Shown: piece by piece, positions 1 to 64,000 of the stretch | Layout: the number at the start of each line of letters is the position of its first letter | How positions within the stretch are numbered: the first letter of the stretch is position 1 | NCBI RefSeq assembly: GCF_036588685.1 | Contig: NC_086373.1 | Location: 106,020,001-106,084,000, forward strand | Length of the DNA: 64,000 nucleotides | Direction: 5' to 3' | DNA from: Mytilus trossulus | Taxonomy: Eukaryota | The notes under the pieces: generated by a model | Seen by the model: the letters and a program-made list of their open reading frames with translations, nothing else | Database searches by the model: none | What the model was told of the DNA's origin: nothing | Translations under genes and position numbers: made by a program

Positions 1-381
1 TTCATGTTCTAGTTCCTAGTTCTGACATCTTATCTAGCACTTTTTATGTTTGTCATAATTTACTTAATGTATGTTTGTTTTAAATGTTCTTGAAAATATT
101 ATGCATACAGTACAGTCATGGGACAAAAGTGAGTTCCCAGTCAAAAAAAGTCCCATCATTTCAATTAAAATCAATACTTTAAATTATTACAAAGTAACTC
201 TATGAGCGATTTTTTATAAAATAGATACCTAAAGATGTAAAAATAATTTTGGATGGAACATGTCTTCTGATTGGCTGACGTAATTTTGTTATGAGCCCAA
301 AGACATAATTTAGTCATGTGACTGTGACGTCAACAAGGTTTTTTCATGGTTTTCTACGGTTTAAAAAGGAATTTAGAATTA

Positions 382-792
382 TAAGAAATGACTGAAATAT
401 TTTTTCTATCTATTCGAAATAACATAAAAAATTTGGTGCACACTGTTAAATAACCCGCTACACGCGTTATTCAGTGTGCACCAAACCTTTTATGTTATTT
501 CTTTATAGACAGGGCCTATAATAAAATATTGTTTGTTTTCCCAATCCCGACCGACCCTGCAAAAATGGCCCTACTCATAAAATTTTATTGTCAAAACTAA
601 GCCAAATATTATTTTTTTCATTTCTGATTTTCGGGCTTGCCGGATCATCTGATAATATATATTCAGGCTTTTGGGAAAAATAAAAACTATTTACCTACCT
701 ACCTACCCACACCTGGCTTGTCAGGGTAGGGATTGGAGAAACAACAAACAATATATTAATCTAGGCCCAGAAAAAATATTAGTCATTCCTTA
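382..792. repeat. Long imperfect hairpin (foldback) element, right arm interrupted by a MITE
   Basis: Left arm taagaaatgact...tggtgcacactg pairs with cagtgtgcacca...agtcattcctta around a central aataacccgctacacgcgttatt, once 513-770 is removed. Confidence 0.7.
513..767. mobile_element. 255-bp MITE, PIF/Harbinger-like (3-bp TSD CAG)
   Basis: Imperfect TIRs ggcctataataaaatattgtttg / caaacaatatattaatctaggcc; cag at 510-512 and 768-770. Removing it restores the hairpin arm. Confidence 0.7.
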
Positions 793-793
793 A

Positions 794-2460
794 ACAAGAG
801 GCTCTCAAGAGCCTGAATCGCTCACCTGAATTTTTTTGGTTTAACCTCTCATCAATGATTATTTTGGCTTTTCAATTTATTTAAATGTTCTTTGAATCAT
901 CCTATTTTCTTCAAAAGCAAAAAAAAAATTCATATTCTCCTATGTTCTATTTTAGCCATAGGAGCTATGTTTCTTGACATACAAGGAAATGAAATATAAA
1001 ATTTATACTAGATACTCTGAAACTCTGAAACTCATTTAGCCTCAAATTGATACAGCAGTTTCAAAGGAGAAGATTTTTTAAAGTAAGTCAACATGATGAA
1101 CAAATTGTGAAAAAAGTCTTTAAAGGGCAATAACTCCTTAACCCTTTCCTCCATTGAATTTTTTTTTTTGCATACTTGATTCGCATAGGATTTTTTTGAT
1201 AAAATGCTAAACTTATGATTTGAAGTATTAAAGCATTGTGAAAAACAACTATTTCATCAAATAAATTTAAGTCAGATATTCCTATGATATTCCTTTTCAT
1301 ATTGGATACAAACTTTATTAAGTCAACTGCAGACACTTTGTAGTCGAAAGTGTTTCAACTGAGGTACTACACAGGCGTCAAAAGGCGTCATTATGGAGTA
1401 AAGGGGGTGGCGTCAAAAGGCGTCATTATGGAGGAAAGGGTTAAGAGGTCAATTGACAATTTTGGTCAAATTGACTTATTTGTAGATCTTACTTTGCTTA
1501 ACATTTTTGCTATTAACAGTTTATCTGTATCTATAATAATAATAAGATAATGACCAAAAACTGCAAAATTTCCTTAAAATTACCAATTAAGTGGCAGCAA
1601 CCCAACAATGGGTTGTTTGATTCATCTGAAAATATCAGGCCTGATAGATCTTGAGCTAATGAACATTTTTACCCAATGTCAGATTTGCTCTAAATGCTTT
1701 TGTTTTTGAGATATAAGCAAAAAACTGCATTTGACCCCTATGTTCTATTTTAAGTAACAGCCGCCATGTTTTTTGACGGATCAAAAATCGAAGCACACAC
1801 TTTGTGCAGGATAATCTAAGGAACAATCATGCTAAGTTTCATCCAAATCCATTCAGTAGTTTCAGAGGAGAAGATTTTTTAAAGTTAGCAAATATGATGA
1901 ACAAATTGTGAAAAATTGTCATTAAAGGACAATAACCCCTTAAGGGGTCAATTGACAATTTTGGTCATATTAACTTATTTGTAGATCTTACTTTGCTGAT
2001 CATTTTTGCTGTTTACAGTTTATCTTTATCTATAATAATATTCAAGATAATGACCAAAAACTGCAAAATTTCCTTAAAATTACCAATTAAGTGGCAGCAA
2101 CCCAACAATGGTTTGTTTGATTCATCTGGAAATTTCAGGGCTGATAGATCTTAAGCTGATGAACATTTTTACCCCAGGTCAGATTTGCTCTAAATGCTTT
2201 CGTTTTTGAGATATAAGCCAAAAACTGCGTTTGACCCTATGTTCTATTTTAAGTAACGGCGGCCATGTTTTTTGACGAATCAAAAATCGAAGCACACACT
2301 TTGTGCAGGATACTCTAAGGAACAATCATGCTAAGTTTCAACCAAATCCATTCAGTAGTTTCAGAGGAGAAGATGTTTGAAAAATTGTTAATGACGACAG
2401 ACGACGACGGACGCCAACTGATGAGAAAAGCTCACATGGCCTTTTAGGCCAGGTGAGCTA
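794..2460 (+). mobile_element. Non-autonomous Helentron-associated (HINE/DINE-like) element with ~500-bp internal tandem repeats
   Basis: 5' acaagaggctctcaagagcc...gctcacctg; 3' (gac)n-like microsatellite at 2393-2415; terminal stem-loop agctcac-atggcc-tttta-ggcc-ag-gtgagct followed by an A-run. Unit period ~500 bp (tgaccaaaaactgc at 1551 and 2051). Confidence 0.75.
1142..1440. mobile_element. 299-bp piggyBac-like MITE (TTAA TSD)
   Basis: TIR ccctttcctccat / atggaggaaaggg; TTAA at 1138-1141 and 1441-1444. The neighbouring repeat unit (1931-1960) shows the empty site. Confidence 0.85.
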
Positions 2461-2519
2461 AAAAAGAAATGAATTAAAAGATGTTTATCTAAGGTTTTCT
2501 TCAATTCTTGTGGTGATGA

Positions 2520-3952
2520 CAGGGTTTGGAACAAACACCCTAAATGGTGCCTGTATAGAGGGATAAAATTATCCCTCTTAAAGGAGTATTTTTGTTTACA
2601 CTGTTTTAAATCAAATTAGGGCAGAATGGCATTTTCTTTTTAAATTGGCTATAATCTCTAGCATTATATGCATCAACATATGAACTTTACTAAAAATTGG
2701 GACGACCAGTTTGCTGCTAAAGTGACAAAACTTGCAATCTATTGTATACCTATCTGAACACCTGATCAACAACAAAAGGAACAGTTGACCTTTAATTTAA
2801 ATCAAACAATAGAAATTCTGTTCAGTGAAGCATAAGTGAGTGGAATTTACCTGATCATCACAGCTTTCAATCATGGTGAACAATACATTGCATATTTAAA
2901 ACATGACGGTACCCAAATTGCACCTATTTTGACAGTTTTTTCGCCTACGTTTTTTTATGATCAAGAAAAATATGTCCATACTGCGTTTATTTTGTGTCCC
3001 CATTTTTCTTTATTGTATAGGTAGACCAATTTAATTTTTAATCCATATTGGGTCATAAATAAATGGGTTTGAATCAACCTCTAAAGCATCCATGATTCTG
3101 TAATGAGGAGTGCATCCATGCTTAAATTCACATCGTCAAAAGTCTAATAACCAAGCTTTTGTTTAATTTCTTCAAATATTTTGAACAATTGGATATTAGT
3201 CCATGCTTATTATTCATATTTTATGAAATGGATACTCATTATATATTTTATCGGTAATTTAGTAGTTTCCCTTTGATCATACTGCCTAATATTTTCGAGT
3301 ATCAATGTACTGGCTGTATCACTGAAAGTATTAGGCAATACATTGCGTGACGTCATAACATTGCGTGACCTCACAATTACCGATAAACAGAATTATAGGT
3401 AGTTTCGATTTTGATACTGACTATATCATGTGGAATATCTTAACTCGCCCTAACAGGCTCGTCTAGATATTTCACATGATATAAATGTAGTCAGTATCAA
3501 ACACTCAACTACCTATTATTCTATATGTATTTGCTAATTTTAAAAAGATGACGTTTTGATGATGTTGCATGGTGAAGTTTTAGTACATTTTGCTTTTTCA
3601 GTAAACAGTCCATCTGTGAATAGATACTGTGAACGTTTTGTGTATATCTAAATATGTTTAACTATGTTGAAAGACATGCATAGTATCAATTCATAAAAAT
3701 ACAAATTGTTTAGTCTCTAGGAAATCTTGTAAGAATTCCGTTGCACTTTTTTCTAAATAGGTGCAATTTGGGTACCCTTATGTTAGTAAGATAAGCAACA
3801 AACTGGGCATGTGCATATTAAGTTAAGAACATCAATTGGTGCATCAACTGTTGCAAATGCCATTCTGCCCTATTTTGATTTAAATCCAGTCTAAACAAAA
3901 ATGCCCCTCTATATAGGTATAATCACCATCTAGAGGGTTTGTTCCCAACCTG
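2520..3952. mobile_element. Degenerate DNA-transposon remnant with long imperfect TIRs
   Basis: ggtttggaacaaac...tttaaatcaaattagggcagaatggcattt (2523-2634) mirrored at 3855-3952; inner inverted pair ggtacccaaattgcacctattt (~2908) / aaataggtgcaatttgggtacc (~3755). No TSD found. Confidence 0.6.
3395..3516. repeat. Hairpin (foldback) element
   Basis: ataggtagtt...ttgatactgact...atcatgtg pairs with cacatgat...agtcagtatcaa...aactacctat. Confidence 0.65.
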
Positions 3953-5358
3953 TTAAACATTAAAAGGTTTTCATAAATATTGAATTTATTTATAAGAGGC
4001 ATGAACATATACAAAGGGATATCATCTTTTTCCATTTAAGTTGTGTGTGCTGGCATTACTAAATACATTCATTGACATTGTGGTTTATCTACATGTATTT
4101 GTCATGAGCAGGGCGAGTTGGCAAACCTTATTATTTCAGAGGGATTTTAGACCTTTTGATAAGTGTTACCCTTATGGCATGTTATGACAAAGGGATATAA
4201 TTGACGATACCCTTTTAATAAGTGGAGCGAGTTGGTAAACAAGAGGGGAGCGATTTTTTAGGAAATGGGTCGAGTAGGTGAAAAAGAGGGGCGATTAGGT
4301 GTAGGCGATTTGTCAAAAGTTCCTGATAGCAAACCAATATCATGGAACAACGTAGTCCAAATAATTATGACGTCTGGCAAGGCTATTTTAATTTATTTTC
4401 TTCTGGGACGCCTTCCTGCGTCAATGTGAGATAAAAAAAAAATCGAAAAATACCCACAGCAGACGGCATGATCATGATGATTATCTGGACTATGTGTAGG
4501 AACAACGTGTTTTACTATAAACCGATCAGATCGTCTGTTCTTTTAAACCAGATTTTTTTTAACCAGATAACGTTCATGGATAACTACTTAATTACAAAAT
4601 TCAAACTGAATATTTCAGTAGTACCTTTTCAACAAATCTATTTAACGGTTTCTACAGTTGTTAAACTTTACCGCGCTGCACATGCGCTGATTCAAAAGTA
4701 GAGTGCATTCCCTTGGCAGAGAAACAAATTCGGCACACATCGGAAGATATTTAAATTGAATGTAGAATGCCGAGATTTACGAATTGAATGGAAATATTTA
4801 CCGACAGCCGATCCAGTCAAAATTTACCCTATTCATTGAGGCCAAACTATTTAAAGACCTCAATTTATAACTTATAGAGTGACATAATACAATCGTTATG
4901 TCTCTGATGAGTGTTATCAGAGACATATACAAATATATATATTGCATTATATTTCTCTAGTGTTATTGACTCGGACGCATATATAAACTAACGGGAGAAG
5001 AATTTGACCGAAATATCTAACGTGCACTCAGTAGATTTTTATCTATTTAAGCAGAAAGGTCAAACCTTTTGATTTTCGGGGGGGGGGGGGGGGGGGGGGG
5101 GGTCAGCTGAGGGTGACCCAAACAATTTTTTTCTTAGGGTAAAAAAAAAAAAACAACTGGAAACAAACTTTTTTTTTTAAATGGTTGCTGCCTAAGAATG
5201 GTTTTACAAACAATGGAAGTTTTTAACGACCTTGACTGGGTAAATTGGTTGATCCAGGGTGGGGATACGGGGGTTGGAATCCCCCCTTTTTGGGGCCGAT
5301 CAAGGCATTTGAATGGGGTCATATAGTTGGAACATCCCCCCTTTTATCCTGTGTTGGG

Positions 5359-8300
5359 CATTTGATCGTGTATGGCACATGGGACTTCTATATAAGTTAA
5401 GAAAATATGGAATAAAGGATAATTTGCTTAACTGGTTCAAAAGTTATCTTTCTGATAGACAACAAAGGGTTGGAGTAAATGGTTTTTTTTCTAACTGGAA
5501 TACTGTCAAGGCAGGAGTCCCTCAAGGATCCATCTTGGGCCCTTTTCTGTTTTTATTGTTTGTGAATGACATAGTAGATGTGGTTACAAACAAAATAAAA
5601 CTATTTGCAGATGATACTTGTCTATATTGTGTTGTACATAATGAGAGATCAGCAGCTGAATCCCTATGACAAGATCTAGAATCATTAGATCAATGGGCAG
5701 GGGAATGGGGTGTAACCTTCAATGCAGACAAAGCCAAATCTATGTACTTTACGAGAAAAAGTAATATTGATGTCACATCACTATGCATGAATGATGCACC
5801 TCTAGAAAATGTCTCAGAACATAAACATCTTGGTATAACCTTATCATCTAATGCCAAATGGTCTAGTCACATACAGGATACGTATTCAAAAGCTTGTAAA
5901 CGTCTTAATATTATGAGATATTTAAAACATAAGATTGATAGACAGCCTCTGGAAAGACTTTATATTGCATTTATAAGGCCTATTTTAGAATATGGGAACA
6001 TAATCTGGGATAACTGCACACAAGAAGAATCAGAACTTATTGAGTCTGTACAACAAGCTGCTGCCAGAATTGTAACTGGGCTTCGAAAGGGAACTCCTAG
6101 ATGGAGATTATATAAGGAATTAGGTTGGGATTCCCTCCAGAATAGACGTCAGAAAAACAAATTATTGTTTCTTCATAAAACTATTTCTTGAGATATTCCT
6201 AATTATATTGCTGCTGATGTCTTGTCATATACAAACACAAATGACCAGTATGGTCTGAGAAAAAAAAGGGAATTTAAAACTCCTCAGTGCCGAACCACAG
6301 CCTATAAAAACAGTTTTATTCCACATACTCTTGAAAAGTGGAATTCACTTGATGGAGAAGTTAAAAATATTTTAAGCTTTACAGGATTTAAAAGAAAACT
6401 GAATGAGGACATAAGTCCTTGTCCTGTTTTCTTTTCCACTGGTTCACGTAAAGTTAATATAATCCACTGCCAATTAAGAAATGAGGCTAGTGATCTAACA
6501 GATCATCTCTTCTGTGATCATTTGTCGGACAGCTCTATATGTGCCTGTGGAGATCCAGTAGAGGATAATTTTCATTTCTTTTATGTTTGTCCATTTTACA
6601 TCTGGTATAATGTTAAAACACTTTGAATCTATCCTTGGAGATAACCCACCGGATTTATGTGACGAAGTTTTAACCTTATGAACAACTCTGTTTTTGAAAT
6701 TTTGAATATAAATGATCTAGACACTGAAATATCTGAGGATGAAATTAAAGCCGCAATACATAAAATGAAGTCAAGAAAGAGTGCGGGAAATGATGGCATA
6801 ATTAGCGAAATGGTATCTTGTTGTCCAATCTTATTTGCACCAATTTTGAAAATTTTGTTTAACTTTATTTTTTCATCTGGAATATATCCTGATCACTGGA
6901 CAGAATGTTTAGTCATAGCGGTTCCTAAAACTGGTGATTTATCAGATCCAAACAACTATAGACCAATAGTTTTAGTTAGTGTTTTATCCAAACTATTCAC
7001 TACTATTTTAACCAATCGTTTATTGTCGTGGTCAGAGGAAGAAGAAAAACTCATCAACAATCAATTTGGCTTCAGACCCGGACGATCTACTATAGATGCA
7101 ATATTTGTATTGCATGGAATTATAACTAATACTCTTCAACAAAAGCAAAAACTGTACTGTTCATTCGTAGATTTCCGTAAAGCGTTTGACAAGCTGGACC
7201 GAAGCATACTAATGTAAAAACTCATTAAAAGTGGAATAAGCTCCAAATTTGTTACTATTGTAAAATCTGTCTATTCTTCTGTTAAAATGCGTGTTAGATC
7301 TGGTGGTATTTTATCCGATTCGTTCGATAATTTAATGGGAGTAAAACAAGGGGAGCCCTTGTCGCCTCTTTTGTTTTTATTCTTCATCAATGACTTGATT
7401 GAGGACATTCATATTGATATGCGGGATGATGCCGTTACTGTGAATAATATTCTAATATATCTTATTCTTTTTGCGGATGACACTGTGTTGTTTGGAAAAT
7501 CACCAGAATTATTGCAAGAACTTTTAGATAAATTATTGAAATACTGTCATAAGTGGAACATTGAAGTTAATACTGAAAAAACAAAAGTTATAGTATTTAG
7601 AAATGGATGGCAACCAGTAAGTGCCAGATTCTAATTAAGAGCTAGATTTTTAAACTCAGTGAAAGATTTGTTCTTGTCAAAGAAGAAACAACTTGATCTA
7701 TTTGACAGTATGGTGGCCTCTGTTCTTAATTACGCTTCGGAAATATGGGGTTTCAATCGAGGTAAAGATGTTGAGATTATTCACAATCGTTTCTGTCGAT
7801 ATATTTTAATAGTTGGCAAATCTGTCCCAAATTGTTTTTTATATGGAGAATTTGGCCATTTTCCTATGTACATTATGAGAAAATCTAGAATTTTGAAATA
7901 TTGGTTGAATATCTTATCTAACAAAACACCTATTGTTTATGATGTTTATAAATTGTTACTTGATGCCAATAATGGCAAAAAAAACTGGGCTTCTAATGTA
8001 CGTGACTTACTATTTGATAGTGGTCTCAATTATATATGGTATCAACAATCAGAAATAAATACTACTGGATTTTTTTATGTAATTAAAAATAGAATTATAG
8101 ATCAGTATATACAAAGCTGGTTATCATATGTAGAAAAGAGCGAAAAACTTAGTATTTATAAGGATATAAAGTTAGAATTTAGGTTTGAGGATTATTTAGA
8201 TTTTTGTTATAATTCACACTTTTTAGCTAAATTGCGAAGTGGTACATTTAAACTGAATATTGAAACAGGAAGATATACTGGCATGGCTAGAGAATTACGT

Positions 8301-9447
8301 TTATGTAAATGTTGTAACATGCAGTGTGTTGAAAACGAATACCACTTTTTACTAGTATGCCCTGCCTATAGATCAATTAGGCCTATATATTTGCCAAAAT
8401 TCTATTGTTCTTGGCCAAACCTTACTAAATTACAGTATCTATTTAAATCAAAGTCTGTTTTACATATTAAAAAATTGTGTAACTACATAAAATCTGCGTG
8501 GTCAATCAGATCACATATTGTTACTTAATGTTATTTGCTTTCTTGTAATGATTTATATGTATTGTTCTCTGTTGTTTATCATTTGTCATGTTGTAAATAT
8601 GTTTTTCGTTGCTATAGCATATATATGCTTTTTGCAATAAAGTATTCATTCATTCATCTATCAGAGATATGAGCTCTTTTGAAAAATAAGTAACTTTGAT
8701 AATGTCAATCTTGATGTCCTACTACAGGGTTGCTCAGACTTGAATATTGATGAAAACACAGAGATATTTACATATGTACAACAATATATTCATGAAACTG
8801 GAAGATTTTTATAATAATTCATGTGATATTATACTGTTTAGAAATCAGCCTATAACCAGTGTACCACTCTTTAGTCTTAATTAAAGACAAACCAACTTTT
8901 ACACAAAAAACAACCAATTGTGTTTAGCATCTTTTTGCAAATAAATTTATATATATTTTATTTTGTTTTTTGTATTAGTAATTTTATTTTCAAAAATCAA
9001 GAAATTAAAAGTCTTGTAATAAGATGGTACACTAAATTATTTATGTATTGCTAAGCAGTGCCAATCAATTCTTGTTATTCATATAAATAGAACAACTTTG
9101 TTGCAGTGAGTTTGTAAATTTGAGTAAAAATCACTTTATGATCTACTTGATTCCTTACCAACACTTATTAATGTGGTATAAAATTCGACATTATTTTCAG
9201 TAGGTCTTGATTTGACTTTGTTAACATAGTTATTTATATATGTATGTACACAAAAAATACTTCAAGAAGTGGGGGAATTGCCTCCCCTGACTCACTGCAA
9301 CAACGTATGATCTATTAACATATCAGAAAATTATATACTATCATGCATGTTATCTAATCCATCTTGTATGGCACTGCCTTTTGTCCAATCCCTTTGTTTA
9401 AATGTACATTTGATATTTGAACAATAAAATATTTTGAATTGAATTGA
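5359..9447 (+). mobile_element. 5'-truncated CR1/L2-group LINE, decayed, interrupted by a second LINE
   Basis: RT motifs GVPQGSILGP, FADDT and RPILEY in broken ORFs 5313-6626. The C-terminus resumes after 8662 (LDVLLQG...YIHETGRFL*). (ttgaa)n tail; 13-bp TSD atcctgtgttggg at 5346-5358 and 9448-9460. Confidence 0.9.
6634..8655 (+). mobile_element. 5'-truncated LINE (RTE-X-like RT with C-terminal Cys/His motif), nested, decayed
   Basis: NYRPI, QFGFR, DFRKAFD, GVKQGEPLSP, FADD and ETGR...CKCC...ENEYHFLLVC motifs; aataaa plus (attc)n tail; 7-bp TSD atctatc at 6627-6633 and 8656-8662. Clade assignment is tentative. Confidence 0.88.
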
Positions 9448-9654
9448 ATCCTGTGTTGGGAACCCCTTTTTTAAATGGCAGGATCCGCCCCTTGGTTATA
9501 TAGCTCTTGCATGGTCGGTAATGGTTTTATGGTTTCTATAAAAATATTTATATCTGATTCAGTCTCAGACATTTATGATATAAATCAATAATATTAGGCA
9601 GTGGCTATTTTGCCTGCTCTGATTACAATATCTTAAGTAAAGCCGACTAAATAG

Positions 9655-11656
9655 TGTAACGTGTACACAGGGTAAGCGTGTCTGTTTCTATTTAGAATGA
9701 GTACGTTACCAGTTTGATACTGGATCCAAAATTGTTCTATTTACAAAACATATAACAAATAATCTTTATTCAAAAATTAACGTCAATGAACCAAAATATG
9801 TACAACTGCTCTTTGCAATCTTTAATAAGCTATCTATAAAATATTCTAATCAACATATATATACACTAGTACAAATTTGTACTCTTACAAATTTGTCCTG
9901 GGTCAGGAACAAACTTGTCCTCCTGGTACAGTAATGTACCCTACAAGTTTACACACTTGTCTTTGTTCCTCTGGTACAATTATGTACTTTACAATGTGGT
10001 CACACAGACTCACACTTGTCCTATACGGTACAATACGGTTCCGCTTGTAAATGTACAAGTCCGTATTTATAACAGGCACCAACCTGTTCTTTATTACTCT
10101 TAGTAATAAATTATAATATATACGAGCGAGCGATCTCAAATATCAACGTACCGTGGTCTTATGTCTCCAACGACTTCTAACAATCGACCCTGAGCTAGGA
10201 ATCTCTCCTGCTTATATACCCCAATGGTAGCCGTACCAATATTGAAGAAGGGGTGTTCTACCAAAGTGTCTCATTACTCGTATCTAAGTTTCCTAAGGAA
10301 CACCCCTTTACATTGAACCTGACCCAAAGTTTACCCGCGAAACATTTAACTCTTTTCTATGTTTATTAAACTAACATATACATATATAAAATAAGGCTTC
10401 TACTGAACTGTAACCAATATAAACAATCTAGCCTTAGATACAAAATCATCACATAACCCACGCCTCAAAAACACATGCGTCCCGCATGTCTAAAACTATC
10501 TTTTACATGTTTCAAACGGATAAAACATAGAACTACTATATACACATACTTCAAATAAATTTACAAAATCTATTTAACAATATAATCTGCCATCCAGGCT
10601 GGTTTTCGCCTTGTTCGACGCCCTTCGACACTAATTTCCTGAGTTTCTTCAACAGGCAACGTTGACTCGTGTACAGCTATGTCTTGCAGATATGGAGTCT
10701 CTATCATGTCCATAGGACCATCTTCAACACTATTGTTTTCAGTGTCTAATGGAACAAAAGTGTTATCCGATTCTGTCCTTAATGTCTGTTTGTTCTTTTT
10801 CTTAAGTCTGTCGACATGTATGACTTGTAGTTTCCCTCTGTACCCACAGTCAACTTTATATGTAAGGTCGCCATATTTGTCGAGAATTTTGAAAGGACCT
10901 TTCCAGAAACTAGTCAGTTTTGAAGACATCCCAGGTTTCTTTACTGGGAAATAGACGTATACCTCATCTTTTCTGAAATTTTGGTATGACAATTTGAGGT
11001 CGTGATAATGTTTCTGTCTTCGCATTTGCCCTTTTATTTTACCTCTGACAAAGCTGTGGGAGATTTCTAACTTTTCCTTAAGCTCCCAATCCCAATTATG
11101 TACGGGTATATCTTTAATAATCTCTTTCTGTAACATTTTGTCAAGGTTGTCATTTACTACCTTGTTCAAATGATAAGGTGTACGACGAGGTGGTTCTTTA
11201 AATGGCCTTGCGTTTCCCGTATTGATTTCGTGTTTTACGAGATTGGTCCTTCCCAAGTCAACATCAGAAGAAGCAAACATGTTCTGATTTTCTATCAACA
11301 AAAATTTAACTTTTTGTTTGTCTTTCGAAGTCAATTCATCTGATGTCCTGTCTAACAAATTTTGTAAATCTGGTCTAAGTCCGTCATGTTTCTGTTCATT
11401 TGAACTAATATTACCATCTAGTACTTGTTCAACACCAGACATTTGGGCTATAGTTGTACCAGGATAGATTGTCTTAGGATCTAGTTCTGTGTTCATTAAT
11501 CTAACAGGGATTTTTTTTCGCCTGACCTTACCAACGTTCTAGCAGTCAAAATGTAGTCTTTCCCTGCATGCTCATTTGCTTCTAACAAAGCATTGTCAGC
11601 AGGTAATTTCTGACCTTCTGCTAAGCAAACCGTACCATTAATGACCATTTCTGACC
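9655..11656 (-). mobile_element. Internally deleted Ty3/Gypsy LTR retrotransposon (3' LTR ~9655-10302 plus pol remnant)
   Basis: ORF 10570-11496 has the pre-RT segment (DLGRTNLVKHEINTG...PPRR) and an integrase C-terminal GPY/F module (KLTSFWKGPFKI...VIHVDRLK). The putative LTR reads TGT...ACA on the minus strand, with a purine tract aaagggg just upstream. Confidence 0.8.
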
Positions 11657-12005
11657 TTTTTTTCCTCAATTCATGAACATTTAATAAATATGTGTTATTT
11701 CTGAATAAAAAAAATTGCGTATATTTTAGGATACTTATAAACTACAGATATTACCGATTATTTAACAAAAACAATTTGTATTTATCTTTTATAACAAAAA
11801 AGTTATGTCTTTCTTTCGAAAAAGAAATTACGGCCACAAATCTGAATTTTGAGCAAATCTTAAAAATTTCGACCTCATTTTACTCAAAAAGTAGCACATG
11901 AAGGTATATTTTTCATTACATATTTGAATTAATCAGGTAAAAAATAGCCTATATGCAAATGTTCATGAACTTGTAAATACAGGATCAAAACTGTATCGTA
12001 TGCCC
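11657..12005. mobile_element. Single arm of the Kolobok-like foldback MITE family seen at 38333-39494
   Basis: Near-identical to 39148-39494; ends aaaactgtatcgtatgccc followed by TTAA. Confidence 0.8.
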
Positions 12006-12419
12006 TTAAGATGGCATAATGATTGATTGTTGATTGCTTTACGCCGCATTAGCACAAAAAGGCTATATCGCGGCGAGAGCTAATTCGAATTTTTTTTACA
12101 ATTTAAAGCACATTTTTGAAATATGACAAAAGGTCCTTCAATATACTAAAATTCTTGACTAAAGCATAATGATATTTTGGCTTTAATATCGATTTACTTA
12201 TCATGTTATATGGTCATTTGCATCGGAAATAACACATATGTTCATGTATTCTAAGACCAGTTCAGTGTTGGCATGATTCGGGTCAGTATGTTCTTCCGTA
12301 ATGATATATTTTATGAAAGTGCAGGGACCTTCCGCTATACTGGTTTTAGAAACACAATTTCACGGCCTACAATTAAGTCTTGGTATGATTTCATTGCAAC
12401 AAATGCATGAAAGCTAGAA

Positions 12420-12630
12420 TTGACAATATTATTTTTTTTCTTGTCATAAATTCCTATTTTCACTTTGAATGCAGGGAAGCTCAATATTAATTTTCAGTTC
12501 TTGTTATAAATTCCTATTTTCACTTTGAACGCATGGATGCTCAATATTATATTTTTTCTTGTTATACTGAATTCCTATTTCACTTTGAATGCTCAATAAT
12601 GGTTTTTTTTCTAGTTATAAATTTCTCTTT
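12420..12630. repeat. Short degenerate ~60-bp tandem repeat (3-4 copies)
   Basis: Recurring ttataaattcctatttttcactttgaa...gctcaata. Confidence 0.6.
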
Positions 12631-12824
12631 TCCCTTTGACTGATGTCTTAGACGTTTATATGTATCTCAAATATTGTCACATTTTCATAGAACTTTTTAA
12701 AAGTAAATATAAATTCCCTCTTTACAAAGAACGGTCATCGCCGGGCAAAATAACAAGTTTGGTGACTATATTGCTGGTGCCAGTAAAACCATTCTTTTAT
12801 AACCGCTTGATTCTTTTATTACCT

Positions 12825-13411
12825 ACCAGGCCAACCAACCAAGATGGTCGCCATGGCTAAGAATAGAACAAAGGGGTAAAATGTAGATTTTGGCTTATAA
12901 CTCTGAAACTAAAGCATTTAAAGCAAATCTTACATGGTTTAACTTGTTTATCTAATAAATATCTATATGCCTTGAAATTTTCAGATGAATTGGACAACTG
13001 GTTGTTGGGTTGCTGCCCACGTCCCCCCCACCACCCCCCCCACCCCCAAATTGGTAATTTTTAAAGAAGTTTAGCCTTTTGGGTTATTTTCTTGAATACT
13101 ATTATAGATAGAAATAAACTGTAAGCAACAATAATGTTCAGCAAATAAGAATCTACAAACAAGTCAACATTACAAAAATGGTCAGTTGACCCCTTAAGGA
13201 GTTACTGCCCTTTATATTAAATTTTTACAAAATGTTTCCCTCTGTAACTTAAGGGCCTTGTTTATTACAGATAGAGAAAATTGTAAGTAGCAAAAACGAT
13301 CAGTAAAGTATGATATACAAACACATCACCATCACCAAAACACAATTTTGTCATGAATCCATCTGTTTCCTTTGTTTAATATGCACATAGACCAAGTTGA
13401 GCGAAACAGGC
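12825..13411 (-). mobile_element. HINE-like element fragment (same family as 20714-21417)
   Basis: Reverse complement of sequence at 20730-21295 (ccaaccaagatgg..., aaaacacaattttgtcatgaatccatctg, tagaccaag). Confidence 0.7.
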
Positions 13412-13849
13412 GTCCAGGTAGCACAAAAACATTTTATTGATATTTCTAAAATATATTGCAAAATGTCACCAAAATATCATTCAAAAACATGTATTTGACG
13501 TGATTTGTCTGGCTGTACTCATGTGAATAGCATCTTTTCTGGAAATATTTGTTCTGAATGTTTAAAGAGCATTATTTTTAAATATTGATTTTATTTTGAA
13601 AAAAACATAATTTTGATATTATTCAGTGTCAATTGAAAATATCCAAACAGCATCTTTCAAACATCTGGACAAAATAGTCTTCTAATGTCTAGGATATGTT
13701 TTATTGTTGTCTAACAAATGTTTTTTTATACAGTGAGTCTGTAAACCATATTTTCATGATAAAAAAACCCTTGATGCATAGAATTGAAAGATTGTATGTC
13801 TCTTCATAACTTTTACTGGTAGATAATATAATACATATCGCAAATATAA

Positions 13850-16200
13850 AGACAAATGTTCAAATGAGCTGAGAACATTTTCAAAGCATGACACAAAAGG
13901 ATTTTGGAAAACACTAAAAAAAATGTCTTACACTAAAAAAGAATCTCCACCAATAGATATAAATACATTTTACGATTATTTTAAGGATTTAAACGCGGGT
14001 GAAGAAGAAGATATACATGCACACGATCTTGACATTAATCAGATATCTAGTAACCCCATTTATGATGAAATATTGAATGGAAGTATTACTGAACTAGAAG
14101 TCTTGGAAGCTATGAAAAATAAAAAAAAAATAACAAGGCACCTGTTTCTGATAAAATACTTAATGAATTTTTGAAAAATTCACCACCTGTTTTTAATTCA
14201 TTGTATTGTAAATTATTTAATATTGTATTAGATACTGGAATTATTCCAGACTCTTGGACAAATGGCATTATTAAACCTGTGTTCAAAAATAAAGGCAATC
14301 CTACAGATCCTGATAATTTTAGAGCTATTACACTTATCAGCTGTTTGGGAAAATCATTCACTTCTATGATTATTAATACTAGACTAAATTTTTTTGCGAA
14401 TGAAATTTCGCTTATATCAGAAAATCAAGCTGGTTTTAGGAAAGGATATGCAACAACAGATAATATTTCTGTGTTACATGCACTTGTAGAATTATATTTT
14501 TCATTTGGAAAAAAACTTTTTTGTACATTTATTGACTTTAGAAAAGCTTTTGACACTGTTTTAAGAACTGGATTATGGCAAAAACTACATCTTAGTGAAA
14601 TCAAGGGGAAATGTTTCAAAGTTATCCCTAATATGTATCAAGGTATTAAATCTTGTGTTCAATATAATGGTGAACAATCAGAATTTTTTCCATGTCTGAT
14701 TCAGTGGTGTTAGGCAAGGGGAAAACTTGTCTCCTTTTTTTATTTTCTATTTTCTTGAACGATTTGGAACAATATTTTAGAAATTTAGATGGTATTCCTT
14801 TAGAACTTTTAAAGGAAAAATTTGAAAACGAACTTCATATATTTTTTGAATTGTTCGTAATTCTGTATGCTGATGATACAGTAATCTTTTCAGAAACTAA
14901 AGAAGGCTTGCAAAATTCCTTAGATATTTTCCAGTTGTACTGTGAAAATTGGAAACTGAAGGTGAATGTTAAGAAAACTAAAGTTATGGTATTTAGCAAG
15001 AGGAAAACTAAACAAAATCTGAAATTTACACTGCAGAATGATTTACTTGAAATTGTTGATACATATTCGTATTTGGGTGTCATTTTCAAATATAATGGTA
15101 CATTTTTTGATACCAAGAAGAAACTTGTAGATCAAGCCCAAAAGGCACTGTTTTATATTTACAAAATTATACGGAATGAATCTTTACCTATTGATCTACA
15201 ATTCAAACTCTTTGATTCTATGATAGAACCTATCTTACTGTATGGTTCTGAAGTTTGGGGCGTTGAAAACCGGAAAATTATCGACAAAAACTCACTTGAA
15301 ATTCTGCAAAAGGGCGCTGAAAGTTAGAAACACTACGCCTATTTTTATGGTTTACGGAGAATTGGGTAGATTTCCTCTTGAAATAAAGGTGAAAATTAGA
15401 ATGATTATATATTGGTGTAAAATTGTAAATAATGAATCAAAACTATGCAGTTTATTGTATAGACTGATGCTTGGTTTAAGGCCTAAATCTAAATACACCT
15501 TTAAATGGGTAAATTGTATAGAAGCAATATAAACGATACTGGCATTGGATATACTTTTGCCAATCAAACAGGCTACTGTGATAAAATGTACTTAAAACAG
15601 ATACTTTGATACTGTGTGATCAATTTGTACAACAGTGGTTTAGTAATATTGAAAATTCATCACGAGGTCAATTCTACTCAATATTTAAAAAAGATTTTAC
15701 TTTAGAAACATATCTGCTAAAACTTCCAGAATATTGCAGGCTTTGGATCACACACTTTAGGTGTTCAAATCTGCGTCTGCCTATAGAAACAGGCAGATGG
15801 CAAAATATCCCGAGGCATGATAGAATATGTACTTTGTGTACGAGTAATATTGGTGATGAATTTCATTTGCTATTAAAGTGTACTCATCAAAATATTGTTG
15901 AATTAAGGGAAAAGTTTCTGCAAAGCTATTACACAGTGAACCCTAATTATAAAAAAATGGAAGGTCTTCTTTCAATATGTAATGTACAACTGTATAAACG
16001 TCTTTCTGTTTTTATCAAAAACATTGCAAATATGTTCTGAAAATGATAAAAAAAAACATGTTGTATGCTATTGTTATATCTTTATACTTTGTCATTGATA
16101 CCACATAATTACTTCGTCATGTTTTTATAATGCTATTATGTATGACCTCGTGTTACACATGTATCTGTGTCTGAGTGTTAAAATAAAATCTTGAAATCTT
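13850..16200 (+). mobile_element. 5'-truncated, frameshifted LINE (RTE-X-like)
   Basis: NFRAI, QAGFR, DFRKAFD, LYADD, YGSEVWG and ETGRW...CTLC...GDEFHLLLKC across ORFs 13923-16040; ends aataaaatcttgaaatctt. The 5' boundary is approximate. Confidence 0.85.
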
Positions 16201-17894
16201 ATATTCAGTATATTTACAACTGTTAATTGGAGAGCAAGAATATTTACTCGTGTTAATGATGTTTAGATATAAATAAACAGAAATAAATGAAAGTATATTC
16301 AAATTGTATTTGTTGTTTTTGGCTGGTTTTAAATATTTTTTGTTTGCGCATAAAATTATTCAATCATTTAGGTAAATACATTTAAATGACTACACAGATT
16401 CGAAAATGTTAGATAAAGAGAAGGAAGAGCACAATTTTTGTTAGAACATTGGAATAATATAATTTTCAAGTATGTGGTATAAAGTGGGAGATAAGTACTT
16501 AATACGTTGGCATATTGTTGGCACAATGTTGGCTTATATTTCTTTATTTGCATGAAATAGCAATGATATTTTTATAAACACTGTTTAAAACCACAGTCAG
16601 ACACTGTCAGTTTCAACATCATTATATTAAATATTCAATGTGTAGCATACAAAACAGTGATTTTTCGTAATTGTGCTTTCACCCCACCGGCAATACGCCC
16701 GGATAACATACTTTTTGATAAGCTGTCTTGCAAGTTTGTCCACTGAGCAATTTTCTTACGTTTTGAACGTTTTCGATTCGGGACGCTTCACATAAATGTG
16801 TTTTCAAATTATTTCTAAAAATTTGTTCTTTGTTTTGGTGTTAAACACCACTGTATGTATATATAAGCAACATTTGTTGTATTTTATTGACCTGTCATCA
16901 AAGGAAGGAGAAGCCGGACATCAGGCGACCTTAAGTTAAAATAGTTGCAATAATTATATTAGGATCGAAGTTTAACAAATCTCGCCACGAGCGTATCTCA
17001 AAACCGCCATGATTTTTATCACTTTATATGAACTCATTAGGCCAATCACCCTCCTAGGCCATCAAATTTGAAAGCAGATCAGAGGACAAAACAAAAGAAC
17101 CAAATAAAAAATTTCGAAAATAGATAGAATCATAGAAACCACGATAAGAACTGCAATATATAATAGTAGAAAATATAATTAAATAGAAAATGAATATTTA
17201 TCTAAAATGAAAAAAACAAAACAAAATATGGTAATTTGTCAATAAATAGGTAAATTATAATTATAGAACAGAAGAATTTCATGACCGAGACAGAGAGGAT
17301 TAAATATTGTAAAGAGATAATAAAAAAAAAAAAAAACTTAAAAGAAAAGAGCAAAAAAATTGTTAAAAAAAAGTTACAATATATATAAAGAAAAATTCAA
17401 CACACGCCGAATCAGAAGTCCGAAAAGTTCATTTGCTTGCGTATCTACCAGTAGGAAATATTTCATACATATTCAAGACTTTGAAGTATCCATATCGATC
17501 AAAAATGATTTAATACAAACAAAACGAACAAAGTATACTAGATTACCGACGCAAAACGTCAAATTTTGACGCAATATCGTGCGTGACGTCTAGTATACTC
17601 CAATCGAATATTTTCTTGGATTTTAATTCTAAACAGCCCAGTATCATCGGCAAATATGAACACCTCTGATATCACACGTTGATAAAAATGACTATAGTAT
17701 CAGACCCAGGACTTATTAAGTTGTGCCAGACAGTTACAGGTTTTGTGCTGTTTTACTTTTAGTTTTAGTAAAAGGTGCTCGTACCGTTGTGAGGTACCTT
17801 ATGATATCAGAGGCCTTCAAAATGTCAATATAGTGAGATCATCATTAATGAGTGTATTATTCCTCCATTATGCACAATTTCAATCCATCTATCA

Positions 17895-17975
17895 ATAGAT
17901 ATAGGAAGATGTGGTGTGAGTGCCAATGAGACAACTCTCCATCCAAATAACAATTTAAAAAGTAAACCATTATAG
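17895..17975. repeat. Fragment of an abundant SINE-like interspersed repeat
   Basis: ggaagatgtggtgtgagtgccaatgagacaactctccatcc recurs at ~19995-20195, degenerately at ~51705 and ~52015, and inverted at ~55905-56030. Confidence 0.6.
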
Positions 17976-18228
17976 GATAAAGTGCAAGACCCTTTAAAAG
18001 TTATAATGAATCTCCAATTTATAAAACAAAATTGATTTTTACTAAATAAACATACCATGAGAGTTCACATATTCTAAAAAAAAATCAGTTAGTTTTGGCG
18101 TTTTCTGCTAACTGACTGTAACTGTTTCTCATCACGTTTTCTTTCGTTCTTAGTTACAGTAACTGTTTTAACTTTATTTCTGACTTTACCGCAGTATTTT
18201 CTTTATATTGTCCCTTGATAGTGTGTAG

Positions 18229-18810
18229 AGTGGGGCGCTCATTTTCGCCACATCTTTCCATGTTTTCTACAGTTTATGGGCAGGTCTAAATGTTTTGAAG
18301 TATACTGATATTTCTATATGAAGATAACTTCAAATGCAAAATATTCTTAAGCTTGAAAACGGGTTTGTTTGAAAAAAATCATCTGAAAAGTTAGATTAAA
18401 GGGGGTATGAAATTTCCGGATGTTTTGTCAATGGGGGACACATATTCGCCGTTTTTACACATCTATTTAAAACCAAATAACCGCAGCTTTCAACAATTTT
18501 TATCAAATCAATTGCATTACAGATGAATAGCAGACATTTCAAAGGTGTAAAGAATTCAAAATTAGGGCATTCAGTCAAATATTTACTTAGAAATACATCT
18601 TTGAACTCGTGTTTTTTATTCAGGAAACTGTCAGAAAATTGTCGTCCGTTTTTCGGTCATTTTCGGTAGGAGCCGCAATTTTGTTTTAGTTTAAAAAAAT
18701 TTTGTATGTTTTATAAAAATATAATTTACCGGTACATTTCTTCCATTTCAGCCATCCTTTGAAGTTTTTACACCTCAAAATCCTAAAACGGCGAAAATGA
18801 GCACCCCACT
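18229..18810. mobile_element. MITE directly upstream of SF3B5
   Basis: TIRs agtggggcgctcattttcgcc / ggcgaaaatgagcaccccact (20/21 match). TSD unclear. Confidence 0.7.
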
Positions 18811-18979
18811 TCTTACTGCTTCACTCGTTGCATATTTTTTTCGATCTGCGAAATCTTACGAATAAAATTGGTTGAACTGAAATGAGTACTACTATAGTAT
18901 CTTTCGCCACTCCTTTTCTCTTATTCTGGATTTTTGGGTTTTCAATCAGATTTGCACTTCAAAGAACAAGGTAAAATGA

Positions 18980-19000
18980 ATTGACTTCCGTTTCCGGCAT
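18980..19000 (+). promoter_or_regulatory. Putative SF3B5 core promoter with tandem ETS-like motifs
   Basis: acttccgtttccgg lies ~55 bp upstream of the ATG. The same core occurs at the 5' ends of TBPL1 (ttccgg ~37345) and the FN3/PLGRKT pair (acttccg 56417). Confidence 0.45.
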
Positions 19001-19050
19001 TGGACCACACTGAAATTTTATTTTCAAGATAAACAAATTGTTAATACACA

Positions 19051-19308
19051 ATGGGAGATCGATATAACATACATAGCCAGTTAGAACATTTGCAGTCTAA
19101 ATACATTGGAACTGGCCATGCAGATACAAACAAATGGGAATGGATGACAAACCAGCATAGAGACAGCAATGCATCTTACATGGGACACAATGACATGTTA
19201 AACTATTTTTCTCTTGCCGAAAATGAAGCAAAGGCGCGTGTGCGATTTAATTTGATGGAAAGAATGTTGCAGCCTTGCGGACCACCCCCTGAGAGACCAG
19301 AGGATTAA
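19051..19308 (+). CDS. SF3B5: Splicing factor 3B subunit 5 (SF3b10), single coding exon, 85 aa
   Basis: MGDRYNIHSQLEHLQSKYIGTGHADT..WEW..NQHRDS...QPCGPPP is the highly conserved SF3B5 sequence; ORF intact. Confidence 0.98.
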   Translation: MGDRYNIHSQLEHLQSKYIGTGHADTNKWEWMTNQHRDSNASYMGHNDMLNYFSLAENEAKARVRFNLMERMLQPCGPPPERPED

Positions 19309-20197
19309 CTAACCATCTCATACAGCTTGAAAATTTATGAAAGACCTGTCACTGACTTTTTGGATTTTATCTGTCTTTGATATATATCCATCAGTTACAT
19401 AAGTATTCGACTATTTGTGGTGCAAGGATATTATCCTATGCAATTAACACTTGAGATAAAAAAAAAAAAAAAACATTTCCAAACACTTTTTTTTAAACTG
19501 CTTTATATAACGAATTCAGTAATTGTTCAATTTGCATTCAATTTTATACTTTCTTGTTCTATATTATTATGACTCATGTTTCATTCAGTAAATTCATCAT
19601 CATGTCATATAATTATGTTATTGTTTAAAAAGTAGGTTGGGTATTCTGTATGTGCCTGTCCGAAGTCAGGAGCCTGTAGTTCAGTGGTGGCGGTCTTTGG
19701 TTCATGTATGTCATTGTATGTCATACATAAATGTATATATGTTTTTGTTAAAGGTAGATATAATACTTGTACATATACACTGCAAGTCAGAGATGTTGTA
19801 GTAAGGAGGTAAACGATGAAACAACTGTTATATAAAAATTAACAAGATTTTGTAGGATTGATTGGGCGGCAATGAGACAACTCTCCATCAAAGACGAAAT
19901 GATATACAAGTCTTCAACAATAAGCACAACCCATACCCTATAGTCTGCTATAAAAGGCCAAGAAATGACAAATGTAATGCAATTCAAAAGATAGAGGAAG
20001 ATGTGGTGTGAGTGCCAATGAGACAACTCTCCATCCAAAAAACAATTAAAAAAGTAAACCATTATAGGTCAATTTACGGCCTTCAACACAGAGCCTTGGC
20101 TCACACTGAACAGCAAGCTATTATAGCCTATAAAGGGCCCCAAAATTACTGGTGTAAAACCATTCAAACAAAAAATCAACGGTCTAATCTATATAAA

Positions 20198-22565
20198 ACA
20201 AGAGTGCACACGCTGAAATGTCTCTCCTTCTTTACTAATCATTGATATTATGTTGATAGACCTAAATATAAAGCTTTATTACTCAACATTAACCAAAGAA
20301 AATGAAACATTGTTCAATAAACCATGAAAATGAGGTCAAGGTCAGATGAACCATGCCAGGCAGACATGTACAGCTAACAATTCTTCAATACAACAAATAT
20401 AGTTGACTTATTGTTTATCAATTAAGAAAATCAAACCAAAACACAAACACTTTACACTAAGCAATGGTCAAATAAAACCTGCGCAACAGACATAAAGATC
20501 ATAAAATATTTCCATACACCAAATATAGTTGACTAATGCATAGAGTATTAGAAATATAGACCAAAACTCAAAAACTTTTGACCACTGAACCATGAAAATG
20601 AGGTCAAGGTCAGATGACACCTGTCAGTTAGACATGTACACCTTACAATCATTCCATACACCAAATATAGTAGACCTATTGCATATAGTATAAGAAAAAC
20701 AGACCAAAACACAACTAGAGGCTCTAAAGAGCCTGTGTCCCTCACCTTGGTCTATGTGAATATTAATCAAAGGACGCAGATGGATTCATGACAAAATTGT
20801 GTTTTGGTGATGGAGATGTGTTTGTACATCTTAATTTACTGAATATTCTAGCTGCCTACAATTATCTCTATCTATAATTAACTTGACCCAGTAGTTTCAG
20901 AGAAGATTTTTGTAAAAGATTACGGTTAAAAATTGACTATAAAGGGCAATTACTCCTAAAGGGGTCAACTGACCATTTCAGTCATGTTGACTTATTTGTA
21001 AATCTTACTTTGCTGAACATTATTGCTGTTTACAGTTTATCTCTATCTATAATAATATTCAAGATAATAACAGCAAAATTTCCTTAAAATTACCAATTCA
21101 GGGGCAGCAACCCAACAACAGGTTCTCTGATTCAATTGAAAATTTCAGGGCAGATAGATCTTGACCTGATAAACAATTTAGCCCTTGTCAGATTTGCTCT
21201 AAATGCTTTGGCTTTTGAGTTATAAGCCAAAAACTGCGTTTTACCCCTATGTTCTATTTTTAGCCATGGTGGCCATCTTGGTTGGTTGGCCAGGTCAAAA
21301 AACACAAATTTTAAACTAGATACATCAATGATGATTGTGATCAAGTTTGGTTTAATTTGGTCCAGTAGTTTCAGAGAAGATTTTTGTAAAAGTTCACGAA
21401 GGCCAGGTGAGGTTAAAAAAAACATAACTCAAAAACTTTGACCACTGAACCATGAAAATGAGGTCAAGGTCAGATGACACCTGCCAGCTAAACATGTACA
21501 CCTTACAATCATTTCATATACCTAATATAGTAGACCTATTGCAAACAGAATAATAAAAACAGACCAAAACACAAAAACTTTACTATAACCACTAAACCAT
21601 GAAAATGAGGTCAAGGTCAGACAACACACACAAGTTGGACATGTACACCTTACAGTCCATCCATACACGGAATATACTTAACAAGAGTGCACACGCTGAA
21701 ATGTCTCGCCTTCTTTACTTATCATTGATATTATGTTGATGGTCCTAAATATAAAGCTTTATTACAATGGTCACACCAATTTAACATTAACCAAGACAAC
21801 TAAACATTTACCAATGTACCATATAAAAATGATGTCAAGGTCAGATGGACAATGCCAGGCAGACATGTACAGCTAACAATTCTTCCACACAACAAATATA
21901 GTTGACCTATTGCTAATAGATTGAGAAAAACAGACCAAAACACAAAAACTTAACACTGAGCAATGAACCGTAAAAAGGAGGTCAAGGTCAAATAAAACCT
22001 GCACTACTGACATATAGATCATTAAATATTGCATTACATCAAATATAGTTGACCTATTACATGTAGAATAAGTAAAAAAGACCAAAACTCAACTTAAATT
22101 TGACCACTGAACCATGAAAATGAGGTCAAGGTCAGATGACACCTGCCAGCTAAACATGTACACCTTACAATCATTCCATACACCAAATATAGTAGACCTA
22201 TTGCATACAGTATAAGAAAAACAGACCAAAACACAAAAACTTAACTATAACCACTGAACCATGAAAATGAGGTCAAGGTCAGATGACACCTGCCAGTTGG
22301 ACATGTACACCTAATAGTCCTTCCATACACCTAATATAATAGACCTATTGCATATAGTATCTGAGATATGGACTTGACCACCAAAACTTAACCTTGTTCA
22401 CGTATCCATGAAATGAGGTCGAGGTCAAGTGAAAACTGTTGTGACGGCATGAGATTCTTGCAAGGTATGCACATAACAAATATAGTTATCCAATTACTTA
22501 TAAGACGGAATTTAAAACTTTTTTTTTAAGTAGTCACTGAACCATGAAAATGTTGTCAAGGACAA
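20198..22565 (+). mobile_element. Cluster of HINE-like elements carrying ~130-145-bp tandem units
   Basis: Head acaagagtgcacacgctgaaatgtctc at ~20198 and ~21681; many copies of ccactgaaccatgaaaatgaggtcaaggtcagatgacacc. Confidence 0.7.
20714..21417 (+). mobile_element. HINE-like element nested in the tandem array (related to 794-2460)
   Basis: 5' actagaggctctaaagagcctgtgtccctcacc; 3' ggccaggtgaggttaaaa. The host repeat resumes after it. Confidence 0.7.
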
Positions 22566-23786
22566 AAAATCCGTTTTAAGATTTTGTCTCAAATATAATC
22601 AAGCTTCTGTCCAAATTTCATAGTTTCACAAAGGTTTGACATACTTATGGATGACTAAAATACTTTTAACTTCAGACTAAATCTTAATGCTAGCAGCTGT
22701 TTAAAAACACTGGCAGATCAAGAAATTGAATCACTGAAGTATGACTGGAGCAGGTACACTTTATTATCAACCTATGTGTTCAATTTATAGGAGAACTTTT
22801 CTTATAGTACATGTATCTAAGAAACTAACTTTACCATGAAATCTAAACATTGACCAATGAACCATGAAAATGAGGTCAAGGGCAGATAATACCTGCCAGA
22901 CAGATGTATACACCCTATACATTTTCCTTGATTGTAGGCAGAAATTGTAATGGGGAGAAAAAGAGAGAAACAGTAAAAAGCAAAAATATTCTTCTTAAGC
23001 ACGACTTCAATATATAAATTAGTCAACAAAGAATTGTTATTGGACTCCTTAAGCTTAATCCTCTGAATGATGGTTTTTTATCCATTTTTATTTTTTTTGC
23101 ATTTAAGTCATCACTGTAGTGGAGAATCTATAAAAAGCAACATGTTGTCTAATTGTTTGTCAACATGGTCAAATTGTTGATTTTATAAACATATTTTCCA
23201 GCCAGCAGAAGACAATATTGCAAATAAAACAAGTTATTAAAGTATCAAACACCATCTCTTACAAAAATTAACTTGTTTGGAATTTTAACATTGAACTAAT
23301 ATCCTCAAAATCAATTGTGTTTTCCTCTCCCCATCGTGCATTATAAAACCAAATATGTTAATGAACTGATAAAAGCTGGTCTCCAAGCCAAAATGATTCA
23401 CTATAATATAAATAAGTTCTTCTTCATCACAACTGCTTGTGATTTTATAGATATATCTTCACATATAACAAATAGTATCATGGAAATAGTGTTTTATTCC
23501 ATACAAAAATGAATACTCCAAAATGGTCATTCACAAAACATTCCTCCTTAGACAACAACTATGTTAACATACATAAAACATTCATACATTTGACAGATAC
23601 TCTTTTAAACAGCCTTTTGATAGTTAATTAACAATTGAAATATATAAATAGTACTCCATGTAAGAATCAGGAAATCAAAAAGACATCTTAAATTTAAAGA
23701 TGTGCTATTCAACTTTTAATGTGTACATGTAGTTAACTAATATTATCCTTTTCTTTAAGGTTTATAGGGGGAAATAGAACATAACA

Positions 23787-24345
23787 AAGGAGTAGGTCCA
23801 GTAAACATTTTTTGGTCCCCAAAATATTGCAAATTTATAAAATTGTTAAAATGTAAACTTTTAGTTATTAATTGGACAGTAGAATGGTTCTGCTACATAA
23901 ATATGGGCTGTTTTTGACAATACAATGCACATATATTGGGTACTAGCACCATTATGTCATGCTTAATTACTGAAATCTTCAAAATTCTAGCATTTTAGTT
24001 TAATTTTAGACAGCTTCCTTGTAAAGCGAAAGTGGCCACATTCGTGTTCATCCTAAATATTGTAATATAAGTTGTATTTGATGATAATATATAACATATA
24101 TAAAGGTTGAGGATGAAAACAGGTGCCATCTGAAAAGTGACATTTTAGGCATATTTGGTAGATTTTTTTATATTTGAGATTGAATTGGATCATTCTTAAA
24201 TGACTAAATTAGTAAAAATGTTTCATATTATTAATTGAATCAAATGAAATACACACTTTATAAGTGTTTAAAAAATGTCCAAAATCTTTCGTTAGCTGAA
24301 CCTGAAATTTGAGGCCAAAATCAGCCCTTACCGAACTTACTCTTT
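23787..24345. mobile_element. Degenerate MITE (possibly Kolobok-like)
   Basis: aggagtaggtccagtaa / ttaccgaacttactctt imperfect TIRs. Confidence 0.45.
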
Positions 24346-25169
24346 TTATATAATAAGGAACTATTTCAATCTGCCTTATTACAAAAGTCTACAGATATTC
24401 ATAAATCAGAAGAGGAATACACAGCCTGATTCTTAAATGAGGTGATACTTTACAAAATTTGTGTCAAATTTGTACATGGCAGATCTTTGAAATAATAAGA
24501 TAATACTTCTTAATTGTTTGAATTCCAAGGTATAAATAAATTTTACCATTTTTTGCATAGTTAAGTTTTCAAACTGTACAACCTGATTTTTACTTGTATC
24601 TGTACAATTGAAACGATTGGTATATAATTTATATCATTTAAATCCAAGGTTACTCTCTACCTTATATAAATTATAATTAGATAATTTAAAGTGAACATAA
24701 AAACAACAACTTTAAATAACAAAGAATTTTTGTAAACTTACTTTGTTATGAAACCACTTAAACATATGTAACAATTTTGGAAAGATAGAGGCCTGGTAAC
24801 AGCTTACTGGTAAATTCTCTGATAAAGAGGTAAACATTACCTGTCCGCCATCCAAAACCCTGACATTATAGGGTATCCAATAACCCTGACATTGTAGGGT
24901 ATCCAAAACAGTATTTACCAGTTCTAACCATATATTTTTAAGCACAAAAAAATACAGGTATTATGGAAAAGGATTGTGTATACTTTGAAAATTACAACAA
25001 AACCCAGATCATTGACTATTTAACAAACATCCATAAAAAATAAAAGCAATTCAGGAAAATATACCTGACATAAATGTAGATGATGTAACAACAGCACAAG
25101 TGAATGTTTCTTACTGAAATCATTAAAGGTTATTAATCTTTTGGTTCCAAGAGTTAATAAAAAGATTAA

Positions 25170-25510
25170 GTGAGACACATTAATCCACATCACAACAGAA
25201 CTTGTGATTAATCCACAATGATGTGCAAGATGTAGCAGTGAATAACATTTGTGGAGATAAATGAGACACACAGTAATCCACATAACTACAGAACTTGTGG
25301 TAAATCCACAATGATGTTAGATGTAGCAGGGATCTACATTTGTGGAGTTAAATGAGACACACAGTAATCCACATAACTACAGAACTTGTGGTAAATCCAC
25401 AATGATGTTAGATATAGCAGTGATCTACATTTGTGGAGTTACATGAGACACAGTAATCCACACAACTACAGAACTTAATCCACAATGATGTAAAATGTAG
25501 CATTGGTAAC
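25170..25510. repeat. ~91-bp tandem repeat, ~4 copies
   Basis: atgagacacacagtaatccacataactacagaacttg at 25261 and 25352, with degenerate flanking copies. Confidence 0.8.
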
Positions 25511-25848
25511 ATCTCTCTTCATGAAGGCATCTTTACAATTTAAAAACTAACGATCAAAAGACAAGAACGAACACAAAAAAGTAATGCAATAACTTCAGTT
25601 AAATTTGACTAATTTGCCCAAGTAGGAAAACAGTATCTAATAAACTTGTTTTTGTATAATATCAACTCGGACAATGGAAAAGCAAAAGAATGATTGCACC
25701 CAGCCAATATCAGAAAACCCCTACTTCCCCAAGAACATCTTAATCATGGAATGGGCGAACATAATAATGCCACATGAATAAATGAGGCCTTTGGTGGAGT
25801 TTATCATTACCTGACAACAGTAAACAAATCATCTTATGCTAATATTAT

Positions 25849-25950
25849 AGGGTTATTGCATGAATATTGGGGAATATTGTTCAGAGTAGAATTTTATATT
25901 GCACAAGCTTGCGAGTGCAATATATGTTCTATGATCCATGCAATAACCCT
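25849..25950. repeat. Hairpin (foldback) element end
   Basis: agggttattgcatg...tagaa..tatattgcac pairs with gtgcaatata..ttcta..catgcaataaccct. Confidence 0.6.
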
Positions 25951-27208
25951 TTTATTGTATAGCAATATAATATTTGAAAGTAAAAATAGGGTTAAACTAA
26001 GATTTTGTCGTTAATGACGTCATGAATTTTTAAAGATTTATTGCACTAGTGCAATAATAAAATTTATTGCATGCTAACTTTTGGTTACTTTCTCTTGGAA
26101 ATATTGTATTGTTATGCAATAATATCAGATTCAAACTTATTTGATTTATACAAGACATTGAATTTGGCCCTTATAGGGCTGTTCCAGAATAAAACACATT
26201 GAGAGGCATGAAAGGCACTTATTTGGACTCCTACAACCCATAGAATAATCTTTTTTTTTATTTCTTTTAATACTTTAAAAATTCTTAAGAAAATGAAACA
26301 TCCCTCCATGAATTTGTGCCTCCCATACTCCCACCAGGATTACTTTCGGAACAGTCCATATATCTATCTATAAGTGATATTGGAGAAGAAAAATATTTTG
26401 ATTACAGTAATTATCTGTTTTTTGTAATTTGATATAAAAAATATATATAAAAAAAGATTTTTTTTTTAATTACCAGATCCTGATACCAAGCTTTATATTA
26501 GAAAGGATGTTTTTATAATTTGATTACAATGACAAAAATTTAAGGTTTGTTATTAACAATTTCCCCCCTTTATTGAGCCTCATAAATGCAATGATAATGT
26601 GATGTGTGATAATAACAATGTAATGTAATGCATGATACATAACAACAATGTAATGCATGACAAGTATCAATGTAATATAATGCATGACACCAACAATGTA
26701 ATGTAATCATGATACTAACAATGTAATTTGATGTGTGATATTAATACCCATCATATTTTTTTTATAAAAAAGCGGATCATCTACAAAACATATTACAATT
26801 CCTAGACAAAAATCTCATACAAAAAATATACTATTATAAATACTAATTTGTATTGTTAAAGGGGTAGAACTTCCCAAATAATTCACTGTAGTACTCAATC
26901 TTATTTATGGACAATCTATGTCAATAATATATCAAATAATATCTGTAGATACATAGCCTTTCATAAAATAGTAACAAGTCTAGGACATTTATAAAGACCG
27001 GAATTAAACAAAAAAAGATAATTAATGAGTTTTGAGTTTTATTTTTTGGAAAAAAATAGCAGACTATAGAACAACAATTTACACAACAAAAGCCATTAGA
27101 TTTTACTTTTTAATCTTAATTGACTAGGACTGCCCATCTTCATGCCAAATGTCAGTAATTCTCTCCAGCTTCCCCCACTAATAAAGAGAGGGGCCATAAA
27201 ATAGCTAA

Positions 27209-27336
27209 CAGAGGCAGATTCAGGGGGGCCCGGGGGCCTCCCCTTTTTGGGAAAAAATTTGGTTGCTTATATAGGGAATCACTGAAGTGTGACTGGAGCA
27301 GGCCCCCACTTATGAAAATTTCTGGATCCGCCACTG
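27209..27336. mobile_element. Short GC-rich MITE (ggcggatcc...ggatccgcc family)
   Basis: cagaggcagattc / ggatccgccactg ends flanked by gctaa. Related copies at ~59200-59350 and split across 5251-5345/9461-9490. Confidence 0.6.
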
Positions 27337-27830
27337 GCTAATAGTGCTCAAAGGGGATTTCAGACACCAAAATTCAATCAAGAGGTATACTGTAAATGTG
27401 GCCTTTACATACTTTTATCAGGTACATGCAAGAACAAAGATAAGACAGCCAAAATTATTAATCTTGAAAAATGTGAAACTCATTATATCTTTATTATGAC
27501 TTTTATGATGTTTAATATATTCAGAAGCTTTAAAAGATTTTACAATATTAACCATGAAACATTTCCGTTAAAATTATTGTCCATGAGGTAGAAGTCCCTC
27601 CTAACAGTCTATAGATTTGCAGGTTTATATATATATATATTATTGCAGCGATAAATGACACAAAAATATCCAACATTAACAAACACCCACAATTCAACAA
27701 TATCAATATACACATGTATAATCTATCAACCTCAAAGTTTTTAAATCAGTAATGCTTATTTCTTTGTTTATTGTTTAAGAAAGCAACAGAAATGATTGAC
27801 TTCTACTGTCATAAATGAATTTCAACTCTT

Positions 27831-30800
27831 TTAATCCTGGTCTTCCTCACTATCAAAATCTTCTTCACTTGAATCTTCATACTCTAAGTCTTCTTCAAAT
27901 TTAGTGATTGGACGTTTTGGTTTGATCACTCGGTGTTTCTGAATAAATTTGGCTTCTTTCATTAGAAGTTCGGCATTTACTTCACTTTTAACTGCTTTAA
28001 ACTCAGCAACCAAAGGAAAAATATGTTCAATAGCAGACTGTACATTGTCAACACATGGAGCTGAAACAAATAGAAAATATTCATTAATAGAAAGACAGCT
28101 TTTCTCTATACATACCAAAGCTTTTACTTTGTATATTTCAAACTTTAAATATAGATATAAAACTCTACTTTCTCTGGATTAACTTATTAATTGGGAATCT
28201 TTGGAATCAGAAAGTGGTTATAATTCATGGAGTAAAAGTCTGTATATATTCAATTGAGCTAAAAAGACTAGAGACATAAAAAATATTCAGTTAAGGAAGT
28301 TTCAGCAATGAAGAGACATGCTTCAAATATTCCAATCTGATTAAAACACCTATAACTATTTAGTAACTGTTGCATTATACGAAACAGACCATTATTTGTG
28401 ACAGCTTAAGTTTAGTGCAGTTGTTAATTGGGCTTTAATGCATTCAAAAACATATCATTGTCATTTTATTTATTTTCTTTGGTTACATCTTCTAACCTCA
28501 GACTCGGACTTCTCTTGAATTGAATTTTAAATGTGCGTATTGTTATGGATTTACTTTTCTACATTGGCTAGAGGTAGGGTTGAGATCTAATAAACATGTT
28601 AAACCCTGCCACATTTTTGCGCCTGTCCCAAGTCAGGAGCCTCTGGCCTTTGTCAGTCTTGTATTTTTTTTATTTTAGTTTCTTGTGTACAATTTGGAAA
28701 TTAGTATGGAGTTCATGATCACTGAACTAGTATATATTTGTTTAGGGGCCAGCTGAAGAACACCTCGGGGTGCAGGAATTTCTCGCTACATTGAAGACCT
28801 GTTGGTGACCTTCTGCTGTTTTTTTTTTTTTTTTTTTTTTTAATTTCTTTTTTTTTATATGGTCGGGTTGTTGTCTCTTTGACACATTCCCCATTTCCAT
28901 TCTCAATTTTATTTTTTTTATTAATTTTTCATTTTATTTTTCCGCATTTCAATATTAAACAATAAACTTAACAGTAATTATTAAAACTAAAAAAACTGTT
29001 ATGTAAATAAAAATGCATATCACATTTAGAAATTATTGTTTTCCTCTAAAATAACTGCTACTGTTAATATTATTATGATGATGGGAATTTTAACGACCTT
29101 GACTGGCTATGCATGGTCAATTGGAAATATTACAAACAAATGGAAGTTTTTAACAACCTTGACTGGCTATACAGCCCTTGCACGGTCGGTGGAAATATTA
29201 CTCGAGAGTGATCATTATAATGTTACAAAATAATTAAGCATTCAAAGGAAGTGAAAATAAAATAAAAACCTCAAAATATTGTATGAATAGTTCTTTTAAA
29301 AGTAGAAAAAAATAATGGGTAACTAAATTTTGAACTTACAAATTTGCCAGTATTTCAAAGGAATATCACCAAAGAAATCAGTCTACAGGATCAAGATTCT
29401 GGGTGTTAACAGATCATTTTCCTAATTGACAGGTAACTTGACGACCTGGCAGGTACTTAAAAATCCCTGGAATGGGGTGAAATTTGGGTGTGACCTGCAG
29501 GATGAAGTTCAGTTGACAGGTATGATTTTGGAAGGTAAATTAATTTGATAAAAGGTAATATTGTGAAAAACTTCTTAAAGATTTGTAATACCTGTAACAG
29601 TTATACTTCCAGTAGTAAAGATTTTCAGGGTGGCCTTTGGTTCTTTTATTCTGTATGTTGCCCCAGGATGCAGTTCTGGTTCATAACTGAAAATCAACAA
29701 TTATATATTACAAGTTGAAGTACAAAATTCAGGTAATTCAAGTATAATGTCACATCATAGATTAGATAGTCAGTTGTATCAACAAGTGTATGTTAAACAT
29801 ATAAATAAAACAAAAATAATTTGTAAAAGAATTAAAAAAAATGTGTATTTTTATGCTTGTTAATATGTCTGTCATTTTGGGCTTTATTTTGCTGGCATTT
29901 CCAATTGATTCTCTTGGCCAACTGTACTGTTTCAAAACATGTGTTTGACCAATGCAAAGTTAGAAAGGATTTAACTAAAAATCTACTGGCAGTTAGAATT
30001 TATGAATATGTATCAAATTAATTCTATGTTAATTTTGACAAAGTCAATTGACTATGACTGAGGGGGCTGCGAGGGCCAAATAATCTCTATGGAAATGAGA
30101 TGTGCAAATGCTTATATACCTTCATACCAAATATCATTTACCTACCACCAGTGTCTAATACATTGTTGATGTCACAGCATGTTCAACTCTTTTTTTTAAG
30201 TATAGACAATAAACCTTTGTTACATCTGAATATCAATTTTGTATTACCACTTAATGGAAATAAATACCTGACTTCTCTTGGATATTTTCTCGCCATATCT
30301 GCCACTTTGATTTTAAATGGCATAGAACATGTTCCTAGTACATTTACAACTTTAAAATTAGTAAACTTGACATCAAAACCTATCCTTTGTAATTGTCTGG
30401 CAAATTTTCTGGCAGCTATTTTTGCATATGGTTCACTGAAATTAAAACAGGATAAAAATTGAAATTTATTTCACAAATTCCTTTTTTTCTTGAATGTTAA
30501 CAAATTTATCAGCCTAAGCATAATTTTTAAATAGAAGATACAGTCTTTTTTTAAAGTCTTATCCCTTTTTTGTTGACTACATTGACAAAAACACTTACAT
30601 TTAATAGTTCAATGAAGTTTCCATGCTGTCAAAGAATCATTAATATCATTGGCTAGGTTCTTGACTTTCACTTGTTAGATTGTGTATACATTTAACTTTT
30701 TGGGGCTACTTGAAGAATCATGAATTATTTTTTTATTGTCGATGATTTTACCATAGTTTAATGAAACAAAGTCTAAACATGAAAATCAAAGAGATACAAA

Positions 30801-33800
30801 CTGCCTCCCAAAAACAATGAAAATGTGTCCGTATTCAGTAAAGATGCACACCTTTTTCAAAATAGGTAGGTGTCTGACCTAGACCGAAAACATAATGCTC
30901 CTCCTCTCTACTTGGTAAGTTACTTAGTCAAAGTAAATAAACAAATATTCATAGTATGCACCAAGTCTGTCAAATGACTGTGTGATGCGCACCTGTATGT
31001 GTGTTGTTGTGTCTGTGCTTGTCACTCTCGCTTTCAGCATGCATCACTGGCTAGCAGCTTGCTGTGAAAAGGAGAGCCGAGTGCGTAAGTCTTTCCTGCC
31101 AGTTACAGCCTCTCATGCAGTAAGACCTATGTGGCCCAGATATGGGATCCTCCACGAGGTGATAGATGCAAACTGGGCAACTCACGGCCCCAGGCAAAAC
31201 CACAAGGTCTCGGAGGAGGTTTGGCCCCTAGATGCACGGCATGCTAGGCCCACCAGTGAGTGGATACGCCCTGGTGCCTGCAAACCAAACCCAGCTATGG
31301 GAAAATAGCCCCACTGCCTTGTGGGTGACTGTGGAAAGTCAAAGGCTATGGGAGACAACCCAGAAAGAAATCCGGACAGATGCAATCCGTTAGCATGGTA
31401 ATGCAATCATCTATGGGAAGGACTACCCAGAGAGAAAACCCGGCCCACCAGAGTGGAGGTTGGACGTTGGGCTAACTACCCAACTCTGTAAAAAAGAACT
31501 TGTTACAGAAACCAGAAACGCTGAAGAAACCCAAGATTGGTGTACTGCTGAGGAACCAAACATGACACATTTGGGGGAAAGCCGAAAGGAAGCCCAAAAG
31601 CCGAGCGGTTCCATAGTAGCGCCAAAACAGAATATATATATAGGATGTTGGAATGTTAGAACAATGGCAGACATAACAAAAGCAGCACAAGTAGCAAAGG
31701 AAATGAAAAATTATGGTATGGACATACTAGGTATCAGTGAAAGTAGATGGAAAGGATCAGGTGAAACCAAGCTTCAAAGTGGAGACACAGTGGTCTATGT
31801 CGGCGATAATGAACATCAAGTCAAGGGAGTAGCCATAATGATGAATGAAAGAGCTAAGAAATCATTGATGGAATGGACACCAATCAACAAGAGAATGATA
31901 AAGGCAAGATTCTATTCAAAGTATAAAAAGCTGACAGTTATACAAGCATATGCTCCAACAAACGTGGAAAAGAGGAAGAGAAAGAAGAATTTTACCAACA
32001 ACTACAAGACAATGTTTCATCCTGCAATAAAAATGATATGCTTATAGTTATGGGTGACCTGAATGCAAAAGTAGGCAAAGACAATAGCCATTTGCAAGAG
32101 GTGTTAGGAAAACATGGATGTGGGACAATAAATGAAAATGGTGAACTATTATGTAATTTCTGTCAAATCAACGGCCTCATCATAACAGGCTCCATTTTCC
32201 CACATAAGGAAATACATAAAGTAACATGGAAATCCCCTGACGAAAAAAACAACAAACCAGATAGATCATATAATGGAAAATGGTTGATGAAAGAAAATAA
32301 ATTAAAAATAAATTAGAAGGAACCAGATCGGAAAGATTAAAAGTGAGACTCAATGAAGAATACAAGCAGAAAAATAAAGGGGTTAAGAAAAGTGCCAGAG
32401 AGGATAAAAGGAAGTGGTACAATATGATGGCTGAAGATGCAGAAAAAGCAGCAGAAAATGGCAGAAGCAAAGAGCTTTATAACATCACTAAAATACTAAC
32501 AGGTGAAAGAAAGAGGCAACACACAGGAGTAAAAAGTAAAGATGGAGAACTGAAAAGTGAAAGAAATGATATATTGAATAGATGGGTAGAACATTTTAGT
32601 TAAGTTTTAAATAGGCAAGATCCTCTTCATCCAATTTCAGAGGAAGATGTAGATATGGCCGAAATTATAATAGAGGAGATTGATCTAGGAGAATGGACAG
32701 TAGCTGAAGTTAAAAGAGCACTGAAGAAGACACAAAATGGAAAGTCAGCAGGAATAGATAGTGTAACACCAGAGCTTATAAAGGCAGACATCGACCTTAC
32801 AGCAGAGAAAATGGCAGAAATATTTAACAGCCTATGGGAAGAAGAAAATTGGCAATCAGACTGGAGAAAGGGATTGATTTGTAAGATCTTTAAGAAGGGC
32901 GATATGACAGATTGTAACAACTGGAGAGGAGTGACTCTTTTACCTGTTTTCAGTAATGTTTTCTGCAGAATGCTAATAGAAAGAATAAAAGAAGGAATAG
33001 ACAAGAGATTGAGGAATGAGCAGGCAGGATTTAGACCAAAAAGAGGAACAACTGAACAGATTTTTATCCTTCGAAACATACTCGAGCAAACAAATGAATG
33101 GAGAGCAGCTTTAATAATACTTTTTATAGACTTCGAAAAAGCATTTGACTCAGTCCACCGAGAGAGTCTATGGTATATCATGAAGAGCTATGGAATACCA
33201 GACAAGATCATAAGAACCATAAAGGAGATATATAAAGGATTTAAGTGTTCTGTCATCGATCAGGGAGAAACATCAGAATGGTTTGAGATAAAATCAGGAG
33301 TGAAACAGGGATGCGTAATGTCAGGTTTTCTTTTCCTTCTAGTCATAGATTGGATCATGCGGAAAACAACTGCAGACAAAGCAAGAGGGATACGATGGAA
33401 CTTTAATACAGTTCTAGAAGATCTTGACTTTGCGGATGACATCGCACTCCTTTCCTCAAAATTTAGCGACCTTGATGAAAAAACACAGAAATTAACAACT
33501 GAAGCTGAAAGAGTTGGAATGAAACTAAACCCCAAAAAGTGTAAAACTCTGAGATCCAAGCAAACAAAGAATAAAGAGTTGATAACGTTATACGACCAGA
33601 AAATAGAAGATGTTGATAAGTTTACATACCTTGGAGCAGTCATGGACAAAGAGGGAGGAGGCAGTTGTGACATCAAAAACAGAATACAGAAAGCAAGAGG
33701 GACATTCCATCGCCTAAGAAATATATGGTATGCAAGAGGAATTGGCCGAAAAACAAAAATTCACCTTTATAAATCATTAGTAAGACCTGTATTATTGTAT

Positions 33801-36800
33801 GGATGCGAAACATGGAAATTAACAAACATTGAAGAAAAGAAACTTAATACTGTAGAACACCAATGCCTAAGAAAGATCCTAAAAATAAGATGGCAGAGTA
33901 AAACATCAAACAAAACAGTTAACGAAATAGCTAACACCAGAAACATCAGTTGTGAAATCAGAAGGAGACGGTGGACATGGATAGGACATACATTAAGACT
34001 TGAAAGAGACAACAACAGCTATGTAGCTCTACAATGGGCACCTGAAGGGAAAAGAACTAGAGGAAGGCCAAAAACTACATGGAGAAGAACAACAGAGAGA
34101 GAAAGGAACCAACAAGGATGGACAAGTTGGAACGAAGCCAGAACAGCGGCAAAAGATAGAAAAGGGTGGAAAAGCAGCGTGGAGGCCTTATGCGACTTCT
34201 GGCGCGGAGAGAATTAAGGTTAAGGTAAGGCACCAAGGCTTCCAAAACGCCTTTACGGTCATATATTCCGGTCATTTGTATAATGTCGGGTAAAAGATCG
34301 GCTGGGCAAAGCATGAAACGGTCATCTACTTTTTAGTTTCAAAGGCTTTTTTCGGTCATTTTAACATATAAATTCACGATCTTTTTGACCCAACATTTTG
34401 CCTTTAACAGCCATACATTTCCTGTCATAAAAGTGACATGAAGATTAATTACTATCAAAACAACCCCTACTTCAATACTTTCTAATTTTAATCAAGGCTA
34501 ATTAGTTGTTGGACAGCTGAAAACTACCTGTTCAGGTGACAGGTAAACTATTTTCAGTACCGGACATTGTATAAATTAATCGGTCCATTCCCAATTATTT
34601 TCGTACATTTCAGCAACTTGCTTCTAATTGATTTAAAATATATAATAAATACATTTATAAACATGATTTGATAAATCATTTAAAAAGGTTTTTAATGAAA
34701 AATCGTCAGAACTACGTTGTATGAACAAGAACAAGTGTGCGCATGTGCACAGGTGGGAAATTCAATTATGCATCCTACATATCTTCAAAAATGCTAAAAC
34801 TATCATTAATACCTGTATCTAACGTTCATTTCAAGTATTTTGTTGAAGAAATAACGTGGAAAGAGCTTCTTCGCTCAGTAGTTCTATGTTACGTACACGG
34901 ATTTTACGTATCCGTTTATGGTCCATGTTTTACCATTGTCTAGTCAACATCCGGTTTTGAAAAATGTGACTTTAAAAACAAAAATAAAGTTCTAGACAAC
35001 TTCATTTTGTACAAATAAAGAGTCTAATGCAGATATGAGCACGCTGATGTGCACACTTTGAATGATGCAATGCCAATTTTAACAGTTTATGTCAGAACAT
35101 CAAATTCATATCAAAGTAAAGTTTAATATCGATTTTAATTTAATGTCAATCATATGGATGGCCATCTGATTACCATAATTGCCTTTTGTGACTGTCTTAG
35201 GGATTAAAATTCGGATCAGATATAAAATGTCCGGCTGGCTCAGAAAAATTTTGGAAGCCCTGGTATGCACTATAATCCACAAAATATTTATTTACATTGT
35301 ACATGTTACCTGTATGTTTCAATTGGTTCAAAGATTACCTAATACATGTACATATGAACACATCTAATCCCTTTTAACATAAACAGTTAGGGGAATTGAT
35401 GGTTGGGTACATATTGTATAATATACAAGTCTTTTAAGTTTTACATTACCTGGTAGCACCTGTACAAGTTATCTTTCCTGAAGACCAAATACTGGCAGTT
35501 GTGTATGGTCTCCTTATCCTCATATTGCACATCTGAAATAATCCATTAACATTTTATATAATTCTTAAAATCAGTACATCTGAAAATCTATAACTCTATT
35601 TACATATTATGAATAAATAAACAAAACAAATTAATTTGAGCTCTATTAGCTGGTTAATTAAAAAAGCAGAAATTAATTTTTGCATTCAGTCAAGGCAAAA
35701 AGATAATACACATTGAAGCGGTTTCTTAAATAACTGTTAAAGGTCAAAGGAAGGATAAAACAGTTTGCAACACTTTTTAATGTAGGATGAAGCATTGACA
35801 TGCAAAACTGGTAATCAGATTACCGTAATCTACTTATAAAAAGTTTGCCAGTTCATGAAATTAGCTTAATAAATCTTATAGAAACATGGTAGGTAAGGTG
35901 TCATAAGGTAATTTTCAGCTACTGCTAGCATCCAATTGGTTAAATTTTTACAGTAACTGGTCAAAATATCCTTATTGTGATACGTCAGCAGTCTCAAATT
36001 AAATATCCTCACCGTAATTTTTTGTCAAAATTAGTTGATTTTTTTCATCAACTAAAGGAAAGTGTACATTTTATCGTCATGCACCAAAAATTACCCTTAA
36101 CAATGTTAACGTCATTTGGCTAGAATTTTTATCATTATTAGTCATGAAGTTATTCTCATTACCACCCTCATAGGTATGTAAATGTAGTGATCAAAGATAC
36201 CAGTGCCAGAAGCATCTCAGTGATCAGGATTTTATTTTGTAGCACCAGTGTAAAATTTAAAAAAAGGATTTTAATTCCACACAACATGATAAATAAAGAT
36301 GGGTTCACATACATAACAAATGTGTTAAGACTTGGTGATATGTGTATGTTTGCAGCTATAAAACCTATTCAGTTCTTCGACTAACTCAATTGTTTTGGTC
36401 CTGAAAGGACTATGGTGATACATGTAATGACAGATCTTTGTGTCTTTAATAACTAAGCCACCCCTATTGAGCATTGTCCCAATGTGATATGATTTTCAGT
36501 GTAAACGATAGTCAGTGTCCACTTTCAGATTTATGAATGATTTGTCTCAATTGAAACAAGACCATTTGGAGAATATGTATAAACAGATATGATTGAACTT
36601 GTTCGACTAACTCTCAATTGTTTTGGCCTGAAAGGACTTTGGTGATAAATATCAGATCTTTGTGTCTTTTAGACAGCGTCCACTTTCAGTTTCATGAATG
36701 GACTGTCTCATTTGAAACATGAACATTTGGAGAGAGGAACATAGGACATTGTGATATTTGTTTTGTGACGATCATTAATTCCAGGAAAATGCATTAATTG

Positions 36801-37071
36801 TATAACATTAAATGATGTAAATACATACACCCTGTTCTCTTTTGTACTCTACATTAACACCTTCCATCGCCACAGTTCTCAAGTTCAAATGACATCTTGT
36901 ACTAAAAGTACACACTACATTGTTTATAATGATGTCAATACATGGAGTGTCATCCTCAGCTTCTTCAGCTTCGGTCTCCAGGCCATTTTGATTGTTATTT
37001 GTGCTATTCTCTACCTTCAGTGAACTAGGATCCAATAAAGGGACCGCCCCTTCTATTTGGACGTCTGTCAT
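27831..37071 (-). CDS. TBPL1: TBP-like protein 1 (TRF2/TLF), 5 coding exons, 272 aa
   Basis: Exons 37071-36829, 35532-35450, 30435-30268, 29686-29592 and 28060-27831; all introns GT-AG with consistent phases (0,2,2,1); 819 nt total. Motifs [47 protein letters not shown] and [12 protein letters not shown] (His/Ala where TBP has ELFPGL) identify TRF2. An alternative in-frame ATG lies at 37095. Confidence 0.95.
28495..28910. mobile_element. SINE-like interspersed repeat in TBPL1 intron 4
   Basis: Core gcctgtcccaagtcaggagcc is shared with ~19653-19690 and ~54093-54125. A related inverted element lies at ~39600-40160. Confidence 0.5.
30966..34229 (+). mobile_element. Near full-length RTE-clade LINE (APE endonuclease + RT), decayed, antisense in TBPL1 intron 2
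   Basis: Endonuclease motifs GCWNVRT, ILGISE, QAYAPT, MGDLNA; RT motifs [40 protein letters not shown]. Frameshifts, a stop at ~32601 and an internal deletion at ~32283. (taagg)n tail; 8-bp TSD gcaccaag at 30958-30965 and 34230-34237. Confidence 0.93.
34234..35262. mobile_element. hAT-like non-autonomous element (8-bp TSD gtatgcac)
   Basis: TIRs caaggcttccaaaa / ttttggaagccctg; TSD at 30954-30961 and 35263-35270, the left copy displaced by the RTE insertion. Confidence 0.8.
35885..36170. repeat. Interspersed repeat with a second copy at ~57950-58220
   Basis: Shared aaaatatccttattgtgat.cgtcag...ttttatcgtcatgcac.aaaaattacc...gtcatgaag. Confidence 0.6.
36376..36732. repeat. Local tandem duplication (~225-bp period) in TBPL1 intron 1
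   Basis: ttcgactaactc..ttgttttgg.cctgaaaggact at 36376 and 36602. Confidence 0.65.
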
Positions 37072-37841
37072 TTTTAACAGATCATTAAAACACATATAAC
37101 TGCACAATCATCACAAAGTTATTAATAATCTATTGTTCATTTGTGTTTTGTTGACAAAAGTGCTTGTAGAAGGTTATGGGATTTCGTTTTTCCGTAACTT
37201 TTTCATGTCAAGCAGGCATTATAAATGTTTTGAGCAGGACATAACTCCAGTTTTAAGACTGAATCCTTATAATTGCATTAACAGGCAACTCTTATATTTT
37301 TTTCTATCAGACGAATTTTCAGCATTTGCAACAGCAGCCATGCTTTCCGGTTTTTTGACTACCCAATCAAATTCCGTTGCTACTGAAAGGGAGACGACCA
37401 TAGAATAGAAGAAAATTTCGCGGGAATTTTCATTTTTTTTTTTTAATTAAACAATCTTTAAAGGGTCAACTGTATGTTCATCGATTTGTCTAAAATTACC
37501 ATATTTGATTTATAACCATGTAATACATTCATCAAAATAATAAAAAGTCTAAAATAAACAATTTACAGGGCATGGGCTTCACTTTGGGCGGTGTGTATTT
37601 TTAAAGTCTTGACCCGTCCGTCACCATCTAATTAACTATCGAGTTGACCTTTTGAATACCTCATTTAAGCAATATAAACATAAATATAGATAGAAATTGA
37701 AACGAACTCGTCAGTCACACCAACGATTTATATAGGACGGTTACATTACAGTCCTTGGTCACACTAGTGCAATTGTATTTTCCAGGTCTGATTAATTTCA
37801 TATTATAGATTCAAAATATATATGTTAATCACCGTTTAAAC

Positions 37842-38290
37842 GTATGCACTCAAATATCATGTCAGATTCCTAATCTATGGCAAATGTGACGTAACAAACT
37901 TAGAACAATTCAAATCTATGGCAGATTTTTGTTTTCTCCTAAAAAAAAATCTAGTAGATCTATTGCAGATCTTTCAAGTGCGTCATATTGCCGCCGCCGC
38001 TAACGATAACAGAACCCAATGGAATGATCGTATATGTACTGCCTTGTTCTCCATTTCCACCTAATCTGCCATAGATTTGGAAACAATGAAAATCAGCCAT
38101 AGATTAGGATTTTAAAAAATCTACCATAGATTTGGAAACAATGAAAATCAGCCATGAATTAGGAAATAACAAAACCATAGATGTGGATTTAAAAAAAATC
38201 TACCATAGATTTGGGATGGCACGACGTCATATTAACCATAGATTAGGAATCTGCCATAGATTTTGAACCCACCATTGATTTGAGTCCTAC
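37842..38290. mobile_element. MITE-like element with internal ccatagatt repeats in inverted orientation
   Basis: gta.gcactcaaat / atttgagtcctac ends; aatctatggc copies on the left, gccatagatt copies on the right. Confidence 0.5.
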
Positions 38291-38332
38291 GATGATATAA
38301 GATCATATAAGAACACGGTGAATGGGACTTAA

Positions 38333-39494
38333 GGGCATACGATACAGTTTTGATCCTGTATTTACAAGTTCATGAAAATTTGCATATAGGCTTTTTTTTA
38401 CCTGATTAAATTAAATATGTAATAAAAAATATACCTTCATGTGCTACTTTTTGAGTAAAATGAGGTCGAAATTTTGTATATTTGCTCAAAATTCAGATTT
38501 GTTGCCGTAATTTCTTTTTCGAAAGAAAGACATAACTTTTTTGTTATAAAAGATAAACACAAATTGTTTTTTGTTAAATAATCGGTAATTTCTGTACTTT
38601 ATAATTATCCTTAAAAAATATGCAATTTTTTATTCAGAAATAACTCATATTTATCAAATGTTCATGAATTGAGGAAAAAACGTCATTTTTTACTGCAAGT
38701 TTATCAAAATTTAAAAAAATCCTCTATTTACAGTTTTATAAAATTTGGGTCATATAATCTCCCTGCAAAATGAAACAAAATGCCGTTTTGAAAAATAGGG
38801 GTCCATGAACTTGTTTTCAAATTAAATCAGTTTGAATGATAAAAATCAGTCGAAAAAAATATCTTTTCCCGATATGTCACAGATACAGTTACAGGGACGG
38901 CAATGACGTTGCTAACGTAATTTGTTATTTTCGCGACGTCAAACTGTGACATATCGGGAAAAGATGCATTTTTCGACTGATTTTTATCATTCAAACTGAT
39001 TTAATTTGAAAACGAGTTCATGGACCCCTATTTTTCAAAACGGCATTTTGTTTCATTTTGCAGGGAGATTATGTGACCCAAATTTTATAAAACTGTAAAT
39101 AGAGGATTTTTTTTTTATTTTGATAAACATGCAGTAAAAAATGACGTTTTTTCCTCAAATCATGAACATTTGATAAATATGAGTTATTTCTATATAAAAA
39201 AATACATATAGTTTTATGATATTTATAAAATAGAGAAATTACCGATTATTTAACAAAAAACAACTTGTGTTTATCTTTTATAACAAAAAAGTTATGTCTT
39301 TCTTTCGAAAAAGAAATTACGGCCACAAATCTGAATTTCGAGCAAATATACAAAATTTCAACCTTATTTTATTCAAAAAGTAGCACATGAAGGTATATTT
39401 TTTATTACATATTTGATTTAATCAGGTAAAAAATAGCCTATATAGAAATTTTCATGATCTTGTAAATACAGGATAAAAACTGTATCGTATGCCC
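38333..39494. mobile_element. 1162-bp foldback MITE, Kolobok-like (TTAA TSD, GG...CC ends)
   Basis: gggcatacgatacagtttt...aaaactgtatcgtatgccc; arms are complementary almost to the centre (~38913); TTAA at 38329-38332 and 39495-39498. Confidence 0.85.
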
Positions 39495-40574
39495 TTAACT
39501 TAGGCCGGATACTTCCAAAAATGCAATAAAGCTAAACGGGTTGAATTAAGCGTCATAACAGATGAACAATAAGCATAAATATACCACAAAACGCCTATAC
39601 ACATGATCACACATCTCATTTCAGATAAAATTTAGAATGAAAATAACTTGATGTGTACAAAAGACAAGTCGACCAAAGGGCAGATAGCATGCAGACGAAG
39701 TCCACCAATGGGTCTTCAACACAGCGAGAATATCCTGAACCCGGGTGCGAGCTTTATTGAGTTGACCCCTAAACTAAAGTGTGTACATACATTACTTATT
39801 TATGATAATTGCACGTCACACTAAACACCAAAAATATAGAAATGAACTAAAACTATATATAAAAACATACAAAACTAACAAAGACTTGGAACAGGCGCAA
39901 AATGAGGTGGGGCTAAATATGTTATCCGTCATATCTAAATCCCTCCCCTATACCTCTAGAAAGCCAATGTAGTGTACACAGCATTTACGCACAGTAAAAC
40001 TTAGTAAAAAAAAGTCCCGAGTCCGATGTCAGACAGAAAAGTTAACAGAAGAAACTAAGCAAAATGACAATGATAGATAATACATAAATTAACAAAGGAC
40101 TACTAGCACTTATTGACATGCCACGCGGCAGCTCCAGACATCAATTAAACTGCTTAAAACATCATGTCTGGTCTTCAAATCTTCTTGTTTCCTCTAATAT
40201 TTGTCCTGAGTGTCCTCTTTAATTTTGCCTCGTAGACGTCCCAAATCAACCATGTACTTTCTTTCCTCAAATCACGGTGTGTATTTAAAAAAAAAAATGT
40301 CTTGACGTAAGAATCAGCAAAACATCATCGAACTTAAGTATATTTGATGTGCTTTCGGAAAAGGAGTGGTGGCGGAGCAGGAAACTATCGAGAGTAATAA
40401 AGGAAGTGTAATAAAGTGGAAACACACACATTGATATGAGAAGTCGGATAAGGTAGGTTAAATGCTAATAGTTTGTAAAAAAATAATTTTAATTTTCTGG
40501 CAGTCTATGCGTACAGGTATCTGACATTGCAAGATATTCGTTTACAAATATAATAGCACACGAAATAGGGACCC

Positions 40575-41980
40575 ACAGACAAAGATTGAAGGCCACACTT
40601 TTTACACGGACAAAGATTTGAAAGCACACTTTTGACACAGAAAAAGATTTCACATGCACTACACTTTTTATACAGAAATAGATTTGTGGCCACTCTTTTT
40701 ACACAGAAATAGAAATGAGCTCTCTCTTTTTACACAGACAACGATTTGAGACCACACTTTTTACACAGGCAAAGATTTGTGATCACACTTTCGACACGGA
40801 AAAGGATTTCACACTACAATTTTAACACAGAAATAGATTTGAGGCCACTCTTTTTACACAGAAATAGATAATAGCCCTTTCCTTTTACACAGACAACGAT
40901 TTGAGACCACACTTTTTACACAGTAAAAGATTTGTGATCACACTTTTTACTCGAACAAAGATTTCACAATACACTTTTTACACAGAAATAGATTTGAAGC
41001 CACTCTTTTTACACAGACAACGATTTGTGATCACACTTTTTACACGAACAAATATTTAAGACCATGCACTCATTTTACAAAGACATTAATTTCAGGCCTC
41101 ACTTTTGAACTACAATGATTTGACACCACATTTTTTTACGGACAAAGATTTGAGGCTTCACAGAAATGAATTTGAGACCATAATTTTTACACGGACAAAG
41201 ATTTTGAGACCACATTTTTTAATCGGGTAAAGATTTTTACACAATTTTTTACACAAAGATTTGAGGTCACTCATTTCACACGGACAAAGGTTTCAGCCTC
41301 ATTTTTTACACAAACAAAGTTTTGAGGCCATATACACTTTTTACTCAGACAAAGATTTGAGATTACACTGTTTACACCGACAAAGATCCAAACCACACCT
41401 TTTATACGGACAAAGATTTCGATCACAATCACAATTTTCACACGGACAAAGATTTGAGACCAAATTTTGTACACGGATACAAATGTCAGGCTTTACTTTT
41501 TACACAAACAAAGATTTGAGACCATACTCATAACACGGACAATAATTTGAGGGTACACTTTTCAAATAGACATTGATTTGAGACCCACAATTTTTAAACG
41601 GACCAAGACTTGAGACCACACTTTTTATACGGACTAAGATTTGAGACTTCAAAGATTTGAGACTTCAAAGATTTGAGATAACACTTTTTACACGCATAAA
41701 GATTTCAGGCTACACTTTTTACACAGACATCGATTTGAGACAACATTTTAGAGACAAAAGATTTGAGACAACATTTTAGAGACAAAAGATTTGAGACCAC
41801 TCTTTTTACAAGGACAAAGATTTTAGACCACAATTTTTAAACAGACAAAAAATTGAAATCACGCTTTCTACACGGACAAAGATTTCAGGCTACTCTTTTA
41901 ACACAGATATAGATTTTCGAATGATGTTAACGACTTATAAAGACACAGACTTCTGAAAAGGATAAAGATTTGAGGCCATA
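40575..41980. repeat. Degenerate ~31-bp minisatellite
   Basis: Consensus acacggacaaagatttgagaccacacttttt repeated about 40 times. Confidence 0.85.
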
Positions 41981-42029
41981 CTAATTTTGAAACTGGTCGC
42001 CTGGTAGATTTACCAGTAAAGTGACGATT

Positions 42030-42965
42030 GTTCACATTTGGGACAATTGAGACTAGAAGTCTCAGGTGAAAAGAACATTTATTCGAGGCCATACAGGGAT
42101 TGTACACATTTGGGACAACTGCGACAAGTAGTCTCACACGAAAAAGACACATATTCGAGGCAGTACAGGGATTGAACACATTTGAGACAACTGGGACTAG
42201 TAGTCTCAGGCGAAAATGACACATGTTCTAGGCAATATAGGGATTGTACACATTTGGAACTAGTAGTCTCAGTTGAAAAAGACACATATTTGAGGCAATA
42301 CAGGGAGTGTACACATTTGAGACTAGTAATCTCAGTCGAAAAAGACACATATTCGAGGCAATACAGGGATTGTACACATTTGAGACTAGTAGTCTCAGTC
42401 GAAAAAGACACATATTCCAGGCAGTACAGGGATTGAACACATTTGAGACAACTGGGACTAGTAGTCTCAGGCGAAAAGGACAGGTGTTCGAAGCAATACA
42501 GGGATTGTACACATTTGGGACTAGTAGTCTCAGTCGAAAAAGACACATATTCGAGGCAATACAGGGAGTGTACATATTTGGGACTAGTAGTCTCAGTCGA
42601 AAAAGACACATATTCGAGGCAATACAGGGAGTGTACACATTTGGGACTAGTAGTCTCAGTCGAAAAAGACACATATTCGAGGCAATACAGGGAGTGTACA
42701 TATTTGGGACTAGTAGTCTCAGTCGAAAAAGACACATATTCGAGGCAATACAGGGAGTGTACATATTTGGGACTAGTAGTCTCAGTCGAAAAAGACACAT
42801 ATTCGAGGCAATACAGGGAGTGTACACATTTGGGACTAGTAGTCTCAGTCGAAAAAGACACATATTCGAGGCAATACTGGGAGTGTACACATTTGAGACA
42901 ACTGAGACACGTAGTCTCAGGCAAAAAGGACATATATTCGAGGCCATACAGGGATTTGAGACTTA
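42030..42965. repeat. 63-bp minisatellite (some units 75 bp)
   Basis: agacacatattcgaggcaatacaggg at 42541, 42604 and onward. Explains the overlapping repetitive ORFs. Confidence 0.92.
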
Positions 42966-45579
42966 CGTACATATATGACGCCAAACACAGACAGTTAAAA
43001 GATTGCAAAGCGCAGCTGTAAAATTTGATACTATTATAGATTTTCGGCGTTGTTTTTCTCAAATCGATTATACAAAAGAAATAAATATTGATTCCGACTG
43101 ATAAATAAGGGGTTGCTATGTTATAACAAATCAAATATGAATTTTAACGATAAGCCCTAAATTATACGATTTGAGGGTATCAACTTAGCACGTACTGTTG
43201 TACGATTTAAACATGTATTATTGATATATAACGGTGTTACTTGTATATATATAAACTTATAATTCGTCAAAATATTTGCGTGTAATATATAAAATGCTAC
43301 ATAAAGATTTCAAAATTATGTAAGACATTTTTACAGTCTTTTGTTCAACATACCTACCGCAGCTAATCGGGTTATAAAACAATTTTAAATTCAAATTCAC
43401 TTCACAGTTTGGTATCGTACTATCTTGTTTTATATGACAAACAACTAACATTTTCCAAAATACACTAATATATAATGCACCAACTAAAAGTTTGAAAAGT
43501 TATATAAACCGAAGCATAGAAATATGCATCAAATACTATGATTTTGCAGTTTTTGTGGGGTGTTTGTATGCATGTACTTTTAATATTTATTTTGTATGTT
43601 TTTGTTTTGTTTTGTTCTTGTCTTTTTGAAGTGTTTTTTTTTGTGCTAGGTTGTTTGTTTGGGCATTTGTGATCTTCTGGTTGTTTTTTTTTTTTTTTTT
43701 GGGGGGGGGGGATGTTAAATAAAATACATATCTTTATGGTCTTGTAGAAATATAATTCAGTTAACTGAAATTGCACCATATATGCATTTTTTTTGGTGTT
43801 TGTATGTGCCTTTAAAATCTAATTTGTATGATTTTGTTTTGTTTTGTTCTTGTTCTAGCCTTTTTTTTGTTGTGTGTTTTGGGTTAATTTGTTTCTTTTG
43901 GCGTTTGTGATTTTATTTTTTATTTTTTTTGGGGGGGGGGTCAATTTGTACAGTCAGTTATTTTTCTCTTCCCGTTTAATTGATTTAAAATGGAAGATGT
44001 ACTAGGAAAATGAAGATATCTTAATTATATGTTTATATCATCAACCTTTATACAGATATCTTATAAAAATTTGGACACTTCAACAGCAAATTAAAAAAAA
44101 TATCCTACTAAAGCAAAAGAAATACCTCGTTTATAATTTAAGGAAATATTAACAATTACATCGTAAAGTATTCTGATGAAGAAAATTGCAGTAAGAACTG
44201 CATCTTGATTATAAAATTTAATTAAATTTTCGTTTATAAAAGGAAATTAACAGTTACATCGTAAAGTATAATGATGAAGAAATGGTAATAATAACTGTAT
44301 CTTGATAATCAAATTTATTTAAATTTTCAGATCTCTGCAATATAGTTAGGTAACTCTTTATATTTCAAAGTAAAAATATCAATGTAAGGTAAGCGTTAGT
44401 AATTTTTCTGCTAAATGGAATTTAAAAGGATCTGTATTGAGTTTGACATTTGGTGTTGTCTAGGAGAAAATTAATAGCTCAATCATTTCATCCAAGTTTA
44501 AGTACTCTCGAGTCTCTTGATCGAACAACACTGTTAAAGGACTCATGCGCTATGCGAATTCGTTCATGTATACATGTACGTGTTGTTTTGCCATTCGATG
44601 AATATTTTTTTCTATTTTTCTATTCTTGGATAAGTTAGTCTATTTATGAAACTATTGATAACACTTATACAAGAGGGTGGTTGAATATTCACAGATTTGC
44701 CTCAATGTAGTTACGGCCCTGGATTACACAAAGTTCATATCTTTGCATCTGATTAATACCAAGTATGGCGATTTGTGAATTTAAATCACGGCTAGTCTCA
44801 GTGAATTGTCAAAAGTTAAAATAATTCAATCATCAATGTGCATATAAATTGCATTCGTAATAAACGCAAAAAGATAATAGTTGTAATGGTTTATATGATA
44901 ATGCGAGGCCAAACCAAATAATCTTAACTTAATCTCTTTTAATTTGATCCCCGAGTTTTCCTGTAAATCCTGTGAATTTGTTCCAAGTATTATAGATATG
45001 TCTTTCAAATGATATCATATACGAAAGAAAATAATTTGAACGGGCGTATCTTTGATTCTATCTTTAGGCATTGTTTGGCCCATTGTTGTAATTGCACTTC
45101 TTCAATGACAAAACGTGCCTGGTGACAGGTAATAACTGAACTTAATCAAACCTGTTCGTAATAAAAGACATGTCTAGAGATTTTAATTAAGTAAAACTAT
45201 AGATATATATGGTAACATTTTTTAATAAATACTTTTAATATTTTTCAATTTTACCATGGGTAATCATTTTTCTCACATTAGCATACTTTCAACTCAGTTA
45301 ACAAGTTTTGTTTATTTGAAACAAATTGCAAGTTTGAAATGCATGAAATCGGTAACTTATTAGTATTCAATAGTATTTTTAAGTGCATGTAAAGTATACT
45401 TATCTTAGATTTGAGTGATAAAAATGCGACAGAAATGAATATTCGTTCACATATTACTGAGGATGACATGTGAAATCGGTCAATTGCTGATGCATTTATT
45501 TAGCAAAACAAATTTTGTTACATGATTAAAACTATACAGTCAATCAACATGCCCAACGTATCCTACTACAGAGACAAGC

Positions 45580-46695
45580 TTAAGTTTTACATGTATTTGA
45601 ATCAATTCTTTCTAAATTATTCACCCATATTTTACACTTTCTGCTAGCTCCCATCGGCTGTCTATTCAGCTCAATAAGTAGTTTAGAAAATGTTAAATTT
45701 TTACGTCGAGGTTTTTGTGGTTGTGTTATGTATTTTGGATACAAAGGAAGTTTCTGTATAACTTCAACTGATCGTCTGCCTTTAGAATACCGTACATTCG
45801 AATTGTTACTTGGATTGACCTCCGTGAGGTCAGAAATTGAAGGTGGTGGGGACCCTTCACACTCTTCGTTACTTGAAGTTAATTCCATTTTATCTGTTTG
45901 TTGCTTGAATGGATCAATCATTTTGTCCAATCTGTTCATGAAAGCTGTTGTCCTTTCCCTTTGAAGAAATTCTGGGTCACGCACGAACGATTTTTGTCGT
46001 GATTCGGCATCCATCTCCGGCCATTGTTCTAAATCGGGATTAATATTGACTACTCCGTTCCTTGACAGAAAGTTTGTATGCACTTTTATTTGACGATCTT
46101 TCTCATGGGCAGCTCGACTCATCGGCATATACTGCTTCGGTGTTGGTTTGTGCACATGCTTTACACTGTCACGAAAGCGAAAAGGTTCAAATTGAGGCAT
46201 CAAATCGCTATTAGTTAAGGTAACCTTTTCGTCCAAAGGATGAACACCGGATCCCCATTGATTAAAAATACCTAATCTTTCACTTATCTTTTCGGCATGT
46301 CCGTTGCGAAAATATGGAGAATGATTTCTGGAGTCTAATGGCACTTTCTGTCGTGGTGTTGTCGAATTGACTAGAAACAACTCTTCTTCGACTATACGCT
46401 CAGAGCCTCTTGGTCTTTCAGAATGAATGCGTTTTATCCCTTTGTTGAGCATTAATTGTCTGTTTTGTGATTTAGTATTTTGTGTATCAGTTAGCGGTCT
46501 AATAGTAACAACCTGTCGTTTGCCTGCACTGTCATGTGGAGTATTTTTATTCCATTGTCGTTCCGCTAAACTATCGATCTTTTGAAAGTATGCCTGTCCT
46601 CTTCTGATATCAGCAAGTCGTCGGTTTCTGGCCTGTATTTCTAGAAATGTTGGTTTATGTTCATTTCGAATAATTTGAACATTTTCTGATCCCAT
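45580..46695 (-). CDS. Uncharacterised protein, ~371 aa, one long coding exon
   Basis: 1.1-kb non-repetitive stop-free frame, more GC-rich than its flanks, with no TE motifs. A pyrimidine tract plus AG lies just upstream of the ATG at 46695, so the true start could be in an upstream exon. Confidence 0.75.
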   Translation of the reverse strand: MGSENVQIIRNEHKPTFLEIQARNRRLADIRRGQAYFQKIDSLAERQWNKNTPHDSAGKRQVVTIRPLTDTQNTKSQNRQLMLNKGIKRIHSERPRGSERIVEEELFLVNSTTPRQKVPLDSRNHSPYFRNGHAEKISERLGIFNQWGSGVHPLDEKVTLTNSDLMPQFEPFRFRDSVKHVHKPTPKQYMPMSRAAHEKDRQIKVHTNFLSRNGVVNINPDLEQWPEMDAESRQKSFVRDPEFLQRERTTAFMNRLDKMIDPFKQQTDKMELTSSNEECEGSPPPSISDLTEVNPSNNSNVRYSKGRRSVEVIQKLPLYPKYITQPQKPRRKNLTFSKLLIELNRQPMGASRKCKIWVNNLERIDSNTCKT

Positions 46696-48469
46696 CGTTT
46701 TATCCTTGCAACGAAAGAAAAAATCACAAAATGATATATATACCAAGCATCATATCCAAAAAAACATTTTTGCAGTCAAGTTCTTTTTTAATTCTTTTTT
46801 TTTTTTATATATAAAAAGAAACTATAGACCAAAGTTCTATATTCAGACTTCGATTAATCAAACACTCGACGGTCATGTAAATCTTCCGTGTCGCAAAAAT
46901 AATTATAATCAATAGTGACTATTTGATAAATATCCCGGGCTTTAATATCCGTTATCAACAAATTAAAGTAGGAAAAGTTGACTTTCCTTAATATGTTTAT
47001 ACAAATTGATAAAATGTATATTGTCAAAGTATTTATAACACATGCCTACTCCACTGAATATATGTTTAATGAACAAGATTGTTAACAACTACTACAAATA
47101 ACTTTATTGACAATACAAACGAAAAGTGCAAGTCAAAATTGATAGAAATCTAAATTTAAATAGAAAGAAAGGCTTAAAAGGATGGTCTTTGACCTTTGGT
47201 GAAAGAAGATATTTCCATATTAGTGACAGAACTTTTAAATGTATACAAATATAATCTATATCAGGTGACATGTTACTAGTGACTATTGGCATTGAATATG
47301 AAATTAATCATATCGTTTTACCATTGCTTAATATGATTGTAAATAAAGTTCAATAGAATTTATGCCATTACAAATATCAACGTAAATTTATTGGTATTAA
47401 ACAGATTAAAGTATAAAAAGGGGAAGGGAGTATTAACCGAGTCATGCTGACACTTTTATAACAACAACATTCCAACATGAAAAGTTCAAAATCCCCTGAC
47501 CAGGTCTTAACTTATTTTTTTCTTTTGATAATCCTCACTTAACTCGTTTTATCTTACTTCTTAATTTGTACTGTTATGATCTTCAACTGAACGGTGTGTA
47601 AATCTTGAATCTCTCCGTATATATTGTTTGAACTTTAATAATTCCTCATATACTTCCGAAGATATAAGATATGTTTTTAATCGGAAGTCAAATATGGCTA
47701 AAGATGTAAATATATAAAGCACGTTATAAATAAATTAACTAAGGATGTTGACAGTTTGATACGCTGTTTCAAAATATGAATCGTTTTAAAAAGACTGTTA
47801 AAGATTGAAGTTATACAAGTAAAAGAAGAAGAAAAACCAGAACATATGAAAGGTCAGGCCTGTGTCTTTAGACATTGGAAATGTGGTGAGAAATGAATCT
47901 CTCTAGACTTTTCATATATTTAACATTGGTACCTTTCTTCTTATAAAACTATGAACACATAACAAGGATTTGACAACATTTGTTTTTATTACCACTATTA
48001 GATATTGTATTGTATAAAGCAATGGTTGTAGTTGATCACCTTCAATTCTGGACAAAGGAAGATAACTCATTTTTTTAAAGATGACTTTAAAAATGACATT
48101 AATGATATTTTTAGAACAGATACTAGTATTAGATTCTACATGTTGTAAAAAATATAAAGGACTTTTTACTGTAATTGTTTGAGTGAAACTAGGACAAAAC
48201 AACTATAAGACTAAAGTTAAGAAAAAGCAAAACAAAACACGCTTATTACCCACCCAAAAAAATAGTCAAAAATGAGTAGGGAGCTGGCAGCATAGAAATA
48301 ACCTATAATGCAGATGGCGTTGGTGTCCTTATTTGATTTTTTTTCGTACAAAGTCAGGGTCTGATCCTATGTACTGATGATTTCCTTTAGTAAACTGCGC
48401 GCCTTGGAAGCTTATAATCATGGGATTTGTTAAACTGTCAAGTTAAGCATATAAAACTGATAAAGTGTT

Positions 48470-49780
48470 TTGCTCTGTAAAACTGGCCTCGAGTTAAAAG
48501 TAAAGCTAATCTGTAAAAATGTGTCCAAGAGTCAAGTAAATCTTATCATTGCTCTGTAAAACTGTGGCCATGTGTCAAGTTTATGATTGCTCTGTAAAAA
48601 TATGGCCTTGAGCAAGTTAAGCTAGCTTATGATTGCTCTGTAAAACTGTGGACATCTGCCAAGTTTGTTATTGCTCTGTTAAACTGTGGACATGTGTCAA
48701 GTTTATGATTGCTCTGTAAAACTGTGGCCATGTGTCAAGTTTATGATTGCTCTGTAAAACTGTGGACATGTGTCAAGTTTATGATTGCTCTGTAAAACTG
48801 TGGACATGTGTTAAGTTAATGATTTCTCTGTAAAACTGTGGCCATGTCAAGTTTATGATTGCTCTGTAAAACTGGACATATGTCAAGTTTATGATTGCTC
48901 TGTAAAATGTGGAATATATGTGTCAAGTGTATGATTGCTTTGTAAAATTGTGGACATGTGTCAAGTTTATGATTGCTCTGTAAAAATGTGGACATGTGTC
49001 AAGTTTATGATTGCTCTGTAAAACTGTGGTCATGTGTCAAGTTTATGATTGCCCTGTAAAACTGTGTACATGTGTCAAGTTTATGATTGCTCTGTAAAAC
49101 TTTGGACATGTGTCAAGTTTATGATTGCTCTGTAAAACTGTGTCCATGTGTCAAGTTTATGATTTCCCTGTAAAACTGTGTACATGTGTCAAGTTTATGA
49201 TTGCTCTGTAAAACTGGGCATGTGTCAAATTTATGATTGCTCTATAAAACTGTGGATATGTGTCAAGTTTATGATTGCCCTGTAAAACTGTGGACATGTG
49301 TTAAGTTTATGATTTCTCTGTAAAACTGTGGCCATGTCAAGTTTATGATTGCTCTTTAAAACTGGACATATGTCAAGTTTATGATTGCTCTGTAAAATGT
49401 GGAATATATGTGTCAAGTGTATGATTGCCATAAGTTAAGTAAAGCTAATGATTGCTCTGTAAAACTGACCAGAAGTCAAGTAAAGCTAATGATTGCTATG
49501 TAAAAGTGGCCAGAAGTCAAGTTAAGTTAATGATTGCTCTGTAAAACTGGCCAGAAGTCAAGTAAAGCTAATGATTGCTCTGTAAAACTGACCAGAAGTC
49601 AAGTAAAGCTAATGATTGCTATGTAAAACTGGCCAGAAGTCAAGTAAAGCTAATGATTGCTCTGTAAAACTGACCAGAAGTCAATTAAAGCTAATGATTG
49701 CTATGTAAAAGTGGCCAGAAGTCAAGTTAAGCTAATGATTGCTCTGTAAAACTGGCCAGAAGTCAAGTTAAGCTAATAAT
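48470..49780. repeat. Compound minisatellite: 38-bp units, then 41-bp units
   Basis: tgtgtcaagtttatgattgctctgtaaaactgtggaca (48731/48769), then agtaaagctaatgattgctctgtaaaactgaccagaagtca (49561/49602). Confidence 0.92.
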
Positions 49781-51588
49781 TGCTTTTTTAATAATGTGAC
49801 AACGAGACAAGTCACTCAACCATTGCTCTAAAAAACTGGCTATGAATCAAGTAATGTTAATTATGGCTCTTTTAAGTTGAGGCATTGAGTCAAATCAACA
49901 AATTTGATGGCTCTGTAAAACTGTTGCTACGAGTCCAATTTTATAAACATATCTTCCCATGACAAAAGAATACAAATGTATATTTTTATTAAAATACATA
50001 ACATATAAATTGTACAATAAATCAGATAAAATTAAAATAAAGATTTTTTTTATATTACGAAATGTACTACATAATGCAATTAGTTAAATTAAATTAAAAA
50101 ATTAAAATCAGTATTCCAACAACCAAAAGATGACAATAAAATTAATTTGTCAACACAGTTACTAAAGCATTGAACTAAGTGTGTAAAAAAATAAGTTTGA
50201 TCTATAATGTTTTCAAGATTTCAACCAAAAACTGAGAAATTACTTTAGTTCAGGGGCAATAACTCAATTTGGACTGTCTGATACATCTTAAAATTTCCTT
50301 ACATATAGATCTTTACCTCTTATTTTACGTAGGAGATGGAGGCGCTAAATTTTTCAGCCAAGAAATTTTATATATTTTCCCTTTAAAATAATAACAGGAA
50401 TTGATTGGTCTCATCACATTCAATACAAGTCTAACTGATTTCACTTATGTGTTAAACACTGTTTGTCAGTTTACAAAAAAGCAAGCATTTTATAATACAG
50501 CAACCTGGTTACTTGATAACGAAATCAATGATATGTGAGTAGATAATATGATTCTATAAAAATGAAACATAATTATCAAAGCTCTCATGTTTTTCTGGTT
50601 ACATATTAACATTTTGTTATAAATTAAAGCTTATCATCATTTGTATGGTTTAAACTAATACATTATAATATAATTTGTGATTACATGCTTTAAGCAAAAT
50701 TGGTGTATAATTTGGAAACATTATTTCATGTAAGCCAACCATGATTAATCACAAGTTATTCGTTGAATTTTGATATATGGTCTGACTGGCCTCTGAACAA
50801 TAATAATCCAATAGAAGTCAAAAAGTCTTTTAAATACCTTTTGACCTTAAAGGAATTATAATTTCATTTTTTGAAAGATTTAAATGATTTTACACTGACA
50901 TATAATTGGTTTTCCAGTTTTATAGTTTATGCACCACTGATGGAACTAATGTAAAACTAAAGATTCATTAATTTTCTGATAACTATTTGTATGTAAATAA
51001 TGAAGGAAACCGACAATAAAGGATTGAAACAATTCAGATGAAAAAAAAAAGTCTAATGCAAAAGATTTCAACCTCTTGAGAATCATTTTGAAGAGATTCT
51101 AAGATGAGAAAAGGATGAATCATAAAAAGTACAACTGAAAAAAACCCAGAAGGTATATCTAGTTTAGGAAAACATTGTCTAAATCTCTTTACAAATGTAT
51201 TTGTAAACTCATATTAACATGATGGCAACTTTCATGTACTAATTAGAAAACCCCTGTAATTGCTTTTTAAAGCATAAATTGAATAAAAGAACCAAAGTGT
51301 TTTGCAAAGGAAAACCCCAAATAAAAATAATTCTTATCTAAAAATAATAAGTAAGATTAGCAATGCCCCTAAGTCCTGAAAATCTTAGTTTCCTTAAATT
51401 CCATTGGTTGAGAAGGAGATGTGTACTTGACTTTTTTCCCTGTATAACATAATTTGATTGATTTATTTGCTTTCTTAACATCCAGTGGCAATTTAAAATG
51501 CATATAAAAATAGTTCGAAATATAAATAAGTAGCTTCGATAAGGCCCAAATACTGGCCTTATTTCTAGGATTTGGCTTTTATCACAAG

Positions 51589-52642
51589 TAGTGTTGTCAA
51601 ATCGTACACTTTTGCCTAACCGGTTACTCGGATAATCATTCGACCGATTAACCGGTAATTTAAGTTGGTGTTTGAAAGCATTATCAATAGAACCCTACAC
51701 ATAGATATAAGATGTGGTATGAGTGTAAATTTGACAACCTTTCATCCAAGTCATGAATACGCTTTTAGAATTTAAGTTTTTCCTTAAGCATTATAAGGCT
51801 TGTCTGTGAGGATTCCTGGCGAAGTTTGACTTTTAATAATCAAATACAAAGTAGCAACTATAGCATTTGTACCAACTTCAGACAGAAAAATCAAAAACAA
51901 AAATCTCGTAGAATTGAATATGTCATTTGTCTGAAACCCATTATTCTTTCCTTTTCTCTTGTTGTCTCCGAAACTAATGGGGTGTGTTTCAATTTGAAAT
52001 GATTAATTATAAAAAAGAAGATGTGGTTTGATTGCCGATGCGACAAATCTTCACAAGAGACCAACATGACACAGAAATTAACAACTATAGGTTCATTGTA
52101 CATGCTGTACGACCTGTTTCTTCACTGTGTTTCTTTTTTTTCTTTAAGCGTGTTACTGGTACTATCGCATATACATTTAATACATTCACATTGGTTTACG
52201 TTTCACAATTTATGAATTTAAAGAAAGACTAACCCTTGCACTACGGAGGTGGCACAATTAATGTAGGTTTACACAATATCAGATCGAAAACAAAATAATG
52301 AAGTAATTAGTAAAATTAAATCTCATTACTGATTTAAAGTTTTGGTTAAAAAAATATGTTTACTTTAATATTATGTTTCTTAAAGATCCTAACCCGAACT
52401 TTAATTAATTTTATGTTTTAAGGATTAACAATAGCAATCAATATACTGGACAATTGATCTGTCAAACTAATTACCACCACGACAATTTTTAAATAAAACA
52501 TAACTATTTAATGATTTAATTTTCAACACAAACTTATATCAAATCTATCGAAATTGAAAAAAGTCTGGTTAACCGGTTAGCGTTTTTGGTATTCGGTATT
52601 CGGTCATTCGACCGTTTAACTGGTTAACCGTTGACAACACTA
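51589..52642. mobile_element. hAT-like non-autonomous element
   Basis: TIR tagtgttgtcaa / ttgacaacacta; perfect 8-bp TSD atcacaag at 51581-51588 and 52643-52650; subterminal taaccgg repeats. Confidence 0.85.
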
Positions 52643-53164
52643 ATCACAAGATGTTGATAGGAACAGAAGCATATTTGCATTCTTTTTATGACACCAAAAC
52701 AATCAAACAAAATGCAAATTTTCACCAAAATTAAAATAGGGGCTATTTCCATTGGTATTAGATACCAAAATACAAACACATCAACAACAAAAATACAATA
52801 ACATAATGTTTGCTATAACATGTAACCTATAATATGACTTTAATATTGAATTTTACCAAACCCTGCACTGTGTTCATTGAATGTACAAAAATATTTTTTT
52901 TGGCTTATTTGAGGTTTTAATCATATTGAAATACAAAATATATTTTCCTTAAAATTTAAATAATAATTCAAATTTCTACATAATTGAATGTAAAACCGAC
53001 ATATTCAAATGAAGAATATATATCACATTTTGATATTGTTCAAATTATGCTCAAATATAAGTTAACTCCTATCTGTCAATATAGTGATGATTCTGCAGTT
53101 CTGTCTCTCACAAGACAAAGTCCAAGTGTAGTATGTCACAAGATTTCATTAGAATTCTATTCAA

Positions 53165-56100
53165 CTACATGAATTGACTACCAGTATCTCCTTCAACATA
53201 ATCTTGTAAACTCTCAAATGGATCTGTATGTGGAGTCCTGCAAGATAAATACTCATTTTCAAAATTCATATTATTTTGACACCTATGATAAATAAATTGC
53301 CATCCAACAATTTCAACAATCCTTCATTAACATATGTTATTAGCTCTGTGACAGCAACTACCTAAGACAGAAAATTAAAATAAATGACAGTTTTCTAGCC
53401 TTACTGAGATGGTTAGAAAACTCTTGTACAGAATGTTCGCACTTTTCTATAGGAAATTAGACTTTATCAGCATACCATTTGGGTTATCATAGTTAAAAGT
53501 TTAAAATCTATTAACTATCAAAAAGACAACCAGTTACCTTTATCTATCTGTTAGTACTATCAGGAGTACAAGATACTACAGTAAACTTTTAAGAGTTCAG
53601 TGGAATGAAACAGTAATAATATCATTTCTCAATTAGTAGAACAGAAAAATATGTATTCAACCTTTGGTTTGGTGTGACTGTCAAAACTGTTACATTGTAT
53701 CTTAATAATTTATAAAAGGTAATGAATGCTACATTGGTTAATATATACAAATTATCTAACCTGAAAAACTATTGTAATATTGTCTTCCTTGACAAAACCT
53801 GTACAGAGTGATATATATACACTTACCTGAGAAAGTTTTGTAACCTCCTTCTTCTTTGGTGTCGTCTGTACAAATATAATGATGTAACAGCCAAAATACA
53901 AAGGGCAACAACTCCAAACAAAACACCAAGAACTACATCTAATGTTGTCGCTGAGAACAACTGACTTTCTTTATATACAACCTCCGGTCCAGAGGATGTA
54001 GTACTGCCTTGTTGGATTTCTGATAAATAAAAATATGTCATTCTTATTCTGAGGATTTTCTATTAATATGTGTGCAGACTACATTCTGTATGTGCCTGTC
54101 TTAGTCAGGAACCAGCAATTCAGTAGTTGTTGTTTGTTGCTGTATTATATATTTGTTTTTCATTCATTATTTTGTACATAAATTATGCCCTTAGTTTTCT
54201 CGTTGGCAAATATACCACATCTTCTTTTTATATTCCAATAACTAAATGTGTGAGGCTTCCAAGAATGTGTCTTGCCTGTTATCTCATAATATAAACATAT
54301 TTACATCTAAAGGCATACCAAATATCAATTATGTCTGTGCAATTAGCACAATCTAGTTCAATGTAACAATCTCACAAGCTGCAATTAAAAAAGATCTTTT
54401 TAAATTTTAAATACAGTACATGTGCAGTGAAAAAAATATCTTCAAGGAAATATAAATAGCCTGTCTGATTAATAAGTATGGTTTTGTCTTTTCAAATGTG
54501 TAGCACAATATACATACATGTAATCATTACCTGTTTTGAATTGAAGTTTATTCGATGATAGAACATCACCGCATTCTACAAATACATTATAATTTGTGTC
54601 TGGTTGTAAATGTAGGATGGTAATATTTGTATGTCCTAAAAAATCTGTCTGATCTACACATTTTTGTTCTTTAGTCACTATTTGAACATAACAGAAACGG
54701 CATGGTAAGTTCAGTGGCTGGTTTGGCTCACCAGGCTTTTTTATCATCAAGGTCACTTGGTTGGTTTGTGTTTCTGTAACTGAGACAACCACTTCAGAGG
54801 CAAATTTGCCAGCTGCAATACATATATATGTCACTGAAAAAATAAAGATAATTTAATGTTAAAGCATGTACATGTATCATATTATTAATTAACTAAAAAA
54901 GTCATGATAGGAGATTTACAAATAATGATATCAGGTACTCATTATAATCAGAGCTACATGTACATGCAAAATATATAGCTGGTCATGATGATAGAGTGGA
55001 TCTGTAAAGTCCTTTTAAACAGATTTATGCAGATAGATGTCCCACAAATTGTTGTTTATTGGCTTATTGCAAAATACAGATTATAAAATTCTGATTTCAT
55101 CAAACATTTTTGGGCTTCCTTAACCATTGTTACTTCACAATAACTAAAACTTACATGATTGTTATTAATAATCAAGTTATTTCACCTTCAAAAGAAAATA
55201 TTCAGAATACAATGTATGTAAATATTTTGCCAAACTTTGAAGACAAAATTAATCGATTATTTATATCATTAAACAATCAATTACAAACACATTTTGGATA
55301 TATTTATTGAAATAGAGCACAATTGCAGCCCAAATTATTCTTGATAGGAGAAAATTAACACATAATCACTAATGGTGCTTGCTCTATGGTATATATCTAA
55401 GCCGAAAAGTCATGATTTCGTGAAATTTTGTCAATTTGCTGCATTAAACATGAAAAGAGCATATTTCAAAACCAATACTGTTATGTTTTATTTCAGTACA
55501 ACGACTTTACATTTAATTGTTCTAATTAGAGATACAATGTACCGGGTACTTGCAGTATAACAAACTTTTGATTGTTCAAGTATGTCATCATGACACAGAT
55601 TCACAAATAGCAAGGTCTATTTTGATTTGAGCGTCACTGATGAGTCTTATGTAGACGAAACGCGCGTCTGGCGTATAAAATTATAATCCTGGTACTTTTG
55701 ATAACTATACAGTCCTTATCACTTTTTGTCCGCCATTATGATTACTGGTCATCACACAGGTTCTCATAAAATTTTGACATCATAATACAAAATATCTGAC
55801 GCCACAATGGAAATGTGATTGTTGAATGGCATCAATAGTTTAAGCGGGACAGATTTTCAGGTCAGCGGGGAATAGCGACCAGGTGTATTGAAATATGGTT
55901 GTTCAACTTCAGTGTGAGCTAAGGCTCTGTGTTGAAGGCTGTACTTCGGCCTATAATGGTTTAATTTTCAAATTGTGACTTGAATGGAGAGTTGTCTCAT
56001 TGGCACTCAGACCATATCTTCTTAAATCTATAGTTTTATGTTCATTGAAAGTTCAAAGAGGAAGAAGAATTTTATAGTTCGAAAAATATCCATCATTATA

Positions 56101-56250
56101 TCTGTGAATCAATTATCTAAAAGTTAGAACTTTATTATATATTATATTGTTAAATGAAATAAATGCTTAGTCATATTTACTACATGTAAATAACTGATGA
56201 ATTTTCTAGATACCTATGAACTGAGTGACACAGAAATTTGAGAATTCCAT
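53165..56250 (-). CDS. Small single-pass membrane protein with one FN3-like domain, 4 exons, 194 aa
   Basis: Exons 56250-56214 (least certain), 54812-54531, 54019-53827 and 53237-53165; GT-AG, phases 1,1,2. The phase 1-1 exon carries ITILHLQPDTNYNVFV (FN3 LxPxTxY motif); TM VVLGVLFGVVALCILAVTSLYLY is followed by RRHQRRRR. Confidence 0.75.
55631..55674 (+). ncRNA. Minimal type-I hammerhead ribozyme within a ~90-bp retrozyme/Penelope-type repeat fragment
   Basis: Stem I gcgtca/tggcgt; core CTGATGA; stem II gtct-tatgt-agac; GAAA; stem III C-G closing a GCGC loop; GTC cleavage triplet at 55666-55668. Confidence 0.9.
55708..55888. mobile_element. Short MITE (tacacc...ggtgta family); inverted second copy at 57763-57925
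   Basis: ttgtccgccatt here versus aatggcggacaa at 57897-57908. The 57763 copy has TIRs tacaccttattgcta / tagcaataaggtgta. Confidence 0.6.
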
Positions 56251-56535
56251 GTTGTTACTTCGTTTGCAGGAATATTTCTATGGAGGTTTATGGTTCTTTT
56301 TAGACATGTTCAATTTAAATTTCACATTGCTGTTATGGTGATGATTTACTGTTGGTATGAATTGTTAGATGCAAGAGACAAGGATTTATGCAAAATTGCA
56401 ACAAACTGCTTTGTTTACTTCCGTTGAGCATACATTCGGAACTTCTCGTTACTGGTCGATTATTTATCTATGATAACTCAAAGTATGTCCCGAGTGTAAT
56501 ATTTTGATGAAATACTGAGAACCAAGTTGTGGTAA
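56251..56535. promoter_or_regulatory. Putative bidirectional promoter / 5' exons of the FN3-TM gene and PLGRKT
   Basis: ETS-like acttccg at 56417; + strand donor-like gtg|gtaatt at ~56531. The PLGRKT ATG exon begins with an acceptor (ttttgtag, ending 59405), implying an upstream non-coding exon. Confidence 0.4.
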
Positions 56536-56844
56536 TTGCAAGGTTATTTTCTGTATGTTGTCATGCTTATTTAGAATATTGCAAAGTTCAATTTCGGTGT
56601 ATCAGATAAAGCAAACCCTATGATATGCAATTACCTTATTGACAAAACAAGGATAATACCCTGCATATCCTGGTGTTATCTCTTGGCCCCAAAACCACTA
56701 AGATCCACCTTTTGACCTTTCACTTTGATCTATTTGTGAAGGCATCTATCTGTCTGAATCTGTATTTCCCACTTTTGAAATTAGGATGGGTAGGTCACAG
56801 ATTCATTTCGGCTATTGTGTGACCGGTTGGTCTGCGCACAATTA

Positions 56845-57390
56845 GTCACGCTTGCTGTAAAATCGCTGACTTTTACTTTTCAGGCTAAGCATATAACATT
56901 TTTTGGCGTTGAAGCGCATACCCCAGTCTTCGGCCCATTTTTCTAGTGATTTGAGATCCTCTTGTAGTTTGTTATGGTCATTTTGGTTTTTGATTTCCCG
57001 GTAAAGCAAACAGTCGTCTGCAAATAGTCGGACTGATGAGTTTACTGCCTCTGGGAGATCATTTATGCGACACAGGAAGAGGATGGGTCCTAGTACCGTT
57101 CCTTGGGGGACTCCGGATTCAACTGAAGCATTTCTTGAGTTTTCTCCATCAAGTTGGACTCGCATTTTTCTTTCCGTTAGGAATGAAGTTAGCCATTTGT
57201 GGATATTTCCTCTAATTCCATATTGGTTTATTGTGTGCAAGAGTCTATCATGAGGTACTGCGTCAAATGCTTTTGAAAAATCCAGAATCGCAATATCTTC
57301 TTGGTTTCCTTTATCGTAGGATTGGATCATATCATTGATTGTAATGGCAAGTTGGGTCTCACAGGAGTATCCAGATCTAAAGCCGTGATT
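56845..57390 (-). mobile_element. CR1/L2-group LINE RT fragment
   Basis: HGFRSGYSCETQL, DFSKAFD, GVPQGTVLGP and FADD motifs. Confidence 0.85.
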
Positions 57391-58429
57391 TTGTCTTGAG
57401 GTGGCGGTCCGATGTAGCAAGGGATATCCTTACTGATTGGATTGGTTATAGTTTATGTTTAATAGATATAGCAAGGGTAATCCTTACTGATCTTGTTTCC
57501 AACAGTTGATTAATGCATGTTTTGTTATTTTCATTAGCCAGACTTTAGCTAGAAGTGGTCCTGGGTGTATCCCGTCAGCGTATAGCCAAAAGCTGAATGT
57601 TTTTCTTGTAGTTGATGTCCTAGTTCTTTTGTTTTTGATTGTTATCTATTCTGTTCTCGCAGTATTCAAAGCTGAAAAACACCATAACTTCCTACTAACT
57701 GCATGTCATATTGATGCCTTACTTCTAACTGACTTTAATCATGCTAAATATGAGGGTGGTAATACACCTTATTGCTAATCCCGACTGACCTGGGGGTCTG
57801 AACTTTTGACGCATTCAACAATCACTTTTCCATCGTGGAGTCAGATATTTTGTTCCATGATGTCAAAATATTACGTGAACCTGTGCGATATCCAGTAATG
57901 GCGGACAAATAGCAATAAGGTGTATGCCCATTATGTATGTCAGGCATCAAACGGTAATTTTCGACTACCTTTAGCTTGACATGTTAAAATTTTACTGTGA
58001 TTCCTCAAAATATCCTTATTGTGATTCGTCAGATGTCTCAAATAATTATCCTTACAGTCAATTTTTGGGAAAAAATAGCGTGATTCATCAAATTCAGCTG
58101 ATTTTTTATCATCTGAAAGAAATTGTATATTTTATCGTCATGCACTAAAAATTACCGTTAACGTCATTTGGCAAAGTTTTTACTGCTATACGTCATGAAG
58201 GTACCCCCATTACTACCCTAAAAAAAGTGTTGCTATTTAACTTTTTAAAAGGGCAGCATACTATAATCACAACAAGTATTTATAAGGGTTCATAAAAGTA
58301 ACATGTATAATAAAATACATGCAAGTAAAGCATGTGGTATAAACTGCTAGTTGTCAGTAGGTGAATGTGGATGAAGGGATTTACCAAATTGAAAGTATGT
58401 AACATTGTTAAAAAAGATAATTGCATATA

Positions 58430-58945
58430 GAACGGAACATATTTTATTTCCAATTAAGGGTCCACAAGGGGCATACAGAGCATACATGAATAAGTAAAAG
58501 GAATATTGATTTGCATAGATACATAGATACAAACACTTTTTACATACAGTAACAATACAATTACTAACTCATATTCACTTTAAAAAATTTACCAACAGCC
58601 TTAAGGACCTGATTGTCTTAATAAATAAATTTATGCTGATTATCAAGTATAGAAAAATTGGAATTCTTTGGCAAACAAAGTCAAAGAGAGCATCTCTATC
58701 TGATTTAAAATCTTCAAAAATGGATTTCATCTTCAATACAGCCAGAGGAGCATTTTTTGCAAATTCTTTCATTTCGTGGAATATTTGAAAAACGTCCAAC
58801 TTCAATTTGAAGCTTATGAGCAGAAATACGTAATTTGCATATAGATCTTCTAAAATCAAAGTCCTTAATTAAAGAAAGATAATTTTCATAACCAAAATTT
58901 TGCTTTAATTTCACAAAATTAAACAGTTTTCCATCAGAAGCTTTA
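58430..58945 (-). mobile_element. LINE 3'-end fragment (RTE-X-like)
   Basis: LRISAHKLQIEVGR...RICKKC...EDEIHF; minus-strand aataaa and short tail near 58430-58448. Confidence 0.75.
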
Positions 58946-59419
58946 TTTTGGCTAGCATATCATATATGTAGCTGTCAGTATTTATTTTAGACATTTTTAT
59001 CAGCCTTATATTATGTTTTATAATTATTTAGACTCTTGTGTCTGAAAAAGATAGTTTATATTTTTTTTTTTATCATGTTGATACCAGAGTTTAATTAGAC
59101 AAGAACTTTAATACATGACTTATAAACTAATATAATACATCCATAATACCTAAACATTATAATCATGAACCTTGACCAATAAATGACAGTGTTCAGCATA
59201 AGATCCAGAACTTTTTGTAAGGAGGGGCCCACTGACTGACCTAAGGGTGGGCCGCTCAAGTCATGCTTCAGTGATTCCCTATATAATCAACCAAATTTTT
59301 CCCACAAAAAGAGGGGGGCAGCCCCCACACCCCACCCCCCTGGATCTGCCTAAAGTGATAAGTTTGCACAATTCAGATAACATTTTTATATTTGTATTTT
59401 TGTAGAATATTGTTTCAAT

Positions 59420-62400
59420 ATGGGATCTGTGATTGGAAAAGCAATGGATGACAATATGAAAAAGCAGCAAGAATTCATGTTGGAGACACAAAGATTAACG
59501 GTAATAAATTAAAAACCTAGACTCATGAATTATATTTGAATTCATTGAGCTTTGAGTTGGAAACATTAAGCTAGGCAAGCTTTTCTTGCGTGTTTCAAGT
59601 AACAAAAGCAAATAATTTTGAAACTGCAAACAACACAACTACACCATGCACACATGTATATTGGGTTTATTCTGTAACATCATGTTTATACAAAAATGCT
59701 AATTTAAACAATGTTCATTTGATTATTGATTTTCTTGTTGGGTGTCTTCAGTATGTTCTGTGGTCAACCAATATTGTTTTGACTTGACACAATACTCAAG
59801 GATACATACTTTAAGTACATGTTCATGTCCATGTAGTAGCAATATTAAGTGGGTCTCATTTAGGGGCTTCTGATCCCGGATCCCGTTACTGTTTTTTCAG
59901 ATTCCTATAACCCCGCTTTCTCTATGTATGCAATTCTCAATTTTTTATAATTTCTCGGGTCCACTGGACTTCATTACCCATTTTCACAGCATAATAATTC
60001 GACTTTCACGTGTCAAGCTTACAAAAAATCAGCAATCCTGTGTCACGCTTAGACCCCAATGAGACCAACTATTAAAGCAAACTTTGGTTTTGTGCTTGTT
60101 GAACCAATCCCAAAGTATTCTGAAGAAATTACTTACCACATTATTGAGGGCAAACACTTTTTGATAGACTATTGTGATACATGTACATGTATGTATTTTA
60201 AAATTCTAACTCATCTTGTGTTAAGCTGTTTCGTAACTGTGTACATTTTTTCCATGGGATAACTGATTTGTGAGTTATTGAGGGGATAACTCTGAAAAAA
60301 ATATTTTGTAGAGACTAACTTCAATCATAGGATGGAAACAATTTTTATAAGATATGTATACATGTAGATGAAGGTATAAAGAGTAGGTGGTCCTTCAATT
60401 TTGTATTCTTCAATTTAATATTACCCATTTTTCTCTATTCTTATTGACTGATTTTACTCTATTCTTAATTTTTTAGGCATTTATTCTGCACATTTTCTCC
60501 ATTATTTCCTTCTTTTTTTATACCCAGATGGGTGGATGTAGAGAGACAGACAGAGGGAAAACAGTATATCCCCTTTTTTTAAATCGGGATATAAATATGT
60601 ATAGTAAATAACATTCACCAAATCAGTCTTTTATCATATTTATAGCCATTTTCTTAATTTAAGATTCAGGGAAATAAATAAAAATAAGATTGCTAAGAGT
60701 GATCTTTTATTTTTTACCATCTAAAAGTACCTGTTGAATCATGGTGACTTACAGTTTGGTATAATATGATACAAAGTTCTGGTTTAATACTTCAGATGGA
60801 AAGACAAATACACATGCAGAACCAGATGAGAGAAAGAATGATGGCCATGCAGATAGCTGGAGCTAGGGATATGTTTTTGTGGTGTGCTTCTTTCTATGCA
60901 GTAGCAACACCTGCAATGATTGTTGGGTAAGTAATAAATATTTAGTATGTAAGCTTTATAAGCAACCAATTCGCTGTTCAAAATTTTAATGCATGCTGGG
61001 GGGAAATATTTCCAAAAGCGTACACTTAGACATTGTAATTGGTTTAAAACGTGATAAACAATAGAAATTCAACCAATGACATAACATTATTTTCCTTTTG
61101 ATATAAGAACAATGAGATTACTCATAGTTCTCTAGATTATGAACACCAAACAGGTGGATTCAGTAATATTATGCTGTGGTTTTCTGTAACGATTTTTTAG
61201 AAAGATACAAGTAAAGAAAGAGTATGGTGACCATATAGAGTACAGAAGCAGGCTATATAGTATTGCTGCTGTTTTTCACAAAAGACTATTTTCAAATTAC
61301 CAATCTTTTGACGCCTGCATATCTAATATTTAGACAGGTTACTTACTCTGTGGCAGGACATCTGGTGCTCTGTCAAGTAAGATCAATTGGGGGGAAAAGT
61401 TATTTGTTTTACGTTTTCTATACACGACTAAATCATCAGGCCATACTAATAAAATGTTCTTTTGGTGTAATTTTTTCAGACAAGTCAGTGTGAGGCCTAC
61501 TGTTGTTGTACATGTAAACATGGAAGTTGCTAAAACAGATAAACTTATTTTGCATTTTATTTGAGTTTTGATTAAAAACGAAATTTTGGGGTATTATATT
61601 AAAAGTTTAGTTGGTTTTGGATACATACATGTTTAGATGCTTTGGTATTTGATACACTTAAGTTTATATATCTTAGTTTAAGTGCACACATGCACATACA
61701 TGATATATTAGTGTAAATGAATATACTGGTAAAAGAAAGTAAAACTGATCATATAGGGGTGTCAATATAAGGAAAAACCAAATTAATTTATATATGCTGT
61801 CCTTCTTTAACTATAAGTAAGCTTATATTATTTTGAGTTTATAGCTCTCATATACTAAGTTTGTCTGTATCTGATAACTTAACACTTTTATATATGTTAG
61901 ATACATTTACTTTGTAAAGGCTCATAGTGTATATAACCTATGTGAGAACATTATGTGAACCAACATTCTTTTAAATTGATTATTTTTACAGAGCAGCAAA
62001 GATGCAGTCTAAAGCACCATTAGCTCCCATCTTGCCTTTGACCTTCCTTGTAGCTTATCAGTATGATATGGCATATTACTCAAAGATAGAAAGAATCAGA
62101 GGTAATATTATTATAGCGTTATTAACTGTCTGTTTCTGCATTGGCCCCGTTATAGATTCAGGGTTAAGAGGTAAGATTATTATAGTGTTATTAACTAGTT
62201 AGTTCTGTATTGGCCCCGTTATAGATTCAGAATTAGCTGTATAAGACCCGAGACTAAAAGAGTTTGTGGCCAATACAGCTAATTGAGAATCTATATTAGG
62301 GCCAAAATAGAAACAGACAATTCATAACACTTTTATTAAATGATTCTGATTTCAATCAAAATAAGAAAAGTACCTTGAAGAAGATACAGAAATTAATATC

Positions 62401-63241
62401 TGAACTTGTCTTTTTACTTTCAAGATGGATTTTTGTGAACATTCTCAGATGCAACTTCTGATTTTTCTGCCAAGTACTTAATCTTATGCATGTAAAATTC
62501 ATTTATTCTAGCAAAATTGAAGGAGATGGGAAGAATAAATCAGACATTTTTACTCTTGGACCTAAATAGTCGTGGTTCTGTTGAATGAATAATGGAAATG
62601 AAATAGTGATAATAATTGAAAGTCATATTCGAAAAAGCTGTAAAATATTTCCATTTTAAGATGTTACAAAACACTGAACACCAACTAAATTTTATGATTA
62701 TAATTTTCGAAAATATAATACAAATCTATCTATGCATAATGATAAGTCCTAATGTTAAGTTAGCTTAGGCGTAAGAAAAATGAATCTGGAAGTCCAATAT
62801 TAGCCCATGGACCAATACAGCTTTTTCCATTTTTGCCCAGTCCGAAAATAAATAAACTCTAGATTTATATCAAGGGGACAACGTCAGCAGTATTTCATAT
62901 ATCATATCATATCATTTCATAAAGATACTTAATCACCTGACCAGAAACAGAAATTGTGCTTTTCCATCCTCATTTTCAATAAGTTTTAGACCAGTTCCTT
63001 ATGGAACAAAAAAAACACTGTGAGAGAAATCATTTGCTTATGAGAGGACAACCTGAAATTGACAGGTTGTATAGTTTATTCTAATATTATTTAAATTTCA
63101 GCTGAGGCTGACAGAATAATGGATGATGAACAAGGATTATTATGTATTCCACATGGTGTTCCTACAATGCAGTCTATAGAGGCAGCCAGACTTAAACAGA
63201 AAGACAAGGAAAGATTGTTAGGAAATGATATCTGGATGTAA
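59420..63241 (+). CDS. PLGRKT: Plasminogen receptor (KT) homolog, 4 coding exons, 153 aa
   Basis: Exons 59420-59500, 60796-60926, 61992-62101 and 63102-63241; GT-AG, phases 0,2,1. Family motifs MGSVIGKAMDDNMKKQQEFM, MERQIHMQNQMRERMMAMQIA, PILPLTFLVAYQYDMAY and EADRIM...SIEAAR. Confidence 0.93.
62184..62331. repeat. Hairpin (foldback) element in PLGRKT intron 3; left arm tandemly duplicated
   Basis: agtgttat...tggccc..tatagattc..aattagctgtat pairs with atacagctaatt..gaatctata..gggcca...ataacact. Confidence 0.7.
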
Positions 63242-63683
63242 ATAAGTCATGTGATTGTCATGTGATTTACAAATCTGTTAGACACAGTTTGTTATTCTAG
63301 ATGAGTTATATGTCTGTCTGGTTGTTGTAAACTGGAACATTCTCTGTGCTCTGTTAGATTTTATATTTATATGCACTTTATATGAATGTTTGAAGGGAAT
63401 ATATGTAATTGATGAAAGGAAGCATCATTTTATGAAAAGTATATGTATGTCCTTTTTTAAAATGTATAGTGCCATTTAACTGGTGTGGTGTAATAATCAA
63501 AGTATTTGCAGTGAAATTAAGTCTCCCTTACAAAGTTTGGTGACCTCTAACCCCTCATATTATAAGTATTTATTTTCAAAAAATCTACTTTGATACTGTT
63601 TTGAGAAATTTCATTTCTTTTAAATTCAACTAATTTTTTTCTAAATCTACATTTTGTTTTTCTCAATTTACTGACAATATCTT

Positions 63684-64000
63684 TTTATACGACCGCAAAA
63701 TTTGAAAAATTTTCGTCGTATATTGCTATCACGTTGGCGTTGTCATCTGCATCGTCGTCCGAATACTTTAAGTTTTCGCACTCTATCTTAAGTAAAAGTG
63801 AATAGAAATCTATGAAATTTTAACACAAGGTTTATGACCACAAAAGGAAGGTTGGGATTGATTTTGGGAGTTTTGGTCCCAACAGTTTAGAAATTAGGGG
63901 CCAAAAAGGGCCCAAATAAGCATTTTCTTGTTTTTCGCACAGTAACTTTAGTAAAAGTAAATAGAAATCTATGAAATTTTGACACAAGGTTTATGACCAC
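63684..64000 (-). mobile_element. HINE-like element 3' end with internal tandem repeats, runs off the window
   Basis: T-run, stem-loop atacgac...gtcgtat, (gtc)n-like tract, then ~160-bp repeats (gtaaaagt.aatagaaatctatgaaatttt.acacaaggtttatgaccac twice). Confidence 0.65.

Follow-up and report, generated by a model that had tools for sequence, protein, structure and literature searches.

Why a hammerhead ribozyme with an intact catalytic core should stand alone in an intron of the mussel Mytilus trossulus is the question raised by a 64,000-nucleotide stretch of contig NC_086373.1 (positions 106,020,001 to 106,084,000 of the forward strand; hereafter the window, numbered from its first letter). 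The motif is of type I and occupies 55631..55674 on the plus strand. Helix I pairs 55631–55636 with 55669–55674 (6 bp, including two G-U), the catalytic core CUGAUGA lies at 55637–55643, helix II pairs 55644–55647 with 55653–55656 (4 bp, with a 5-nt loop), GAAA occupies 55657–55660, and helix III is formed by the self-complementary hexamer 55661..55666, in which C55661 pairs with G55666 round a GCGC loop. The cleavage triplet GUC ends at C55668, after which the cut is predicted. The first-pass annotation had described a hammerhead with a full catalytic core, and this was borne out: the core and all three helices were located in the letters, and the scan with the Rfam hammerhead models that it suggested placed RF00163 at 55631–55674 on the plus strand with 33.0 bits (E 5.1e-5), a score below the gathering score of 34 that the copies in genomic arrays also reach at 33. 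The core pattern matched once in the window and in none of 100 shuffles, and two other hammerhead families of this genome have no copy within the 64 kb. The architecture had also been called minimal, a term that does not fit, since a 6-bp helix I, a 4-bp helix II and a helix III of 1–2 bp with a palindromic loop are what the available text of PMC4209133 calls canonical for metazoan type I hammerheads. The minimal hammerheads described there share with the window motif the type I form, a weak helix III, and a palindromic centre, but they lack helix III and loop 3, whereas the window motif keeps both, as a C-G pair and a 4-nt loop.

The motif lies within a 5′-truncated retrozyme copy on the plus strand at 55617..55708, made up of 88 bp gained plus the 4-bp CTAT. 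The bounds of 55621..55707 given at first captured the right region but not its exact limits, which are those of the repeat-derived stretch 55617–55708. CTAT occurs at 55617–55620 and again at 55705–55708; the empty site has a single CTAT, and in the retrozyme unit it stands at both corresponding positions. The copy is identical to array units from three arrays at 91 of 92 bases. It is a solo fragment, with one match in the window and no tandem partner, as had been noticed, and the Naiad-type element that follows the hammerhead in full units is absent from it. From the predicted cut site to the fixed 3′ end of the family, the likely start of reverse transcription, is a stretch of 40 nt (55669..55708, plus strand).

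The site is empty in two of three DNA runs from other animals (X1 and X2). In contigs of both runs 55616 is followed directly by 55705, so that 88 bases are missing, with a 4-base ambiguity as to the joint, and the depth across the joint is that of single-copy DNA (X1, 52.6 with flanks of 46–53; X2, 7.4 with flanks of 7–11); for the third run (X6), neither allele was among the matches listed. The simplest reading of the filled and empty alleles is a young, polymorphic insertion. The hammerhead would then be intact here because the copy is young, with one mismatch in 92 bases, and because of where copying starts.

The host intron, 54834..56213, is intron 1 of a minus-strand gene with an FN3-like region and a likely membrane segment (FN3-TM), whose fn3 domain match is weak and under the cut-off (E 0.016). 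Its exons at 56214–56421, 54531–54833, and 53826–54019 are joined in a spliced contig of run X10, presumed to be RNA. This spliced contig spans the intron and upholds the earlier statement that the hammerhead is antisense to it, and because it is antisense, the host pre-mRNA would escape cutting. The hammerhead lies within FN3-TM, about 0.75 kb from its 5′ end. Contig cover from X10 is nearly nil over 54935–55428, and contigs can show neither absence nor strand. On the plus strand, a PLGRKT-like gene has its first coding exon at 59420..59500 (from translation, with the ATG at 59420) and further exons at 60748–60927 and 62041–62163 that match PF10166 DUF2368, a family that we take to be PLGRKT. 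The start of this gene had been put about 0.7 kb from the hammerhead, which fails for the coding start, 3.75 kb away, but is plausible for a transcription start. A non-LTR reverse transcriptase fragment (56842–57429, minus strand; PF00078, E 1.9e-27) separates the PLGRKT-like first coding exon from the putative promoter. Contig depth also marks other very high-copy repeat pieces at about 54150–54250, 55750–56030, and 57800–59330, one of which adjoins the hammerhead on its 3′ side within the FN3-TM intron.

Copy number was taken from a pattern search of the 1.3-Gb genome, in which the hammerhead core gave 16,920 exact matches (control, 0), an expected density of 0.83 copies per 64-kb window. 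Many of these matches are spaced 354–355 bp apart in long tandem runs, so the check for copy number and tandem retrozyme arrays proposed by the first-pass annotation came out in favor of both; the 54-base 3′ part of the window copy alone has 3,205 exact matches. The family has the features of metazoan non-LTR retrozymes, namely tandem units in the 150–450-bp range with one type I hammerhead each, a noncoding unit (longest ATG-started frame, 34 codons), and a GC content of 0.39, under the 45–50% typical of them. Its hammerhead type, unit spacing, and copy number are as in mussel retrozymes, and the assignment of the motif to the mussel retrozyme and Penelope-like kind stands. In Mytilus galloprovincialis, according to the available text of PMC7229834, the retrozyme consists of tandem 350–390-bp repeats with a type I hammerhead, gives circular RNA, and is present as about 5,000 hammerheads in two similar families. 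The repeat described here is alike in type, unit length, and thousands of copies but numbers 16,920 core matches plus two further families, and the window copy is a solo 88-bp piece rather than a tandem unit. The likeness to the M. galloprovincialis families is one of unit size and general features. The annotation had further held that such hammerheads cleave mainly as dimers, which does not agree with the available texts of PMC7229834 and PMC7761336: a single repeat from mussel, once cloned, cleaved at a rate near 0.1 per min, and only for amphibians is a dimer said to be needed.

A search for variants of the structured element treated below (449 matches, 30 loci read) brought up two more hammerhead repeat families, both with units of about 350 bp: family 3 (L321, L340, and L343–L354), with 3,816 exact matches, and family 4 (L325 and L355–L366), with 1,212 and an irregular helix II. 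Across families, five of the 12 pairs of the hammerhead helices are changed on both sides, and the helix III hexamer is palindromic in all three distinct hammerhead types aligned, with closing pairs CG, AU, and UA. This covariation makes the families, though not the window copy, look selected for cutting. Several diverged or composite loci were also met with. Close to a contig start (L030:2140-2631; G000:C1 near 162.5 kb), a truncated retrozyme is bordered at its 5′ end by telomere-like TTAGGG repeats. Three degenerate hammerhead-like units, 72–74% like the retrozyme and about 780 bp apart, lie inverted upstream of a Naiad ORF (L157:4218-5854). A 29-bp match to the last retrozyme bases before the 3′ end occurs near 550–578 of L129, L130, and L134, within another repeat that lies upstream of some Naiad copies.

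All four hammerhead repeat families carry, 3′ of the hammerhead, an element that also opens the Naiad of this genome. In the retrozyme unit this is a Naiad-like element of 75 nt, about 45–110 nt 3′ of the cut. The retrozyme stretch from +23 to +95, counted from that cut, matches the one just 5′ of the Naiad ATG with a score of 45.8, a value reached by none of 200 shuffles. Three Penelope-like element (PLE) families with a C-terminal endonuclease were compared with the unit as candidate partners and were set aside, with no clear similarity and no motif: 48, 34, and 7 of 200 shuffles scored as high, the best being the 784-aa family (7/200). The element appears to fold into two helices, in which all 84 cells are paired across seven natural copies (84/84; slid controls, 25–55%), and its fold z-scores range from −1.4 to −3.5; L324, which has the element without the 5′ core, was excluded from the alignments. 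Three of the 12 pairs are changed on both sides, all from one contrast, that between Naiad and the retrozymes, and a count of three pairs was reached by 50 of 500 shuffles, whereas the covariation score was reached by none of 500. Of 12 matches to the motif core in the PMC8557442 supplement, 11 are consensus entries that have it close to their start. To judge by their names, the entries come from oysters, mussels, hemichordates, and others, and on visual inspection the two sides of the outer helix change together across them. Searched against Rfam, the shared element had no counterpart with an E of 1 or less; a hit to NEAT1_2 lay far under the cut-off and was dismissed as chance-like. A metagenome scan for the element yielded 120 loci, of which the one with a GC content under 0.46 was used, the others being set aside as probable chance matches; this record (L268, GC 0.33), probably animal DNA, holds a diverged retrozyme-like unit with the shared element and a degenerate hammerhead.

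The autonomous element in question, P0001, has a 1,056-codon frame with an N-terminal GIY-YIG domain and the marks CxC, DKA, and YIDD. By the marks set out in PMC8557442, its sequence places it in the Naiad clade of PLEs: it joins GIY-YIG and reverse transcriptase in one ORF, shows no hammerhead core at the two tandem junctions inspected, and on visual comparison is similar to Naiad_Mgal from that paper's supplement. The retrozyme, with a hammerhead and no ORF, is not itself a Naiad. A GIY-YIG search of the genome gave at least 149 matches (150 of 615 candidates scored), and the four element families compared with the retrozyme unit come from among these. With the P0001 protein as query there were at least 45 matches at 91–100% identity, many without stops (44 of 49,614 candidates scored); the matches listed all belong to P0001's own family, with no closer Naiad family among them. 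The Naiad of this genome has an extra 21–24-nt hairpin within the element that the retrozymes do not have, and the working partner may therefore be another, sister Naiad family. About 100 nt before the 3′ end of one Naiad copy (L151:7148-7262; G000:C10), where the retrozyme has its hammerhead, lies a twister-like motif with a weak Rfam match to twister-P1 (18.5 bits, E 0.24) and a fold z-score of −3.9.

To the shared element is added a shared end. The retrozyme copies examined have fixed 3′ ends and variable 5′ ends, with lengths of 75–5,358 bp, and they form partial tandems, the pattern expected of a nonautonomous Naiad partner; the terminal cis sequence and the end position are common to the retrozyme and the autonomous Naiad. 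Each end was counted once if it lay no more than 95 nt from the cut site; the ends come mostly from one chromosome, and many family-1 loci were picked by a pattern reaching +39. In family 1, 60 of 67 distinct ends fall 5–13 nt before a GTCGAT core (the core standing at +53), and in a subset chosen without 3′ bias 14 of 16 ends lie at +40 to +47. From cut site to GTCGAT core, families 1 to 4 measure 52, 58, 44, and 50 nt; the median end lies 42, 48, 34, and 41 nt after the cut site (n = 67, 7, 16, and 13) and 10, 10, 10, and 9 nt before the core. Family 4 is looser, with eight of 13 ends within 5–13 nt of the core. The distance to the core is thus constant while that to the cut site varies, and the ends therefore follow the element, not the ribozyme. 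Naiad itself ends 10–12 nt before the GTCGAT core at 18 of 30 loci and within 3–12 nt at 27 of 30, and over retrozymes and Naiad together the median end falls 9–11 nt short of the element. The flanks of retrozyme and Naiad copies are AT-rich and mostly not microsatellites, and the ends showed no second peak; automated calls of target duplications on the copies gave short AT-rich matches only, which we deemed untrustworthy.

A common element and a common end position argue that Naiad reverse transcriptase likely mobilizes retrozymes from an internal start, and on this sequence evidence we consider Naiad a probable mobilizing partner. In the scheme that we propose, the Naiad protein would bind the folded element on retrozyme RNA, nick AT-rich DNA, and prime cDNA about 10 nt 5′ of the element. 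Copying would cover the 40 nt up to the cut site and then enter the 5′ part of the hammerhead. A self-cleaved linear monomer begins at +1, and copying back through the hammerhead would therefore need circular or uncleaved RNA. At the present locus, copying would have stopped after 88 nt, the end being joined through the 4-base CTAT match, a match that may be due to chance in AT-rich DNA because the available text of PMC11167929 reports no primer-template homology in the system studied there. Early stops would give solo hammerheads, and long runs would give arrays. As the hammerhead would be the first module copied, even the shortest insertions would keep it whole without selection.

Our preferred reading of the locus, which we hold with fair confidence, is thus a young 88-base, 5′-truncated retrozyme copy, likely written into the intron by a Naiad reverse transcriptase and likely without a role here. 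That the window copy is a passenger with no function at this locus is the firmest part of this reading and very likely correct: without the element, and on the untranscribed strand of the intron, it is likely inert, with no cut in host RNA and no further move. The first-pass annotation had raised the idea of local regulation, in which the copy would cut plus-strand upstream or antisense transcripts near a shared promoter, alone or paired through its palindrome with retrozyme RNA. The core is indeed intact, the 5′ end of FN3-TM is some 0.75 kb off, helix I forms with a computed probability of about 0.8 in the isolated 92-nt piece, and the two-strand fold through the GCGC palindrome is stable (−29.5 kcal/mol). 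Cleavage in trans by that route is physically possible on these fold computations, but equally so for every copy in the genome. At its lowest energy the 87-nt feature takes up a structure other than the hammerhead, with a stability that does not exceed that of shuffles (z +1.21), a result that is uninformative because array copies behave alike. Against a local role, helix I has a probability of 0.0 in 200–350 nt of local context, which weighs little because the array context is equally low. What does weigh is that about one copy per window (0.83) is expected from the density of 16,920 matches alone and that the site is empty in two of the three other DNA sets; a meaning specific to this locus is not supported and is very unlikely. 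It would take a similarly improbable course of events for the filled allele to be ancestral and for the empty alleles to be products of a deletion that ran from one CTAT to the other. In its favor, the ambiguity at the joint comes to precisely these four bases; the deletion would, however, have had to take out just the repeat-derived bases, at a place where the right junction lies within the insertion-end peak of the family, and the empty form occurs in two differently coded organisms, while near-identity to the arrays argues for youth.

A more serious alternative, though still an unlikely one, grants that the copy is a passenger but has it moved by a non-Naiad PLE (Neptune, Poseidon, or Hydra) or by DNA-level recombination, the Naiad likeness reflecting ancestry only. 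Canonical hammerheads belong to elements of other clades and, by the available text of PMC8557442, are absent from Naiads, vertebrate retrozymes relate to such pLTRs (bioRxiv 10.64898/2026.07.22.740005, available text), and elements with long ORFs and a C-terminal endonuclease are present in the M. trossulus genome. The three families of that kind compared here, however, yielded neither clear similarity to the unit nor the motif, and the ends of four diverged families track the Naiad element, which neither ancestry alone nor recombination would maintain. Mobilization by Naiad remains the reading that we prefer.

A PLE link of retrozymes is not new as such. In the parts available to us, PMC7229834 names "PLEs" merely as candidate mobilizers of mussel retrozymes, PMC7761336 likewise proposes a PLE link, and a preprint (Li, Clavereau, Pollet 2026; bioRxiv 10.64898/2026.07.22.740005) treats vertebrate retrozymes as nonautonomous PLE derivatives. 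The preprint is close to the present findings in reporting terminal homology between retrozyme and PLE and dispersed monomers beside arrays, and it gives about 43% of Xenopus retrozyme copies as intronic. It differs in being centered on vertebrates: in the available text the homology is in Xenopus, Naiad figures in coral only, and end mapping, a cis element, and mussels are absent. The Naiad clade was described in PMC8557442 as autonomous elements that combine GIY-YIG with reverse transcriptase, without canonical hammerheads, with a (TA)n preference and an optional 30–40-bp tail; the available text mentions retrozymes once, without a Naiad link, and gives no account of the element common to the two. 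Naiad shares with the retrozyme 5′-truncated copies, partial tandems, and a fixed 3′ end directly before the common element, and it differs in having an ORF and no hammerhead; the retrozyme lacks an ORF and bears its hammerhead some 40 nt short of its end. The anole Poseidon element PAc, for which internal initiation was observed in vitro (Frangieh et al. 2024; PMC11167929, available text), offers a parallel for the proposed start: its reverse transcription begins internally, on the 3′ side of the hammerhead cut, with the binding region further 3′ and genomic ends that match the starts, and its start site is not homologous to the target. PAc belongs to another clade, however, has its own ORF and hammerhead, and uses two start sites, compared with one peak here. 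PMC10294476 mentions neither Naiad, ribozyme, nor retrozyme. A Naiad–retrozyme link was not found in the openly readable literature. What is new and testable here is that link at the family level; mussel retrozymes were known, and the PLE link had been proposed and was supported for Xenopus.

The locus itself is ordinary, and intact solo hammerheads in mussel introns are best taken as a by-product of copying, not to be read as regulation. For the family, the sequence comparisons make it likely that mussel retrozymes are nonautonomous parasites of Naiad-clade PLEs, in which a covarying RNA element, found at the start of Naiads from bivalves to hemichordates, would set the start of copying about 10 nt upstream, and circular RNA would give rise both to arrays and to solo hammerheads. 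The available texts of PMC7229834 and the 2026 preprint leave open by which autonomous element, and through what signal, the retrozymes of animals are moved. The present findings put forward a particular enzyme, that of Naiad, of which this genome has many long ORFs of nearly identical sequence, together with an RNA element of 75 nt and a predicted site of initiation. If this is true, the mobilizing enzyme and the RNA signal would have been named for a metazoan retrozyme, and hammerhead circles would ride on a Penelope clade that is reported to lack hammerheads.
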